64,000 bases of DNA from Ilumatobacteraceae bacterium (GTDB lineage: Bacteria; Actinomycetota; Acidimicrobiia; Acidimicrobiales; Ilumatobacteraceae): assembly GCA_965229005.1 (NCBI GenBank), contig CBDDIP010000002.1, positions 1,014,125 to 1,078,124 of the forward strand, read 5' to 3'. The position numbers and the translations under genes were made by a program. Each line of letters starts with the position of its first letter. The first letter of the stretch is position 1. This document shows positions 1 through 64,000 of the stretch, piece after piece. The notes under the pieces were generated by a model. That model was not told the origin of the DNA and searched no databases. It saw nothing but the letters and a program-made list of their open reading frames with translations.

Positions 1-267
1 ATCGAGGCCGTCGTCGCAGCCATCGGGCTGGCGATGTTGGCCGGTGCAGTGGCGTCGGGTGGGGTGCGCAGTGGCTATGGCGTCTCGAACTCGTACTTCG
101 AGGTCGACATCGTCGATGGCCCGTGGGTCCTGTGGTTCCTCGCCGCGGCGTGCGTGCTGATGTGCATTGAGGCAGTGATCGCCGGCTGGCGGACAGCGGA
201 TTGGCTCGAAGCGGCCGTCGCTGCGGCGCCGGCTCCCGTCGAGCAGGCCGACACCATCCGTTCGTAG
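1..267 (+). CDS. 3' end of a membrane protein gene that begins upstream of the window (partial)
   Basis: Frame 1 is open from nt 1 to the stop at 265-267; hydrophobic C-terminal segment (WVLWFLAAACVLMCIEAVIAGW); no family recognised. Confidence 0.3.
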   Translation: MEAVVAAIGLAMLAGAVASGGVRSGYGVSNSYFEVDIVDGPWVLWFLAAACVLMCIEAVIAGWRTADWLEAAVAAAPAPVEQADTIRS

Positions 268-270
268 CGT

Positions 271-1356
271 TCAGGGCTCTCCGGTGATGGCGGGCGCCGG
301 CAGGGGGAAGCGGCGCTTCAGGGCGTTGATCGGGCCCTCGAAGAAGTGCCACGACAGCGCGGCGAGGGCGACCGTCATGGCCAGTGCGGGGATCGCCGTG
401 CCGGCCGGGAGGAAGTCGAACCAGGAGGATGCGAAGACGAGCAGCGGCAGGTGGAACAGGTACATCGCGTAGCTGATCTTGCCGAGGTACGGGAACGGGC
501 GCAGCGAGAGGAGCGCGGCAACCGCCGGCCACCCCGAGCTCCAGAGCACGAGGATGAGGCCGGCCACGGCGAGCGCCAGCGCGAAGTTCTCGGACGCTGC
601 CGCGAGCACGCGAGCAGCACTGCGATCGAACTGCCGGACGAGCAGCACCGGAACGAGGACAGCCGTCGCGGCCATGCTGATCCGTCCCGTCCTCCTGCGG
701 TCGATGCCGAGGAACGAACCCTTGGCCTGCACGATGGCTGCGGCGATGCCGATCAGGATGCAGTCGAACTGGAACGGCGACAGCAGCGTCGCGGCGGTGT
801 TGCCGCTCGCCTCGACGATCGCCCGCCCCGCGACCGCGACGACGGAACCGACCACGCACACCCAGCTGACGACTCGCACCGAGCAGCACAGGATCAGCAG
901 CGGTGCGAGGAGGTAGAAGTGCTCCTCGACCGACAGCGACCAGAGGTGCGACAGCCCGCCGGCGTTGATGCTGCCGTCGACGGCGAACTTGACGTTGGTG
1001 GTGTACGTGGCGTTCCACCAGAACGACTCGCTGCCGCCGACCTGACGTTGCCCGCTCCACTGGAGGATCAGCAGGGCGGCGAGGAGGGCGTAGTACACGG
1101 GGAAGATCCGTAGCGCGCGACGGGCGTAGAAGACCCGCATCCGTCGACCGAGCGGCACCGGCCGCGCCTTGGCCAGCTCGAGCAGCCCGCCGCCGATGAG
1201 GAAGCCGGACAGGACGAAGAAGACCTGGACGCCGAGCGCGCCGTACCCGACCACGCGGCGGACGGAATCGCTCCCGTTCTGCAAGGCGTGGAACACGAAC
1301 ACGCCGAAGAAGGCGAAGAAGCGCAACCCGTCGAGCGACCGAACGTGGGCTGTCAC
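271..1356 (-). CDS. acyltransferase family 3 membrane protein (OatA/NolL-like O-acyltransferase)
   Basis: N-terminal LDGLRFFAFFGVFVFH motif and multi-TM body typical of acyltransferase_3. The listed ORF runs to 1509 but that 5' extension overlaps the upstream palindromic repeats; GTG at 1356 (VTAHVRSLDGLR) is the more likely start. Confidence 0.6.
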   Translation of the reverse strand: MTAHVRSLDGLRFFAFFGVFVFHALQNGSDSVRRVVGYGALGVQVFFVLSGFLIGGGLLELAKARPVPLGRRMRVFYARRALRIFPVYYALLAALLILQWSGQRQVGGSESFWWNATYTTNVKFAVDGSINAGGLSHLWSLSVEEHFYLLAPLLILCCSVRVVSWVCVVGSVVAVAGRAIVEASGNTAATLLSPFQFDCILIGIAAAIVQAKGSFLGIDRRRTGRISMAATAVLVPVLLVRQFDRSAARVLAAASENFALALAVAGLILVLWSSGWPAVAALLSLRPFPYLGKISYAMYLFHLPLLVFASSWFDFLPAGTAIPALAMTVALAALSWHFFEGPINALKRRFPLPAPAITGEP

Positions 1357-1480
1357 CGGTCGATCGTCTCCGTCGGTCTCCGCCAACACTGCTCCCGTCG
1401 TCGCGCCCGGTCGGGCGATCCGCGGACCGTAGTGCGACCCGCCGAGCGTCGCAATCAACCCGGCCCGAGGCGCTCGCCCG

Positions 1481-1582
1481 TTCGTGAGTTCGAGTGCCAC
1501 TGGTGGCACGGAACCTCACGGATCGCGTGGCTTCGTGAGGTTGGGTGCCACCGGTGGCACTGAGGCTCACGGATGTGTCAGC
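1481..1582. promoter_or_regulatory. two tandem ~51-bp units, each centred on a 16-bp perfect palindrome GTGCCAC-NN-GTGGCAC flanked by CGTGAG / CTCACG arms
   Basis: Seen directly: gtgccactggtggcac at 1494-1509 and gtgccaccggtggcac at 1545-1560, each preceded by ttcgtgag and followed by (a/g)cctcacggat; lies in the divergent region between the acyltransferase gene and the 1618 membrane-protein gene. Confidence 0.5.
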
Positions 1583-1617
1583 GATGTCGCGCGACATGGC
1601 GCCGGTACGATCCGGGG

Positions 1618-2142
1618 ATGGCCACGGCGAAGCGTCCGTTCTGGATGCACCAGCTGGTCGAGTACCTCCTCGGTGGGGCGCTCCTGGCCACCGGGTTGCA
1701 GAGCCCGACGCCGGCGATGCCGAGCATCGTCGGCGGGATCATCGTCTTCCACGGGGCGATCACCAAGGGCGCGCTCGCCGCGTTCCAGTGGATCCCGCGC
1801 CGCCTGCATCGCGCCATCGACCCGGTGATCATCCTCCTCGAGATCGTCGCCGGTGTTCAGCCGGTGATCGACGTCGAGAGCGGGACCCGGCTGATCATGG
1901 TCGGCATCGCACTCGCCCATGCGTTCGTGTGGTGGCAGAGCAGCTTCCTGGAGAAGCCGTCACGCCGCGAACGCAAGGCGACGGCTGCCGCCGAGGCTGC
2001 CGCCCGTGCCGATGCGGGCATCGTCCCGCCGCCGCTGCCCGACGACCGCAGCACCGAGATCGGCAGGACCGCCGGCCGCGTCGCGGCCAACGGCGTCAAG
2101 TTCGTGAAGCGCAAGAAGGCCGAGCGCGACCAGCGCCGCTGA
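1618..2142 (+). CDS. hypothetical integral membrane protein
   Basis: ATG at 1618 (MATAKRPFWMHQLVEYLLGG); 3-4 predicted TM helices and a basic C-terminal tail; consistent GC3 bias; no family recognised. Confidence 0.45.
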   Translation: MATAKRPFWMHQLVEYLLGGALLATGLQSPTPAMPSIVGGIIVFHGAITKGALAAFQWIPRRLHRAIDPVIILLEIVAGVQPVIDVESGTRLIMVGIALAHAFVWWQSSFLEKPSRRERKATAAAEAAARADAGIVPPPLPDDRSTEIGRTAGRVAANGVKFVKRKKAERDQRR

Positions 2143-2147
2143 TCACG

Positions 2148-4196
2148 TCAGCTGCGGCGGCCGACCACCGTGATCGGTGTGGTCGCCCCCGTCGGGTTGA
2201 AGATCCCGAACCCGAACGTCAGCGTGTCGGCGCTGGCGAAGCCGAACCGGGTGCCGACGTTGCCACTGACGCCCATCGGCCCGAGCCGGGTGATCTGCCA
2301 CGTGTGACCGTCGGTGGTGTCCAGCACCCATGCATCGGACGGCTGCTGCCGATCGACGCCATCGGGGTTGCGCCGCTGCTGCTCGACCATCTGTGCGTTG
2401 TTGATCTCCGCGGAGCTGAACGTGTCGATCCGCTCACCGGTGTCGGGGTCGACCACGTCGAAGCCACCGTCGCCGGTGGGCTGCAGCAGGCCGTGCCGGG
2501 GCGATCCACCGAACATGAAGCCGAGCGCCATCTCGTCGAGCACCGTGCCGTTGCTGTCGGTCAAGCGCAGCCCACCCATCCAGTCGGTGATGGTCAGCTT
2601 CAGTTGACCGTGGTCGAGGAGCAGCCCACCCGAGGCGGCGAGCTCGTCTCGTCTGGCTGTCAGCAGCACCGCAGCACCGACCGGCCCGCTGACCACGCGC
2701 GTCTCGACGATGCGCCATGCCGGATCGAGCTGCAGCAGCGGATCGAGCGCAACGCCGTCCCACGTGGTCCCGTCGCTGCTGGTGTAGGCGACGTGCTGCA
2801 ACCCGAGCGTGCCGGCCAGCAGCAGCGTGTGGTCCGGCAGGGAGACGATCGCCGGCGAATCGATCGCCGGCAGGACGCCTTCCGTCCACGACGTGCCGTC
2901 GGGGCTCATCCACAGGCGCGGGCCTTGAGCCGTCACCAGCAGCATCGCGAACGAGTCGCCGGTCCAGATCAGCTGCGTGGTGCCGGCGCCGTCGGTGACG
3001 CCGGAGGCGCCGCCCGGCAGCACCGCCTCCACCCACTCGCCGCCGTCCGTGGACACGAACACGCGGGGCCGCCCCTGCAGGGTGAGGATCGAGTCGGCGG
3101 ACAGACCGAGCTGGTCGAACGGGATCACCTTGGTGACGGCGCCGCGGGTTGCTTCGGCCGGCAGCATCGAGATGTTGCCGGACGGATCGAGGCAGAACCA
3201 CGTCGCCCCCGGGATGCCACCGGGCCCGACGAGGATGGTCGTCGCCACCGCGCCGCCGGCGATGATCCCCTTCGGATCCTGGGTGAGCTTCGAACCAGCG
3301 GGACAGGCGTCCTTCAGCGCCGCCTCGTCGGGCTCGCCGTAGATCGCGTAGCCCTCGTCGGTGACGTCGCCGCCGTACGGTGCGTCGACGCCGGCGGGAA
3401 CGATCACGGGTGCGCCGGGGAAGTTGTACTGCGCCGGCGTCAGCAACGCGACGGCCACACCGTTCGCCGCGGCGAGCGTCGGCGGGAGGAAACGTGCGTT
3501 GGTGCCCAGTTGCTCCGTGATCGAGCCGACGTCGACCGGCAGCGGCTGGTCCGTCCACGTCGTGCCGCCGTCGCTGCTCGTCGAGCCGACGTACTGGAAG
3601 CTGCCGCCCGCCGGGGCAGTCCCCAGCGCGTACAGCGAGGCGTCCGAGTCACCGGACAGCGTCGTCACCCAGCGATCATCGAGCGGGGCGCCGGATGCCT
3701 GGAACTCGACACCGTCGCTCGTGCGGAACACCTGCTGCTTGGTCGGTGCGCCGTTGATCGTCGGCGCCGTGCCGAGCGCGTACACCGATGCGCCGTTGTG
3801 GGTGACGTCGCGGTAGGAGCCGTAGCCCGACAGCGTGTTCGTCGGCGTCGTGGCGTCCCAGGTGATCCCCGTCGCACCTTCCGTCGCTGCGGGCAGGTCG
3901 AACAGGAGCAGGCCCTGGTCCGGGCTGGACTCCAAGCGAGTCCCGGTCGGAGTCGCCGGCGCGCGATCGCTGCGCTGGTGCTGCTTGATGAACGACACCG
4001 CGGTGACCGCGGTACCGAGCACGGCGACGGCCGCCACCCCCACCATGATCGACGTGTTCCGCCGACGACGCGCAGCTCCGCGTTCCATGACCACCTCCAC
4101 TCCTGGATCGAACGACTCGAACTGCCGCGCCTCGGCGGCCAGCTCCTGGCGGACTCGCGTGCCCAACGGACGCGGCGGGTGGTTCGGCTCCATCAC
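2148..4196 (-). CDS. anti-sigma factor with single TM segment and large extracytoplasmic BNR/Asp-box repeat (beta-propeller-like) domain
   Basis: Start overlaps the sigma-factor stop (ATGA at 4193-4196). Short cytoplasmic N-terminus, then TM (IMVGVAAVAVLGTAVTAVSFI). At least five S-x-D-x-G-x-T-W Asp-box motifs (TSSDGGTTW, STDGGEW, SPDGTSW, TSSDGTTW, TTDGHTW). Confidence 0.6.
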   Translation of the reverse strand: MMEPNHPPRPLGTRVRQELAAEARQFESFDPGVEVVMERGAARRRRNTSIMVGVAAVAVLGTAVTAVSFIKQHQRSDRAPATPTGTRLESSPDQGLLLFDLPAATEGATGITWDATTPTNTLSGYGSYRDVTHNGASVYALGTAPTINGAPTKQQVFRTSDGVEFQASGAPLDDRWVTTLSGDSDASLYALGTAPAGGSFQYVGSTSSDGGTTWTDQPLPVDVGSITEQLGTNARFLPPTLAAANGVAVALLTPAQYNFPGAPVIVPAGVDAPYGGDVTDEGYAIYGEPDEAALKDACPAGSKLTQDPKGIIAGGAVATTILVGPGGIPGATWFCLDPSGNISMLPAEATRGAVTKVIPFDQLGLSADSILTLQGRPRVFVSTDGGEWVEAVLPGGASGVTDGAGTTQLIWTGDSFAMLLVTAQGPRLWMSPDGTSWTEGVLPAIDSPAIVSLPDHTLLLAGTLGLQHVAYTSSDGTTWDGVALDPLLQLDPAWRIVETRVVSGPVGAAVLLTARRDELAASGGLLLDHGQLKLTITDWMGGLRLTDSNGTVLDEMALGFMFGGSPRHGLLQPTGDGGFDVVDPDTGERIDTFSSAEINNAQMVEQQRRNPDGVDRQQPSDAWVLDTTDGHTWQITRLGPMGVSGNVGTRFGFASADTLTFGFGIFNPTGATTPITVVGRRS

Positions 4197-4720
4197 GCCT
4201 CCTCCACGGTCCGCGGGCGCAGCTCCACCGACAGCTGGTGCAGGGCCCGGTGCAAGCGGCTCTTCACCGTGCCAGGACGGATGCCGAGCGCCCGAGCCGT
4301 CTCCAGCTCACTGAGCTCGAGGAAGAAGCGGCAGACGACGACGGCGCGTCGATCGAGGTCGAGCTGACCGATCGCCGCCATCAGCTTCGGGTCGGCGGGC
4401 TCGATCGCGCCCAGAGAGATCTGGTGCAGCGTGCGCCGCGGCCCACCGCGGCGACGCAAGGTGCTGTTCGCCCAGTTCAACCCGACCCGGTAGACCCAGC
4501 CCGCCGGGTTGTCGAGCAGCTGCACGGTCCGCCACCTCGCGTAGGCCCGTGCCATCGCTTCATCGGCGGCCTCGTTCGCCAGATCGTTGTCCCGGAGCGT
4601 CAGCGCCAACGCCTTGGCGACCTGCGTGCGGGTGCGCTCGTAGAACCCTTCGAACGAAGGGTTCGCCGCCACGACCAGGACCGGATCGGTCGTGCGTCGG
4701 GCCGAGTTGCCTCGCGCCAT
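4193..4720 (-). CDS. ECF (sigma-70 family group 4) RNA polymerase sigma factor
   Basis: Region 2 and region 4 signatures (…FEGFYERTRTQVAKALAL…, …LSELETARALGIRPGTVKSRLHRAL…). Internal ATG at 4720 (MARGNSARR) preferred over the ORF start at 4759. Confidence 0.8.
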   Translation of the reverse strand: MARGNSARRTTDPVLVVAANPSFEGFYERTRTQVAKALALTLRDNDLANEAADEAMARAYARWRTVQLLDNPAGWVYRVGLNWANSTLRRRGGPRRTLHQISLGAIEPADPKLMAAIGQLDLDRRAVVVCRFFLELSELETARALGIRPGTVKSRLHRALHQLSVELRPRTVEEA

Positions 4721-4782
4721 CACGCTGTCCACAGCAGGCAGACTCCCGAGACGGCGCATCGGTTCCCGATCCTGTCAGCCCG

Positions 4783-6558
4783 TCACGGCGCGCCGGTCAG
4801 CGCATCGGCCTCCTGGTCGCGGCCCTGCTCGCGGTACAGGCGGACGAGGTTGCTGCGCGGCCCCGGGTCGTGTGGTGCCAGGTCCATCGCCGCCAACCAC
4901 GCTCGCTCGGCCGTCAGCTCGTCGCCGACGCGCACCGCTGCGGTGCCGTAGAGCAGTTGCAGCGCAGCGTTGTGCTGATCGTGGGCGACGAGGCGGGCGA
5001 GGTAGGTGACGGCTCGTGACGGGTCCTGCGCCGTCAAACGCTGCGCCTGCTGCAGCTCGACGATCGGATCCCGCGACGACCACGACGACGCGTCGTCGAG
5101 CGCCTGTGCGCGCTCGGCCTCGTCGTCGGTCACCGATACCAGCAGCAGCTGCAGGCGCAGCTCGTCCGGACGTAGGTCGACGGCGTGTTGCGCCGCCCGC
5201 GTTGCGTCAGCGCTGTTCGCCGCCGTCACCGCGTCGCGGGCAGCACGGTCGGCGATCATGTCGCGCGCGCCCCACCACAGCGCGATCACGCCGACGCCGC
5301 CCGCGAACGACGCGGCCGCGAATCGTGCGACACGAGGTGAGGGGCGCGACATGGCGAACGTCGGCGCGTCGGCGAGCACGAGCGACCCGAACAGCATGAA
5401 CGCGATCGGCTCGACCTCCGCCAACGGGAAGAGGAACTGCTGCTGGATCAGGTAGCCGACGAGCGCCAGCGCGGCAGTCCGATCGGCGCGTCCGAGTCGG
5501 CGCCGACGCATCGCCACCGTGCCTGCGCCGATCACACCGAGGTAGAGCACCGCGGCCGGCACGCCACCGGCGAGCGCGATGTCGAGCACCCCGTTGTGCG
5601 CCCGATCGGGGAGCGGCGAACGTCCGTGGGCTCGCTCGTACTCGGCGTCGACGCCGTCGGCGAACACGATGCGATAGCCCTCCGGCCCGGCGCCGAGCAG
5701 CAGGTGGTGCGACAGCGCCGCGGTGCCCACGCGCCACTCGTCGATGCGGTTCGCCCCACCGGGCGACTCGCGGTTCATCGCCGATCCGACCCGTGTACCG
5801 ACCGGCGTCGTCGCCGCCGCAGCGATCACGACGATGACCGCGGCTGCCGCCGCGAGCCAGGTCCTCCGTCGCCGCCTGCCACGCACCAGCGCCCACCCGC
5901 CGACGGCCGCCAACGCGACCCACGCGCCGCGGGTGCCGGATCCGACGACCCCGAACACGGCGCTCGCCGCCGCCACACCGCCGGCTCGTCGCCACGCCAG
6001 CGAACGCGATCCGTCGAGCGCGACGTTCGCTGCCGCCGGCGCGATCAGCACGCACGCTGCGCCGAGGTACGCCGCCGATCCGAAGGTGCCGGTCAATCGC
6101 TCCGTGCCGGCGGCCACGACGGGATGCCCGAACGCGTCCGCCACGAGCACGGGTGCCAATCCGAGGCCGGCGAGGATCAGTCCGTCGACCACCGCCCGGC
6201 GGCTCGCGCCGGCGACGAACAAGACGGCGCAGCACAGCCACAGCAACCAGCCGGCGTGGCGTTCGGGCAGTCCGAGCCAGGCGAACCGCGGGTCGACGCC
6301 GCGCCACGCGGCCATGGCCATCCAGACGAGCAGTGCAACGAGCAGGCCGCCGACCACACGACCGGAGCGCCGCCACGTGCCCGTCCACGACGCAGCTGCC
6401 GCAACCAATGCCGTGCCGACCGTTGCCACGGCCCACTTCACCGGAGCGAACGAGTACCAGCCGGCCGGGTCGAACGCCAGCACGAGGGCGGCCGTGGTCG
6501 CGGCCGCGGCGACGTCCGTCGCTCCCCACACCCCTTCGCTTCGCCGCACGGCGGGCAC
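4783..6558 (-). CDS. O-antigen ligase (Wzy_C)-like polytopic membrane protein with C-terminal TPR repeats
   Basis: About 10 TM helices with a central large loop typical of O-antigen ligase/WaaL-like proteins; C-terminal about 120 aa TPR-like (…AALQLLYGTAAVRVGDELTAERAWLAAMDLAP…LVRLYREQGRDQEA). Confidence 0.55.
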   Translation of the reverse strand: MPAVRRSEGVWGATDVAAAATTAALVLAFDPAGWYSFAPVKWAVATVGTALVAAAASWTGTWRRSGRVVGGLLVALLVWMAMAAWRGVDPRFAWLGLPERHAGWLLWLCCAVLFVAGASRRAVVDGLILAGLGLAPVLVADAFGHPVVAAGTERLTGTFGSAAYLGAACVLIAPAAANVALDGSRSLAWRRAGGVAAASAVFGVVGSGTRGAWVALAAVGGWALVRGRRRRRTWLAAAAAVIVVIAAAATTPVGTRVGSAMNRESPGGANRIDEWRVGTAALSHHLLLGAGPEGYRIVFADGVDAEYERAHGRSPLPDRAHNGVLDIALAGGVPAAVLYLGVIGAGTVAMRRRRLGRADRTAALALVGYLIQQQFLFPLAEVEPIAFMLFGSLVLADAPTFAMSRPSPRVARFAAASFAGGVGVIALWWGARDMIADRAARDAVTAANSADATRAAQHAVDLRPDELRLQLLLVSVTDDEAERAQALDDASSWSSRDPIVELQQAQRLTAQDPSRAVTYLARLVAHDQHNAALQLLYGTAAVRVGDELTAERAWLAAMDLAPHDPGPRSNLVRLYREQGRDQEADALTGAP

Positions 6559-6606
6559 GATAGAGCGCTCGGGGTTGTCGGCGACCGCGTCGGTAGCCTG
6601 GCCGGC

Positions 6607-6774
6607 ATGTCGTTCGAGCCCCCCGCCCCCGATCTGCAGAAGCTCATCAGTGCATGGGACGAGTGGGAGCGCGGCGAGGAGACGCCGGGTCGCGTGCTGG
6701 CCAACATGAAGACCGCCGGCCTGCCCCAGGTGCTCCGGCAGCTCGTCGACAGCGGCTGGCTCCCCAGTTCGTGA
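6607..6774 (+). CDS. small hypothetical protein (55 aa)
   Basis: ATG at 6607 (MSFEPPAPDLQKLISAWDEWERGEETPGRVLANMKTAGLPQVLRQLVDSGWLPSS); sits in the gap between the ligase and the Nudix gene; only the tail of a longer antisense ORF, so weak. Confidence 0.3.
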   Translation: MSFEPPAPDLQKLISAWDEWERGEETPGRVLANMKTAGLPQVLRQLVDSGWLPSS

Positions 6775-6789
6775 CCGGACCCGGCTGAC

Positions 6790-7476
6790 ATGAGCCGGCG
6801 GTCTGGCGGCCAGCAGTTCATCCCACGCCCCGACGCGTGGCGCGCCGGCGCCGATGCACCGTGGTCGAGCACGCCGGTGCGGCCGATCTCCGTCGCCGAG
6901 GTGGCGGCGGCGATCGTTCGCCGCCCCGCTCCGCCCGAGCCGCTGTCACCCTTCGCCGACCATCGTCCGTCCGCGGTGATGCTCGTGCTGGCCGACGGCG
7001 ACGACGGCGCCGAGGTGCTGCTGACGCGGCGCTCGATGAACCTCTCGTCGCATCGCGGTGAGGTCAGCTTCCCCGGCGGACGCGTCGAGCCCGGTGAGAC
7101 GTTCGAGCAAGCCGCCCTTCGTGAGACGCTGGAGGAGGTCGCTCTGCCGAGCGAACGGCTGCAGATCGTCGGGCGGCTCGACAGCTTGTCGACCCTGGTC
7201 AGCCAGAGCTTCATCGTCCCGATCGTCGGCAGCATCGAGGGCAACCCCGACGCTCGCCCGCCGCTGCGCGCTGCGGCGGGCGAGGTCGACCGGATCTTCT
7301 GGGTGCCGCTCACGGACCTGGCCCGCGCCGACACCTATCGGGAGGAGTGGTGGGGCATGCCGCCGGACGACCGGGCCATCCACTTCTTCGAGCTCGATGA
7401 CGAGACCGTGTGGGGCGCGACGGCGAGAGTGCTCCGCCAGCTGCTCGAGCTGACGTTCGAGGCGTTCGGCGAGTAG
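6790..7476 (+). CDS. Nudix hydrolase, CoA pyrophosphatase (NudL-like)
   Basis: Nudix box GGRVEPGETFEQAALRETLEEVAL; overall architecture of CoA pyrophosphatases (LTRRSMNLSSHRGEVSFPGG). Confidence 0.7.
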   Translation: MSRRSGGQQFIPRPDAWRAGADAPWSSTPVRPISVAEVAAAIVRRPAPPEPLSPFADHRPSAVMLVLADGDDGAEVLLTRRSMNLSSHRGEVSFPGGRVEPGETFEQAALRETLEEVALPSERLQIVGRLDSLSTLVSQSFIVPIVGSIEGNPDARPPLRAAAGEVDRIFWVPLTDLARADTYREEWWGMPPDDRAIHFFELDDETVWGATARVLRQLLELTFEAFGE

Positions 7477-7483
7477 TTGGGCG

Positions 7484-7957
7484 TCAGGGCCCGCCGAAGG
7501 CGCGCACTGCCGCGTAGAACGTCGCCGCCCACGCGAAGCAGCTCGGCTGATCCCACAGGTGACGGTTGCGGCAGTGCGACTTCATGTCGGCCAGCAGTTG
7601 CTGGTCGACGCGGCGCCGCATCGTTCCGTTCCAGTAGGTGTGGCCGCTGCCGTACCGGGACTCCAGCCGCTGCAGGTTGCGGTAGCCGAAGTCGTGCCGG
7701 CGGCATGCGTCACGGAAGTCGAACGTCCGGCCGGTGGACCCGACCATGGGCGCCGAGCACTGGTCGGTCGACCAGTCGTACCAGGGATCGACGGGTGACT
7801 TTGCCGCGCGGATGAAGTCGCGCAGCGGGACGTCGAACACCATCCGCTGGACGAACGCCAGGTCGCCTGCGGCGGTGTGGGTGGAGCCGGCGAACACCGG
7901 CGATGCGACGGTCAGGACACTCGTGACCGCGACGAGCACCCGGAGAACGTGTCTCAT
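7484..7957 (-). CDS. secreted prokaryotic phospholipase A2
   Basis: Signal peptide (MRHVLRVLVAVTSVLTVASPVFAG); catalytic CRRHDFGYRN (His-Asp dyad of the bacterial/fungal PLA2 family); conserved Cys pairs. Confidence 0.7.
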   Translation of the reverse strand: MRHVLRVLVAVTSVLTVASPVFAGSTHTAAGDLAFVQRMVFDVPLRDFIRAAKSPVDPWYDWSTDQCSAPMVGSTGRTFDFRDACRRHDFGYRNLQRLESRYGSGHTYWNGTMRRRVDQQLLADMKSHCRNRHLWDQPSCFAWAATFYAAVRAFGGP

Positions 7958-7987
7958 GAATGCTCCCTTTGTTGTGGGAGCGCCGAG

Positions 7988-9397
7988 TCAACCCGTGGTG
8001 AGGCGTTGCAGCAACGACCACGCCGCAACGACGTGGCGTTGCTCGGTCAGCCGCGCCCCGATCGAGACGCGCAGGGCCACCCGACCATCGAGCACCGTCC
8101 GCGTGAACAGTGCTTCCCCGGTGGTGTTCGCCGCCTCGATCAGCGCATCGGTTGCCTGGTCACCGGCCACGAGGCGGATGCACAGCAGGTTCAGCGGATG
8201 CGGGGCGACGATCTCGAAGCGAGCGTCCTCGGCCACCCAGCCGGCCAGCTCCTGGGTCAGCGCGACGTGGCGCCGGATCATCGCGACGGTCGCGCCCGAG
8301 CCGTCGGCGCGCAGCGTGAACCACAGCTTGAGCGCACGGAACCGTCGGCCGAGCGGGATCTGCCAGTCGCGGTAGTCGATGGCCGCGCCGGTCTCTGCCG
8401 CAGCGGAGCGCAGGTACTCGGGCAGGATGCTCAAGGCCCCGAGCAGCGCCGTGCGGTCGGCGGTGTAGAAGAGGTCGCAGTCGAAGTTGACGCCCATCCA
8501 CTTGTGCGGGTTGGTGCAGTAGCTGTCGGCCAGCTCGAGACCATCGTTGATCCAGCGATGCTCATCGGCCAACGCGCCGATGCCGCTCATCGCAGCGTCG
8601 ACGTGCAGCCACAGACCCTCGCGCTGTGCGATCGCGCCGATCTCTGGCACCGGGTCGAACGCCATCGAGCTCGTCGTGCCGCGAGTCGCACAGATCCAGA
8701 ACGGCACGAGCCCGGCGGCTCGATCAGCCGCGATCATCTCCGCCAGCGCGTCGGCGCGCATCGCATACGACTCGTCGTGCGGCACGATGCGCGTCTGGCT
8801 GGTGCCGATCCCGGCGATGCGCAGGCCCTTCTCGATGCTCGAGTGCGCCTGTGATGTTGCATATGCAACAAGAGCCGTCGTATCGCCGGTGGTGTTCACA
8901 GCGCCGCCGGTGATCCGCCAACGGGCGGCGAGGATCGACGCGAGCGTGGCCTCGCTGGCCGATCCGTGGATGACGCCGCCGCCGGTCGCGCTGGTGCTGC
9001 GGAACCGCTCGGGCAGGCCGAGGAGCTCCTGCATCCAGTCCAGCATCAGCGTCTCGACCTCGGTGCACGCCGGGCTCGTCACCCAGCTCATGCCCTGCAC
9101 GCCGAGCCCGGCCGCGACCAGCTCGCCGAGGATCGCCGGGTAGCTGGAGTTGCCGGGGAAGTAGGCGAAGAAGCTCGGGTGCTGCCAGTGCGTGAGGCCG
9201 GGGACGACGACGCGGTCGAGGTCGGCCAGCACATCCGCGAACGGCTCCGGCGCTGCGGGCGGGTGCTCGGGCAGCTGCCGGCGAACGTCGCCCGGCTGCA
9301 CCGACGACGCCACCGGGAACCGTTCGACCCCCTCGAGGTACTCGGCGATCCAGTCGATCAACGCATGGCCGTTGCTGCGGAATTCCTCGGGAGTCAC
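7988..9397 (-). CDS. PLP-dependent aromatic-L-amino-acid decarboxylase (group II decarboxylase, DOPA/tryptophan decarboxylase-like)
   Basis: Pyridoxal lysine motif …CTNPHKWMGVNFDCDLF…; full-length 469 aa match to the AADC architecture; GTG start at 9397. Confidence 0.85.
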   Translation of the reverse strand: MTPEEFRSNGHALIDWIAEYLEGVERFPVASSVQPGDVRRQLPEHPPAAPEPFADVLADLDRVVVPGLTHWQHPSFFAYFPGNSSYPAILGELVAAGLGVQGMSWVTSPACTEVETLMLDWMQELLGLPERFRSTSATGGGVIHGSASEATLASILAARWRITGGAVNTTGDTTALVAYATSQAHSSIEKGLRIAGIGTSQTRIVPHDESYAMRADALAEMIAADRAAGLVPFWICATRGTTSSMAFDPVPEIGAIAQREGLWLHVDAAMSGIGALADEHRWINDGLELADSYCTNPHKWMGVNFDCDLFYTADRTALLGALSILPEYLRSAAAETGAAIDYRDWQIPLGRRFRALKLWFTLRADGSGATVAMIRRHVALTQELAGWVAEDARFEIVAPHPLNLLCIRLVAGDQATDALIEAANTTGEALFTRTVLDGRVALRVSIGARLTEQRHVVAAWSLLQRLTTG

Positions 9398-9419
9398 GGC
9401 CGCAGAGGGTACCTGTCGG

Positions 9420-10310
9420 TCACGTCGCGGACTGCTCGTCGAGCCAGCGCTGGTGCGTGGTGATGACGTGGTCCCACAACCGATCCTTCGCGTCGTCGTC
9501 GACCCCGTCGAAGGTCAGCCCGAACTCGTCGGCGACCAGATCGAACCAGTCGGCCCGCTGGTCCACCATCGTCGGCTCACCGCGTTCGTCGACGATGCGA
9601 GTCAGCGCGCAGCCGCGGATGATCGTCGCTCCGTTGCTGTGGCGGCGTTGCGCGGTGACGGTCTTGACGAAGCCCGACTCGGGTGACGTGCTGAGGACGA
9701 CGTTGCGGTCGGCGAACGCTTCGTGCGTGACTGCCGGGTCGCGGAAGACCATGCCGACGAACGAGCCCTTCGGGTCGTGGCGGAAGCCCCAGTCGCCGAC
9801 CCCGTTCGTGGCGTACAGCTCGTAGCGGAAGTGGTCGCTGTCGTGGGCACCGTCACAGAGCGGCACCGCCGCCGTCGGACCATCGCCCAACCCGGCGTCG
9901 ACGTACCAACGTCCCTCCGGGTTGTCGTCCGACGGCAGGTCGCCGACGGTGAGCACGAGGTGGTTCGTCATCGCTTCCTCGGCCGGTCCGTCCGGCCCGT
10001 GAACACCGCCGACGTGGCGCGACACCGAGTAGCCGAGCGCGTCGAGCACCTCGGCGAGCGAACCGTTGAGGTGGAAGCAGTACCCGCCGCGCCGGTGTCG
10101 GGCGATCCGCTCCAACGCGGCACGGGGTTCCGTGGTCCAGCGCTCGCCGAGGTGGATCCACGTCGTCTCGTAGGGAATCGTCGCCAGCTGCGCGCGCATG
10201 ATCCGCTGCAACGCGTCGACGGAAGGCGGCTCTCGATCGATGCCCAGTCGAGCGAGGTACAGGTCAACGAGATCCGGGTCCGCGTCCACGAGCCGAGTCC
10301 GATCGCTCAT
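9420..10310 (-). CDS. arylamine N-acetyltransferase (NAT family)
   Basis: Catalytic-Cys motif RRGGYCFHLNG plus downstream His/Asp; about 296 aa from ATG 10310 (MSDRTRLVD). Only 22 bp upstream of the decarboxylase gene on the same strand. Confidence 0.75.
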   Translation of the reverse strand: MSDRTRLVDADPDLVDLYLARLGIDREPPSVDALQRIMRAQLATIPYETTWIHLGERWTTEPRAALERIARHRRGGYCFHLNGSLAEVLDALGYSVSRHVGGVHGPDGPAEEAMTNHLVLTVGDLPSDDNPEGRWYVDAGLGDGPTAAVPLCDGAHDSDHFRYELYATNGVGDWGFRHDPKGSFVGMVFRDPAVTHEAFADRNVVLSTSPESGFVKTVTAQRRHSNGATIIRGCALTRIVDERGEPTMVDQRADWFDLVADEFGLTFDGVDDDAKDRLWDHVITTHQRWLDEQSAT

Positions 10311-10792
10311 CTGTCGATTCTTATTCGTCGGTGGACACTCGGCCAAGTGGTCGCATTGGTGATGAACATCCATGGCTAACCTCTTAGACCGTGTAGGTAC
10401 TCGCCAGCACTCCGAACCTCAGATGATGTCGCACTCGCCTCCAAGCTGGACCGCTGGCTCCGATCACCCGATTCCCGCTGAACTCACAGCTGTTCGCTGG
10501 AGCGACGGAAGTGTCGAATGCCGGTTCAGATTGCTCCATCCTGCGGGATCGCTGCTGGCCGCCGATGGTGACGTCGGAGTTGTACTGACAGCGCCTGGCG
10601 CAGAGTGCACCAGATGCTCCGAGGCCTGCTCCGAATGACATCGCGACAACTACGACACCGTGAAGTAACGATTCGTCGACCTCCGTCGACGTCCCTCGGT
10701 GCGTCGTATGAGCGAGCTCGCGCCGAGTTCTGAAGGTTTCGCCATCTCGGTCAGCGGAGCAGCTACCTAGATCTCGGTTCATGGTGGAGGAT

Positions 10793-10811
10793 TATACCTA
10801 GGGGGGGTATA
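10793..10811. promoter_or_regulatory. CsoR-type operator-like pseudo-palindrome TATACC-TA-GGGGGGG-TATA, 27 bp upstream of the copB start
   Basis: Seen directly: attatacctagggggggtatact. Closely resembles the published B. subtilis copZA CsoR operator (ATACCCTACGGGGGTAT: inverted ATACC/GGTAT arms around a G-tract). No csoR gene in cis. Confidence 0.4.
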
Positions 10812-10837
10812 CTGAAACGAAAATCGGAAAGGATGCT

Positions 10838-12964
10838 GTGAACCACGATCGCCACCATGAGAGTTCCGTCAATGCGTCGACCGCAGACAACGCCCACCAT
10901 GTCTCGCACTCGTCACCGTCCGTTAGGCCCCAACACACGCGGCACGCTGACGGCGGCCATGCAGATCCCGGGGATCACAAGGGCCATGACAAGCACGCCG
11001 GCCACGATCCGGAGGTGTTTCGCCGACGTTTCTGGCTGACTCTCGCGCTCACGATCCCGCTCGTCGCCACCAGCCACCTGGTCATGGGGTGGCTCGGGTA
11101 TTCAGTCGACCTGCCGCTGATGGGCTGGTTCGGCCCCGTGCTTGGGTCGATCGTGTTCTGGTGGGGCGGCTGGCCGTTCCTCGCCGGTGGTGTCGCCGAG
11201 ATCCGCCACCGCCAGCCAGGGATGATGCTGCTGATCACGATGGCGATCACCGTCGCATACCTCGCATCTATGTCCACAAGCCTCGATTGGCTCGACCTCG
11301 AGTTCTGGTGGGAACTGGCAGCACTCGTCTCGATCATGCTGCTGGGCCATTGGCAAGAGATGAAGGCGATCGGTCAGGCGCGGAACGCGCTGGCGGCACT
11401 TGCAGCGCTGCTGCCCGACGAGGCCGATCTGGTTGACGGCGAGACCATCCGCGCGGTCCCAGCCGCCGCGTTGAAGGTCGGCGATGTCGTATTGGTTCGC
11501 CCCGGAGCGCGGATTCCCGCTGACGGGACAATCGTCGTCGGCGTCGCCGAAGTCGACGAGTCGATGATCACCGGCGAGTCAAAGCCGGTCAACCGTGCAA
11601 TCGGCGACCGGGTGGTGGCCGGCACGGTGTCGACGGATAGCTCGATCCGCGTACGGGTCGATGCCGTTGGCGACGACACGGCCCTCGCTGGGATCCAGCG
11701 ACTCGTCGCCGACGCCCAGGCCAGCCAAAGTCGCGCCCAGGTGCTCGCTGACCGGTTCGCCGCCTGGTTGTTCTACGTCGCGGTCGCGGCGGGTGTGCTC
11801 ACGTTTCTTGTCTGGTGGGCGATTGGCGACATCAACACTGCGATCACCAGCACCGTCACCGTATTGGTCATCGCGTGCCCCCACGCTCTCGGGTTGGCGA
11901 TTCCACTCGTCGTTGCACTGTCGACAGCTGTTTCCGCCAAAGCAGGGATCTTGGTCAAGGACAGATTGGCCCTCGAGCGGATGCGATCGATCGACACCGT
12001 CTTGTTCGACAAGACGGGAACTCTCACCAAGGGTTCGCACGTGGTGACCGGCGTCGCCGGCATCGACCACTTCGACAAGGACCGAGTGCTCAGCACAGCC
12101 GCCGCCATAGAAGCCGAGAGCGAGCACCCGCTTGCCCGCGCGATCGTCACAGCCGCCGGTGATTTCGACGGACCCAAGGCGACCAACTTCAGGTCGGTCG
12201 CCGGGCGGGGCGTGACTGCAGACATCCTTGGTGTGGCCTACGCCATCGGCGGCCCGGCCTTGCTCCGCCAACGTCACCTCGCCATCCCCCAAGCGCTCCA
12301 CAACCACGTCATCGGATGGGAGCAGCGCGGGGCTTCTGTGCTCTTCCTCGCGATTGCCGAAGAGGTCGTTGGCGTCATGGCGCTCGAGGACGAGATAAGG
12401 CCCGAGGCGCGGCAAGCCATTTCCGAGCTGCGCCAGATGGGCGTCGACGTTGCAATGATCACCGGTGACGCCCGCCAGGTCGCCGAAGCTGTCGGCCGCG
12501 ACCTCGGCATCGCCAAGGTCTTCGCTGAAGTCCTTCCCGAAGACAAGGATCAGGCCGTAGCCGAGCTTCAGCAGCAAGGCTTAACGGTTGCCATGGTCGG
12601 CGACGGCGTCAACGACGCTCCTGCTCTTGCTCGCGCCGACGTCGGCCTGGCGATCGGCGCCGGTACAGATGTCGCCATCGAGTCGGCAGGCGTGGTCCTC
12701 GCAGCGAGTGACCCGCGTGGGGTCGCCAGCGTGATCCGCCTCTCTCGGGCCAGCTATCGCAAGATGATCCAGAACCTTGCCTGGGCAGCGGGCTACAACA
12801 TCGTCGCCATCCCGCTCGCCGCCGGAAGCTTCGCCTGGGCGGGGATCACGCTGTCTCCGGCCATCGGTGCCGTCCTGATGAGCCTTTCCACCATCGTCGT
12901 GGCACTCAACGCTCAGCTGCTCCGCCGTGTTCAGCTCCGGCCCGACACCATCGAATCGCCTTGA
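10838..12964 (+). CDS. copB: copper-translocating P1B-type ATPase, CopB subtype (His-rich N-terminus, CPH motif)
   Basis: His-rich N-terminal region (…HHVSHS…HADGGHADPGDHKGHDKHAGHD…), TM-6 CPH (VLVIACPHALGLAIP), DKTGTLT phosphorylation site, GDGVNDAP hinge; GTG start after GGAAAGGA RBS. Confidence 0.9.
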   Translation: MNHDRHHESSVNASTADNAHHVSHSSPSVRPQHTRHADGGHADPGDHKGHDKHAGHDPEVFRRRFWLTLALTIPLVATSHLVMGWLGYSVDLPLMGWFGPVLGSIVFWWGGWPFLAGGVAEIRHRQPGMMLLITMAITVAYLASMSTSLDWLDLEFWWELAALVSIMLLGHWQEMKAIGQARNALAALAALLPDEADLVDGETIRAVPAAALKVGDVVLVRPGARIPADGTIVVGVAEVDESMITGESKPVNRAIGDRVVAGTVSTDSSIRVRVDAVGDDTALAGIQRLVADAQASQSRAQVLADRFAAWLFYVAVAAGVLTFLVWWAIGDINTAITSTVTVLVIACPHALGLAIPLVVALSTAVSAKAGILVKDRLALERMRSIDTVLFDKTGTLTKGSHVVTGVAGIDHFDKDRVLSTAAAIEAESEHPLARAIVTAAGDFDGPKATNFRSVAGRGVTADILGVAYAIGGPALLRQRHLAIPQALHNHVIGWEQRGASVLFLAIAEEVVGVMALEDEIRPEARQAISELRQMGVDVAMITGDARQVAEAVGRDLGIAKVFAEVLPEDKDQAVAELQQQGLTVAMVGDGVNDAPALARADVGLAIGAGTDVAIESAGVVLAASDPRGVASVIRLSRASYRKMIQNLAWAAGYNIVAIPLAAGSFAWAGITLSPAIGAVLMSLSTIVVALNAQLLRRVQLRPDTIESP

Positions 12965-12977
12965 AGGGGTTGCCAAC

Positions 12978-13556
12978 TCACCCGATCAGGAGCGTCTCCA
13001 GAGTCGAGATGTACATCGTCGATTCGGCGACGATGCTCGATGCGAGGGTGAGCGCGTCTTGGTCGGTCCCATCAGCCCGTTCCGACTGTGCGATCTCGAG
13101 CGCGCCATGGAGATGTCGAATCGTCAGGACGAGCCACGTTCGGTCGAAGTCGGGACCTGACAGCTCGCCAAGTTGGTGGAGTTCCTCTGGGCTGATCATG
13201 CCACCGATGTAGACGAGGTCGCCGGCGTCGGCGTCGCTCGGCGTGACTTGGGCTTTGCTCAGCCAGATGCGCAGCAACCGCACATCATCGGCTCCAGTTG
13301 TCAGAAGTTGGGTAGCGACCGCTGCAATCACCGGTGACGCCCGACGGCCCACGTCGGATGCGAGTTCGGCAAGCTCGATGGTCTGCCGGTGGTGACGTTC
13401 CATGTAGACCGCGAAGGTTCGGTCTGACAGGTCCGGCCATTCCGCGGTTGTCGTAATTGGCAGGTGGGCAGCAGCAGGCGGTCGCGGAGAGCCACAGCCA
13501 ACGAGGATCACCGCAACGGACACGAGGGCCGACCGCCTACGCGTGGTTCGAACCAT
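12978..13556 (-). CDS. DUF305-domain lipoprotein (copper-resistance-associated family)
   Basis: Lipobox ([23 protein letters not shown]); two DUF305-type His motifs (FAVYMERHHRQTIELAEL, WLVLTIRHLHGALEIAQ). Start ATG overlaps the M23 stop (ATGA at 13554-13558). Confidence 0.6.
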   Translation of the reverse strand: MVRTTRRRSALVSVAVILVGCGSPRPPAAAHLPITTTAEWPDLSDRTFAVYMERHHRQTIELAELASDVGRRASPVIAAVATQLLTTGADDVRLLRIWLSKAQVTPSDADAGDLVYIGGMISPEELHQLGELSGPDFDRTWLVLTIRHLHGALEIAQSERADGTDQDALTLASSIVAESTMYISTLETLLIG

Positions 13557-14782
13557 CAACAGTGCCTGCGCACCGTCGGGTATGGGTTGACTGCCGCGCC
13601 GCCGCCGGGGTGGATCTCGAAGTGCAAGTGGTTCGCACTGGTGTTGCCCGTCGCTCCGACGTACCCGATTACATCTCCAGCACTCACAGCACGCGAGGTT
13701 CCCTCCCACGCCGAGAGATGTGCGTAGTAGTACTTGTTGCCGTCAGATCCGGTGAGCCAGATCGCGTTGCCACCGAGCTTGTTCGTCTTCATTGTCACCG
13801 AGCCGGAGACCACTGCGACGAGCGGAGTTCCGTGCGGGCTCATCATGTCGACGCCCTCGTGCCTTCGCCCACCGGATCGCGGATCGCCCCAGGTGTCTCC
13901 GAACGCATTCGGGCCGGCCACGGGGCAGCGCCAGGCTCCGCCGGTGACGACCGGCAAGGGCGCAGACGTAGGAGGCATAGGGACTGTCGCCGGAGCGGCG
14001 GCTGGGGCAGGAACGCTTGATGGCGGTGCCTGTGGTTGGGGGAGCGCGGGGGTCGGAGGAGGTTCGCTTGAACCACCACCACGCGAGGGCTGCGGAGACG
14101 CGGTAGGAGCCCATGTCTGCTCCTCGATCGCTGCTTTCGCCGCGAGCTCGGCGCGACGCTCGGTCACCTTGGACTCGTAGGCACGTCCAATCGCGTCGTT
14201 CGTCAGTTGTTGCTGCAGCGTCTCGAGGTCGCTGAGCTGCTGCTCGAGGGCCGCTCGTTCGGCGTCCAGCTGTTGGACGAGGGCCTCGTTCTCTCTCCGC
14301 AGCTCGCCAGCTCGCTCGGACTGGTGCAGCAGGCTGGTGCGCAGGGAATCGAGCTCGTCGAGGTTGCCTGCCCCAACGTCGAAGGCGACCTCGGTGAGGG
14401 ACTGGCGCTCGATGGCCAACGAAGGGTCCGGCGCGAACACCAACAGCGTGCTTTCGCTGGACGCTCCGACATAGCGGCCGATGGCCCGGTCGACGAGCTG
14501 CGCCTCCAGCGCATCGATCTGCCCGGCAGTGTCGGCGGTCGCCGAATCTGAGGCGAGGATCTCGGCCGCCAGATCCTCGGCTAGCTGCGACGCCTGTGCC
14601 CAACGCTGAGCAAGTTCATCGGCGTGGTCCTGCTGCCGAACGATCTCAGCGGCGACGTCCTCAGGGGTCTGGTCGCGTGCGGCGAATACCGGTGCTCCGC
14701 CTGGCATGGCTAGAGCCAGTGCTACGCCGACGGCAACTAACAGACTGCCGCTGCGTCGTACTCGATGTTTCATTTCCATGAC
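13556..14782 (-). CDS. M23 family (LytM-like) metalloendopeptidase with N-terminal coiled-coil
   Basis: C-terminal M23 signature (…[25 protein letters not shown]…YAHLSAW…[16 protein letters not shown]). Long Ala/Glu/Gln-rich coiled-coil before it. Signal peptide begins at [24 protein letters not shown] (start 14782 chosen over ORF start 14911). Confidence 0.7.
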
Positions 14783-14837
14783 GGAAGGTAGCGTAACTTC
14801 TACATCGTGTCGTAACAAGCCGCCTGACGCGGCCGAT

Positions 14838-15692
14838 TCACAGGACGCGCCGGATCGTGACGATGTTCGCAGTTGGGATCGGACCGATTCGGACCGATTG
14901 GCCGGTGCCAACAGCCTGGATCCAGGTCGTTGCGCTCAGGGCGACGCCAACGTGACCGATCTGGGTTCGATCGGTGGACGAAGTCAGCAGGATGAGGTCT
15001 CCGGCCTTGATCGGGCCGAGGGTCAGGTCGACCGGTCGGCCGACTGATGCCAGTGCCCGACTCTGATGTGGGAGCACGACGCCGATCACTCGATACGCAG
15101 CCACGACGAGACCCGAGCAATCGTAGCTGTCGGGGCCAGCGGCGAAGTACTTGTAAGGCTTCCCGATCTGAGCCCGCAGGAACGAAGTCAGGCGTTCATA
15201 GGTGGTCAGCCCCGCCGCTGGCACCGGCACTGCCGTCGCCCCAGGAGCGGGCGCTGGTGCGGGTGGATTGGGAACGCGGATCGTCTGGCCCGGGTGGATC
15301 ACTGTCGTCGCGGAGAACCCGTTTAGGATGCGCAGCGACCGAACATCGGTGCCTGCCCGCTTGGCGATACCGATCATCGTGTCGCCCTTCTTGACTACGT
15401 ACGCATCGGAGGCGTCGTTCGGAGTCGGACGCGAGGTCAGATGTGGCGTAGGAACAACTAGCTCATCGCCAGGCTGAATCACGGAACGGATCGTCAATCC
15501 GTTCGCGCTCAGGAGGGCTTCGAGGGTGACATCAAGCCGGCGCGCGATCGCCGACAGGCTGTCGCCGCGCCGCACCACGTAGGTAGAGGCCGTGTCATCG
15601 AGCGGGCGATCGGCAAGAGCAGACGTCGGACCGGTGCTGATCGACACGAGCAGGGCGATGGCGAGAACGATGGCGTTGAAACGAGCATTCAT
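14838..15692 (-). CDS. secreted cell-wall hydrolase: 2x LysM + NlpC/P60 endopeptidase
   Basis: Signal peptide; two LysM repeats ([16 protein letters not shown]…, [16 protein letters not shown]…); NlpC/P60 catalytic Cys ([11 protein letters not shown]) and His (IGHVGVAL). Confidence 0.8.
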
Positions 15693-15707
15693 GCTCGAAC
15701 AGATCGG

Positions 15708-15720
15708 CTACACCGTGTAG
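15708..15720. promoter_or_regulatory. BlaI/CopY-type operator-like palindrome (site A) CTACA-ccg-TGTAG, 16 bp upstream of the NlpC/P60-M23-DUF305 unit
   Basis: Seen directly (ggCTACAccgTGTAGga). Same 5-3-5 architecture as four other sites in the island. Confidence 0.45.
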
Positions 15721-15756
15721 GACCTTGACTGTTTCTTGAGCATTTTCTGCGACGGG

Positions 15757-16335
15757 TCAGCCGAGGATGGCAGTCATCTGCTCGATCTCCGCCTGCTGCG
15801 CGGTGATGATGTCGGCTGCCAAGCCGAGTGCATCCGCGTTCGAACCGTTTACCTTCTCGATTCGCGCCATTTCGATCGCACCTTGATGGTGTTCGATCAT
15901 CATGGTCAGCCACATCGAGTCGAAGTCCACACCCGACATGGTGCGAAGTGCTGCCATGTCCTCGTCCGACATCATGCCCGTCATGCCGTCCATGTCATGG
16001 CCGTCGGTGGTGCCCATCTTTTCCTGGCCCCACATCGACATCCAGCCGGTCATCATCTCGATCTCGGGATCCTGAGCTGCCTTGATCTTCGTCGCCAGGC
16101 CGGTCACCTCGGCGCTTGCGGCGCGAGCCGGGTCGAGCGCGATGTCGGCCATCTCCACGGCCTGCTGGTGGTGCGGGATCATCCCTTGCACGAACGTCAC
16201 GTCAGCGCCGTTGAAGTCACTCATCCCTGGCGACCCTGCCGTGGCGGCGGGCACCTGTGTGCCCATGTCCATGGAGGAATGGGACGAGCCGCTCCCGCAA
16301 GCGGTGAGCACGACCGACAACGCGACGGCGGACAT
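15757..16335 (-). CDS. DUF305-domain lipoprotein (second paralog)
   Basis: Lipobox MSAVALSVVLTACGS (start 16335 rather than ORF start 16407); Met/His-rich; DUF305 motifs GMIPHHQQAVEMADIAL and MMIEHHQGAIEMARI. Confidence 0.75.
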   Translation of the reverse strand: MSAVALSVVLTACGSGSSHSSMDMGTQVPAATAGSPGMSDFNGADVTFVQGMIPHHQQAVEMADIALDPARAASAEVTGLATKIKAAQDPEIEMMTGWMSMWGQEKMGTTDGHDMDGMTGMMSDEDMAALRTMSGVDFDSMWLTMMIEHHQGAIEMARIEKVNGSNADALGLAADIITAQQAEIEQMTAILG

Positions 16336-16407
16336 CAGGCTGGCACGATTCAGGTTCACAACGATCTCCTCGTAACATGACTTGGTCGTCGCTCTCATAG
16401 CGAACAA

Positions 16408-16420
16408 CTACACTGTGTAG
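16408..16420. promoter_or_regulatory. BlaI/CopY-type operator-like palindrome (site B) CTACA-ctg-TGTAG in the divergent DUF305 / repressor promoter region
   Basis: Seen directly (aaCTACActgTGTAGga); about 50 bp upstream of the repressor start and about 73 bp upstream of the DUF305 start. Confidence 0.5.
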
Positions 16421-16465
16421 GAGCGTATCGCTTGATCTTCCGCAACACTCGTCAGAACGCAGGAG

Positions 16466-16828
16466 GTGGTGATGTCCAAGCGGCCCGATGGAACGCTTGA
16501 ACACGATGTGCTTACCGTGCTGTGGGCTGCGGACGGTCCGCTTCAACCCGGCGACGTGAGAGACCGATTGCCGTATGCGCTCGCATACACGAGCGTCGCG
16601 ACGGTGCTTGGTCGGTTGCACACGAAGGGATTGGTGCAACGTGTGGCGGCCGGTCGCGCCTTCGCGTACGGCGCCGTGGTGAAGGAGTCGGAACTCGCGG
16701 TCCAGCGGATGAACGACGTTCTCGCTGGCGCCAGCGACCGGGGTGCGGTTCTCGCTGGCTTCGTCGGCAAGTTATCGAAGCGAGACGTCAAGCTGCTCCG
16801 GGCGCGGTTGGAGCAGGGCGAGCGCTGA
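16466..16828 (+). CDS. BlaI/MecI/CopY family (penicillinase-repressor-type) winged-helix transcriptional repressor
   Basis: N-terminal wHTH (…LEHDVLTVLWAADGPLQPGDVRDRL…YTSVATVLGRLHTKGLVQR…) and dimerisation C-terminus; no C-terminal Cys cluster, so BlaI-type rather than metal-binding CopY-type. AGGAGG RBS; GTG/GTG/ATG start cluster at 16466-16472. Confidence 0.85.
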   Translation: MVMSKRPDGTLEHDVLTVLWAADGPLQPGDVRDRLPYALAYTSVATVLGRLHTKGLVQRVAAGRAFAYGAVVKESELAVQRMNDVLAGASDRGAVLAGFVGKLSKRDVKLLRARLEQGER

Positions 16829-17697
16829 TGCGTCTGTCGCTCCTGGCGCCGCTTGCCGCGGCGCTCCTGTTGGCATGCTCGGTGACCGCAGTGCATCGTC
16901 GACTACGTCCTGTCGTCGCAGCTCAGGTGACGATGGCGACGATCGCTGTCGTGGTGGTCGCTGCCGTGCCGACGCTGTGGCTGATCAGCATAGGGTTCAT
17001 CGCACACACGCCGTTGCTGGGTCGCGGTCTTCGGTGGTGCGCGGAGACCTTCGGCGTGCATCGTCGCGTTCCGACGTGGGCCGGACTTTCTGCGTGCGCG
17101 TTGTCGGCAGTCGGAGTTGCCCGAGGAGCGCGGGCGTTGCGTCTACATCGCCGCCTCCGCGGCGGCAGCGGCACGATCGAGGTTGCCGAACACGCCACTC
17201 CGTTCGCCTACACGATGCCCGGCGCCACCGGCGACATCGTCATCTCGACCGGACTCCTCGCGATTCTCGAGCCAGACGAACAGGCTGTCGTCATCGCCCA
17301 CGAACGTGCCCATGCCCTGCACCGTCACGACCGGTTCCTCCTGGCGAGTCGAATGGCGGAGCTCCTCGTGCCGTTCTTGCGACCCCTGTGTCGTCGGCTG
17401 ACCTTCTCGCTCGAGCGGTGGGCGGATGAAGCGGCAGCCGCAGAGTGCGGTGACCGGCATCTGGTCGCCCGCACGCTCGGCAAGGTAGCGCTCACGCGGG
17501 CTGCACCCACCTCCGCGATGGCTTTCGCCGGCCTCGGCGTTGCGGGACGCGTCGACGCACTACTCGCCGTCTCGCCGCAACGCTCGCGCCCCCTGCTTGT
17601 CGCGATGCTCGCTGTCGGCTCGATCGCCGTCGCTGGCTTCGGCGTGATCCAGCTGCACCACCTTGCGTCGATCATCGTGACGCTCTGCCCAGACTGA
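16828..17697 (+). CDS. M56 family (BlaR1/MecR1-like) membrane zinc metallopeptidase without an extracellular sensor domain
   Basis: Four TM helices, HEXXH (VVIAHERAHALHRHD); 289 aa, no penicillin-binding sensor domain. ATG at 16828 overlaps the repressor stop (TGATG). Confidence 0.8.
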   Translation: MRLSLLAPLAAALLLACSVTAVHRRLRPVVAAQVTMATIAVVVVAAVPTLWLISIGFIAHTPLLGRGLRWCAETFGVHRRVPTWAGLSACALSAVGVARGARALRLHRRLRGGSGTIEVAEHATPFAYTMPGATGDIVISTGLLAILEPDEQAVVIAHERAHALHRHDRFLLASRMAELLVPFLRPLCRRLTFSLERWADEAAAAECGDRHLVARTLGKVALTRAAPTSAMAFAGLGVAGRVDALLAVSPQRSRPLLVAMLAVGSIAVAGFGVIQLHHLASIIVTLCPD

Positions 17698-17702
17698 ACT
17701 CT

Positions 17703-17716
17703 TACACTTTGTAGTA
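17703..17716. promoter_or_regulatory. BlaI/CopY-type operator-like site C TACA-ctt-TGTAGTA, 11 bp upstream of the TlpA-like gene
   Basis: Seen directly (cttTACActtTGTAGTAatc); shares the TGTAGTAAT right flank with sites D and E. Confidence 0.45.
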
Positions 17717-17726
17717 ATCTGCAGGG

Positions 17727-18284
17727 GTGGATGGAACCGAAGGGCTCGTTCGTCGGCTGCGAACGCTGAGTGGTCGCAAGGCCGTCGTGTCGCTGGTAGT
17801 GCTAATCGCCATCGTGTTCTCGATCACTCGCCACTCATCGACGACGTCGTTTGTCGCCAAGGGCACACCGATCCCAATCCTCCCAGAAGGCGATCTGCGG
17901 CCAGTCTCGGAAATGGAGTTCGAGGGGATCCTGGTCGGGCTGCGAGGCAAGCCCGTGATCGTCAACGTTTGGGCCTCGTGGTGCTCACCCTGTCGAACCG
18001 AGACCCCGCTCCTCGAGCGCGCGTGGAGACAACACAACGAGAGCGTCGTCATCCTTGGCGTCGCATCAAGAGATGTTCGCCCGAGCGCGGCGGCATTCCT
18101 GGAGGAGTTCGGCGTGACCTACCCAACGCTCTTCGACGACAGCGGAGCCATCCGCTCGGCCCTCGGCGTTCGCGGCTTCCCGACGACCTACATTTTCAAC
18201 GCCAACGGGGAGTTGCAGTCGACGATCGTCGGCGGGCTCACTGAACAGCGTCTCGCCGCCGTGCTCAAGGATCTCCAGGCATGA
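17727..18284 (+). CDS. TlpA/ResA-like membrane-anchored thiol:disulfide oxidoreductase (thioredoxin fold)
   Basis: Signal-anchor TM then thioredoxin domain with WCSPC active site (VIVNVWASWCSPCRTETP). Confidence 0.8.
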   Translation: MDGTEGLVRRLRTLSGRKAVVSLVVLIAIVFSITRHSSTTSFVAKGTPIPILPEGDLRPVSEMEFEGILVGLRGKPVIVNVWASWCSPCRTETPLLERAWRQHNESVVILGVASRDVRPSAAAFLEEFGVTYPTLFDDSGAIRSALGVRGFPTTYIFNANGELQSTIVGGLTEQRLAAVLKDLQA

Positions 18285-18991
18285 TCGACACTGGTCTGCT
18301 TGTGTCGCTCGTGCTGGTCGTAGTAGTTCCTACGGCGTTCGTCCCTCGGAGAAGGTCTGCGGCCATCGCGAACGGAGTTGTCGATGTCGCGATTGGGGCT
18401 GCGATCTTCGGTCTGCTCGTCGGACGTGCGGGGGCACTGGTCATCGATGACCCCGGCTCGCTCCGACACCTGTCGGACTTCGTGGTGATTCGAAGTGGCG
18501 TCGAATTCTGGCCGGGGCTCGTCGCCGGGGTGGCCTGGTTGTGGTTCGGGGCCCGGCGTGACGGCGTTCGCCTGATCGATCGTCTCGCTGCGCTGACCCC
18601 GGCGATGGTGATGGCCTGGGCGGTGTACGAGGGAACCTGCGTCATTCGCGACGGCTGTGCCGGCCCGGTCACGGCGTTCGGGCTCACCCCAAGCGGACTC
18701 AGCCATTCACAGTTCCCTGTCGGGTTGGCTGTCGCGGCCGGCGGCTTGCTGCTCACGAGCATCGTCGGCTGGCTCGCCGCCCGCCGAGCCGATTCGACAA
18801 CGGTCGCACTCGCCGGACTCATCGGCGTTGCGGGGATCAAATCAATCGCTTCATTCTGGCTTCCTCACCTCGGCTCCGCGCTAACGCGTCAGCATCGCGA
18901 GTCGCTTGTTGTCTTCGCCGTCGCCACCATTGGACTGCTCGCGACCGCCAGGGCACGAGGGACATCGGACCTTGCGGCGGACGTTGTGTGA
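18281..18991 (+). CDS. hypothetical polytopic membrane protein with CX4C motif
   Basis: 6-7 predicted TM helices; CVIRDGC in a loop; both ends ATGA-coupled to the flanking tlpA-like and ccdA genes. Confidence 0.5.
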   Translation: MIDTGLLVSLVLVVVVPTAFVPRRRSAAIANGVVDVAIGAAIFGLLVGRAGALVIDDPGSLRHLSDFVVIRSGVEFWPGLVAGVAWLWFGARRDGVRLIDRLAALTPAMVMAWAVYEGTCVIRDGCAGPVTAFGLTPSGLSHSQFPVGLAVAAGGLLLTSIVGWLAARRADSTTVALAGLIGVAGIKSIASFWLPHLGSALTRQHRESLVVFAVATIGLLATARARGTSDLAADVV

Positions 18992-19704
18992 ACGGCTTCA
19001 CCATGCCTGCGATGGCGGTGCTCGCCGGAGTCGTTTCGGCGACGTCGCCCTGCGTGCTCCCGGTCATTCCGGGCTTCCTCGCCGCTGTTGCGTCGCCCGC
19101 TCGCGCCGACGAGCGCCGACCAGCCGTCGCCGGTGCCTTGGCCTTCGCCGCTGGCTTCGCCGCGGTATTCGTGGCTCTGGGCGCCGCTGCGTCCGCGATC
19201 GGGTCCATCCTCTACGACCACCTCACGCTCATGCTTCAGGTTGCTGGAGCACTGCTCGTGCTCCTCGGCCTGCAGATGTTGGGAGTCGTGAGATGGCGTT
19301 TGTTGACGACAGAGCATCGTGCGATTGCGTTGGAACGCGTGGCGGGCGGACCGCGCCGGGCGATCCTGCTCGGTGCGGTCTTCGCTGCAGGATGGACTCC
19401 GTGTGTCGGACCTGTTCTTGCCGTGATCCTCACGAAGGCTGCAGCAGATGCGTCGCTGACTCAGGGAGTGCTGCTCCTCGCGGCGTACTCGGCTGGACTG
19501 GGCGCGCCTTTTCTGCTTGCCGCCGTCTGGTTTGATCGCTCAGCTCGAGCCCGTCACTGGATCAGCCGCCACGCACGGTCGATGCAGTCGGTCACCGGTG
19601 CGGTGATGGTGGCGAGTGGGGTGTTGTACGCGTCGGGTGCTTGGTCGGCGGTCTTCGTACGGATACAGGCATGGCTTGCGAGAGCCGGTTGGCCACCTGT
19701 CTAG
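18988..19704 (+). CDS. ccdA: cytochrome c-type biogenesis / disulfide-reductant transporter CcdA (DsbD core)
   Basis: Two conserved Cys in TM1/TM4 (SPCVLP, TPCVGP); 6-TM DsbD_2 architecture. Confidence 0.8.
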   Translation: MNGFTMPAMAVLAGVVSATSPCVLPVIPGFLAAVASPARADERRPAVAGALAFAAGFAAVFVALGAAASAIGSILYDHLTLMLQVAGALLVLLGLQMLGVVRWRLLTTEHRAIALERVAGGPRRAILLGAVFAAGWTPCVGPVLAVILTKAAADASLTQGVLLLAAYSAGLGAPFLLAAVWFDRSARARHWISRHARSMQSVTGAVMVASGVLYASGAWSAVFVRIQAWLARAGWPPV

Positions 19705-19720
19705 TTGCGGTCGGACTTAG

Positions 19721-19737
19721 TACTACATAGTGTAGTA
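19721..19737. promoter_or_regulatory. BlaI-type operator-like site D, perfect palindrome TACTACA-tag-TGTAGTA ending 3 bp before the multicopper-oxidase start
   Basis: Seen directly. Fits the 6-N5-6 form TAC(G/T)AC-N5-GT(A/C)GTA reported for mycobacterial BlaI and contains the TACA…TGTA core of cop/bla boxes. Confidence 0.55.
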
Positions 19738-19739
19738 AT

Positions 19740-21215
19740 ATGGTTGAACGACACACCCGGCGGTGGCTCCTTCAGTTCGGAGCAGCCGCTCTTGCGGCTG
19801 GCTGCAGCGCCACCCGCCGCCGATCGAGCGAGGCCACCAGCACGTTGCCGTCCCTGCGTGATCCACTCCCGGGGCGCGCAGCGGACGTCTCCGCTCGGCT
19901 CCGTGCGCAGCCGTTCGAACTCGACCTCGCAGGCACGATCCACCGGACAACCGCATACAACGATTCCGTGCCCGGGCCTCTGCTGCGCGCAAGAGCGGGT
20001 GAGCTCATCGAGGTCACGTTGGACAACGGCATGGCCGAGCCGACCTCGATCCACTGGCACGGACTCGCCGTCCCGAATCCCGTCGACGGTGTCCCGGACG
20101 TCACGCAGCCCGCCGTCGGCGTCGGCACATCGTTCGTCTATCGGTTCGTCGCTCCGGACCCGGGCACCTACTGGTTTCATCCGCACCACGGCTTGCAACT
20201 CGACCGAGGGCTCTACGCGCCGCTCATCGTCGACGATCCGGCAGAACCGTTGCACTACGACACCGAGCAACTGATCGTCATCGACGACTGGCTTGACGGT
20301 GGAACGAGCACACCGGAAGCGGAACTGCGACGCCTCAAAGAAGGCGGCGCTGCGATGGAAGAGATGGGAGCGATGAGCACGTCGCCTCTGCTCGGTGGGG
20401 ACGCCGGCGACGTCGTCTACCCATATCACCTCATCAACGGCCGGCCGCTGGCAGACCCGCTCACCCTCGAACCTCGCCCCGACCAAGGTGATCGTGTTCG
20501 GCTGCGGATCATCAACGCAGCAAGCGATACCGCATACAGGTTCGCTATCGGTGGGCACCGGCTGACGGTCACGCACGCGGACGGCTTTCCCGTCATCCCC
20601 GTCGAAGTCGATGCGCTCATCCTCGGCATGGGCGAGCGATACGACGTCGTGTACGAAGCGCTCAGCGGTGCCTGGCCGGTCATTGCAGTTGCCGAAGGTA
20701 AGGGTGCCCATGCCGGAGCGATCCTCCGAACGGTAGATGCCGCGACATCGGAGCCCCCGACCTTGTCCGCCGGCGCCGCCAACCTCGAGGGCGAGTGTCT
20801 CCGCTACAGCTTGCTACAGGCTGTTGAGTCCGTCACGCTCCGACCGCCGGACGAGCACCGCACGATCGCAGTCGAGCTGACCGGAGGGATGTCGGCGTTC
20901 GACTGGGGTATCAACGGTCGGCGGTACGGCGTCGACGACGAGGTGATCGATCTCGTCGACGGGGAGTGGGTCACGTTCAACATCACGAACACGACTGACA
21001 TGTGGCACCCGATGCACCTCCATGGTCACACCCCGCAACTCGACGCGTCGCGTGGCGGCCCTCGCAAAGACACCGTCAACGTTCTGCCGGGCTCGTCCAT
21101 CTCCTGGACGATGCGTGCCAACAACCCTGGGACGTGGATGTTGCACTGCCACAACGCCTATCACCTCGAAGGTGGCATGGCGACCTTGATCACGTACGCG
21201 CCCAATGACGATTGA
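19740..21215 (+). CDS. TAT-exported multicopper oxidase (CueO/MmcO-like)
   Basis: Twin-arginine signal ([24 protein letters not shown]); four copper-binding motifs (TSIHWHGL, WFHPHHG, HPMHLHGH, MLHCHNAYHLEGGM). Confidence 0.9.
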   Translation: MVERHTRRWLLQFGAAALAAGCSATRRRSSEATSTLPSLRDPLPGRAADVSARLRAQPFELDLAGTIHRTTAYNDSVPGPLLRARAGELIEVTLDNGMAEPTSIHWHGLAVPNPVDGVPDVTQPAVGVGTSFVYRFVAPDPGTYWFHPHHGLQLDRGLYAPLIVDDPAEPLHYDTEQLIVIDDWLDGGTSTPEAELRRLKEGGAAMEEMGAMSTSPLLGGDAGDVVYPYHLINGRPLADPLTLEPRPDQGDRVRLRIINAASDTAYRFAIGGHRLTVTHADGFPVIPVEVDALILGMGERYDVVYEALSGAWPVIAVAEGKGAHAGAILRTVDAATSEPPTLSAGAANLEGECLRYSLLQAVESVTLRPPDEHRTIAVELTGGMSAFDWGINGRRYGVDDEVIDLVDGEWVTFNITNTTDMWHPMHLHGHTPQLDASRGGPRKDTVNVLPGSSISWTMRANNPGTWMLHCHNAYHLEGGMATLITYAPNDD

Positions 21216-21224
21216 GAGATCACA

Positions 21225-21605
21225 ATGCCCCCGAACAAACGACGCACCGCGCCTGGCAGGATCCACCAAGGACGGGTGACGCGTTCGGCTGGAGAACCGG
21301 ACGGCGTGCGCCGTCAACCGGATGCGACGGCTGCGAGTCAGCGCCGCCGTCCTCCCGAGACGGTGGAGCCGAACCCTCGCTACACACCGAAGCGCAAATA
21401 TGTGCGACTTCGCCCGACATGGCACAAGGTGACCGGCTACGTGATGGTCGCGGTGGCGCTGACAACGTTCGTGTTCAACCAGATCATGCTGCTGAGCCCG
21501 TCCGCTCCTTTGCTGCCAGGTGGCCACAACCCTGCCTACATGCTCCTAGGCCTCGCGCTCGCGACGTGGTCGACCTGGTGGCTCGGGTGGTTCGACCGTG
21601 AATGA
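21225..21605 (+). CDS. small membrane protein with basic N-terminus and two TM helices (CrgA-like architecture)
   Basis: GAGAG RBS then ATG; …PKRKYVRLRPTWHKVTGYVMVAVALTTFVF… and a second TM; architecture like CrgA-type septation proteins, but the family call is tentative. Confidence 0.4.
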   Translation: MPPNKRRTAPGRIHQGRVTRSAGEPDGVRRQPDATAASQRRRPPETVEPNPRYTPKRKYVRLRPTWHKVTGYVMVAVALTTFVFNQIMLLSPSAPLLPGGHNPAYMLLGLALATWSTWWLGWFDRE

Positions 21606-21615
21606 TGACGACCCT

Positions 21616-22563
21616 TCATTGGCCGGGAAGATCGTTGCCGGAGCGGTATTGCTCATCAGTGTGCTCACCGTTCTCTACTTCTCGCTCGGAATGCCCGGGA
21701 TGGACCACGCCCCCTAACCTCGCTTCTGAGTGAGTGGTCTCGAGTACCTCAAAGCGGCTTTTTCGACCCAGACCTGCATCGACGGTCAAGTAGGCGGAGG
21801 ACGCAACGACGACGCCGATCGAGACCCATTGGTTGAGACGCAGACCACCGAACGCGTGGGCTCGATCGACCCGCAAACCTTCGACCCAGAAGCGACCGCT
21901 GAAGTAGCCGAACAAGTAGAACGCGAACAACCGGCCGGGCCGAAGCGTCGCGACCTTGTCGATCCAGAGCAAGACCAAGCAGAGCGTCAGCGTCCACAGC
22001 GACTCGTACAAGAACGTCGGATGAAAGGTCGTGCCCGGCGCGAACCCCGCTGGAACCTTGTCGGCCGACACGCGAAGCGCCCACGGAAGCGAGGTTGGCT
22101 GGCCGAAGAGCTCCTGGTTCCACCAGTTCCCCCAGCGCCCAATCGATTGAGCCAGTGGAATGGCAGGCGCCGACGCGGTCAGAACTGTCGGTACGGCGAC
22201 ACCCCTCCGACGTGCCGCGACCAGGCCACCGATCAATCCCCCAAACAAACCACCAGGGATGCCGAGCCCTCCCTTCCAGACCATCGGCACGCGCTCCCAG
22301 TGGCCTCGAAAGAGATCGACGTCAGTCACGACGTGGTAAAGGCGAGCACCCACGACGCCCGCAACCACACCCCAGATGGCGATCGAGGACATGTCGTCCC
22401 TCGTGCCACCTTTGACTCGATCGAGACGGCGCGCCGCCAACGTCACAGCGGCGACGATCCCAAGGGCGATCATCATCCCGTATGCGTTCAGACGGAGCGG
22501 GCCAAGCGAGATCGTCGAGCCCGGCGGGCTGGGCATTGTTGAAATCACGATGAGCGCCGTCAC
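21616..22563 (-). CDS. lgt: prolipoprotein diacylglyceryl transferase
   Basis: Lgt signature …SIGRWGNWWNQELFG… and conserved 7-TM layout. Confidence 0.9.
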   Translation of the reverse strand: MTALIVISTMPSPPGSTISLGPLRLNAYGMMIALGIVAAVTLAARRLDRVKGGTRDDMSSIAIWGVVAGVVGARLYHVVTDVDLFRGHWERVPMVWKGGLGIPGGLFGGLIGGLVAARRRGVAVPTVLTASAPAIPLAQSIGRWGNWWNQELFGQPTSLPWALRVSADKVPAGFAPGTTFHPTFLYESLWTLTLCLVLLWIDKVATLRPGRLFAFYLFGYFSGRFWVEGLRVDRAHAFGGLRLNQWVSIGVVVASSAYLTVDAGLGRKSRFEVLETTHSEARLGGVVHPGHSEREVENGEHTDEQYRSGNDLPGQ

Positions 22564-22573
22564 GGGACAAAAC

Positions 22574-22590
22574 TACTACATGGTTTAGTA
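22574..22590. promoter_or_regulatory. BlaI-type operator-like site E TACTACA-tgg-TTTAGTA (one mismatch to site D) between divergent lgt and the alpha/beta-hydrolase gene
   Basis: Seen directly (aacTACTACAtggTTTAGTAatag); flanks near-identical to site D. Confidence 0.4.
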
Positions 22591-22606
22591 ATAGATCATC
22601 TTCGAC

Positions 22607-23572
22607 GTGGCGATGCCCGAGAACGCCCTAGCGTCACCCGAGATGCCGAGCCCCGACACCGACCCGCAACGCTTCGCCGTGCACCACGCCAGCCCACGCG
22701 GGTTTCGCCAGGCGTACGTGCACGCGGGCGTGGGCGGCGTGCCGCTGCTGTGCGTTCACGGTTGGCCGGAGTCCAAGCGCATCTTCTGGCGGGTCATCGA
22801 GCCGCTCGTGTCGGCCGGCTTCGAGGTGATCGTCCCCGACCTGCGCGGCTTCGGCGACAGCGAGCTCGGACCGGACGGCTTCCACGACGTCGTCAGCCAC
22901 GTGCACGATCTGCATGCGCTGGTGCGCGACCACCTCGGCCACGAGCGCGTCGTGCTCGTCGGTGGCGACCTCGGTGGTCCGGTCGTGCAGGACCTTGCGC
23001 TGCGTCATCCCGACTGGGTCGACCGGATGGTGCTGTTCAACTCGCCGCTGCCGTACCTCAAGGACCGCATGGCCGCCATCCCCGGCACGCGCCCTGCGCG
23101 CGAGGCCGCCGACTACTTCCTGCGCCAGGGCCTCGACCCCGACGGTCTCGCCGCCGAGCTGACCACGCCCGAGCAACGCCGGCGCTACATCGCCACCTTC
23201 TACACGAGCCGCTTCTGGGGACACCCCGGCGCGTTCGACGACGAGGCCGTCGCCTTTCACACCGAACCGTTCGGTGACGCCGCTCACCTCCGCGCCAGCT
23301 TCGGTGGCTACGAGAGCTCGTTCGACGAGGCCAAGCGCAGCGGGCCCGGCATCCTGGCCCGCAACGAGCGGACGCCGACGCTGATCCTCCACGGCACGAG
23401 CGACCACGTCATCTACCCGGCCTTCGACCGCATGGCTGCCGAGGTCTTCGCCCGCCACGTCGGTCCGTTCCTGCTCCGCGATTGCGGGCACTTCGTCCCG
23501 TGGGAGGCACCGCATGCACTGGTCAGCGGAACGGCTGCCTTCTGCAGCGATCTCCTCGCCGGCCGCCGTTAG
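22607..23572 (+). CDS. alpha/beta-hydrolase fold enzyme, epoxide hydrolase / haloalkane dehalogenase-like
   Basis: HGWPES oxyanion-hole motif; Asp nucleophile elbow (GGDLGGPV); typical about 320 aa. Confidence 0.75.
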   Translation: MAMPENALASPEMPSPDTDPQRFAVHHASPRGFRQAYVHAGVGGVPLLCVHGWPESKRIFWRVIEPLVSAGFEVIVPDLRGFGDSELGPDGFHDVVSHVHDLHALVRDHLGHERVVLVGGDLGGPVVQDLALRHPDWVDRMVLFNSPLPYLKDRMAAIPGTRPAREAADYFLRQGLDPDGLAAELTTPEQRRRYIATFYTSRFWGHPGAFDDEAVAFHTEPFGDAAHLRASFGGYESSFDEAKRSGPGILARNERTPTLILHGTSDHVIYPAFDRMAAEVFARHVGPFLLRDCGHFVPWEAPHALVSGTAAFCSDLLAGRR

Positions 23573-23886
23573 AACGTCGTCGTCGTCGGGTGCTCGATGG
23601 CCTCGCGGTCACGGGACTTCACCGACCGGGTGATCCGCCAGCCGATCACGGTCAACCCGCCGGCCAGCGCCAACATGACGAGGTAGAAGTGGTACCCGCC
23701 CTTGTTCGAGCTGCCGCAGCCGGCGCGCTCGAGGGTGCCGACGCAATCGGACAGGTTCTGATCCTTGGGGATGAAGTCGTTGCTCACCGGGGGAGCGGGC
23801 TCCGACGGCGGGGTTGCCAGTGCCGCGCCCGGCACGGCAAACACGAGCAGCACCGCGAGCAGGGCACTGCGAAGGGTTCGTGACAC
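23569..23886 (-). CDS. small secreted/membrane-anchored hypothetical protein
   Basis: Signal peptide ([24 protein letters not shown]), C-terminal TM segment; 4-bp overlap with the hydrolase stop. Confidence 0.35.
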
Positions 23887-23958
23887 CCCGCCATCGTCGC
23901 ACCCGTTGCGCCCGTCACAAAGTCGGGCAACTCATCGGTGCTCGCGTACCATCGCCCA

Positions 23959-25512
23959 ATGCCGCAACGTTCGCAGACCGTGCTGGTGGTGGACTTCGGA
24001 GCGCAGTACGCGCAGCTGATCGCCCGCCGCGTGCGCGAGCTGTCCGTCTACTCCGAGATCGTGCCCCACCGCATCACCGCCGCCGAGGTGGCCGCCGATC
24101 CGCCGGCCGCGATCATCCTGTCCGGCGGTCCGAAGAGCGTGCACGTCGATGGCGCCCCGGCGCTCGATCCGGCGATCTACGACCTCGGCATCCCGATCCT
24201 CGGCATCTGCTACGGCGTGCAGCTGATCGCCCAGCAGCTCGGCGGCGAGGTCGGCCGCGGCATGCGCGGCGAGTACGGCCGCACCAAGGTCACCCGCATC
24301 GCCGGCTCCACATCCACCCTCCTGCACGACGGCATCCCTGCCGAGCAGGACGTGTGGATGAGCCACTTCGACGCGGTCACCCGCGTGCCGGAGGGGTTCA
24401 CCGCCACCGCCACGACTGCCGACGCTCCGGTGGCCGCGCTGGAGGACTTCGATCGCAAGATCTGGGGCGTGCAGTACCACCCGGAGGTCGTGCACACGCC
24501 GTTCGGGATGGCCGTGCTCGAGCAGTTCCTGTGGCGCCTCGCCAAGATCGAGCCGAGCTGGACCATGGGCTCGATCATCGAGCGCGAGGTCGACAAGGTG
24601 CGCGCCACCGTCGGCGGCAGCCGCGTGATCTGCGCGCTCAGCGGCGGCGTCGATTCGGCGGTGGCCGCCGCGCTCGTGCACCGCGCCATCGGCTCCCAGC
24701 TGACGTGCATCTACGTCGACACCGGACTGATGCGCCAGGGTGAGAGCGAGCAGGTCGTCGAGACGTTCCGCCGCAACCTCGGCCTGGAGCTCATCCACGT
24801 CAGCGCCGGGCCGCGCTACTTCGAGCGGCTCGCCGGGGTGACGGAGCCGGAGGACAAGCGCAAGATCATCGGCGAGCTGTTCGTGCGCATCTTCGAGGAG
24901 CACACGGGTGGCCTCAGCGACGCCGAGTTCCTCGTGCAGGGCACGCTCTACCCCGATGTCATCGAGAGCGGTGGCAGCGACGGCACGGCTGCCGTCATCA
25001 AGAGCCACCACAACGTCGGCGGTCTGCCGGAAGACATGACGCTCAAGCTCGTCGAGCCGTTGCGCAGCCTCTTCAAGGACGAGGTGCGCAAGCTCGGCCA
25101 CGAGCTCGGCCTGCCCGACGAGATCGTGTTGCGCCAGCCGTTCCCCGGTCCGGGCCTCGGTGTGCGGATCATCGGCGAGGTCACGCCCGAGCGCGTTGCC
25201 GTCCTCCAGCACGCCGACGCGATCGTGCGCGAGGAGATCGCCAAGGCCGGGCTCGAGCGTGAGCTGTGGCAGTCGTTCGCCGTCCTGGCCGACATCCGCT
25301 CGGTGGGCGTGATGGGCGACGAGCGCACGTACGAGAACCCGATCATCATCCGCGCCGTCACGAGCGACGACGCGATGACCGCCGATTGGGCGCGACTTCC
25401 GTACGACTTGTTGGAGACGATGTCGAGCCGGATCATCAACGAGGTCCGCGGCATCAACCGAGTCGTCTACGACATCACCTCCAAGCCCCCGGGCACCATC
25501 GAATGGGAGTGA
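23959..25512 (+). CDS. guaA: GMP synthase (glutamine-hydrolysing)
   Basis: GATase-1 domain (…GICYGVQL…) plus ATP-PPase SGGVDS motif and a conserved GMP synthase C-terminus; ATG at 23959 ([14 protein letters not shown]) preferred over GTG 23938. Confidence 0.95.
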
Positions 25513-25640
25513 CCCGGAACCTGTTGACGTCCGCTCACGCGCGCGAGCGCTCGACGAACTCCTGGCCCACCGCCTCGCGCGTGTGACGGCGGGCGCCTGG
25601 TTCGCAACAGGTTCGTAACATTGGTAACCTCTCGTCCGTC

Positions 25641-26852
25641 ATGTTGTCTTCCTCTCGTTCTCGTCTCCTGTTCGGCGCGGCCATCGCGCTGGCGGGTCTC
25701 TTCACCACGCTGCAGGCAGCTCAAGCCGATGGGGTGGAGTCGCAACAGGCGAAGGTCGACCGCATCGCCAACCAGCTGGAGGACATCCAGAACCAGATCG
25801 GTCAGCTGGACGAGGACTACGGCGGCGCGATGGACCGCAAGGACGCGCTCGATCAGGAGATCGCCACTGCCGAGATGAAGGTCAGCGCCCAGCAGGGCGA
25901 GCTCACCGCTTTGCAGGATCAGCTGGCCCAGATCGCCATCAACAAGTACACCTCCGGTGGCGGCTTCGAGCTCAGCCCGCTGTTCAGCAGCGCCAGCACG
26001 TACGTCGAGGACCAGCAGCGCACCCAGCTCAACTCAGTCGCGTACGACATCGGTGACGCCGACGCCGACCAGCTACAGGGCTTGATCAGCGACCTGCAGG
26101 ACCAGCGCACCGACCTCGAGGCGAAGCACAAGGAGCTCGATCAGCTGATCGCCACGCTCGACAGCAAGATGGCCGAGGGCCAGAAGCTGGAGACGCAGTA
26201 CAAGGAGATCTACGCGCAGGCGCAGGCCGACCTCGGCGACGCGATCGCCCAGGAGCAGGCCCGCCGCGACGCCGAGATCGTGCAGCAGGCGGTGGCCAAG
26301 GCCAACGCCAACGCAGCCAAGAACAACGTGGTCACCCCGACCACCCAGCCGGCTCGCGGCGGGGGCAACACCGGTGGCGGCACGACGCCCACCACCAACC
26401 CGCCCAACACCGGCGGTGGTAGTGGCGGTGGTGGTGCAACCGGCACGACGAGCCCGCCGACCACTCAGCCGCCGCAGCAGCCCACCGCTCCGCCGCCGTC
26501 GTCGCGTGCCGGCATCGCCGTCGCGGCGGCGTACTCCATGCTCGGCGTCCCGTACGTGGCGTTCAAGGCCGACCCGAGCGTCGGCTTCGACTGCTCCGGG
26601 TTGACGATGTGGGTGTGGGCCAAGGCCGGCGTGTCGTTGCCGCACCAGTCCGGCATGCAGTTCGCCTCGCTCCCGCACGTCACCCAAGCCCAGATCCAGC
26701 CGGGCGACCTGTTGTTCTACAAGAGCCCCATCGGGCACGTGGCCATCTACATCGGCAACGGCCAGTTGATCCACGCTCCTGCCACGGGCAAGCTCGTGTC
26801 GATCTCCACGGTGAACTGGAGCAAGGTCGTCGGCATCGCCCGGCCCGGCTGA
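25641..26852 (+). CDS. RipA-like secreted peptidoglycan endopeptidase (coiled-coil + NlpC/P60)
   Basis: Signal peptide, long coiled-coil, Pro/Gly/Thr linker, C-terminal NlpC/P60 (FDCSGLTMWVWAKAG…GHVAIYIGNGQLIHA). Confidence 0.8.
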   Translation: MLSSSRSRLLFGAAIALAGLFTTLQAAQADGVESQQAKVDRIANQLEDIQNQIGQLDEDYGGAMDRKDALDQEIATAEMKVSAQQGELTALQDQLAQIAINKYTSGGGFELSPLFSSASTYVEDQQRTQLNSVAYDIGDADADQLQGLISDLQDQRTDLEAKHKELDQLIATLDSKMAEGQKLETQYKEIYAQAQADLGDAIAQEQARRDAEIVQQAVAKANANAAKNNVVTPTTQPARGGGNTGGGTTPTTNPPNTGGGSGGGGATGTTSPPTTQPPQQPTAPPPSSRAGIAVAAAYSMLGVPYVAFKADPSVGFDCSGLTMWVWAKAGVSLPHQSGMQFASLPHVTQAQIQPGDLLFYKSPIGHVAIYIGNGQLIHAPATGKLVSISTVNWSKVVGIARPG

Positions 26853-26911
26853 CGCCGGTTCACTAGGCTCGTCCGATCGGCACGTTCAACTCCGTCGACC
26901 CGCTGATCACC

Positions 26912-29116
26912 GTGGCGCCGACGGCGCAGGCGATCGAGCCGTTCACCATCCCTCCGACTGGCTTCCGAGCCGACATCGAGGGACTGCGCGCCGTTGCCGT
27001 GGTGCTGGTGGTCCTGTTCCACGCCGAGATCGGTCCATTCTCCGGCGGGTTCGTCGGCGTCGACGTCTTCTTCGTCGTCTCCGGCTTCCTCATCACCTCG
27101 CTGCTGCTCGGCGAGGTGGCCCGCACCGGCACGATCTCGCTGCCCAACTTCTGGGCCCGCCGGGCGCGGCGCCTGCTGCCCGCGTCGTGCCTCGTCGTGC
27201 TCGTCACCCTGATCGCCGCGCAGTTCCTGTTCCCGCCGTTGCTGCTCGGCGACCTGGCGCGAGACGCGGCAGCCGCATGCGCGTTCTTCGTCAACTACGT
27301 GTTCGCCTTCCGCGAAGCGCACGGCGACGGCGGTTACTTCGACACCGATCTGGCCAAGTCGCCACTGCTGCACTTCTGGTCGCTGGCGGTCGAGGAGCAG
27401 TTCTACGTCGTCTGGCCGCTGATGGTGTGGGGTCTCGCCCGCATCGCCCGTCGGTTGCGCAGCGAGCTGACGCTGGTGATCGCCGTGCTGTGGGCCGGGA
27501 GCGCGGTGGCCAGCCTGTGGCTCACCGATCACGAACGGCCGTGGGCGTTCTACTCGCTTCCGTCGCGAGCGTGGGAGCTGCTCACCGGGGCGCTGCTCGC
27601 CGTGTCGATCGCTTCGCTGCAGCGCATCCGCCGGGCGCTCGTGCTCCCGATGGCCGTGCTCGGTCTGGGGCTCGTGATCGCTGTCTCCGTCGGATACGAC
27701 TCGTCGACGACGTTCCCCGGCGCAACCGCCGCCGTGCCGGTGCTCGGCACCGCGCTGCTGATCGCCGCAGGCTCGTCGCTCGCCGCCCCCGGCGCCCTGC
27801 GCGCCGTGCTCGGCTGGAAGCCGATGGTGTGGATCGGGCAGCGCTCATACGCGATCTACCTGTGGCACTGGCCGGCGCTGGTGCTGATCGCGTCCAAGTG
27901 GGGCCCGCTCTCGGTCGGTGCCCGCGTGGCGGTCGTCGCCGGCTCGGTGGTCGCCGCTGCGCTCAGCCACTGGCTCGTCGAGAACCCGGTGCGGCACTCG
28001 TCGTGGCTGTCCGCGCTCCCGCGGCGCAGCCTGCTCACCGGGGTGTCGCTCCTGGCCGTCACCGCGCTCGTCGCCGGGTTGTTCCTGGCCAACCCGAAGC
28101 GGCTCGAGGGCGGGGGCGATGCGGCGGCCCTGACGCTGCCGGAGCTGAGCATCCCGCCGGCCACGACACCCGTGACGACGCCCGACACCGGCGAGACCCT
28201 GCCCGCTGGCTCGACGCTGCCCGGCGAGACCACGCCGTCGACATCGACCTCGACGACGACCACCGTGCCGGCCGGACCACAGCTCGCCGACCTCGTCGCC
28301 CTGCAGCAGCAGCTGCTCGAACAGGGCCTGACCACCTCGGCGGTCCCGTCGAACCTGCGGCCCAGCCTGAGCAAGGTCCTCGGCGAACTGCCGGCGCTCT
28401 ACGACGACGGCTGTGTGCTCGACCCCGGCCAGACCGACCTGCCGGTGTGCATCTACGGCGACCCGAACTCGTCGACGACGGTTGCCATCCTCGGCGACTC
28501 GCACGCGGCGCACTGGTACCCGGCGCTGCAGAAGATCTCGGTGGCGCGTCACTGGCGGCTGCTCTTCTACTCGAAGAAGGGGTGCCCGCCCTCCGAGCAG
28601 CCGCTGCGCAACAACGCCACCAACGGGTGCAACATCTGGCGCGACCAGGCCCTGGCCAAGATCAACGAGGAGCGTCCGGATCTGATCATCCTCACCGGGT
28701 ACCACTACGAGCCGCCCGACGGCTCTGCCGGTGGCAACACCCTGTGGCGCAACGGGATGACGAAGACGATGACGACGCTCGGCGATCTCGCGACGAAGGT
28801 CGTGATCCTCGGCGACACGCCGACCGAGCAGAACAACATCCCGCAGTGCCTGGCCGAGCACCTGCGCAACGTCGGCGCGTGCGTCAGCCCGCGCAGCGAC
28901 GCGGTGCGGTCACCGCGCCTCGAGGTGGAGGTCGAGCTGGCCGCCCAGTTCGGTGCGCACACGATCGACACCAGCGACTGGCTCTGCACGGCGAAGGCCT
29001 GCCCGGTGATCATCGGCGATCTGCTGATCTACCGCGACCGCAACCACCTCACGCCGCCCGCCTCCGAGGCCTTGGCGCCGTTGCTCGAGGCCGCCCTCGT
29101 CCCACTCGTGACCTGA
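26912..29116 (+). CDS. OatA-like O-acyltransferase: acyltransferase_3 membrane domain fused to C-terminal SGNH/GDSL hydrolase domain
   Basis: N-terminal LRAVAVVLVVLFHAEIGPFSGGFVGVDVFFVVSGFLIT; Thr/Pro linker; C-terminal VAILGDSHAAHWY (SGNH Ser block). Confidence 0.8.
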   Translation: MAPTAQAIEPFTIPPTGFRADIEGLRAVAVVLVVLFHAEIGPFSGGFVGVDVFFVVSGFLITSLLLGEVARTGTISLPNFWARRARRLLPASCLVVLVTLIAAQFLFPPLLLGDLARDAAAACAFFVNYVFAFREAHGDGGYFDTDLAKSPLLHFWSLAVEEQFYVVWPLMVWGLARIARRLRSELTLVIAVLWAGSAVASLWLTDHERPWAFYSLPSRAWELLTGALLAVSIASLQRIRRALVLPMAVLGLGLVIAVSVGYDSSTTFPGATAAVPVLGTALLIAAGSSLAAPGALRAVLGWKPMVWIGQRSYAIYLWHWPALVLIASKWGPLSVGARVAVVAGSVVAAALSHWLVENPVRHSSWLSALPRRSLLTGVSLLAVTALVAGLFLANPKRLEGGGDAAALTLPELSIPPATTPVTTPDTGETLPAGSTLPGETTPSTSTSTTTTVPAGPQLADLVALQQQLLEQGLTTSAVPSNLRPSLSKVLGELPALYDDGCVLDPGQTDLPVCIYGDPNSSTTVAILGDSHAAHWYPALQKISVARHWRLLFYSKKGCPPSEQPLRNNATNGCNIWRDQALAKINEERPDLIILTGYHYEPPDGSAGGNTLWRNGMTKTMTTLGDLATKVVILGDTPTEQNNIPQCLAEHLRNVGACVSPRSDAVRSPRLEVEVELAAQFGAHTIDTSDWLCTAKACPVIIGDLLIYRDRNHLTPPASEALAPLLEAALVPLVT

Positions 29117-29133
29117 GCAGTACGGTGCCCCCG

Positions 29134-30156
29134 ATGAACGGCATCGACATCGAACGAGTCAGCGCCTGGCTGTCGGCCAACGTCGCCGGTGCGGTCGCTC
29201 CGTTCGAGTTCCACCTGATCGCCGGCGGACGCTCGAACCTCACCTTCCGCGTCGTCGGCGTCGACGGCACGCCGTTCGTGCTGCGCCGTCCGCCGCTCGG
29301 GCACGTGCTGGCAACCGCGCACGACATGGCCCGCGAGCACCGGATCATCGCCGCCGTCGGCAAGACCGCCGTGCCGGTTCCGGCAGCGCTCGGCGTGTGC
29401 ACCGACGAGGCCGTCAACGGCGCGCCGTTCTACGTGATGGGCTGGGTCGACGGGGTCGTGCTCGACAGCGTCGACAAGGCGCAGCAGCTCGCGCCCGATC
29501 TGCGCGTCCAGGCGGCTCACCACCTCGTCGACGTGCTCGCCGACCTCCACGCCGTCGACGTCGACGAGGTCGGCCTCGGCGACCTGGCCAAGCGCGAGGG
29601 CTACGTCGAGCGTCAGGTCCGACGCTGGACGTCGCAGTGGGAGAACTCCAAGACGCGCGAACTGCCGGCCATCGACGACGTCGCCAAGCGGCTCGCCGAG
29701 CGGGTGCCGGTGCAGCGCGGCGTGTCGATCGCCCACGGCGACTTCCGCTTCGGCAACTGCCTGACCAACGTCGCCGAGGGGCGCATCGCCGCCGTGCTCG
29801 ATTGGGAGCTGTGCACGCTCGGCGATCCGCTCGCCGATGTCGGCTACCTCGGCGTGTACTGGTTCGACGGCAACTCGGCCAACGTACGTGCCAACGATCC
29901 GACGTCGGCAGGTGGCTTCCCCAGCTACAGCGATCTGCTCGAGCGCTACGAGGCACGCACCGGACGAGACCTCTCGGAGATCCCGTACTACGTCGCCTTC
30001 AGTTGTTGGCGCCTGGCCGTCATCAGCGAGGGCGTCTACGCCCGCTACCTCCACGGGGCGATGGGCGACCAGGGCGACATCGATCTCGACGGCTTCAAGG
30101 TCGGCACGGAGATGCTGGCCGTGCGTGCACTCGACGCGATGAAGAAGCTGTCGTGA
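29134..30156 (+). CDS. phosphotransferase enzyme family protein (APH/ChoK-like kinase)
   Basis: Brenner motif HGDFRFGNCL and downstream D-W-E; ATG at 29134 lies inside a longer fused-frame ORF; stop overlaps the next gene's GTG start. Confidence 0.75.
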   Translation: MNGIDIERVSAWLSANVAGAVAPFEFHLIAGGRSNLTFRVVGVDGTPFVLRRPPLGHVLATAHDMAREHRIIAAVGKTAVPVPAALGVCTDEAVNGAPFYVMGWVDGVVLDSVDKAQQLAPDLRVQAAHHLVDVLADLHAVDVDEVGLGDLAKREGYVERQVRRWTSQWENSKTRELPAIDDVAKRLAERVPVQRGVSIAHGDFRFGNCLTNVAEGRIAAVLDWELCTLGDPLADVGYLGVYWFDGNSANVRANDPTSAGGFPSYSDLLERYEARTGRDLSEIPYYVAFSCWRLAVISEGVYARYLHGAMGDQGDIDLDGFKVGTEMLAVRALDAMKKLS

Positions 30157-30899
30157 GCGCCGTGCTCGACGGGTGGCAGCAGACGTCGTTCAGCGCGGGC
30201 GGGATCACCCACGACGTGTGGAAGCGGGGCAGCGGCCCCGGCGTCGTCGTCATCCACGAGGTGCCCGGCATCACGCCGAAGGTCGCCGCGTTCGCCGACG
30301 AGGTCGTCGGCGCCGGCTTCACCGTGTGGATGCCGTCGCTGCTCGGCACGCCCGGCAAGGAGATGTCCAACGGCTACGGGCTGCAGTCGATGGTCAAGGT
30401 GTGCATCGCCCGCGAGTTCACCAACTGGGCCACGCATCAGACGTCGCCGGTGATCTCCTGGCTGCGAGCGCTGGCCCGCAACCTGCACAACGAGGTCGGC
30501 GGCGTCGGCGTCGGTGCGGTCGGCATGTGCTTCAGCGGGGGCTTCGCGCTCGGGATGATGGTCGACGAGATCATGGTGGCCCCGGTGCTCAGCCAGCCGT
30601 CGCTGCCGTTCGCCTTCGGCAGCGACGAGCGCAAGGGCGACCTCAACCTGTCGCCCGACGACGAGCTCGCCGTCGCCCAGCGCGCCGCCGATGGCTGCCA
30701 GGTGCTCGGGCTGCGCTTCACCGGCGACGCCCTGGTCGGCACGCGCTTCGAGTCGCTGCGCCGTCTGCTCGGTGATGCCTTCATCGCCGTCGAACTGCCC
30801 AGCGCCACCAAGCGCGACCACTCCGTGCTCACCGAGCATCGCGACGCCGCCAGCGTCACTCGCGTCCTCGACTTCTTCCGCGAGAAGCTCCACCCCTGA
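30153..30899 (+). CDS. dienelactone hydrolase family protein
   Basis: Nucleophile elbow with Cys (GMCFSGG), alpha/beta fold length about 248 aa; GTGA start/stop coupling with the kinase gene. Confidence 0.7.
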   Translation: MSAVLDGWQQTSFSAGGITHDVWKRGSGPGVVVIHEVPGITPKVAAFADEVVGAGFTVWMPSLLGTPGKEMSNGYGLQSMVKVCIAREFTNWATHQTSPVISWLRALARNLHNEVGGVGVGAVGMCFSGGFALGMMVDEIMVAPVLSQPSLPFAFGSDERKGDLNLSPDDELAVAQRAADGCQVLGLRFTGDALVGTRFESLRRLLGDAFIAVELPSATKRDHSVLTEHRDAASVTRVLDFFREKLHP

Positions 30900-30906
30900 C
30901 GCGTTT

Positions 30907-30941
30907 GTGCACGAACCGGGAACATGTCCCGGTTCGTGCAC
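30907..30941. terminator. candidate bidirectional factor-independent terminator hairpin between convergent genes
   Basis: Perfect 15-bp GC-rich stem GTGCACGAACCGGGA / TCCCGGTTCGTGCAC with 5-nt loop ACATG; 7 nt after the dienelactone hydrolase stop and 12 nt after the flotillin stop; no clear U-tract. Confidence 0.5.
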
Positions 30942-30953
30942 GAACGGAAGTGG

Positions 30954-33068
30954 TCAGGCGGCGGCCTCGATGGCCGGAGCCTCTGTTGCCGCGGTCTGCG
31001 AGCGCAGCAGCTGCATCAGCGTGGCGGCGAGGCCGTCGAGCGACGACGAACCGCCGCCGGTGACGAGCACCTCGGGCATCACGTTGATGCGCCCTTCGGC
31101 GATCGCCTTGACGACGGCAACCAATGCGGTGGCCGTCTCGCCGAGCGCTTGCTTCTGCGCCTCGAAGCCCTGCGCCGCAGCGATGCCCTGTGCCTCGATG
31201 GCCCGCGCTTCGGCGAGACCGACGGCCTCGGTGCGGGTCGCTTCGGCGAGGCCGAGCGCCTGCACGCGGCTGGCGTCGGCGCCACCGATCGCCTGGATCT
31301 TGGTGGCCTCGGCCTTGCCGAGCACCTCGACCTTCGACGCCTCGGCGCGTGCGACGACCTCCACGTAGGAGGCCTCACCGCGAGCCTGCTCGGCTCGGGC
31401 GTTGGCCTGGTTGTGGTTGATGTCGACGCTCACCTGCGAGGACGCCAGCTGGCCCTGCATGTCCGCGGTGCCGCGTGCCTTCTCGACCTCGATGCGGGCG
31501 GTCTGGGCACGCTGCTGCTCCTCGAACGTGGCCTTCTCCTGCTTGGCGATCTCGCGCTGGGTCAGCACCTCGACGAGCTCCTGTGGGAACTCGACGTCCT
31601 GGATGTAGACGCCACGCGTCTCCACCTCGTAGGCCGACAGGTAGCGGGAGATCGCTTCGAGTGCAGCGATCTGCACCTGCTGGCGGGTCTCGATGAACTG
31701 GATGGCCTCGAGCGCCTGCAGGGTGTTGCGGAAGTGGTTGCCGACGGCGGACTGCAGCACCTCGTTGACGAGGTTCTGCATCGTGCCGACCATGCTGATC
31801 ACCTTCGGCGCCTTCGTGTCCGGCACGTGGATCTGCACCTGCAGGTCGATCTTGAAGACGAAGCCCTCACGGCTCTTGCCCTCGATCGGCGACAGCTGCG
31901 CGTCCAGGTTGTGCGCCTGGCTGACGGCGGCCGCCCAGTTGAGGGTGAGGATGCTCGTCGGCACGATCTCGGCCGCGTAGCAGCGCGGGTTGATCGGGTA
32001 CTTGCCGGTGCGCAGCGGCTCCTGCCAGATGCCGCGGTGGCCCGGGCGGACGATCGAGCCGAACTTGAACTCGGTGCCGCTGGTGTCCAGCGTCGGTTGG
32101 CCGACGAACGCCTTGACCACGGCCACCTGGCCCTGGCGGACGACGAGCATCGGGACGAGCTCGACGCGGATGAGGAACGGGTTGAGCAGGTAGGCGCCGT
32201 AGAGCAGCGGGTCGTGCTGCAGGCCGATGCGCCCGCCGGCGTCCAGGAACTTCTGGAAGTCCTGGTAGTTGTTGTGCTCGCCGTTCTTGTTGCCCAGCAG
32301 CACCTCGATGATCTCCGCGTCGGCGGCCTCGACGGACTCCATCTGCAGCACGTCGTTGAAGCCACCGAGGCGGCTGGCGATGTCGCCGCTGTCGAGCGGC
32401 TCGCCCTCCAGCGCAGTGACGATGCCGATCATGTCCTGCTGGCCGGCAGGGGAGATGACCACGACCTGCAGCTGTGCCGCATCGAGGCCGAACGAGCTGG
32501 TGTCGAGCTGGCGACGCCGAGCGAGCACGTTGAGATCGCTCGACACGGGCAGCCCGTAGACGTTGCTGGCGGTGAGCACGAGGAAGCCCACCGGGTGGAT
32601 CGGCAGCAGGGTGCCGGGAGGCAGCACGGGGCGCTGCACGCCCTTCTGCCCGCCGCCTTCGACGAAGGTGCGCACCGAGGCGAAGTTGCCGAACTCGGAC
32701 TTGTAGACCGCGCTCTTGTTGCCGATCGGCAGATCGCCGCCGACCTGGGCGATGACGACGCCGATCTCACCGGCAGGCACCTGCACCCACGGGTGCCGCT
32801 GCACGCTGTAGACGGGCCACAGCTTGACGCGCAACCCCGGCATCAGCAGCTCGGCCTGGTAGCCGGCTTCGCCGTGGAACGCGATCGGGTCGTCGTCGGT
32901 CAGCCGACGATGCGCCAGACGCTTGTTGACCAGGCCGACCTGCGCCGGCCCGATCAGGACGATGGACTTGAGGAGGACGATCACCGCGAAGAACACGACC
33001 ACCGCAGCGGGGATCAACACGTAGAGGAAGTCCGACAACGGACTCACACGCCTTTCTGGGTTTCCCAC
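30954..33068 (-). CDS. flotillin / SPFH (band-7) family membrane-scaffold protein
   Basis: N-terminal TM, SPFH domain, long Ala/Glu/Gln-rich flotillin coiled-coil repeats (…EAQGIAAAQGFEAQKQALGETATAL…). Confidence 0.8.
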   Translation of the reverse strand: MGNPERRVSPLSDFLYVLIPAAVVVFFAVIVLLKSIVLIGPAQVGLVNKRLAHRRLTDDDPIAFHGEAGYQAELLMPGLRVKLWPVYSVQRHPWVQVPAGEIGVVIAQVGGDLPIGNKSAVYKSEFGNFASVRTFVEGGGQKGVQRPVLPPGTLLPIHPVGFLVLTASNVYGLPVSSDLNVLARRRQLDTSSFGLDAAQLQVVVISPAGQQDMIGIVTALEGEPLDSGDIASRLGGFNDVLQMESVEAADAEIIEVLLGNKNGEHNNYQDFQKFLDAGGRIGLQHDPLLYGAYLLNPFLIRVELVPMLVVRQGQVAVVKAFVGQPTLDTSGTEFKFGSIVRPGHRGIWQEPLRTGKYPINPRCYAAEIVPTSILTLNWAAAVSQAHNLDAQLSPIEGKSREGFVFKIDLQVQIHVPDTKAPKVISMVGTMQNLVNEVLQSAVGNHFRNTLQALEAIQFIETRQQVQIAALEAISRYLSAYEVETRGVYIQDVEFPQELVEVLTQREIAKQEKATFEEQQRAQTARIEVEKARGTADMQGQLASSQVSVDINHNQANARAEQARGEASYVEVVARAEASKVEVLGKAEATKIQAIGGADASRVQALGLAEATRTEAVGLAEARAIEAQGIAAAQGFEAQKQALGETATALVAVVKAIAEGRINVMPEVLVTGGGSSSLDGLAATLMQLLRSQTAATEAPAIEAAA

Positions 33069-33093
33069 CCTTGTATCAGAGTTGTTTGTGCTT

Positions 33094-33116
33094 GTAGCTC
33101 ACTTGTATTGAGCTAC
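33094..33116. promoter_or_regulatory. inverted repeat GTAGCTCA-N7-TGAGCTAC in the AT-richer flotillin upstream region
   Basis: Seen directly; CTTGTA(T/G) occurs three times nearby (33070, 33091, 33102); about 26 bp upstream of the flotillin start. Confidence 0.3.
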
Positions 33117-33153
33117 TTCCACACGTACACCTGGCGTCAAGAGGTGGGCGAGC

Positions 33154-34593
33154 TCAGTACCCGGGCGGTGCCTCGAAGCCGCGCCACTGCTCTTCGAGCA
33201 GGCCGGCGAAGCGCATCGTGGTGCGGTCGCCGAGGTAGGGCCCGATCGCCTGCAGGCCGAGCGGCAGTCCCGTCGGGCCGAGCCCGGCGGGGAACGCGGT
33301 CGCCGGCTGGCCCGTGTGGATCGCCCACATCGGAAAGACGATGTTGTCGCCGTAGTGCACCTGGCGGCCGTCGACGTCGATGACGCGCGTGCTCCACGGG
33401 CCCGGGGTGTGCGGGAAGGCGGCGTCGAGCGCCGTGGGGCAGACGAGGACGTCCCACTGGTCGAAGAACGTGCGCCAGGTGGCGCGATCCCGCTCGCGTC
33501 GTGACAACAGCCCGACGAAGTCGCTGGCGTCGATCCTCGAACCCCGGGCCGACGCCGTGGCGCCGCGATCGCTGCGCGCCTCCGCCCGAGTGGCGTTGCG
33601 CTCCCGCTCCTCGCGCGACTGGCCGAGCGAGGTCATCACCGTCAGCAGCGTCATGTAGTCGCCGAAGTAGCGGTCCTGGTCGAGTGCCGGCATCGCCGCG
33701 CCGACCGTGGCGCCCTGCGCGCCGAGGAACGAGGCCAGCTCGTCGACCTTGGCCTGCATCGCGTCGGACGGTCGGGCGAGCGGTGTGGGCGGCATGATCG
33801 CCACGCGGAAGTCGCGCAGCCGATCGTGCCGCGCCGGCGGGAGGTCGAGCCGCCAGCCGACGTCCTCGCCTTCGCCGGGCCCGGCGACGACGTCGAACAT
33901 CAGCTCCACGTCGCTCATCGAGCGGGCCATCGGACCCTGCACGCCGAGCACCGATGCGGGGTTCTCCACGTCGGCCTTCGGGAACGATCCGGCCCGCGGG
34001 ATGGCGCTCTCCGAGGGGCGGTGCCCGTAGACGCCGCAGTAGGCGGACGGCACGCGGATCGAGCCGCCGATGTCGCTGCCGATCTCCAGTGGTGTCATCC
34101 CGGCGGCCAGCGCCGCGGCGCCGCCCCCGGTGCTCCCGCCAGGCGTGCGGGTGACGTCCCACGGGTTGTTCGTGCGGCCGTAGACCGGACTGTCGGCCTG
34201 CCAGTCGCCGAGCGCGACGGGGATGTTGGTCTTACCGAGCAAGCACACGCCGGCGTCGAACAGGCGGCGGGCGACGACGCCGTCGCGGTCGGGTCGGTGG
34301 TCGGAGAACGCGACGATCCCCGCCGACTGCGGCAGACCGGCGACCTGGGTGGACTCCTTCAGCGTGATCGGCACGCCGAGCAGCGGTGCAGACTCGCCGC
34401 GGGCTCGCGTGGCGTCTGCGCGTGCAGCAGCGTCGCGAGCGCGGTCGAAGGTGCGCACGGGGATCGCGTTGAGCGGGCCGTCCGTTGCCTCGATGCGATC
34501 GATGTGGAGGTCGACCAGTTCGACGGAGCTGAGGTCGCGCCGATCCAACGCAGCCAGCATCTCGGTCGCCGTGGAGAAGGGGCCGACGCTCAT
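33154..34593 (-). CDS. amidase signature (AS) family amidase
   Basis: Gly/Ser-rich AS motif ([14 protein letters not shown]…[19 protein letters not shown]) and catalytic Lys-Ser-Ser context; start ATG overlaps the FadD stop (ATGA). Confidence 0.85.
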
Positions 34594-36218
34594 GACGACG
34601 TGGCGTCGGCGGCGACCTGCTTGGCGGCGCGGTAGTCGGCCTTCCCGTTCGGCGCCCGCGGCACCTGGCTGACGAAGATGACGCGCTTGGGCGCTTTGTA
34701 CCCGGCGAGCTCGGTCTTGACCGACTTGATCACCGTGGCTTCGTCGACGACTGCACCGTCTTCCAATGAGGCAACCGCGGTCACGGCCTGACCGAACTTC
34801 TCGTCGTCGATGCCGACGACGAGGCAGTCGCGTACGCCCTCGACGCGCTTCACGGCTTCCTCGACCTCTTCGGGGAAGACCTTCTCGCCGCCGGAGTTGA
34901 TGACCTGGCTGCCGCGGCCGAGGAGGATCAACGAACCGTCGGCGGCGATCTTGGCCATGTCGCCGGGGAACGAGTAGCGCACGCCGTCGATCACTCGGAA
35001 CGTCGCCGCGGTCTTCGCCTCGTCCTTGAAGTAACCGAGCGGCACGTTGCCGCCGGCGGCGAGCATGCCGACCTCGTCGGAGCCGGGCTGCACCTGCCGA
35101 CCGTCCTCGGTGAACACCTTGGTGTCGGGCATCTGGCTGAACTTGGCCGTACCGGGCGGCAGGCCCTTCATCGAGATGCTGATGCCCATCGATCCCTCGG
35201 TCGATCCCATGGCATCGACGAGCACGGCTTGCTCGATGCGCTCGAGCAGTTCGTCCTTCACCTCGGCGGTCCACATCACGCCACTGGAGATGATCATCTT
35301 CAGCGACGACGTGTCGTACGGCGTGCCTGCCTCCTTGGCTGCGTCGAGGGCGCGGATGATCGGCTTGGCGAAGGCGTCACCGACGATCGTGATCGCCGTC
35401 GCGCGCTCGCTCTGGATCAGCGACAACAGCTCGTCGGCGTCGAGCGAGCGGCTGGTGAGCGTGGCCACTTCGCCGCCGGCGAGGTGGGGGATGAACGCGC
35501 CGAGCCACACGCCGGTGCCGTGCATCAGCGGCGCACAGGGGATGGAGATCAGCCGGTTGCCGGCTTCGGTGGCGGCTTTGACCACCTCGGCGACGTCGGC
35601 GGGGTTGCTGGGTGCGGTGAGGCCGAGCAAGGGGAACCCGCCGGTGATCCATGAGGCGGTCATCCCGCCGATGGCGTACATCACGCCCTTCGGCATGCCG
35701 GTGGTGCCGCCGGTGTAGAGCATGTAGATGTCGTCCTCGGCGCGGGTGATGCGGGGCATCATCGGCTCGCTGTCGATCACGTCGGTGTAGGCGCGGGCGG
35801 CCGGCATCGTGCCGGGGGCGCCGTCGTCGACCTCGATGAACAGGCGCAGCTTCGGCAGCCGATCGGCGATGCGTGCCACCCTGTCGGCGAGCGACGAGTG
35901 GAAGACGAGTGCCTCGGAGTCGCTGTTGTCGAGGAGGTAGACGAGCTCTTCGTCGAGGTACCGGTAGTTGACGTTGATCGGCACGCCGCGCATCTTGAAC
36001 GCGCCGTACTGCGCCTCCAAGTACTCGTTGCCGTTGTACAGGTACAGGGCGATCTTCGAGTTCGGCCCCAGCCCAGCGGCGACGTACGCGCTGGCGACGC
36101 GAGCGGCGCGCTCGTCGTACTCCCTCCACGTTCGGCGCGTGCTCCCGTGCACGAGAGCGGTCTCATCGGGGATCGCGTCAGCGATCGATTCCCACACGGT
36201 TGCATAGTGCATCTCCAT
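34590..36218 (-). CDS. AMP-dependent synthetase/ligase (long-chain fatty-acid-CoA ligase FadD-like)
   Basis: AMP-binding motifs (YTGGTTGMPKGV; …GYG-TE…); start MEMHYATVW at 36218. Confidence 0.85.
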   Translation of the reverse strand: MEMHYATVWESIADAIPDETALVHGSTRRTWREYDERAARVASAYVAAGLGPNSKIALYLYNGNEYLEAQYGAFKMRGVPINVNYRYLDEELVYLLDNSDSEALVFHSSLADRVARIADRLPKLRLFIEVDDGAPGTMPAARAYTDVIDSEPMMPRITRAEDDIYMLYTGGTTGMPKGVMYAIGGMTASWITGGFPLLGLTAPSNPADVAEVVKAATEAGNRLISIPCAPLMHGTGVWLGAFIPHLAGGEVATLTSRSLDADELLSLIQSERATAITIVGDAFAKPIIRALDAAKEAGTPYDTSSLKMIISSGVMWTAEVKDELLERIEQAVLVDAMGSTEGSMGISISMKGLPPGTAKFSQMPDTKVFTEDGRQVQPGSDEVGMLAAGGNVPLGYFKDEAKTAATFRVIDGVRYSFPGDMAKIAADGSLILLGRGSQVINSGGEKVFPEEVEEAVKRVEGVRDCLVVGIDDEKFGQAVTAVASLEDGAVVDEATVIKSVKTELAGYKAPKRVIFVSQVPRAPNGKADYRAAKQVAADATSS

Positions 36219-36253
36219 CACGGCCGATGGTAGGCCGCGCTCCGGGGTGCTGG

Positions 36254-37132
36254 TCACCGCGTGGGGCGACCTCGTCCCGCCGGCATCCAATTCGGCCCAG
36301 CAGTCGCGTCCACCCGGGCCATCAACCGCGCCCCGGCTGGCTCGATCGCATCGAGCAGCGCGCGGCAACGACCCTCGCCGAGGTGCTGCCACGGCACCGC
36401 GGTCAGCAGGTCGACGCGGTCCTCGAGGTCGTGGCGGTAGGCGATCCCATCGAGGTTGATCCGACCCTCGGTGACGAAGCCGCGCTCTGCCAGCTCGGCC
36501 ATGGCCTCACCGATGGCGGCATCGTCGGCCCCGCGGCTGCGGGGCAGCCAGTCGTCGGCGTACCGGCGCCAGGCACCGTCCAGCAGGCCGGCGGCCGTCA
36601 TGGACAGGCCCTCGCTGATCTGCACTGCCCAGTGGGTGTCGCCACGCCATTCGCGGATGCAGTTCAGTGCCAGCCACGCCGAGAGCGCTCCGTGCTCGGG
36701 GCGTGGGACCTCGCGGTGCGCGGCGAAGAGCACGCGGCCCGCTGGCGACAGCGCATCGGCGGCTGCCCACAGTTCATCGGCGAACGCCGCCAGTCCGTCG
36801 ACGACATCCGGCACGTGTTCGCTGAGTCCGCTGACGACGGCTGCGTCACGCGCCGCCATCGCATCTTCGAAGGTGGTGTGCGTGCGGCACAGGTCGAGCG
36901 CGAAGCGCACGAAGACCGGGTGGATCGAGCCGAAGGCGGCGATGACCGCCTCGTTGCCGGCAGGTGCCAGCGGGGCGCCGCGAGTGGCGATGTAGTAGCC
37001 GGTCCCGTCGGGCACGCCGAGGGCGGCGTAGTTGGCGATGCCCACCGGGTCCCAGAAGATCCAACCGATCAGTCGATGGCCGGCCAACGAGATGCGCGCG
37101 CTGAGGTCCCGCCAGTCGGCGACGGTGGTCAT
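36254..37132 (-). CDS. conserved hypothetical protein
   Basis: Consistent GC3 from internal ATG 37132 (MTTVADWRDLSARISLAGHRLIGWIFWDP…); 35 bp upstream of fadD-like on the same strand; no family recognised. Confidence 0.45.
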   Translation of the reverse strand: MTTVADWRDLSARISLAGHRLIGWIFWDPVGIANYAALGVPDGTGYYIATRGAPLAPAGNEAVIAAFGSIHPVFVRFALDLCRTHTTFEDAMAARDAAVVSGLSEHVPDVVDGLAAFADELWAAADALSPAGRVLFAAHREVPRPEHGALSAWLALNCIREWRGDTHWAVQISEGLSMTAAGLLDGAWRRYADDWLPRSRGADDAAIGEAMAELAERGFVTEGRINLDGIAYRHDLEDRVDLLTAVPWQHLGEGRCRALLDAIEPAGARLMARVDATAGPNWMPAGRGRPTR

Positions 37133-37184
37133 GAAAGTGACAGTAACAGTGCCACTTGTTGCCGCGACCCTAGAGTGACGCGCC

Positions 37185-37658
37185 GTGGCCCTTCGCGTCG
37201 ACGACATCCCGGTGGTGTTCACGCCACCCGGCGGCTGGACGGGCGAGATGCCAGCGCCCGTGCTCGTCGGATGCGACGACCCGATCGCGACCGGCGCACC
37301 GGACATGCGGGGCACCTGGCGCGTCGTGGAGGTGCATGCCGGTGACCCGCCGTCCGTCGCGCCCGGCCACCCGGCGCTCGGCCACGTGCAGCGCATCGAG
37401 CAGGCCGGCGATCGCGTGGTGATCACGGCCGGCGGCGTCGTGCACGACATGCGCTGTGACGGCACGGAAGAGGGCGGGGTGCACGACGTGGCCGAGTTCG
37501 ACAAGCAGACGCCCATCCACGTCGTTGCCTCGTTCGAGGACGGTGTGCACGTGCTGCGTCCGGTCGGGTTGCCGATCGAGGTGTGCCGGTGGCGCGACGG
37601 CGATCAGCTCGTGTGGAGGTATCTCGGGTTCACCGCCCGGCTCGACCGCCTCGGGTAG
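37185..37658 (+). CDS. hypothetical protein
   Basis: GTG start; 157 aa, good codon bias; no motif recognised. Confidence 0.4.
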   Translation: MALRVDDIPVVFTPPGGWTGEMPAPVLVGCDDPIATGAPDMRGTWRVVEVHAGDPPSVAPGHPALGHVQRIEQAGDRVVITAGGVVHDMRCDGTEEGGVHDVAEFDKQTPIHVVASFEDGVHVLRPVGLPIEVCRWRDGDQLVWRYLGFTARLDRLG

Positions 37659-37661
37659 CGG

Positions 37662-38168
37662 TCAGCCGACGGGGTGGCCGTACATCTCCATGAGGGGGTC
37701 GCTGATCAGCTCGAGGCGTTCGCCGTCGGGGCCGCGGAAGTACAGCGACGAGCCGTCGACGTGCGCGGTCTCGACGCCGGCGTCGGCGAGGCGCTGCTTG
37801 ACGATCTCCCAGTTGACCCGGTCCATCGAGATGGCGAGGTGATGGTGGCCACCGAGCACCTCGGCGTACTCGCCGAGCGGGAGTCCGGGGAGGTCGAAGT
37901 AGGCCAGCGTGTTGCCGTGGCCGATGTCGAAGAAGAAGTGGGTGCTGCCGACGTAGTCCCGGTTCTCGAACATCTCGATCAACGGGAAGCCGAGCAGGTC
38001 CTGGAAGAAGTGGACGGTCCGCTCGACGTCGCTGCTGATCAGCGCGACGTGGTGCACGCCGCGAGCCGTGCTGGTCGGCCGGGATTCGCGCGGCGCGAGC
38101 AGTCGCGCGCTGATGTCGGCGCGACGCTCGTCGAGGTGGGTGCGTGTGGCTTCGTCGACGCCGCTCAT
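37662..38168 (-). CDS. VOC (glyoxalase / bleomycin-resistance / dioxygenase) family protein
   Basis: betaalphabetabetabeta module with metal-binding His/Glu (GVHHVALISSDVERTVHFF…GGHHHLAI); start overlaps the LLM gene stop. Confidence 0.75.
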   Translation of the reverse strand: MSGVDEATRTHLDERRADISARLLAPRESRPTSTARGVHHVALISSDVERTVHFFQDLLGFPLIEMFENRDYVGSTHFFFDIGHGNTLAYFDLPGLPLGEYAEVLGGHHHLAISMDRVNWEIVKQRLADAGVETAHVDGSSLYFRGPDGERLELISDPLMEMYGHPVG

Positions 38169-38926
38169 GGCAGCCTCCAGTCGTTGATGATCGTGTGCTC
38201 GGTGTCTGGCAGGGGCACGAGAACGACGCTGGTCGCGCCGGCTTCGGCGAACACGTCGATCTGCGCTCGCCACGTGTCGATCGGCCCGTCGATGGTCGAC
38301 TCGTCGCCGACCGCACCGCCCGCCCACTTGAACAGCGTGATGCGCGGCCCGCTGCCGAGCACGGCACGCACCTCGGCGACGCGTTCGGGTGTGGTGCCCT
38401 CGACCAGGATCACACCGTCGGCGCAGCGCCGGACGAGCTCGATGCCCTTCGGACCGCGAACGCCGAGCGACACGGCCGGTGGCGGCGTCGCAGGGTGGAC
38501 GAGCTTGAGGCCGGCGATGCGCACGTGGCGACCGTCGACGTCGGCCCGACCGCCGGCCACCAGCGCGGTGACCGCAGAGGTCGTCTCCTCCAGGGAGGCG
38601 ATCCACGACACGGGTGTCGCGCCGACGGCCTCGATCCACGTCGGCTCGCCGTGGCCGAAGCCCATGTGGAAGCGGCCGGGGTGCATGCGGCTCAGCGTGG
38701 CCACCTCCATCGCTGCGTAGCCGGCGTTGCGTGCGACGGCAGGTGCGATGCCGAGGCCGACGTCGATGCGCGACGTCAACGCGAGGGCAGTGGCCGCCTG
38801 GGCGAAGCCGCCGTGGTAGCCGAGGTCCTCGACCACCCACAGCTCGTCGAACCCGAGCCCTTCGACGGCGGTGGCGAACGCGGGCAGGTGTTCCGGCGCG
38901 TATTCGCGCCGGAACATCACGCCCAT
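38165..38926 (-). CDS. LLM-class (luciferase-like) flavin/F420-dependent oxidoreductase
   Basis: MGVMFRREYAPEHLPAFATAVEGLGFDELWVVEDL… typical LLM TIM-barrel N-terminus; start at second Met (38926) leaves a 15-bp gap to the pirin gene. Confidence 0.7.
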   Translation of the reverse strand: MGVMFRREYAPEHLPAFATAVEGLGFDELWVVEDLGYHGGFAQAATALALTSRIDVGLGIAPAVARNAGYAAMEVATLSRMHPGRFHMGFGHGEPTWIEAVGATPVSWIASLEETTSAVTALVAGGRADVDGRHVRIAGLKLVHPATPPPAVSLGVRGPKGIELVRRCADGVILVEGTTPERVAEVRAVLGSGPRITLFKWAGGAVGDESTIDGPIDTWRAQIDVFAEAGATSVVLVPLPDTEHTIINDWRLP

Positions 38927-38940
38927 CCGCACCGGATCTG

Positions 38941-39648
38941 TCAAGCCGTCACCCACACCAACAGTTCAGCACCTTCCGCGCCGGCCGTGAACGGGAACGC
39001 CCCGTCGCCGGCCAACCGGAGCGCATCACCGGCGGCGAGATCGCCGACGCCGTCGACCACTCCGCTGCCAACGGCGACGAACGCGTGGACGTGCGCGCCA
39101 TCGGGGATGGTCACCGAATCGCCGGCGGAAACCCGTGCGGCCCACAGCACGGCGTCGCGCTGGTGGATCTTCACCGCACCGGCGTGACCCTGACCCGAGG
39201 CGACGGCGACCAACCCGCCCGCGGCGAGCGCCTCGCTCAGGTCGCGCTGCTCGTAGCCGGGCTCGACGCCGTTCGTGTCCGGCACGACCCACATCTGGAC
39301 GAAGTGCACCGGTTCGGTCGCGCTGTGGTTCATCTCGCTGTGGCGGATGCCGCTGCCGGCACTCATCCGCTGCGCCAGACCCGGGTAGATGACGCCCTCC
39401 GTGCCGGTGCTGTCGCGATGCTCGAGCTCGCCGCTGAGGACCCACGTGACGATCTCCATGTCGCGGTGGCCGTGCGTGCCGAACCCGCCGCCGCCGTGGA
39501 CGATGTCGTCGTTGTTCACCAGCAGCAGACCGTGGCCCTGGTGGCGCGGCGACCAGTGGTCGCCGAAGTTGAAGGAGTGCTTGGAATCGAGCCAGCCGAT
39601 GTCGGTGGTGAAGCGGTCGGCGGCTCGCTGGATGTCGATCGTGGTCAT
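38941..39648 (-). CDS. pirin family protein (cupin; quercetinase-like)
   Basis: Pirin N-terminal cupin with His ligands (…HSFNFGDHWSPRHQGHGLL…GFGTHGHRDMEIVTWVLSGELEHRDS…). Confidence 0.85.
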   Translation of the reverse strand: MTTIDIQRAADRFTTDIGWLDSKHSFNFGDHWSPRHQGHGLLLVNNDDIVHGGGGFGTHGHRDMEIVTWVLSGELEHRDSTGTEGVIYPGLAQRMSAGSGIRHSEMNHSATEPVHFVQMWVVPDTNGVEPGYEQRDLSEALAAGGLVAVASGQGHAGAVKIHQRDAVLWAARVSAGDSVTIPDGAHVHAFVAVGSGVVDGVGDLAAGDALRLAGDGAFPFTAGAEGAELLVWVTA

Positions 39649-39716
39649 GCATCCTCCAACTTAGTTGCGCACGCAAGTATTCCGCCATTCATGTCGGCCG
39701 AAGTCGTGCATGATCC

Positions 39717-42200
39717 GTGGTGATGGAGACGGGACTCGTGGAACGAGCGTACGAGCGTCAGCGGCTCGCTGCGTGGCTGGCCGACGCACGCGCCGGCCAT
39801 GGCCGGCTCGTCTTGATCGCCGGCGAGGCCGGGATCGGCAAGTCGGCGCTCGTCGGCGACCTGATTACCACCCTCGATCCGTCGGAGTCCATCGTCGTCC
39901 GCTGCGACGCCGACGGTGGGCAGCCAGCGCCGGTGGCCGGCGGCTCGCTCGTCGTCGTCATCGAGGACGTCCACTGGGCAGACGGCGGAACGGTCGCCGC
40001 CATCCGTCGGCTGGCGCGTCACATCGATCGCTCGCCCCTGCTGCTCGTCGTGACCTACCGCGACAACGAGATCGACGACGAACTGCGTGCGCTGCTGCGC
40101 GACCTCACCGCTGCCGACGGGACGGCCTGGCTCCGTCCGCAGCCGCTGTCACCCGGGGGTGTCGAGGCGCTCGCCGACCGACTCGGCTCGAACCGCTCCG
40201 ACGTCCACTCCCTGAGCGGCGGCAACCCGTTCCTGGTCACCGAACTGCTCACGGCCCCGACCGGCGGCAGGTTCGCGCCGCCGGACAACGTCCAGCGTTC
40301 GATCGACGAACGTGCTCGACGCCTGAGCGCCAACGCTCGCCAGCTGCTCGACGTCGTTGCCGTCGTCCCCGGCGTCACCGAGCGATGGGTGCTCGCCGCG
40401 CTGGTCGACTCGGTGGACCGGGCGGTGGAGGAGTGCCTCGCGGCCGGGTTGCTCACGCAGTCGACCGACGGCTGCTCGTTCCGCCACGAGATCGCCCGTG
40501 TCGCCTACGCCGACTTGCTCGATCCCACCGATCGGGCAGCAGTGCACCGCAAGGTGCTCGACGTCCTCGTCGCCCGTGGCGGGGTGGAACCGCAACGGAT
40601 GGTCGCCCACGCGCTCGAAGCGGGTGACACCGCTCGACTCGGAGCTTCCGCGGCGGCCGCGTGCAGCGTGGCGGCCGCGCGGTCGGCGCACCGTGAGGCG
40701 ATCGACTACGGCCGGATCGCGTTGGACGCGCCTGGCGCGTTGGATGCGGACGACACCGCCGAGCTGCAGCTGACGATGGCGGCCGCGCTGTGCGCGTGCA
40801 GCCGCGACGATGAAGCGCACCCACTTGCTGCCGCCGCAGCAGCGCACTGGGATCGGGCGGGCAACGTCGATCGAGCGGCGCGAGCCCGCGATCGAGAGGT
40901 GACGTGCTTGATCGGCATGGGCGAGGGCGAGCGGGCCGCGGCGTTGGCGGCATCGATGGTGGAGACGCTCGACACCGGGACGCCCACGGTCCCCATGGCG
41001 ATCGCTCTCGCGCGCATGACCTCGCTGCACATGCTGGCGCGCCGGCCGGACGAGGCGACGAGCTGGGGCGACCGGGCCGTCGCGATGGCAGAAGCGTTGG
41101 GCGACCGGTCGCTCGCCGATCGTGTGCGCATCGACGCGGGCATCGCTGCGGTGATGGCGGGACGTGTCGAGGCGCTCTCGGTGGTGCGAGCGGCGATCGA
41201 GTCGGCCGACCGGCGCGACGCTCACGGGATCGTCGCGCTCGGTTGGGTGCAGATCGGCTCGGGCTGTGGTGAGGTTCGCGACTACTCCACCGCGATGCCC
41301 GCGCTGCGGACATGCATCACGGTCGCCGAGTCCTACGGCAACGACGGCCAGGGCCGCTATGCGCACGCGTGGCTCGGCCGGTGCCTGTTCGACATGGGCC
41401 AATGGGACGAGGCCGAGGTGCACGTGCGCATCGCACTGGAAGGACCGACCGGAGCGGTCATCACGCGCATCGTCGCGCTGACCACGCTCGGATGGCTTCG
41501 GGCACGGCGCGGGGATGGCGACGTGTGGGAGCCACTGGACGAAGCGCTGGCGCTCGCTCGCCGAACCGGTCACCTTCAACGTGTGTGGCCCGTCGCGGTG
41601 GCCCGCTGCGAGGCGGCGTGGCTCGAGGGACGCGCCGACGACGAGCGTGATCTGGTGCGTGAAGCGTTCGCACTCGCCTCCTCGCTCGGCTACCCGCAGG
41701 CGATCGCCGAGCTGGCCGTGTGGCTTCGCAGACTTGGCGAGCCGGTCGACGTCGATCCGACATCGAGCCCGTTCGGCGCTTGGGCGGGTGGCCAGCACAT
41801 GCTCGCCGTGGCGTCGTTCCGCTCCATGGGCTGCCCGTACGAAGCAGCGATGGTCGAGGCCGACGTCGGCGACGCGGTGTCGCTCCTCGGTGCGTTCGCG
41901 ACCGCATCGCGACTCGGCGCCGCGCCGCTGGCGCGGTTGCTGCAACATCGTCTCGCCGATCGCGGCGAGGTGCGTGCCGTCGTCGAGCCCGAGCCGGAAC
42001 CGACGACGCTCACGTCGCGCGAGGTCGACGTTCTCCGCCTGGTCGCGGTCGGCTTCACGAATCCGCAGATCGGAGCTGCGCTGTTCATCAGTCGCAAGAC
42101 CGCCGAGCACCACGTCTCGAGCATCCTGATGAAGCTCGGCCTCACCAGCCGCAGCCAAGCCGCCGCGGCCGCGGTCCGGCTGGGCGTAGTGGAGGGCTAG
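39717..42200 (+). CDS. large ATP-binding LuxR-family transcriptional regulator (AAA/STAND ATPase + TPR-like middle + C-terminal LuxR HTH)
   Basis: Walker A GEAGIGKSAL; about 800 aa; C-terminal LTSREVDVLRLVAVGFTNPQIGAALFISRKTAEHHVSSILMKLG. Confidence 0.85.
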   Translation: MVMETGLVERAYERQRLAAWLADARAGHGRLVLIAGEAGIGKSALVGDLITTLDPSESIVVRCDADGGQPAPVAGGSLVVVIEDVHWADGGTVAAIRRLARHIDRSPLLLVVTYRDNEIDDELRALLRDLTAADGTAWLRPQPLSPGGVEALADRLGSNRSDVHSLSGGNPFLVTELLTAPTGGRFAPPDNVQRSIDERARRLSANARQLLDVVAVVPGVTERWVLAALVDSVDRAVEECLAAGLLTQSTDGCSFRHEIARVAYADLLDPTDRAAVHRKVLDVLVARGGVEPQRMVAHALEAGDTARLGASAAAACSVAAARSAHREAIDYGRIALDAPGALDADDTAELQLTMAAALCACSRDDEAHPLAAAAAAHWDRAGNVDRAARARDREVTCLIGMGEGERAAALAASMVETLDTGTPTVPMAIALARMTSLHMLARRPDEATSWGDRAVAMAEALGDRSLADRVRIDAGIAAVMAGRVEALSVVRAAIESADRRDAHGIVALGWVQIGSGCGEVRDYSTAMPALRTCITVAESYGNDGQGRYAHAWLGRCLFDMGQWDEAEVHVRIALEGPTGAVITRIVALTTLGWLRARRGDGDVWEPLDEALALARRTGHLQRVWPVAVARCEAAWLEGRADDERDLVREAFALASSLGYPQAIAELAVWLRRLGEPVDVDPTSSPFGAWAGGQHMLAVASFRSMGCPYEAAMVEADVGDAVSLLGAFATASRLGAAPLARLLQHRLADRGEVRAVVEPEPEPTTLTSREVDVLRLVAVGFTNPQIGAALFISRKTAEHHVSSILMKLGLTSRSQAAAAAVRLGVVEG

Positions 42201-43280
42201 ATGTACCCGGCCGTCAGGTTGGTGACGGGAGCCGGCTGATGGGTGGTTGACCGCCGAGGGCGGTGTGGCGACGTTGAGTGTTGTAGTAGTCGAGCCAAGG
42301 TGCAAGAGCGGCTGCGCGTTCGTCGTTGCTGGTGAACACCTGCCGGTATGCCCATTCGGTGGCCAGCGTGCGGTTGAAGCGCTCGACCTTGCCGTTCTGC
42401 CATGGGCAGTGCGGGCGAATGAACTTGTGGGTGATGTCGTGTTCGGCGAGCAGCTCGCGGAGCTGTTTGCTGCGCCGGTAGTTCCAGGCGTTGTCGCTGA
42501 TCAGTCGTTCGATCGTGACGCCGTGCGCGGCGAAGAACTCGATCGCTCGAGCGAAGAACCCGGCGGTCGTTGCGCCGCGTTCGTCCGCGTGGATCTCGCT
42601 GAACGCCAGCCGACTGTGATCATCGACGACCGAGTGGACGTAGTCGTAGCCGAGCTTGATCTTCTTGCGTTCCCACGTTGAGCCCATCTCACGGCCGTGA
42701 GCGCGCCATCCGCCACCGTCGGGGATCCGGCCGATCTTCTTGACGTCCATGTGGACCAGCTCGCCGGGTCGTTCGCGTTCGTAACGCACAGCTGTTGCTT
42801 TCGAGGAACGGATCAGCTGGCCGGTCAGCGGGTCGCAGTCACGCAAGTACGGCACGTTGTGGCGGCGCAGGATCCGACTGACGGTCCTCGGAGGCAGCCC
42901 GAGTTCGGGGCCGAGCCAGTCCTGACCTTTGCGATGCTCGCTGCGAGCGGCAACGACCTTGTTCTCGATCTCGTTGCTGGTGCGCGTCGGCGTGCTGTGC
43001 GGTCGCGATGAACGATCGGCGAGCCCATCGTCTCCTTCGATGTCGAACCGGGCAACCCAACGGTGAGCGCATTGGCGTGAGACGCCCATGGCTTTGGCGA
43101 CGTGAGCGACAGCTTGGCCTTCATCGCGGACTCGGTGCACGAGCAGACGGCGACCATGAACAGTGAGACGGGCGTTACGGTGAGACACCGAAGACCTCCT
43201 GGGTTGTGAAGCGGCAAACTCCACAATGCCCGGAGGTCTTCACGCGTCAGCGGATGTCACCAACGTCCCGGCCGGGTACA
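42201..43280 (-). mobile_element. intact IS481-family insertion sequence with imperfect terminal inverted repeats and 5-bp target-site duplication GCTAG
   Basis: IR starting TGTACCCGGCCG…GTTGGTGAC at both ends (22/25 identical). GCTAG at 42196-42200 and again at 43281-43285. Single DDE transposase ORF inside. Confidence 0.8.
42214..43188 (-). CDS. IS481 family transposase (DDE / rve integrase core)
   Basis: N-terminal HTH (SHRNARLTVHGRRLLVHRV), D…D…E core (VHMDVK…, …ERFNRTL…); GTG start at 43188. Confidence 0.85.
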   Translation of the reverse strand: MSHRNARLTVHGRRLLVHRVRDEGQAVAHVAKAMGVSRQCAHRWVARFDIEGDDGLADRSSRPHSTPTRTSNEIENKVVAARSEHRKGQDWLGPELGLPPRTVSRILRRHNVPYLRDCDPLTGQLIRSSKATAVRYERERPGELVHMDVKKIGRIPDGGGWRAHGREMGSTWERKKIKLGYDYVHSVVDDHSRLAFSEIHADERGATTAGFFARAIEFFAAHGVTIERLISDNAWNYRRSKQLRELLAEHDITHKFIRPHCPWQNGKVERFNRTLATEWAYRQVFTSNDERAAALAPWLDYYNTQRRHTALGGQPPISRLPSPT

Positions 43281-43346
43281 GCTAGACGGCCAGAAGGGGG
43301 CAGGTGCCCCATGCGGTGGGTGGGGTGGTCGTGGTCCAGTAGGGAC

Positions 43347-43619
43347 ATGAACAAGTACGTCATCGAACGAACCATCCCCGGCGCCGGCAAGTTGTCCTCG
43401 GACGAGCTGCAGGCCATCTCCCGCAAGTCGGTCGGCGTGCTCACCGACATGGCGCCTCGTGCCCAGTGGGTGCAGAGCTACGTCACCGGCGACAAGATCT
43501 TCTGCGTCTACCTCGCCGAGAACGAAGAGGCCGTGCGCGAGCACGGGCGTTGCGGCGGTTTCCCCGTCGACAGCGTCAACCTCGTGTCGGCAGTGATCGA
43601 CCCGACCACCGCCAACTGA
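43347..43619 (+). CDS. DUF4242 family small protein
   Basis: MNKYVIERTIPGAGKLSSDELQAISRKS…KIFCVYLAENEEAVREHGRCGGFPVD – matches the DUF4242 sequence pattern; AGGGA RBS. Confidence 0.6.
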   Translation: MNKYVIERTIPGAGKLSSDELQAISRKSVGVLTDMAPRAQWVQSYVTGDKIFCVYLAENEEAVREHGRCGGFPVDSVNLVSAVIDPTTAN

Positions 43620-43665
43620 CGTCCTGATCGGTGGGAACCGTGTCGTAGCGGTCGAGCCCGGAGCG

Positions 43666-44268
43666 GTGCACGATGTGTCGGTGAACATCGACATCGTCGT
43701 CTTCGACGGGCTCGACCACCTCGACGCGATCGGTCCGCTGGAGGTGCTGCGCAGCGCGGCATCCCTCGGCGCCGACGTCACGGCTCGACTGGTGACGCGA
43801 GAGTCCCAGTCGCTCGTCTCCGGACCCTTCGGGCCGTCGTTCGTCCCGGACGGCGTGTTCGAACCGGGTCGTGCCGACATCGTGATCGTCGCCGGTGGCG
43901 GCTGGGCCGCTCGCGCCGACTCGGGCGCGTGGGGCGAGGTGCAACGTGGTGACTGGTTGCCGCTGCTCGCCGAAGCTCGACGATCGACCTCGATCATGGC
44001 CGGGGTGTGCACCGGCACGATGCTCCTCGCACACGCCGGCATCGTCGGCAACCGCCGGGCAGCCACGCATCATCAGGCGTGGGACGACCTCGCTGCCACG
44101 GGTGCGACGGTGGTGCACGAGCGGGTGGTCGACGACGGAGATCTCGTCACGAGCGGCGGCGTGACGAGCGGCATCGATCTCGCGCTGCACCTGGTGGCGC
44201 GACTGTGCTCAGCCGACCTCGCCGAGCGGGTGGGTCAGCGGATGGAGTACCCGACGCTCAGGTCGTAG
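43666..44268 (+). CDS. DJ-1/PfpI (class I glutamine amidotransferase-like) family protein
   Basis: Nucleophile elbow GVCTG with following His; GTG starts at 43666/43675/43681 (VNIDIVVFDG most typical). Confidence 0.75.
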   Translation: MHDVSVNIDIVVFDGLDHLDAIGPLEVLRSAASLGADVTARLVTRESQSLVSGPFGPSFVPDGVFEPGRADIVIVAGGGWAARADSGAWGEVQRGDWLPLLAEARRSTSIMAGVCTGTMLLAHAGIVGNRRAATHHQAWDDLAATGATVVHERVVDDGDLVTSGGVTSGIDLALHLVARLCSADLAERVGQRMEYPTLRS

Positions 44269-46078
44269 CGACCGTCGTCGAATCAGTGGTCCGCACGATC
44301 GTGCCCATCTCGGCCCACGTGGCGGCGCTGTCGTCGCCGAGGGCGAACATCGACACGCCGCCGATCCGCTCGCGCCGGGCGAGATCGGCCCGTTCGCGAG
44401 TGCCGATGGCATCCACGTAGTGCACCTCGCGAGTCTGGGTGCACGACGTCGTGCCGTCGTCGAGGGTGAGCTCGTACGTGAACGACGCCTCGCCGGTCTC
44501 CGGGTCGTGCACCGGTGTGCCGCCGCGGCGGGCGAGGAGGTCGTCGATCGTTCGCTGATCGACACCGGTGCGCCCACTGTCCTCCGACGTGGGGCACGTA
44601 CCGGTGGTGCTGACCGGCCAGTTGCGGCCGTAGAGCGCGATGCCGAGGATGATCTTGCTGTCGTCGTCGACGGCGCGCTTGGCCGCGTCGATCGCCTGCT
44701 GCACGTAGGCCAAGGGTGCGATCGGCCCGGCTTCGGACGTCGAGTAGTCGTAGGCCATCACCCGGATCTGATCGGCGTGCTCGGCGATGGCGTGGTAGTC
44801 GAAGACCCAGTAGCCGACGTCGCCGACCTTGCCGTCCTCGAGGATCGGCGGCACCGTCACCGACAGCGTGCGGCCCTGCGCGTGCAGCCGCGTGGCCAGC
44901 TCCTCGACGAACGTCGAGAAGTTCCTGCGGGTGTCCTCCCACGAGCCCTTCGGGTCCTGGAACGGGAACACCTCGTAGTCGAGGTCGAGCCCGGCGAAGT
45001 CGTTCTCCTCGGCCAGCGCGACGAGCGCGTCGACGTGTTGGGCGCGCGTCGTCGAGTCGGCGAGCACCGCGGCCATGCCGCCCGATGGCATGACGTCGTT
45101 GACCGACGGGATCAACGGGATGTCGTGCGCCTTCGCCGCGGCGATGAACTCGGCCGTCGCATCCGCTGGCGCGTTGGCATCGGGAGCGATCGCGGTCGGG
45201 CCCGACGCGGCGTACCAGAACGGCGACAGCGAGCGGAACCAGTTCGGGCGCTCGTTCATGGTCGCCGTCGCTTCGGGCAGCTGCCAGTACGGCACCCACG
45301 CCTCGATGGCGATGTCGGGCGCCGGAGGTGGCGGCGGCGTGTCGTCGCGCGTGACCACCACGCCGACGACGATCGCGGCCACCGCCGCGAGCGCTCCACC
45401 AACCACGAGGCGCCGGCGGGCGAACGTCCCCGCCGACGGGCGCGGGAGCAACGTGTGCGGCTTGAGCTTGGTCAGCGATGCAACGCGGCGGAAGCCCTCG
45501 CCCGCCGGCACGTCGAGCACGTTCGGCACGGCGATCACGTGGCACCCGGCGGCGACAGCGGAACGCACCCCGGTTGGTGAGTCCTCGATCGCCACGCACC
45601 GACCCGGCAGGACGCCGAGCACCTGTGCGGCGCGCAGGTACGGCTCGGGATGCGGCTTGCCGTGGGTGACCTCGTCGCCGGTGATCACCGCCACGAAGCT
45701 GCCCTCCGGCAGCGCCTCGACGACGGCCTCGGCGAAGCGTCGCCACGACATCGTCACCAGTGCGCACGGCACGCCGTCGCGTCTGAGTGCGGCGAGCAGC
45801 TCGCGTGCGCCCGGTCGCCACGGGATCTTGCGCTTGACCTTCTCGATGACGCCGTCGAGGAGGCGGTTGACGATGTCGTCGACCTCCAACGTCACACCGC
45901 CCTCGCGCTGGAGCACCCGCGCCGAGTCGCGCAGGTCGAAGCCGACCATCGAGTGCGCCTTCTCGTCGTTCCACGAGCCGTCGCCGAAGCGCTCGACGAG
46001 CTCGTACTCGGTGGCGATCCAGTACGGCTCGGTGTCCACGAGCGTGCCGTCCATGTCCCACAGGACCGCGTCCGGCAA
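44258..46078 (-). CDS. single ORF encoding HAD-superfamily hydrolase domain - TM segment - glycoside hydrolase family 18 (chitinase-like) domain
   Basis: HAD motifs I-IV (LWDMDGTLVDTE, THGKPHPEP, IEDSPTGV); RRRLVVGGALAAVAAIVVGVVVT TM; GH18 catalytic DxxDxDxE (FAGLDLDYEV). No stop codon between the domains; TTG at 45451 could be an independent GH18 start; HAD start TTG 46078 (or TTGA-coupled 46147). Confidence 0.5.
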   Translation of the reverse strand: MPDAVLWDMDGTLVDTEPYWIATEYELVERFGDGSWNDEKAHSMVGFDLRDSARVLQREGGVTLEVDDIVNRLLDGVIEKVKRKIPWRPGARELLAALRRDGVPCALVTMSWRRFAEAVVEALPEGSFVAVITGDEVTHGKPHPEPYLRAAQVLGVLPGRCVAIEDSPTGVRSAVAAGCHVIAVPNVLDVPAGEGFRRVASLTKLKPHTLLPRPSAGTFARRRLVVGGALAAVAAIVVGVVVTRDDTPPPPPAPDIAIEAWVPYWQLPEATATMNERPNWFRSLSPFWYAASGPTAIAPDANAPADATAEFIAAAKAHDIPLIPSVNDVMPSGGMAAVLADSTTRAQHVDALVALAEENDFAGLDLDYEVFPFQDPKGSWEDTRRNFSTFVEELATRLHAQGRTLSVTVPPILEDGKVGDVGYWVFDYHAIAEHADQIRVMAYDYSTSEAGPIAPLAYVQQAIDAAKRAVDDDSKIILGIALYGRNWPVSTTGTCPTSEDSGRTGVDQRTIDDLLARRGGTPVHDPETGEASFTYELTLDDGTTSCTQTREVHYVDAIGTRERADLARRERIGGVSMFALGDDSAATWAEMGTIVRTTDSTTVATT

Positions 46079-46143
46079 GCTGCCACGCGGGGCCGGGATC
46101 GGTGCGGGTGTCGGGCGGTCGCCGCGCTCGACGGCGGGCGCGC

Positions 46144-46902
46144 TCAACGCGGGCCACCGTCCACGTTCAACGTGGTGCCGGTCGTGTACGTGGATGCATC
46201 GCTGGCGAAGTACAGCGCGGCGCCGACGATCTCGTGCGGCTCCCCGCCGCGACCGAGCGCGAACGCGCCCTTCGCCGTGCGGTTGAACGCGTCGAGGTCC
46301 CACGCCTTGGAGATGTCGGTGAGGAACGGGCCGGGCACGATGCAGTTGACGCGCACCGACGGACCAAGCGTGCGCGCCAGCCCGTAGGTGAGGTTGTTGA
46401 CGCCAGCCTTGGCTGCGCCGTAGACGAGCTCCGACGGGCTCGGGCGCTGCGAGGCGACCGACGAGACGAAGATGATGGAGCCGCCACCCGCCTGCTGCAT
46501 GCGTGTGCCGACGTTGGCGGAGAGCCGGAACGGGCCTTTGAGGTTGACGCCCATCACCTTGTCGTAGAGCTCCTCGGACACGGCGTCGACGCTCGGGTAC
46601 AACGGCGACATCCCGGCGTTGTTGACCAGCACGTCCACCCGGCCGAACTCGGCGTACACCTGGTCGGCCAGCGTGTCGGCGTCGTCCCACGATCCGGCGT
46701 GGTAGGCAATGGCCATCGATCGCCGCCCGAGCGCCCGGACTTCCTCGGCGACGTCCTCGCAGTTGTTCAGCTTGCGGCTGGCGACGACCACATCGGCGCC
46801 GTGCTCGGCGAAGGCCAGGACCATCTCCTTGCCGAGGCCACGGCTGCCGCCGGTGACCACGGCAACCTTGCCGGACAGGTCGAACAGATCCCGTGACGTC
46901 AT
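46144..46902 (-). CDS. SDR family short-chain dehydrogenase/reductase
   Basis: TGGSRGLG cofactor motif, NNAG, catalytic YGAAK; start MTSRDLFDLSGKVAVVTGG at 46902. Confidence 0.85.
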   Translation of the reverse strand: MTSRDLFDLSGKVAVVTGGSRGLGKEMVLAFAEHGADVVVASRKLNNCEDVAEEVRALGRRSMAIAYHAGSWDDADTLADQVYAEFGRVDVLVNNAGMSPLYPSVDAVSEELYDKVMGVNLKGPFRLSANVGTRMQQAGGGSIIFVSSVASQRPSPSELVYGAAKAGVNNLTYGLARTLGPSVRVNCIVPGPFLTDISKAWDLDAFNRTAKGAFALGRGGEPHEIVGAALYFASDASTYTTGTTLNVDGGPR

Positions 46903-46982
46903 CCGGACAGTCTGGCCGATGGTGCCGCCGGGCCATGGGCAGACGGTTGACAACACTTAGCGATGACGCTAAATATGGTGCG

Positions 46983-47309
46983 ATGTCTGCACCGATCACC
47001 GCCTTCGCCCACTACCGCGTCACGCCTGGTCACCTCGATGAGTACCTCGCCATCCTCGACGCTCACTGGCCGCTGCTGCGTGGCCTGGAGCTGGTCACCG
47101 ATCGACAGCAGGAGGTCTACGTCGGCGAGGAGAAGGGGCTCGAGGGGCCGTACGTCATCGAGATCTTCGACTGGGCCGACGAGGAAGCGTCCGCACGCGC
47201 GCACCAGCACCCCTCGGTCAGCGCGATGTGGGAGCAGATGGGCGAGCACTGCGAGTCGCGCGGTGGCAAGCCGCCGTTCGAGTTCCCCAACCTGCGCCGC
47301 GTCCAGTGA
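46983..47309 (+). CDS. ABM (antibiotic-biosynthesis-monooxygenase-like) small protein
   Basis: About 108 aa ferredoxin-like fold candidate (AFAHYRVTPGHLDEYLAILDAHWPLL…); stop overlaps the ArsR start (GTGA). Confidence 0.5.
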   Translation: MSAPITAFAHYRVTPGHLDEYLAILDAHWPLLRGLELVTDRQQEVYVGEEKGLEGPYVIEIFDWADEEASARAHQHPSVSAMWEQMGEHCESRGGKPPFEFPNLRRVQ

Positions 47310-47647
47310 CGGGGGCCGAGCCGAAACGTGCGAAGGGCCTTGCCGACCTCGACGACATCGATGCCGTGTTCGGCGCGCTCGCGCACGTCAGCCGTCGCCA
47401 CATCGTGCAGGTGCTCCACGCCCGCAACGGCACGATGACCGCCGGCGAGCTCAACGACCGCTTCTCGCACTCGTGGCCGACCACCACCCGCCACCTCGGT
47501 GTGCTCCTCGACGTCGGGCTGATCTCGGTCGACAGCGTCGGTCGCGAACGTCACTACCGCCTCGAACGCCAACGCCTCGGTGACGTTCTCGGCCTCTGGT
47601 TGTCCGGCGTGGGACTGACGTTGACGGAGGTCAGGAGAAGCGGGTGA
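47306..47647 (+). CDS. ArsR/SmtB family transcriptional regulator
   Basis: wHTH …LAHVSRRHIVQVLHARNGTMTAGELNDRFSHSWPTTTRHLGVLLDVGLI…. Confidence 0.7.
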   Translation: MTGAEPKRAKGLADLDDIDAVFGALAHVSRRHIVQVLHARNGTMTAGELNDRFSHSWPTTTRHLGVLLDVGLISVDSVGRERHYRLERQRLGDVLGLWLSGVGLTLTEVRRSG

Positions 47648-48419
47648 CGAGGCCCTTGCGGCGGAAGACCTTCAGCATCCACGTCGAGTAGGCGAAGCAG
47701 ATCAGCACGATGACCACCGCGCCGATGAACCCGTCGCGGATCTCTGCTCGAGGCAGCGGGTTGCCTGCCAGCACCTCGCGCAGTGCCGAGAAGGCGTGCG
47801 TGCTGGGCAGCACGCGAGCCAGCGGTTGGAACACGCCGGGCAGCGAGTCGACGGGGTTGAACACACCCGAGAAGGCCATGAGGATGAAGTTGCTGCCCCA
47901 CGTGATCACCTCGGCGCCCTGGCCGAAGCGCAGCACGACGCCGATGTTGGCGATGCCGATGCCCCAGCCGACGACGATCAGGATCGCCGCGATCGGCAGC
48001 ACCGACCAGCCGACCGATGACAGGTCGAAGCGGAAGAATCCCCACGCGGTGATCGACACCGTGGTGAGGGCCAGCGCCACTTTGGCCAAGCCGAACACGG
48101 CCGTGCCGGCGATGTACTCGACCTCGGTGACCGGGGTGGTGAGCACGTTGAGCAGGTTGCGGCTCCACGTCTCCTCCATGAAGCCGGTCGCCACGGCGAT
48201 CTGGCTCTGGAAGAGCACGTGGAACATCATGATCCCGGCGAGGAGGTACGGCGTGCTCGCGCCGACGCTGCCGGCCTGGCGGGCGACGTAGGTGCCGAGG
48301 CTGCCCCACAGGATGACGTCCATCAACGGCCAGAAGGCGATGTCGAACCAGCGGTGCGGGGCGCGCCAGAGCACGTAGACGTGGCGGCGCATGACCACGC
48401 GAATCCGGCGGAGGTTCAT
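47631..48419 (-). CDS. ABC-2 type transporter permease
   Basis: 6-TM ABC-2 layout, 262 aa; start overlaps the ATPase stop. Confidence 0.8.
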   Translation of the reverse strand: MNLRRIRVVMRRHVYVLWRAPHRWFDIAFWPLMDVILWGSLGTYVARQAGSVGASTPYLLAGIMMFHVLFQSQIAVATGFMEETWSRNLLNVLTTPVTEVEYIAGTAVFGLAKVALALTTVSITAWGFFRFDLSSVGWSVLPIAAILIVVGWGIGIANIGVVLRFGQGAEVITWGSNFILMAFSGVFNPVDSLPGVFQPLARVLPSTHAFSALREVLAGNPLPRAEIRDGFIGAVVIVLICFAYSTWMLKVFRRKGLVTRFS

Positions 48420-49147
48420 CGGCCGTGCGTCTCTGCCAGCTCGAGGAACACGCCCTCCAGATCGCCGTGGCCGTACAGCGCAGCGATGTTGGCCGGGCTG
48501 TCGTTGGCGACGACCTGCCCGCGTGCCAAGAACACCACTCGTGTGGTGAGCATCTCCACCTCGCGCATGTCGTGGCTGGTGATCAACAGGCCGGCGCCGG
48601 TGCGCGCGCAGTAGTCCATCAAGCCGGTTCGCACCTTCAGAGCGACGTCGGGGTCGAGCGAGGCCGTCGGCTCGTCGAGCACCATCAGCCGCGGCTCGTG
48701 CAGCGTGGCCTTGACGATGCCGACGAGCGTTCGCTGACCGCTCGACAGCGAGCTGCACAGGCGGTCGCCGAGGTGGGTGATCTCGAAGCGCTCCAGCGCC
48801 TCGTTGACGGCGTCGCGCTCGTGGCGCACGCCGTACCAACCGGCGAAGACGCGCAGCGCCTCGTTGACCTTCAGTCGCTCGGGCAGCGGCAGGTAGCCGG
48901 CCGCGAAGCCGATGCTCTCCATCGCCTTCGAACGATGACGGGGCAGCTTGTGCCCGGCGATCTCGATGGTGCCCGCAGTGGGCTCGATGGCGCCGAGGAT
49001 CATCAGCAGCGAGGTGGTCTTGCCGGCGCCGTTCGGTCCGAGCAGGCCGACGCGCTCACCGTCCGCGACGACGACGTCGATGCCGCGCACGGCCTCGACG
49101 TTCTTGAAGGTCTTCCGAAGACCGATCGCGCGAAGGACATCCCCCAT
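48416..49147 (-). CDS. ABC transporter ATP-binding protein
   Basis: Walker A GPNGAGKTT, signature LSSGQR, Walker B LMVLDEPT, H-loop. Confidence 0.9.
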   Translation of the reverse strand: MGDVLRAIGLRKTFKNVEAVRGIDVVVADGERVGLLGPNGAGKTTSLLMILGAIEPTAGTIEIAGHKLPRHRSKAMESIGFAAGYLPLPERLKVNEALRVFAGWYGVRHERDAVNEALERFEITHLGDRLCSSLSSGQRTLVGIVKATLHEPRLMVLDEPTASLDPDVALKVRTGLMDYCARTGAGLLITSHDMREVEMLTTRVVFLARGQVVANDSPANIAALYGHGDLEGVFLELAETHGR

Positions 49148-49273
49148 CGGCCCAGTCTGACCGGTTCGTTCCGTCGACCTGCCCTGATTTGCGCTGCGGC
49201 GGGGTGGCTGGCACCACCGCGGAAGGCGGTCAGCCCCCTCGTCACGATCCGGCACGCGTCGTACGATCGGACG

Positions 49274-51664
49274 ATGCCGGGACTCCGGGGAGCCGACCTG
49301 CGTTTGTGGGCCCGCAGCGAGTTGCGTCGCCGGTGGCTGTCCCTGGTGCTGCTCGGCGTGCTCGGTGGGCTCGCCGGCGGGCTGGCGATCGCCGCCTACG
49401 ACGGCGCACAGCGCAGCGAGACTGCGTACGACCGGATGCGCGACCAGCTCCACGGCGCCGACGTGATCCTGTTCCCCAGTCAGGTGGCGATGTACGACTT
49501 CGACCCGACGATCCTCGACTCGCTTCCGGAGGTCGAGTCGTGGGGCGGCTTCTCGTTGAACGACAGCAGCATCGACGGATTGCCGGCCGGCGCGACGCCG
49601 ATGATCGTCAGCAACGACTGGTTCGCGACGCTCGAGGGCGCCAAGCTGCTGCAGGGCCGGCTGCCGGATCCGACTCGCGACGACGAGGCGCTGGTGACCG
49701 CGCCGATCCTCGACCAGGCCCCCGATGGCTTCGGGGTCGGGAGCGAGCTGACCTGGCGCAACCTGACGTTCGACGAGGCGGCGCAGTTCGGCGACGAGGG
49801 CGCGCCGCCGGACTTCGACTGGACGACCGCGCAGGGCACGGTGACCACGCTGACGATCGTCGGCGTCGTGCGCATGCCGCTGGAATCCGTCGCCGCGTTC
49901 GCCAGCGAGGGGCTGCTGCTGACGTCGCCTGGTTGGGCGGCGCAGCACGTCGACGACACGCCGCTCTGGTGGACCAACGCCATCGTCCGCCTGCGCCACG
50001 GTGCAGCCGACGTGCCGGCGTTGAAGGCCGACATCGCCCGCCTCACCGGTCGCGCCGACATCCCCGTCAAGGAACTGTCGACGGACATCAAGCGCGTCCA
50101 GCGCTCGCTCGATGTCGAGCACACCGCACTGCTGATGTTCGCCGGCGCCCTGGCGATCGCCGCACTGGTCCTGGTCGGGCAGGCGATCGTGCGTGCCACA
50201 GCGTCCGGGGCGACGGCCGCACCGCCGCTGAGAGCCATGGGAGCGACGACCGTCGGGCTGGTGGTCGGGCTGACGTTGCCGATGCTCGTCACCGTGATCA
50301 CCACGCTCGTCGTTGCCGCGATCGTGGCGATCGTTGCGTCGCGCTGGTTCCCGGTCGGGCTCTCCCGTCGCGTCGACCCCGACCTCGGCGTGCACGTGGT
50401 CGCCTCGCGAGTCGTGCTCGGCGCGCTCATCGCCACCGGCCTCGTGCTCGCGGTCGTGGCGGCGTCGGCAGCGGTGCTGCAGCGCGAGCGCCGTACTCGC
50501 AGCTCGCGTCGTGCCCATCTGCTCGGCGCGTTGACGCGCGCCGGTGTGCCGCTGTCGCCGGCGATCGGCGCCAGCCTGGCGGTCGACTCGTCCGGCGATC
50601 GCGGCGGTCGTTCCCGACTTGCGCTGCTTGCCGGCGCGGCGGGCGTGGTGGCTGTCGTCGGCGCGCTGACGCTCGTGCGCGGGATCGACGACATCGTCGA
50701 GCATCCCGAGCGCACCGGTGCCACGTGGGACCTCGAGCTGCAGGACACCGGCGCCCAGACCGAGGACGACGTCGTCGCCACGCTGCTCGCGGATGCCGAC
50801 ATCGCGGACATCGCGCGCGTCGGTCGAGTGGCGAGCGCCATCAACGGGCTCGATGCGCCGATCTACGCCCTCGACGTGATCAAGGGCTCGATGTCGTTCA
50901 CCGTCGTACGCGGCCGAGCCCCCACCGACGACGGCGAGATCGCGCTCGGGCCGGCGACGATGCGTGCGCTCGACGTGGACGTCGGCGACACGGTCGTCGC
51001 CGGCCCGCAGCGCACGCCCGTGCGCGTCGTCGGCGTTGCGCTGCTCGCCCAGCACATCCACAGCTCGTTCGACGAGGGCGGTTGGGTGACGCGATCGACG
51101 TACGCGCCGATCGCCGCCAACGAGGAACGCACCGACCAGGACGACGAAGGGTTCCTCGGACTCGCCGAGGGGGTCACGGCCGAGGCAGCGATCAGCCGCC
51201 TCCCACCGTTCTGGTACATCACCCAGCCGTCAGTGTCGACCGATGCCACCAACCTTGCCCAGGTCCGTGGCCTGCCCATCTACTTGGCCGTCTTCCTGGC
51301 GTTGCTGGCCGTCGGCGCAGTCGCCCACGCGCTGTTCACCGGGGCCCGCCAACGCGCCCGCGAGCTCGCTGTCCTGCGAGCACTCGGGCTGACCGCGCGG
51401 CAGGTGGCGGCGTGCGTGTCGTGGCAGGCGCTGGCGATCGGCGCGGTGGCCGTCGTCGCCGGCATCCCCGTCGGGGTGATCGTCGGCCGGCGAGTGTGGC
51501 GAGCGATCACCGAGCAGCTGTCGTTCGTCTACGTCGGTCCGTGGTCGTCCAACGTCCTCGCCGCCGCGGTGCCCGTGTGCCTGCTCGGTTGCGTCCTGCT
51601 CGCAATCCTCCCGGCCAGAAGCACCGCGCAGCGCGGCATCGCCGACACCCTCCGGGACGAATAG
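49274..51664 (+). CDS. FtsX-like (MacB-type) permease with two FtsX TM bundles and large extracytoplasmic domains
   Basis: 796 aa from ATG 49274 (upstream part of the listed 1079-aa ORF is antisense of the ABC genes); two 4-TM FtsX-type modules each preceded by a large soluble domain. Confidence 0.7.
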   Translation: MPGLRGADLRLWARSELRRRWLSLVLLGVLGGLAGGLAIAAYDGAQRSETAYDRMRDQLHGADVILFPSQVAMYDFDPTILDSLPEVESWGGFSLNDSSIDGLPAGATPMIVSNDWFATLEGAKLLQGRLPDPTRDDEALVTAPILDQAPDGFGVGSELTWRNLTFDEAAQFGDEGAPPDFDWTTAQGTVTTLTIVGVVRMPLESVAAFASEGLLLTSPGWAAQHVDDTPLWWTNAIVRLRHGAADVPALKADIARLTGRADIPVKELSTDIKRVQRSLDVEHTALLMFAGALAIAALVLVGQAIVRATASGATAAPPLRAMGATTVGLVVGLTLPMLVTVITTLVVAAIVAIVASRWFPVGLSRRVDPDLGVHVVASRVVLGALIATGLVLAVVAASAAVLQRERRTRSSRRAHLLGALTRAGVPLSPAIGASLAVDSSGDRGGRSRLALLAGAAGVVAVVGALTLVRGIDDIVEHPERTGATWDLELQDTGAQTEDDVVATLLADADIADIARVGRVASAINGLDAPIYALDVIKGSMSFTVVRGRAPTDDGEIALGPATMRALDVDVGDTVVAGPQRTPVRVVGVALLAQHIHSSFDEGGWVTRSTYAPIAANEERTDQDDEGFLGLAEGVTAEAAISRLPPFWYITQPSVSTDATNLAQVRGLPIYLAVFLALLAVGAVAHALFTGARQRARELAVLRALGLTARQVAACVSWQALAIGAVAVVAGIPVGVIVGRRVWRAITEQLSFVYVGPWSSNVLAAAVPVCLLGCVLLAILPARSTAQRGIADTLRDE

Positions 51665-51683
51665 CCCGGTACCGTGTGCCGCC

Positions 51684-52799
51684 ATGGAGCCGGGTTCCGA
51701 GGCGGAGCCGGTGCGCAAGCCGCACCGCATCTTCGATCGGCCGCGCCAACCGCACGATTGGCGCTGGGTGGTCGGTGGCGTCGGACGCACGCTGATCGTG
51801 CTCGGGCTGCTGATGTTCGCCTTCGTCGCCTACGAGCTGTGGGGCACGGGCATCTACACCGCGCAGGCGCAGCAGCAGCTCGACGGCGACTTCCACGACC
51901 TGGCCATCCCGGCGACCACCACGACCACCGTGCCGGGTGTGACCACGACGACCGATCCGGCCGCGCCGCCGCCGATCCCCGTGGTCGCCTACCCGTGGCC
52001 CGTGCCCGAGGTCGGCGACGTGTTCGTGCAGATCAAGATCCCCAAGATCGGCGTCGACTACAAGGTCCTCGAGGGCGTCGACCAGGAGGAGCTGGCCAAG
52101 GGCCCGGGTCACTACCCCGACACCGTGCTGCCGGGGCAGCTCGGCAACACGGCGATCGCCGCCCACCGCACGACGCACGGCGCGCCGTTCAACGAGATCG
52201 ATCAGCTCGATCCGGGCGACGAGATCCGGCTCAGCTACCCGCAGGTCGGTGAGACCAGCCCGACGTTCGTCTACCGCGTGACGAGCACCGAGATCGTCAA
52301 ACCGTCGGACTACCAGGTGATCTTCACCGTGGATCCGACGAAGGCGACGCTGGTGCTGACGTCGTGCAACCGCGGCACGACGCAACGCATCGTCGTGCAC
52401 GCCGAGCTCGACCTCGCCGCTTCCAGCGCGCTCTGGGCCGCGACACCGCTGCCCACACCCGACCCCACCGACACCCTGCCCGGCGAGGACAGCGTTCCCG
52501 ACACCGTCCCGGTGTCGTCGCCCGCGTCGACGCCGGCCACACCGTCGACGACGCCGGCGGTCGCTCCCGTGGTCGCCGCGCCCGATGCGTTCGCCGGCGG
52601 TTGGTTCGACGACGGAGCTGCGTGGCCGCACATCATCGGGTGGGGCGTGTTGCTCGTCGCGCTCACCTACGGCGGCTACCGACTGGCCAGGCGAACCCGC
52701 CGCATCTGGCTCGGCACGCTCGTCGTGTTCGCCCCGTTCGTCGTCGCCCTCTACTTCTGGTTCGAGAACATCAGCCGCCAGCTCCCGCCCGGCTTGTAG
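51684..52799 (+). CDS. class E-type sortase family transpeptidase
   Basis: N-terminal signal-anchor, sortase TLxTC catalytic motif (ATLVLTSCN) with upstream His, Thr/Pro linker, extra C-terminal TM. Confidence 0.7.
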   Translation: MEPGSEAEPVRKPHRIFDRPRQPHDWRWVVGGVGRTLIVLGLLMFAFVAYELWGTGIYTAQAQQQLDGDFHDLAIPATTTTTVPGVTTTTDPAAPPPIPVVAYPWPVPEVGDVFVQIKIPKIGVDYKVLEGVDQEELAKGPGHYPDTVLPGQLGNTAIAAHRTTHGAPFNEIDQLDPGDEIRLSYPQVGETSPTFVYRVTSTEIVKPSDYQVIFTVDPTKATLVLTSCNRGTTQRIVVHAELDLAASSALWAATPLPTPDPTDTLPGEDSVPDTVPVSSPASTPATPSTTPAVAPVVAAPDAFAGGWFDDGAAWPHIIGWGVLLVALTYGGYRLARRTRRIWLGTLVVFAPFVVALYFWFENISRQLPPGL

Positions 52800-52811
52800 A
52801 CGGCGGGTGCG

Positions 52812-53825
52812 TCAGCGCAGGCGCATCGCGGGGTTCCGCGACACGCGAAGCCGACCAGGGAGGTGCGACTCGACGGCGAGCAGGCGACGCAAGCGGTGCG
52901 GGTCCTGCATCAGCCGCAGCTTCCAACGCTTCCGGCGGAAGTCGGCGCGCTGTGCGGCGAACTCGTTCATCGCGTCGCGGGCGACCTCCGCACGCGCCCA
53001 GTTGCCCTGTGAGGTGTACCGCACGTAGTCGTCGAGTGACTGCTGGAACAGCCGGGGTACGACGACGTCGCGGTAGTAGAAGCGCTGGAACCGGACGTCG
53101 TCGTCGACGGTCGCGCGCAGCTTGCGACCGAACAGCACGCGGCTGGCGATGAACCGCGAGTCGTCCGACGAGCTGCCGGCGTGGATGCGGAAGCGGGTGA
53201 CGGTGCGGTCGACGTAGTGGTGGTCGAAGCCGGCACGGAACATGCGGATGAACAGGTCGTCGTCCTCATAACCCGACAACGATTCGTCGAAGCCGCCGAC
53301 ATGCAGGAACATCTCGCGTCGCAACAGGCTCGCCGACGGGATCACCATCAGGTCGCGGCTGAGGCAGAACGCCAGCGACGTCTTCGGGTTGGGCACCTGT
53401 GCCTCGCGCAGGAAGCGCTTCGTCACCGTCTGGCCCTTGCCATCGATCTCGTCGAAGTCGCCGTACACCCAACCCAGGCGTGCGCTGCGCTCCATCGCCC
53501 GGACGAGCAGCTCGAGGTGGTCGGGCAGCCAGCTGTCGTCCTGATCGAGGAAGGCGAGGTGACGCGACGTGGCGGCGGCCGCGCCGCGGTTGCGAGCCGC
53601 CGACTGCCCGCCGCGGTCCTGATCGAGCACGGTGATGTCGAAGGGCAGGTCGAGCCCCGCGAGCAGCTTCGCCCCGTCGTCGGTGGAGCCGTCGTCGACC
53701 ACGATGACTTCGTTGGGCAGCACGGTCTGATCGACGATGCTGGCGATCGCGTCGAGGACGTACGCGCCGCCGTTGTACAGCGGGATGATGGCCGAGACGT
53801 CGGCTCGGTTCGTCGGGGTGGTCAT
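52812..53825 (-). CDS. glycosyltransferase family 2
   Basis: VSAIIPLYNGGAYVLDAIASI…VIVVDDGSTDD…DQDD (DxD) GT-A motifs; start overlaps the methyltransferase gene stop. Confidence 0.8.
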   Translation of the reverse strand: MTTPTNRADVSAIIPLYNGGAYVLDAIASIVDQTVLPNEVIVVDDGSTDDGAKLLAGLDLPFDITVLDQDRGGQSAARNRGAAAATSRHLAFLDQDDSWLPDHLELLVRAMERSARLGWVYGDFDEIDGKGQTVTKRFLREAQVPNPKTSLAFCLSRDLMVIPSASLLRREMFLHVGGFDESLSGYEDDDLFIRMFRAGFDHHYVDRTVTRFRIHAGSSSDDSRFIASRVLFGRKLRATVDDDVRFQRFYYRDVVVPRLFQQSLDDYVRYTSQGNWARAEVARDAMNEFAAQRADFRRKRWKLRLMQDPHRLRRLLAVESHLPGRLRVSRNPAMRLR

Positions 53826-56449
53826 CGAGGAGGTCCTCCTTCGCGCAACGCGGTGGTCGGGTAGCGGCGCGCGTGCACGGAGTCGACGCCGGCGTCGTAC
53901 GGCCACGCCGCTGCACCCGGTGGCACCTCGCGCTCCTTGCGAGCGAGCACGTAGGCCAGCGACGGGCCGTAGAGGACGGGCATGTCGGCGTGCAGGTCGC
54001 GCAGGTGCGGTCCCGGCACGACCGAGACGTCGGACGTGCCGCCCGACGCGATCGGGGTGAACCCGAGGCGCGGTCCGAACAACGATCGCAACCCGAACGG
54101 CGATGCCCGCCAGAAGTCGTTGGGCGCGGCATGCTCGGGCCACGTCATCGGCGCCGAGACGAGTGCCAGTCCACCCACCTGCAGGATCCGCTGCACCTCG
54201 AGCGCGATCAGCCACGGCGCTTCGACGTGTTCGAACACCTCGTCGCTGACGAAGGCAGCGACCGAACCCGGTTCGAAGTAGGTGCTGAGGAGGTGGCCGT
54301 CACCGACGAGGTCGACACCCGGCCCGTCGTGGATGTCGACGGCGATCACCGCCCGTCCCGGGAACTGCTTGCGCCACGCGTTCGTCTCGTCACCGTTGTG
54401 ACCGCGGGTGCCGAGCGCAACGATCGGTCCGTGCGCGGGCAGTGACTCGGTCGCCGTCTGCAGGATCGCCCTGCGGGTCAGCGTCGGGTCGTTCTCCGTC
54501 GGCCAATCCGGAAGCGGGTGGTCGGGCAACGCCAGCTCCAGCCTCCGAGGACCGTCGTCGGTCTCGAGCTCGATCACGAGATGCGACGAGAGCGGGCCGA
54601 GCAGGTGGGCGCGGAAGCCGCATCGCTGTGCTGCCGGGTCGGCGGGGAACATCCGCCGAGCCCCGTCGTGCGGCAGTGGCGGCGCGGGATCGGAGCTGAT
54701 CGAGCCCCATCGGAGCCGCACCGTTCGAGCCGCTCGGCCGGGCGAGAAGGCGAAGCCGGCGATGTAGATCCCGCGTGCGTCAGCCCAGTAGACGTCGATG
54801 TCGTGGTGGATCCCGCCGCCTCGTGCGGTCGGCGCAGGCGACGCAGCATGCGTTCCGATGTGTGGTGCGGCAGCCGCGAACAGCATGTCGGCGTGCGGGT
54901 CTCCGGCGTCGGCCGCCGCCTCGGCGGACAGGCGGGCAAACCCCTGGCGGGCACGGCCCACGTCGCCGCGCTGGAGGTCGAGCATCGCGGCGCAGAAGAC
55001 GCCATCGAGCCCGGAGTGTCGGTCGACCGGCGGGCCGGCGAGGAGATGGTCGAGGAGCGCCTCGATGCGCACCTGGATCGATGCTGCATCGTCGAACGCG
55101 GCACGATTGACGAGCGTCACGAACGACGCGACGAGCACGCGATCGACGGTCGTGCGTTGCCGTGGCGTGGCGCCCGCGGCGCGCTGCTCTGCTGCGGCGA
55201 CGGCACCGGAGACCGCGGACGTGTCCGTCCACGCCAGTGCAAGCGCGAGGTGCGCCGCGGCGAGCATGCCGAGCTCGATCGTCTCGGCGTCGACGAGCCC
55301 GTCGAGGGAGCGTTCCAGATCGTCCCAGGCATCCACCGATGCGGCGAGCCGCGCCGCGGCCATCGCCTGTTCGTTCGAGAGCAGCGCACGCATCCCATCG
55401 GCGAACAGCACCGAGCTGGCGAACGCCGGCCGCGAGCTGAGCGAGGGCGACCGACCGGACAGCGCATCGAGGTCGTTCAACGATGCGCCAACGACCTCGC
55501 GCAGCAGTGCGTCGAGCCGCGTGCGGCTGCGTTCGGCGTCCGCCAGCATCCCTCGTGTGATGAGCTGCTTGTAGTGCCGAGCTGCGGCGCTCATGCGCAC
55601 GTGGGCAGAGACCTCGTCGGCCGAGGCGAGCTCGTCGAGGTAGTCGATGACGGTCGTGGTCGGCTGTGGATCCTCGCCTCGGTTCAGCAGTTGCAGGGGG
55701 ACCCGGCTGGCGACGGCGACGAGTTGCTGTCCGTCGTCGCGGACGTCGAGGTGATGCAGGCCGACGTCCAGCAGGAGCGCCTCGAGCGCTCGCTTCGACG
55801 CCAGGAACATGTGCAGGCCCTCGCTGAGTGCGATCTGGATCTGGCTCACCGGACGGCTCGGTCGCACCGCTTCGGCGGACGGAGTGGTGATCACGAGGAC
55901 GCCGTCGTCGGCGAGGTGGGGGAGGACGTCCGCGAGGAACGCCCGTGGATCAGGGACGTGCTCGATGACCTCGCTGGCCAGGATCAGCTGGAACGGGTCG
56001 CCGCGCCGTTGCGTCGTCGCCACGAGTGGTTCGTGGCGCACGCGCGACGACAGGTCGCGGGACCCTCGCGCCGCCGCCATGGACGGGTCGAAGCCTTCGG
56101 CGTCCCACCTGAACACGCGAGTCGCCAGATCGACTCCGAAGCCGAAGTTGCAACCGACGTCGGCGAACCGCTCGATCGGCAGGTCGCCGAACGGCTCGAG
56201 CTGCTCCAGGATCGACTGGATCCCGGCGAACTGCTCGACGTACCGATCGACGCCGACATCGGTGGTCACGAACTCCTCGCGCACGTCACCGCTGATGACG
56301 ATGGACGCGCATTGGCTGCACCGCGCTGCGCTGATCATCCCGTCGTCGTGACCGAGGTCGTACTCCAGCACCTGTTGCTTCAGCGAGCGGTCGCCGCACA
56401 TCGCGCAACGGGCACGGGTCTCACCGCTGATCCACCGGAGGTCGGTCAT
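53822..56449 (-). CDS. 875-aa protein with N-terminal Cys4 zinc-ribbon + class I SAM methyltransferase domain (sugar C-methyltransferase-like), central helical region and a second C-terminal methyltransferase-like domain
   Basis: CAMC…CSQC ribbon, motif I FADVGCNFGFGVD, acidic loop SEVIEHVPDP; C-terminal second MT-like block (FVSDEVFEHVEAPW…VGGLALVSAP). GAGGA RBS before ATG 56449. Confidence 0.6.
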   Translation of the reverse strand: MTDLRWISGETRARCAMCGDRSLKQQVLEYDLGHDDGMISAARCSQCASIVISGDVREEFVTTDVGVDRYVEQFAGIQSILEQLEPFGDLPIERFADVGCNFGFGVDLATRVFRWDAEGFDPSMAAARGSRDLSSRVRHEPLVATTQRRGDPFQLILASEVIEHVPDPRAFLADVLPHLADDGVLVITTPSAEAVRPSRPVSQIQIALSEGLHMFLASKRALEALLLDVGLHHLDVRDDGQQLVAVASRVPLQLLNRGEDPQPTTTVIDYLDELASADEVSAHVRMSAAARHYKQLITRGMLADAERSRTRLDALLREVVGASLNDLDALSGRSPSLSSRPAFASSVLFADGMRALLSNEQAMAAARLAASVDAWDDLERSLDGLVDAETIELGMLAAAHLALALAWTDTSAVSGAVAAAEQRAAGATPRQRTTVDRVLVASFVTLVNRAAFDDAASIQVRIEALLDHLLAGPPVDRHSGLDGVFCAAMLDLQRGDVGRARQGFARLSAEAAADAGDPHADMLFAAAAPHIGTHAASPAPTARGGGIHHDIDVYWADARGIYIAGFAFSPGRAARTVRLRWGSISSDPAPPLPHDGARRMFPADPAAQRCGFRAHLLGPLSSHLVIELETDDGPRRLELALPDHPLPDWPTENDPTLTRRAILQTATESLPAHGPIVALGTRGHNGDETNAWRKQFPGRAVIAVDIHDGPGVDLVGDGHLLSTYFEPGSVAAFVSDEVFEHVEAPWLIALEVQRILQVGGLALVSAPMTWPEHAAPNDFWRASPFGLRSLFGPRLGFTPIASGGTSDVSVVPGPHLRDLHADMPVLYGPSLAYVLARKEREVPPGAAAWPYDAGVDSVHARRYPTTALREGGPPR

Positions 56450-56534
56450 CGAGTTGTCCTCTTCGCCAGGATCAGTCCGCCACGAGCAGCCTGTCGCACG
56501 AGCGCTCGACGCGCAAGCGACACCCCCGAGGTGG

Positions 56535-58391
56535 TCAGATCGAGCGGGCGGCGCCGCGCGCCTCGAGCACCGCTTCGAGGATCGTGCGCGGTGCGACCGC
56601 GTCGCCGACCTGAACGGCGCCGGGGATCGGATCGGTCGGCAGGCGGAAGCCGCAGTCGACCAGCGCGGCAACGGCGATGGTCCGCCGCTCGCCGCTGAAG
56701 CGATCCTCGAGCTCGATCTCGCCCGGGCGCACGGCGCGCAGCAGCGAACGGCGCTCGATGCGCGCGCCGCGCTGGGCCAGGCGGACGTTGGCGGGAGCCA
56801 GGTCGCCGGAGCGCGAGAGCTCGTTGCCGGCGATGTGGTCCTGGGTGATCAGCACGGCGCGTTCTGCGAGCTCTTCCGCCAGCGCTACTGCGATCGGCCC
56901 ACCGATCGGATCGAAGATGGCGATCGTTCCCTCGGGCACGGACACCGCGCCACGGCGCACCTCGGCGATGTCGAGCACGACCGCGCCGGCGACGATCTCG
57001 TACTCGCGCCGCCCGGGCTGCCCGCCGGTGCACTGCACGACGACAGCGCCGCTCGTCTCGCCGGTGAACTCGGTGTCGAGCTGCACCGTCACGCCGGCTG
57101 CCTCGACCTCGGCCTGCAACCACTTGGTGAGCGCCTCGCCGGGGCCGGCCACGCGGGCGACGCCGCCGGTGTGCGCGGCGCGTTCGACGACGGTGACCCG
57201 GTGGCCGCGGGCCGCAGCCACTCGTGCCGCTTCGAGCCCGGCGACGCCGGCGCCGACGACGATCACGTCGCGGGATGTTGCGGCCGGCGCGGTCCAGTCG
57301 GGATCGGTGGTCTCGTAGCCGGTGCTCGGCTCGACCACGCACGTCACGATCGGGTTCCGTGCGTCGCGCACCTGGCACGTCTGGTTGCAGCGGATGCACG
57401 GACGGATGCGATCGGCCTGGAACGCTGCCAGCTTGCGCACGAGGTCGGGGTCGGCGAGCTGAGCGCGCGTCATCTCGACACCGGCGCACACGCCGTCCTC
57501 GACGGCCCACTCGGCCTGGCTCCAGTCGATCACCGAGCCCTGCAGCAGCACCGGCACGTCGCCGACGGCCGCCTGCACGGTGCGGCACACGTCGATGTTG
57601 AACCCGGGTGGCTCGTGGAAGTCCGGCCGGGTCTTCTCCGCCGAGAAGATCGCGCCACGCACGACGACGATGTAGTCGAGCCCGACGGCGGCGAGCGTGG
57701 CCGCGATCTCGGGGGCCATCTCGGGGGTGATCCCCGCCCACGGGGCCAGCTCGTCGCACGAGAGCCGCAGCCCGAGGGTGCCGGTGTGCGGGCGCACGGC
57801 CTCGATCACCTGGCGCGCCAGCAGCAGGCGATCGGCACCCCACTCGTCGCCGCGGTGGTTGGTCAGCCCACTGAGGAACTGACGGATCAGGCTGTGCTGC
57901 CCGGCGTTGATCTCGATGCCGTCGCAGCCGGCCTCGGTGGCCAGCTCGGCGGCTGCGCCGAAACCGGCGACGACGGCGGCGATGTCGTCGGGCTCCATCC
58001 ACTTCGGCACCTCGCGGCTGTTCACCTCCGGCACGCGGGACGGCGCCCACAACGCGCTCTGGCTGTACGCGCTCGAGCCCTGGCCGCCCGCGTGGTCGAG
58101 CGACGCGATCACGAGCGAGCCGTGCGCATGGCACGCCTCGGCGATCGAGGCCCAGCCGTCGGCACAGCGCTCGGCGAGTGGCGCACGCTCATAGGGCCAG
58201 TCGCTGTCGTGCGCGCTTGCTCCTTCGGTGACGATCACGCCGCAGCCGCCGGCGGCGCGACGTGCGTAGTACGCGGTGTGGCGTGCGGTGAACCGGCGGT
58301 CGTCGTCGCCGAGGTTCGTCACGTGCGGGCCGAACATGACGCGATTGGGCGCGGTGGCGCCACCCAGCTGAAGCGGTTCGAGCAGTCGCAT
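56535..58391 (-). CDS. 2,4-dienoyl-CoA reductase-like oxidoreductase (OYE-type FMN domain + 4Fe-4S + FAD/NAD(P) domain)
   Basis: OYE TIM-barrel N-terminus, CIRCNQTC cluster motif, Rossmann GAGVAGLEAA. Confidence 0.8.
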   Translation of the reverse strand: MRLLEPLQLGGATAPNRVMFGPHVTNLGDDDRRFTARHTAYYARRAAGGCGVIVTEGASAHDSDWPYERAPLAERCADGWASIAEACHAHGSLVIASLDHAGGQGSSAYSQSALWAPSRVPEVNSREVPKWMEPDDIAAVVAGFGAAAELATEAGCDGIEINAGQHSLIRQFLSGLTNHRGDEWGADRLLLARQVIEAVRPHTGTLGLRLSCDELAPWAGITPEMAPEIAATLAAVGLDYIVVVRGAIFSAEKTRPDFHEPPGFNIDVCRTVQAAVGDVPVLLQGSVIDWSQAEWAVEDGVCAGVEMTRAQLADPDLVRKLAAFQADRIRPCIRCNQTCQVRDARNPIVTCVVEPSTGYETTDPDWTAPAATSRDVIVVGAGVAGLEAARVAAARGHRVTVVERAAHTGGVARVAGPGEALTKWLQAEVEAAGVTVQLDTEFTGETSGAVVVQCTGGQPGRREYEIVAGAVVLDIAEVRRGAVSVPEGTIAIFDPIGGPIAVALAEELAERAVLITQDHIAGNELSRSGDLAPANVRLAQRGARIERRSLLRAVRPGEIELEDRFSGERRTIAVAALVDCGFRLPTDPIPGAVQVGDAVAPRTILEAVLEARGAARSI

Positions 58392-58429
58392 GACCCGCTC
58401 ATCATGGTCGGTGGCAGACTCTCCACGCC

Positions 58430-60463
58430 ATGACAGGGCGAGATGACACGCGCACGCTCGGCTACCAGCCGGCCCTCGACGGACTGCGCGGCGTGTCGGT
58501 CCTCCTCGTGCTGCTCTTCCACGGCGGCTTCGCCGCGTTCAGCGGTGGCTACGTCGGCGTCTCCGTGTTCTTCACCCTCAGCGGCTACCTGATCACCGCC
58601 TTGCTGCTGGAGGAGCGCAGCCGATCCGGCGCGATCCGCATCGGTCGCTTCTACGCGCGGCGGGCGAAGCGGCTGCTGCCGGCCAGCCTGCTGTGCCTCA
58701 TCGGGATCACGGTGCTCGCCCGCATCGGCACGATCGAGCCCACGTCATCGTTGCGCCGCGATCTGGTGGCATCGCTGCTGCAGGTGAAGAACTGGACGTC
58801 GATCGTCAGCGGGCGCAGCTACACCGAGCTGCTCGACCTCGCGCAGGGCAGACCATCGCCGCTCGAGCACTACTGGTCGCTGGCGATCGAGGAGCAGTTC
58901 TACGTCGTCTGGCCGCTGGTCGTGCTGCTGCTGACGAAGCTGCTGCGGCCGCGCGGCGTGGCCCGCTCGATCGTCGCGCTCGCGGTCGTCGCCGCAATCG
59001 CTGCACCGATCATCGCCGCCCACTGGGGCGTCGACGTCGCCTACTGGTCGTCGCCGACGAGGTTCGGCGAGATCCTCACCGGCGCGGCGCTTGCGGCTGC
59101 GCTGCGGCTCCGCGAAGCACCGGTCAGGGAGCGCGTCGGCTGGCTGTTCGTGCCGTCGATGGCGGTCATCGTGTGGGCCGCGACGCAGTGGTCGTCCGGC
59201 AGCGGCCCGGCCTACCGCGGGATGATGCCGGTGTTCTCGCTCGCGTCGGTCGGCGTGATCCTCGCGCTCCAAGCGGAGGGCAGGCCGCGGCGGGCGCTGT
59301 CGTGGCGGCCGGCGGTCGCGTTGGGGACGATCAGCTACGGCGTGTACCTGTTCCACTGGCCGGTGTTCGTGGTGCTCGACGGCGAACGCACCGACCTCGC
59401 CCGACTGCCCCTGTTCGCCGTGCGCCTCGCGGTGACGATCGCGATCGCGATCGCCTCGTACGTCCTCCTCGAGCGGCCGGTGCGCCGGGCCAACTGGAAC
59501 GGCGGTCGCGTCGCCGCTGCCGCGTTCACCGGCATGGCGATCGGCGCGCTGGCGATCGTGGTGGTCGCGCCGACGCCGCTCGATCGGTTGGCCGTCGCCA
59601 TCGACGATCTGCCCGACCTGCCCCCGCCACCGGCGCCGACCGGTTCCTTCGTGCCGCTGCTGCCCGCCACCACGAGCACGACCGCGACGAGCACGACGAG
59701 CACGACCGCGACGACGCCGGACACCGCGCCGGACACGGTGCCGGTGATCACAACGACGACGCTCGACCTGACCTACCCGCCGCCGGTGCGACCGGTGCGC
59801 ATCGTCGTCGCCGGCGACTCGACGGCGTGGCTGACCGCGGTCGCCCTGGACGACTGGGCCAAGGCACACCCGGATCAGGCGCAGGTCTCGCTGATCGCCG
59901 CCGCCGGTTGCGGGTTCATCGCCGGCGGCCGCCCCGTCGCCGAGTTCAGCGAGCAGATCGAGGCCGACTGCAACGATCTGCGCACTCGACGCTTGCCTGC
60001 CGAGGTGGCCCGCTTCCAGCCGGACGTGGTGGTGCTGATGGTCAGCTTCCGCGACATCGACGACCGCGTGTGGGACGACGCGGAGGGCCCGCTGACGCCG
60101 TTCGACGGCCGCTTCCGCAACCGGATGCTGCAGGACTACCGAAGGCTGACCCAGCAGCTGCTCGACGCGGGCGTGCCGCGGGTGGCGTGGGTCAACCCAC
60201 CGATCACCGAGGCGCACTGGGTGGGCGATGCGGCCGTCCGCCTCGACCCGAACCGATACGTCGTCTACGGGCGCGAGCTCGACTCGGTGGCCGACGGTCG
60301 ATCGAACGTGCGCGTCATCGACCTCGCCCACTGGTTCGCGTCGAGCCCGCTCTCGTCCACCGACGGCACGCGCCCCGACGGGATCCACTGGTCGGCCGCG
60401 GCCGGCGACGAGGTGGTCGCCGAGTTCTTCGCCCCGGCCGTGATGGCCGCAGCGCTCCGCTGA
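58430..60463 (+). CDS. OatA-like acyltransferase_3 - SGNH fusion (second paralog)
   Basis: N-terminal LRGVSVLLVLLFHGGFAAFSGGYVGVSVFFTLSGYLIT; Thr/Pro-rich linker; C-terminal RIVVAGDSTAWL SGNH block. Confidence 0.8.
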   Translation: MTGRDDTRTLGYQPALDGLRGVSVLLVLLFHGGFAAFSGGYVGVSVFFTLSGYLITALLLEERSRSGAIRIGRFYARRAKRLLPASLLCLIGITVLARIGTIEPTSSLRRDLVASLLQVKNWTSIVSGRSYTELLDLAQGRPSPLEHYWSLAIEEQFYVVWPLVVLLLTKLLRPRGVARSIVALAVVAAIAAPIIAAHWGVDVAYWSSPTRFGEILTGAALAAALRLREAPVRERVGWLFVPSMAVIVWAATQWSSGSGPAYRGMMPVFSLASVGVILALQAEGRPRRALSWRPAVALGTISYGVYLFHWPVFVVLDGERTDLARLPLFAVRLAVTIAIAIASYVLLERPVRRANWNGGRVAAAAFTGMAIGALAIVVVAPTPLDRLAVAIDDLPDLPPPPAPTGSFVPLLPATTSTTATSTTSTTATTPDTAPDTVPVITTTTLDLTYPPPVRPVRIVVAGDSTAWLTAVALDDWAKAHPDQAQVSLIAAAGCGFIAGGRPVAEFSEQIEADCNDLRTRRLPAEVARFQPDVVVLMVSFRDIDDRVWDDAEGPLTPFDGRFRNRMLQDYRRLTQQLLDAGVPRVAWVNPPITEAHWVGDAAVRLDPNRYVVYGRELDSVADGRSNVRVIDLAHWFASSPLSSTDGTRPDGIHWSAAAGDEVVAEFFAPAVMAAALR

Positions 60464-60469
60464 GCAACG

Positions 60470-62704
60470 TCAGGCGATGTAGTACCCGGAGATGTCGACG
60501 ATGAGGTGGCTGCCACCGTCGGTGTAGATGCGGAACGCGCTCGGGTTGCCCATCCCGATCGTGGCCGCGTTGGCGACGATCTGGCCGGCTCGTTCGGCGT
60601 TGAGCGTGGATGCCAGCGGCTGCGAGGAGCCGCCCGGCCACGTCGACACGAATCCCGGCGCGGTGGCATCGACGATCGTCACGTTCGCGGTCACCGCTGA
60701 CGCCGTGAAGATCGGCACGCCGAACTTCATACCGACGATGACATCGATCTCGGTGTGCGGTCCGGGCTTGGGCCCCGCGTAGTTGGTCTGGCCGGCTCCG
60801 GGTCGGGTCTCGAGGACCCGGACGGGTGCCAGCGACACGTAGAGGCCCCAGTAGGCGTAGGACTGCGTCTCGTCGGTGAAGTAGCCCACGGCGTCGGCGA
60901 TCAGGTGCGTGCCGGCGCTGGTGAAGAGCTGGACCTTGCCATCGGGGCCCACGGGCACGATGACCTGGTTGGCGATGGTCTGGCCGACTCGCTCGGTGTT
61001 GATGTTCGACGCCAGCGGCCGGTCGATGCCGCTCGGCCACACCGTGACGAACCCGGGCCCGCCGGCTTCCGTGACCGTGAGGTTGAGGACGACGGCGCCT
61101 ACGCCCTGGGCGGGAACGCCGTGCGCTCCGGTGATCTGGAGCGAGAAGGTGCTGTTCGCTGCGGGCTTCGGCCCGGTGTAGCCGACCTGTTGATCGGGGC
61201 GGGTGTCGAGGACTCGTGTCGGCAGCAGCATCGCCAGGCGACCCGAGCGGACCGTCATGTCCGTCGGGACGTAGTAGCCGACGACGTCGACGACGTAGTG
61301 CGTCCCACCCTGGGTGTAGAGCGAGACCGCCCCACCGGCACCGATCGGTGCGAGGACGCCGTTGGCGATGGTCTGGCCGGTGCGCTCCAGGTTCAGGTTG
61401 GACGCGTTCGGTCGGCTGCTGCCACTCGCCCATGCGGTGACGAAGCCCGGCTTGGTCGCGTCGACCGCGACGATGTTCAGCATCACCGCCTTCGCGTTGG
61501 CGGGGACGCCGGCGAATCCGGTGACCTGCATCACGGTCGTCGAGTTGGCCGTCGGTTTCGCGCCCGTGAAGTGGAGGCGGGTGTCGGGACGGGTGTCGAG
61601 GATGCGCTCCGGGCTGATGGGGACGTACTGGCTGGCGCTGATCGCCCCGATGGGGATCGGATGTGTGTTGGGATCGTCTGCCAACGTCATGAAGTTCAGC
61701 CCGGTTGGAGCGCTGTCGCCGGACGAGGAATGAGCGACGATGGTGATCGTGTACAGCGTGCTGGGCGTCAGCCCGGAGAACGTGTAGCCGCTCGCCGCGC
61801 CGCCGAGCTCGACCGCGGGCGCGCCGGTTCGCGACAGCGTGTAGCCGGTGATCGGCGTCTCGCCGCTCGCCGCCGTCCACGTGATCGCGATCGAGGTGGA
61901 GGTGATCGTGGCCGCCTGCTGGATCTGCGGCGGCACCGAAGGTGGTTCGGGCACGTTGGTGATGGTGATCGTCACCGGCACGAGCGCGCTGCGGCCACCG
62001 AGCGAGTCCTGCGCTCCGACCAACAGGTGGATCGACGTCCTCGTCTCGAAGTCGAGCATCGAGCTCGGCACACCGATCCGGCCGATGACGGTGGTGGTGT
62101 TCGGGACCAGCTCCGAGGCGAGGCCGATCCCGCCGAGCTCGCCAGGGTGCGCCGGGTCGTCAGCGCCGAAGAACCCGGCGAGCGGGATCGAGCTCGTCGC
62201 GCTGATCGGGCCGAGGTAGACCGTCGACTGCTGGAAACCGGTGACCTCGGGAACCGTGAACGTCGTCGGCGTGATGTCGTGGGGCGGGGCGGGCTCGACG
62301 ACGTCGGTGACGTTGACGGTGTAGTGGGTGACCGAGTAGTCGCCGTCGAACTGCGACGCGACGACGTCGAAGTGGAACGACGAGGTCTCCTCGAAGTCCA
62401 CCAGACCGCCCTGCATCAGCAGCTTGTCGCCGTTGACGTAGAACCGCCCCGAATCCAGCTCGTGGCCGACCTGCGGCTGCAGGAAGTAGCTCACCGGTCC
62501 ACCATCGGGATCGGTTGCGTTGAGCGTGGCAACGATCTGGTCCGGAGGTCGGATCCCCTCCACGATCGAGACGGTTGCCGGCGTCACCTGCGTCAGTGGT
62601 GATCCAGCGGACACGAGGCTCGCGGTCGTCGACCACGCCACTGCACCGACGAGACCACCGGTCACGCCGATCAAGCCCAAAGCCCGTCGCATCCTCTCCG
62701 CCAT
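60470..62704 (-). CDS. secreted repeat-rich surface protein (cadherin-like domain, FN3 domain, three tandem ~130-aa beta-rich repeats)
   Basis: Signal peptide from ATG 62704 (MAERMRRALGLIGVTGGLVGAVA); DPDGGPVSY cadherin-like module; FN3 (ITWTAASGETPITGYTL…YTITIVAHS); three R(V/I)L(D/E)TRP… repeats. Confidence 0.65.
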   Translation of the reverse strand: MAERMRRALGLIGVTGGLVGAVAWSTTASLVSAGSPLTQVTPATVSIVEGIRPPDQIVATLNATDPDGGPVSYFLQPQVGHELDSGRFYVNGDKLLMQGGLVDFEETSSFHFDVVASQFDGDYSVTHYTVNVTDVVEPAPPHDITPTTFTVPEVTGFQQSTVYLGPISATSSIPLAGFFGADDPAHPGELGGIGLASELVPNTTTVIGRIGVPSSMLDFETRTSIHLLVGAQDSLGGRSALVPVTITITNVPEPPSVPPQIQQAATITSTSIAITWTAASGETPITGYTLSRTGAPAVELGGAASGYTFSGLTPSTLYTITIVAHSSSGDSAPTGLNFMTLADDPNTHPIPIGAISASQYVPISPERILDTRPDTRLHFTGAKPTANSTTVMQVTGFAGVPANAKAVMLNIVAVDATKPGFVTAWASGSSRPNASNLNLERTGQTIANGVLAPIGAGGAVSLYTQGGTHYVVDVVGYYVPTDMTVRSGRLAMLLPTRVLDTRPDQQVGYTGPKPAANSTFSLQITGAHGVPAQGVGAVVLNLTVTEAGGPGFVTVWPSGIDRPLASNINTERVGQTIANQVIVPVGPDGKVQLFTSAGTHLIADAVGYFTDETQSYAYWGLYVSLAPVRVLETRPGAGQTNYAGPKPGPHTEIDVIVGMKFGVPIFTASAVTANVTIVDATAPGFVSTWPGGSSQPLASTLNAERAGQIVANAATIGMGNPSAFRIYTDGGSHLIVDISGYYIA
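60473..61606 (-). repeat. three tandem intragenic ~390-bp repeats encoding the ~130-aa RVLDTRP…GFVT(V/A)WP…N(I/L)N(T/L)ER(V/T)GQTIAN… module
   Basis: Protein-level periodicity 130/132/116 aa; mirrored by a periodic antisense ORF pattern on the + strand. Confidence 0.55.
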
Positions 62705-62730
62705 CGACGCGAATGTACCCGCGAGCCGCG

Positions 62731-63315
62731 TCAGGACTTGCGCGCAGCGAGCTCCCGGCCGCCGAGGAGACGCCTGATGTTCTCGAGGTGACGGAGCGCG
62801 ACCAGCGCGCACATGGCGACGATCGCCGCCACCTCCCAACCGGGCGCGCCGAGCGCGGCGACGGTGACCGGCAGACCGACGGCGATCAGCAACGAGGCGA
62901 TCGACGCGGTGCCGGACAGCCGGCGCACGATCAGCCATGTGGCCAGCATCGCCAGCGCGGCGATGGGTTGCAGGACGAGCATCGCCCCGCCCATCGTCGC
63001 CACCCCCTTGCCGCCGCGGAAGCGACGGGTGATCGGGTACATGTGCCCGATCACGGCGCCGGCGACCAGTGCGTACGAGCCCGGTCGCGAGTCCAGCAAC
63101 AGCCCAGTCGCCGCGGGGATGGTGCCCTTCACCCCGTCGAGGACGAACACGAGCACGCCCCACGGCGTGCCCATCACGCGGGCAACGTTGGAAGCCCCCG
63201 GGTTGCCCGACCCGACGGCGGTGATGTCGATGCCCTTCGACCGGGCGACCATGACCGCGCTCGGGAACGTGCCGAGCAGGTAGGCCACCGGCACGAGCGC
63301 GAGGGCGAGGGTCAC
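62731..63315 (-). CDS. plsY: glycerol-3-phosphate acyltransferase PlsY
   Basis: PlsY motifs (…GSGNPGASNVARVMG…, …RRFRGGKGVAT…); GTG start. Confidence 0.85.
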   Translation of the reverse strand: MTLALALVPVAYLLGTFPSAVMVARSKGIDITAVGSGNPGASNVARVMGTPWGVLVFVLDGVKGTIPAATGLLLDSRPGSYALVAGAVIGHMYPITRRFRGGKGVATMGGAMLVLQPIAALAMLATWLIVRRLSGTASIASLLIAVGLPVTVAALGAPGWEVAAIVAMCALVALRHLENIRRLLGGRELAARKS

Positions 63316-63319
63316 GACA

Positions 63320-64000
63320 TCAGCGTGACACGGTGGCCTTGCGCAAGAACGTGACCGGTTTCGTGTGATCGAGTCCCGGCTTGGGGATCAGCGACAGGTT
63401 CACCCCGGCGAGCGCAGCGTCGGCTTCACCGCCGACGCATTCCGGATCGGGGCCGTCGAGCGGCAGGCCGGTGAAGAACTTGGCAGCCATGCACCCGCCC
63501 TGGCAGGCGTCCCACGATCCGCACGATGCGCAGGCGCCGGCAGATTGTGGCTCGCGCAGCTGACGGAACAGCTCGCTGTGCTTCCACACCTGGGCGAAGC
63601 CGCCGGGGTCGCGCACCGAGCCGGCCTTGAACTGGTCGTGGATCACGAACGGGCAGGCGTACACGTCGCCGATCGGGTCGATCAGGCAGACGACGCGGCC
63701 GGCGCCACACATGTTCAACCCCGGCAGTGGCTCGCCGAGCGCGTTGAGGTGGAAGAACGAGTCGCCGGTCAGGACGTTGTCGCCGTGGGCCAGCAACCAG
63801 CGGTAGATCTGCCGTTGCTGGTCGTTGGTCGGGTGAAGGTCCTGCCAGCTGTCCACGCCGCGGCCGCTCGGGCGCAGGCGGGTGACGCGCAGCTGCGCGC
63901 CATACGAGTCGGCGAGCGACTTGAAGCCGTCGAGCTGATCGACGTTGTGGCGGGTGACGACGACGGAGATCTTGAACGGCCCGAACCCGGCCGAGGCGAG
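63320..64000 (-). CDS. mftC: radical SAM / SPASM-domain maturase, mycofactocin MftC-like (5' end beyond window)
   Basis: Frame stays open to the window edge; SPASM Cys cluster (CGAGRVVCLIDPIGDVYACPF…CASCGSWDACQGGCMAAKFFTGLPLDGPDPEC) and upstream …VTRLRPSGRG…; resembles MftC from memory. Confidence 0.6.
   Translation of the reverse strand, partial: LASAGFGPFKISVVVTRHNVDQLDGFKSLADSYGAQLRVTRLRPSGRGVDSWQDLHPTNDQQRQIYRWLLAHGDNVLTGDSFFHLNALGEPLPGLNMCGAGRVVCLIDPIGDVYACPFVIHDQFKAGSVRDPGGFAQVWKHSELFRQLREPQSAGACASCGSWDACQGGCMAAKFFTGLPLDGPDPECVGGEADAALAGVNLSLIPKPGLDHTKPVTFLRKATVSR

Follow-up and report, generated by a model that had tools for sequence, protein, structure and literature searches.

The window analysed here is a stretch of 64,000 nt (64 kb) from an Ilumatobacteraceae bacterium (contig CBDDIP010000002.1). 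A repressor–protease gene pair lies in it among genes for copper-handling and envelope proteins, and a recurrent palindrome precedes the transcription units of this island. The features are as follows, with operator scores in bits of the weight matrix (PWM) introduced below.

10651–10667, no strand: weak operator-like site TACGACACCGTGAAGTA; PWM 13.9 bits; about 170 nt 5' of the ATPase gene
10795–10809, no strand: CsoR-type operator TACCTAGGGGGGGTA; TAC-X9-GTA plus G-tract; ATPase start 29 nt downstream
10838–12964, plus strand: P1B-type ATPase with His-rich N-terminus; Pfam E1-E2_ATPase and Hydrolase
12978–13556, minus strand: DUF305 lipoprotein, second copy; Pfam DUF305 83 bits; lipobox LVGC; ATG shares 1 nt with the M23 stop
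13556–14779, minus strand: secreted M23 peptidase with coiled-coil N-terminal part; Pfam Peptidase_M23; ATG at 14779
14798–14814, no strand: operator F TTCTACATCGTGTCGTA; 19.4 bits; in the intergenic gap from nlpC/P60 to M23
14838–15692, minus strand: secreted LysM-LysM-NlpC/P60 cell-wall hydrolase; Pfam LysM (two) and NLPC_P60
15706–15722, no strand: operator A GGCTACACCGTGTAGGA; 16.7 bits; nlpC/P60 ATG 15 nt downstream
15757–16359, minus strand: DUF305/CopM-family lipoprotein; Pfam DUF305 164 bits; NCBIfam CopM 104 bits (cut-off 90)
16406–16422, no strand: operator B AACTACACTGTGTAGGA; 28.5 bits; divergent DUF305/repressor promoter region (putative autoregulation)
16472–16828, plus strand: BlaI/MecI/CopY-family repressor, 118 aa; Pfam PF03965, 76 bits
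16828–17697, plus strand: membrane metalloprotease (M48/M56, 289 aa) without sensor domain; HExxH, four TM helices
17700–17716, no strand: operator C TCTTACACTTTGTAGTA; 24.2 bits; tlpA GTG 10 nt downstream
17727–18284, plus strand: membrane-anchored TlpA/ResA-like thiol-disulfide oxidoreductase (CxxC); Pfam Redoxin/AhpC-TSA; NCBIfam ResA/DsbE subfamily matches
18281–18991, plus strand: membrane protein, Lgt-like; Pfam LGT 20.4 bits, below the cut-off of 24.9
18988–19704, plus strand: CcdA/DsbD-type thiol electron transporter; Pfam DsbD_TM
19721–19737, no strand: operator D TACTACATAGTGTAGTA; 28.1 bits
19740–21215, plus strand: three-domain multicopper oxidase (mco) with twin-arginine signal and lipobox; Pfam Cu-oxidase_3, Cu-oxidase and Cu-oxidase_2
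21225–21605, plus strand: conserved 126-aa membrane protein (MPPNKRR N-terminus, 2 TM), 3' of mco; no Pfam or NCBIfam match
21616–22563, minus strand: prolipoprotein diacylglyceryl transferase (Lgt); Pfam LGT 214 bits
22574–22590, no strand: operator E TACTACATGGTTTAGTA; 22.8 bits; half-site TTTAG; lgt GTG 22563 10 nt downstream

Pfam and NCBIfam gave the same calls for the neighbouring families named in the initial annotation (multicopper oxidase, two DUF305 proteins, TlpA-CcdA, M23, NlpC/P60 and Lgt). The DUF305/CopM gene probably starts at GTG 16359, which is preceded by GAGGAG, while its longest open reading frame extends to 16407. The Lgt-like membrane protein gene is present in 20 related loci, always between tlpA and ccdA. 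Operator E is the border of the island; the a/b-hydrolase gene beyond it is a neighbour only in the window and in one related locus (L001).

The palindrome is strongly over-represented in the window. Four exact matches of TACANNNTGTA (15709, 16409, 17703 and 19724) were found against 0.00 expected from 100 shuffles, all with the core TACA-N3-TGTA that had been noted before, and CTACANNNTGTAG with at most one mismatch gave nine matches against 0.14 expected, the degenerate site at 22576 among them. The 3-nt spacer is the only form in the window, with no match for spacers of 0–2 or 4–7 nt. A 19-bp weight matrix, derived from related loci and trained on the same loci that were later scored with it, revealed an additional good site at 14797–14815 (CTTCTACATCGTGTCGTAA, 19.4 bits), with the M23 ATG (14779) 18 nt downstream, and two weak sites at 10381–10399 and 10650–10668; the window scan gave no match of 14 bits or more beyond 14.8–22.6 kb. 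All five sites of the initial annotation lie at the positions it gave, and each precedes a transcription unit as claimed, but its tally has to be raised to at least six operator-like sites, the sixth being that before the M23 gene (14798–14814). Operator F is kept in L001 (17.4 bits), where the position homologous to the weak site at 10651–10667 scores 14.7 bits; whether this weak site belongs to the regulon is uncertain.

The comparison set comprised 80 related loci from Ilumatobacteraceae/Acidimicrobiia genomes (1.01 Mb). The initial annotation had suggested looking for the sites in syntenic islands, and across these loci the 17-bp palindrome (TA)CTACA-N3-TGTAG(TA) is found in 127 exact copies. 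For eleven control palindromes matched in composition the counts were 0–32, the higher ones falling in coding sequence, and other spacer lengths gave at most four copies each, with none for the N2 form. The palindrome extends to C at −1 (125 of 127 copies) and G at +11 (115 of 127), while the spacer and flanks are variable, and a few loci carry CGACA-N3-TGTCG-like variants. With the weight matrix, 210 sites of at least 14 bits were found versus 3 in reversed sequence, 72 of the 80 loci having at least one, and only 14 of the 210 site centres fall inside homology-defined coding sequence, which covers 35% of the sequence. A palindrome in the autoregulatory position, about −61 or −48 relative to the first codon of the repressor, occurs in at least 64 of the 80 loci. 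Since the loci were gathered by anchoring on the repressor gene (repressor identity 46–97%), the co-occurrence of motif and repressor is partly by construction. The genes directly downstream of a site were counted in the related loci, with the window excluded, as loci with the site over loci with the gene.

Repressor: site directly upstream in about 59/80 loci
DUF305/CopM: site directly upstream in 43/57 loci
CopC-CopD: site directly upstream in 38/48 loci
tlpA: site directly upstream in 23/25 loci
mco: site directly upstream in 11/23 loci
lgt: site directly upstream in 8/12 loci
M23: site directly upstream in 6/21 loci
126-aa gene: own operator-like site in 7/13 loci
YkuD L,D-transpeptidase: site directly upstream in 4/10 loci

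Cupredoxin, rhodanese and YibE/F genes likewise lie downstream of sites in these loci. The association of lgt, previously marked only as a possible target, is thus conserved (8 of 12 loci). The distances from site to start are tight among the related loci, about 2 nt for mco, 9–13 nt for tlpA and 12–14 nt for lgt, and conserved TTGnnn-17-TAnnnT elements accompany the sites before these three genes. Operator D includes a −10-like TAGTGT (19728–19733) located 6 nt 5' of the mco ATG, and a conserved TTGCGG (19705–19710) stands 17 nt ahead of this hexamer; the promoter reading rests on an alignment of 12 mco upstream regions. Because the palindrome lies at a constant offset ahead of the repressor gene and is present before copper and envelope genes, it is the predicted operator of the 118-aa BlaI-family repressor. 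The earlier idea that this palindrome connects a BlaI-type repressor/M56 pair with a copper/envelope regulon is therefore backed by comparative genomics, in both the fixed offset and the copper and envelope genes downstream.

The repressor belongs to the BlaI/MecI/CopY family as first proposed, with its winged helix matching PF03965 (Penicillinase_R) at 76.4 bits against a cut-off of 22.6. Its start, placed at 16466 in the initial annotation, was moved to the ATG at 16472, giving 118 aa as in the homologues. The profile matches the structures of 2G9W, MecI and BlaI, and M. tuberculosis BlaI (2G9W, E 1.7e-14) is the best homologue of solved structure. TACA/TGTA inverted repeats, the operator type of the family, are present at the sequence level, including one in the repressor's own promoter. 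The protein contains no cysteine at all, in agreement with the reported lack of a CxCxxxxCxC metal cluster. An assignment to CopY/TcrY was rejected, as there is no Cys and hence no CxC/CxCx4CxC site, and the TIGR02698 score (32.2 bits) is below the cut-off of 121.95. The residue F97 is invariant in 27 homologues; in the alignment its counterpart in S. aureus BlaI and MecI is F102, the Phe of ...VLNF... in 1SD4 and 1OKR. The scissile bond in S. aureus, N101-F102 in the literature, lies in the dimerisation domain. The P1 residue at the candidate cleavage position here is Gly, versus Asn in S. aureus.

The protease gene is coupled to the repressor gene as previously described: the stop codon of the repressor runs into the ATG of the protease within TGATG at 16826–16830, and the same overlap of start and stop is found in 63 of 71 loci. 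Four helices were identified by hydropathy and AF2, with the zinc domain on the cytoplasmic side between TM3 and TM4, and the zinc-site residues H158, E159 and H162 (HExxH) and E196 are invariant in homologues (median length 290 aa). The protein ends 3 residues past its last helix (H255-286 of 289 aa), leaving no C-terminal penicillin-binding sensor domain. The earlier description as a sensor-less M56 peptidase holds for the HExxH motif and the missing C-terminal domain, but the Pfam model matched is M48: at E <= 0.01 only the related PF01435 (M48) was hit and Peptidase_M56 was unmatched. The NCBI names of the homologues are M56 or M48. The fold is BlaR1-like, BlaR1 being the best structural match in Foldseek, with a weak similarity (E ~0.2, TM 0.34–0.39). 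H278 and C287 are invariant; H60, C71 and H277 reach 90% conservation or more within the close clade. In the loop between helices 2 and 3, this clade keeps H60, W70 and C71, the C-terminal HH-x8-C being conserved more widely; H60 and C71 are not retained in the more distant clade, and H78 varies even in the close one. This loop carries four Arg/Lys, unusual for an outside loop, and has no conserved Met among the homologues.

The adjacent P1B-type ATPase gene carries an operator of another kind. The box at 10795–10809, kept in L001, has the TAC-X9-GTA G-tract form of CsoR operators (PMC3902906). Boxes of this kind recur in 12 related loci, and csoR genes are present in 5 of the related loci, whereas the search of the window for csoR yielded none, and only 6 of 24 ATPase genes in the related loci have a BlaI-type site. 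The ATPase gene adjoins the BlaI-type regulon and is probably under CsoR-type control. Because it carries a CsoR-type operator, two copper circuits coexist at the locus. The regulatory logic had been described as different from that of CsoR/RicR; this fits mco, with its BlaI-type operator, but CsoR is complemented and not replaced, as the ATPase box indicates.

On balance, we consider it probable that the island encodes a BlaI-type repressor and protease switch, activated by copper, over a multi-operon envelope copper regulon. As a dimer, the repressor would occupy six or more operators overlapping or abutting the −10 regions of mostly leaderless promoters, and would thereby silence its own operon and the nlpC/P60, M23-DUF305 and DUF305/copM units, together with the tlpA-(lgt-like)-ccdA, mco-(126-aa gene) and lgt units. 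All products of these units are exported or membrane-bound. The co-translated four-helix M48/M56 protease may cut the repressor at the conserved Gly96-Phe97 and so lead to derepression. By analogy with cyanobacterial PetP, it would be activated by copper, which may be sensed at the outer face of the membrane by the loop that joins helices 2 and 3 (H60/W70/C71) and by the C-terminal HH-x8-C, while cytoplasmic copper would be dealt with separately through the CsoR-type operator of the ATPase. We infer repressor binding, proteolysis and the ligand residues, and, from gene content only, copper as the signal. A more specific version, to which we give slightly less than an even chance, is that the protease itself is the extracytoplasmic copper sensor (HH-x8-C tail and H60/C71 loop) and forms with the Cys-free repressor a one-step proteolytic switch setting the complete envelope copper-stress response of Acidimicrobiia, with CsoR covering the cytoplasm. 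If true, this would be two-compartment sensing like that of CueR/CusRS, built from entirely different parts, and the first PetRP-type switch over copper homeostasis proper.

The same circuit could answer another signal, envelope thiol oxidation or cell-wall damage, with copper as one of several inducers and Cys71/Cys287 of the protease or an accessory protein as examples of the route. General envelope or thiol stress fits a regulon with tlpA-ccdA, M23, NlpC/P60, YkuD and lgt equally well, conserved cysteines lie at the outer side of the protease, and the sensor-less mycobacterial BlaR answers beta-lactam or redox stress. However, the commonest targets after the repressor are dedicated copper proteins (DUF305/CopM in 43 loci, CopC-CopD in 38, with multicopper oxidase and cupredoxin as further examples), the islands bear copper ATPases and CsoR boxes, and no beta-lactamase or penicillin-binding protein was found among the genes directly downstream of sites. 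We regard this broader signal as unlikely.

More improbable is that the repressor governs copper acquisition or cuproenzyme maturation, with the genes on when copper is scarce, which would demand proteolysis working in the reverse sense to PetRP. CopC-CopD and TlpA-type proteins in other bacteria are tied to copper import and CuA-centre assembly, and PetR is both repressor and activator; against this, copper excess is the usual setting for multicopper oxidase and copper-binding proteins of the CopM type, the islands adjoin an efflux ATPase with a CsoR-type box, and operators over −10 regions indicate plain repression. The coincidence of part of the palindrome with −10-like hexamers would also suit a promoter element or repeat, or a site of another regulator with the BlaI-type gene as a mere neighbour. 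We consider this very unlikely: TACA/TGTA inverted repeats are a known operator type of the repressor family, the site is palindromic with variable spacers and flanks, and its offsets differ widely, from about −61 (repressor) to about −2 (mco). The repressor gene is also the only regulator gene that all loci have, which results from the way the loci were gathered.

For the copper-activated repressor–protease switch that we favour, the closest known system and the only studied precedent for the design is the four-gene PetR/PetP system of cyanobacteria, the likeness being judged against its published description. In Synechocystis sp. PCC 6803, copper triggers PetR degradation by the sensor-less M48/M56 protease PetP (Garcia-Canas et al. 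2021; bioRxiv 10.1101/2020.07.31.226407; PMC7896320). [quoted passage not shown] The protease trigger had been called unknown in the initial annotation; its point that there is no penicillin-binding domain stands, but copper-triggered PetP provides a precedent. [quoted passage not shown] Both proteases span the membrane with four helices, carry HExxH in a cytoplasmic domain and have no C-terminal sensor domain; the operator geometry is the same (inverted repeat xACA-N3-TGTx, that is AC-N5-GT), and both have a copper link, inferred here from gene content. In contrast, the phylum is Actinomycetota (Acidimicrobiia) rather than Cyanobacteria, and the half-site is CTACA versus (T)GACA, so that the cores TAC-N5-GTA and GAC-N5-GTC differ in the outer base. 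The regulon covers at least six units of exported copper-handling and wall/lipoprotein enzymes versus four genes, the candidate ligands are the His/Cys loop and C-terminal HH-x8-C versus two loop methionines in PetP, and the repressor operon has an autoregulatory operator whereas petRP mRNA is copper-independent.

Other relatives share fewer features. M. tuberculosis BlaI (Rv1846c)/BlaR (Rv1845c) is also from Actinomycetota, and its BlaR has no extracellular sensor domain, but the genes reported to be controlled by it (blaC, ATP synthase, cytochrome bd) are not copper genes, with beta-lactam or redox stress as inducers. The initial annotation matched operator D to the motif of mycobacterial BlaI, whose operator was reported by Sala et al. 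(2009); we treat this match as putative. The window system differs from S. aureus BlaI/BlaR1 and MecI/MecR1 by the absent penicillin-binding sensor domain, the 3-nt spacer and targets other than genes for beta-lactam resistance. CopY/CopR of Enterococcus, Lactococcus and Streptococcus has the repressor family, the copper regulon and the TACA...TGTA box in common with it, but CopY senses Cu(I) directly via a C-terminal CxC(x4)CxC with no partner protease, whereas the repressor here has no Cys, and the CopY box is TACA-N2-TGTA versus N3 here. CsoR/RicR of Actinomycetota resembles the adjacent ATPase gene in copper-responsive ATPase-gene control and the TAC-X9-GTA G-tract box, but it is an unrelated protein family with an unrelated operator and senses cytoplasmic Cu(I). 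The multicopper oxidase of M. tuberculosis is under RicR, whereas mco here has a BlaI-type operator.

The genes assigned around the repressor in the initial annotation were confirmed by Pfam and NCBIfam and lie in a copper island (about 10–22.6 kb) with about 64% G+C versus about 70% around it, i.e. about 6% lower. Neither an integrase nor a tRNA border was seen at the island, and no tRNA genes and no Rfam families above threshold were found in the window (1–64000). All predicted target products carry a signal peptide, a lipobox or transmembrane helices, and three lipoproteins are among the regulon products. For comparison, 80 related loci (1.01 Mb, one genome per species, 46–97% identity) were collected around homologues of the repressor; the window comes from a member of the Ilumatobacteraceae (Acidimicrobiia), and the nearest relative is the MAG chromosome OZ257157.1, with a repressor identity of 97%.

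Genes of the copper island (window coordinates, strand, product)
10838–12964, +, His-rich P-type ATPase
12978–13556, −, DUF305
13556–14779, −, M23 peptidase
14838–15692, −, LysM-NlpC/P60
15757–16359, −, DUF305, passes the NCBIfam CopM model
16472–16828, +, Penicillinase_R repressor
16828–17697, +, HExxH peptidase (the protease)
17727–18284, +, TlpA/ResA-like redoxin (tlpA)
18281–18991, +, membrane protein, sub-threshold Lgt match
18988–19704, +, CcdA
19740–21215, +, three-domain multicopper oxidase (mco), Tat signal and lipobox
21225–21605, +, 126-aa membrane protein, no family assigned
21616–22563, −, Lgt

All five palindromes proposed in the initial annotation (15708, 16408, 17703, 19721 and 22574) are present in the window. 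The core TACANNNTGTA occurs exactly four times (15709, 16409, 17703 and 19724) against none expected from 100 dinucleotide-preserving shuffles, and the spacer of the palindrome in the window is exclusively 3 nt. With the flanking C/G included and at most one mismatch allowed, nine matches are found in the window versus 0.14 expected, among them a degenerate copy at 22576. The count of five was nevertheless too low: a sixth good site before the M23 gene (14797–14815) scores 19.4 bits with a weight matrix built from the related loci. This matrix also detects two further weak sites, both upstream of the ATPase gene, and no site of at least 14 bits in the window outside 14.8–22.6 kb.

The related loci allowed us to weigh other origins of the palindrome. 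The exact core occurs 127 times in the 80 loci, compared with 0–32 matches for 11 control palindromes of the same composition, the high values being codon-driven and within coding sequence, and at most four for the core with other spacers; together with the empty shuffles, these values rule out chance or composition as its source. The Firmicute form with a 2-nt spacer has no match in the same loci. The conserved part comprises 17 bp, (T)(A)CTACA-N3-TGTAG(T/G)(A), with variable spacer and flanks. A repeat element or REP-like sequence is ruled out, since spacers and flanks differ between copies and 93% of site centres fall beside gene starts, outside the coding sequence defined by homology. Only 14 of the 210 sites of at least 14 bits (versus 3 in reversed sequence) are centred inside such coding sequence, which makes up 35% of all sequence. 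At least one site of this strength was identified in 72 loci, the other eight having no good operator; L036, L045 and L048 are among the loci below 14 bits, and some loci of this kind carry variants such as CTACGACACTGTGTCGTAA (CGACA-N3-TGTCG), closer to the GACA-N3-TGTC of the cyanobacterial repressor PetR. Several MAGs contain two or three paralogous repressor/protease pairs each.

In at least 64 of the 80 loci, the palindrome stands before the repressor gene at a near-fixed distance from its start codon, about −61 or −48. This link is partly by construction, because the repressor gene served to collect the loci and these same loci trained the matrix; the association with other gene families is not by construction. 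According to the gene maps, each transcription unit in the related islands has one operator, and copper and envelope genes follow the sites. Cupredoxin, rhodanese and YibE/F genes lie downstream of sites in a few loci.

Loci with a site directly before the gene / loci with the gene (family names checked separately)
Repressor, about 59/80
DUF305/CopM, 43/57
CopC-CopD fusion, 38/48 (gene absent from the window)
tlpA, 23/25
mco, 11/23
lgt, 8/12
M23, 6/21
126-aa gene, own site in 7/13
ATPase, 6/24
YkuD L,D-transpeptidase, 4/10

Thus conserved, the palindrome is very probably the operator of the repressor, which is predicted to autoregulate and to repress at least six units. At the comparative level, the proposed wiring of a BlaI-type repressor/protease pair to a copper and envelope regulon is supported by the 80 loci. 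The α/β-hydrolase at 22607 is an unlikely target, being a site neighbour only in the window and in one related locus (L001). Several accompanying genes were also observed. The Lgt-like membrane protein is always located between tlpA and ccdA (20 loci), while the 126-aa protein, with an N-terminal MPPNKRR and two transmembrane helices, lies downstream of mco in 13 loci. An 88-aa ORF (10372–10638, +) with a C-terminal CxxCxxxC and no Pfam match is conserved in protein sequence beside copper genes in L001, L026, L030, L040 and L042, and its product may be a small metal-binding protein not yet described.

The sites are closely interlaced with promoter-like elements. Twelve mco upstream regions have in common gTTGc, 17 nt, TAGTGT within the operator, 6–7 nt and ATG; the corresponding elements in the window are TTGCGG (19705–19710), TAGTGT (19728–19733) and ATG (19740). 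For tlpA and lgt, a TAnnnT hexamer directly follows the operator, 6–7 nt before GTG or ATG. The distance from site to start varies little, being about 2 nt for mco, 9–13 nt for tlpA and 12–14 nt for lgt. We infer from this arrangement that the three promoters may be leaderless, with the bound repressor covering the −10 or spacer region. A generic sigma-70 scan gave nothing useful.

The ATPase gene appears to belong to a different circuit. The box TACCTAGGGGGGGTA at 10795–10809, 29 nt upstream of its start and conserved in L001, has exactly the TAC-X9-GTA form with a G-tract described for CsoR operators (PMC3902906). Twelve related loci have similar boxes, and five carry bona fide csoR genes; a regex search found no csoR gene in the 64-kb window. 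With only weak, distant BlaI-type sites upstream and a CsoR-type box beside the start, the ATPase is not supported as a regular regulon member. The islands would thus seem to combine a CsoR-type circuit for the efflux pump with a BlaI-type circuit for exported proteins. The initial annotation had proposed a logic other than CsoR/RicR; this is supported for the exported-protein units, but a CsoR-type box coexists on the ATPase.

The repressor has 118 residues; M. tuberculosis BlaI (2G9W) is its closest relative of solved structure. The claim that it has no CxC-type metal cluster is borne out, as it contains no cysteine at all. Direct metal sensing of the CopY type is ruled out by this lack and by a score of 32 bits against the CopY/TcrY model (TIGR02698, cut-off 122). 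F97 is invariant and aligns, in a profile alignment, with the Phe of LVLN-F in S. aureus BlaI and MecI, the bond that BlaR1/MecR1 are reported to cut. The 289-aa protease starts with an ATG overlapping the repressor stop, as in 63 of 71 loci; this is the conserved form, and the public annotation of the source genome appears to give a 186-aa product (P0121), which lacks the three N-terminal transmembrane helices. The protease contains four hydrophobic helices, and its HExxH...E domain lies between helices three and four; the AlphaFold model is confident (pLDDT 84, pTM 0.82). As had been noted, no penicillin-binding sensor domain is present, since the sequence stops after the fourth helix. Beta-lactam sensing is unlikely, with no such domain and no beta-lactamase or PBP seen directly downstream of sites.

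Besides the catalytic residues, W70, H278 and C287 are invariant among 45 close homologues, in which H60, C71 and H277 reach at least 90% conservation. Across the wider set, HH-x8-C at the C-terminus persists more than any other protease feature, and the loop residues differ in a distant clade. By analogy with BlaR1 topology, loop and tail would both face outward. The regulon is predicted, with fair confidence, to respond to copper; that the protease would itself be the copper sensor, at the outer face of the membrane, and would cut the repressor at G96–F97 is plausible, at about even odds. Interference of copper with thiol-dependent enzymes of the envelope has been reported. The predicted regulon would connect copper stress with the maturation of lipoproteins (lgt) and the remodelling of peptidoglycan (M23, NlpC/P60, YkuD).

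Copper regulation in Actinomycetota has been described almost wholly via CsoR/RicR and two-component systems. CopY regulators, which detect Cu(I) by means of a CxC motif and bind a TACA-N2-TGTA box, are treated in reviews as a speciality confined to few Firmicutes. The decisive precedent is the PetR/PetP switch of Synechocystis sp. PCC 6803 (Garcia-Canas et al. 2021, PMC7896320). PetR is a BlaI/CopY-family repressor with no Cys motif and a conserved cleavage-site Phe; the overlapping gene encodes PetP, a four-helix M48/M56 protease with no sensor domain. PetR degradation requires copper and PetP, in vivo and in extracts, and two conserved loop methionines of PetP were proposed as ligands; the regulon comprises only four genes (PMC7896320). 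The initial annotation thus rightly saw no sensor domain, but the trigger it called unknown has a copper precedent in a sensor-less protease. PetR controls plastocyanin in cyanobacteria, which makes a plastocyanin/azurin-family cupredoxin in a single related locus (L020, 6476–7042, +), with an operator 66 nt upstream, a notable parallel.

A 2023 review places copper homeostasis proper outside the control of PetRP and describes what BlaR homologues do in heterotrophs as unknown; our literature searches found nothing beyond PetRP linking BlaI/M56 pairs to copper outside cyanobacteria. Mycobacterial BlaR also has no sensor domain, and the signal to which it responds has not been identified. The island offers a second, independent family for asking how sensor-less BlaR-type proteases, PetP and mycobacterial BlaR included, switch on. 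Collectively, the window and about 80 relatives predict that a proteolytic design so far known from cyanobacteria alone, where it serves a photosynthetic choice involving four genes, governs an envelope copper regulon of several operons in a lineage widespread in water and soil. The prediction specifies the operator, the promoters and a few candidate ligand residues. The island shares the repressor/protease design with PetRP and differs from it in phylum, half-site, candidate ligands and its much larger, envelope-directed predicted copper regulon.
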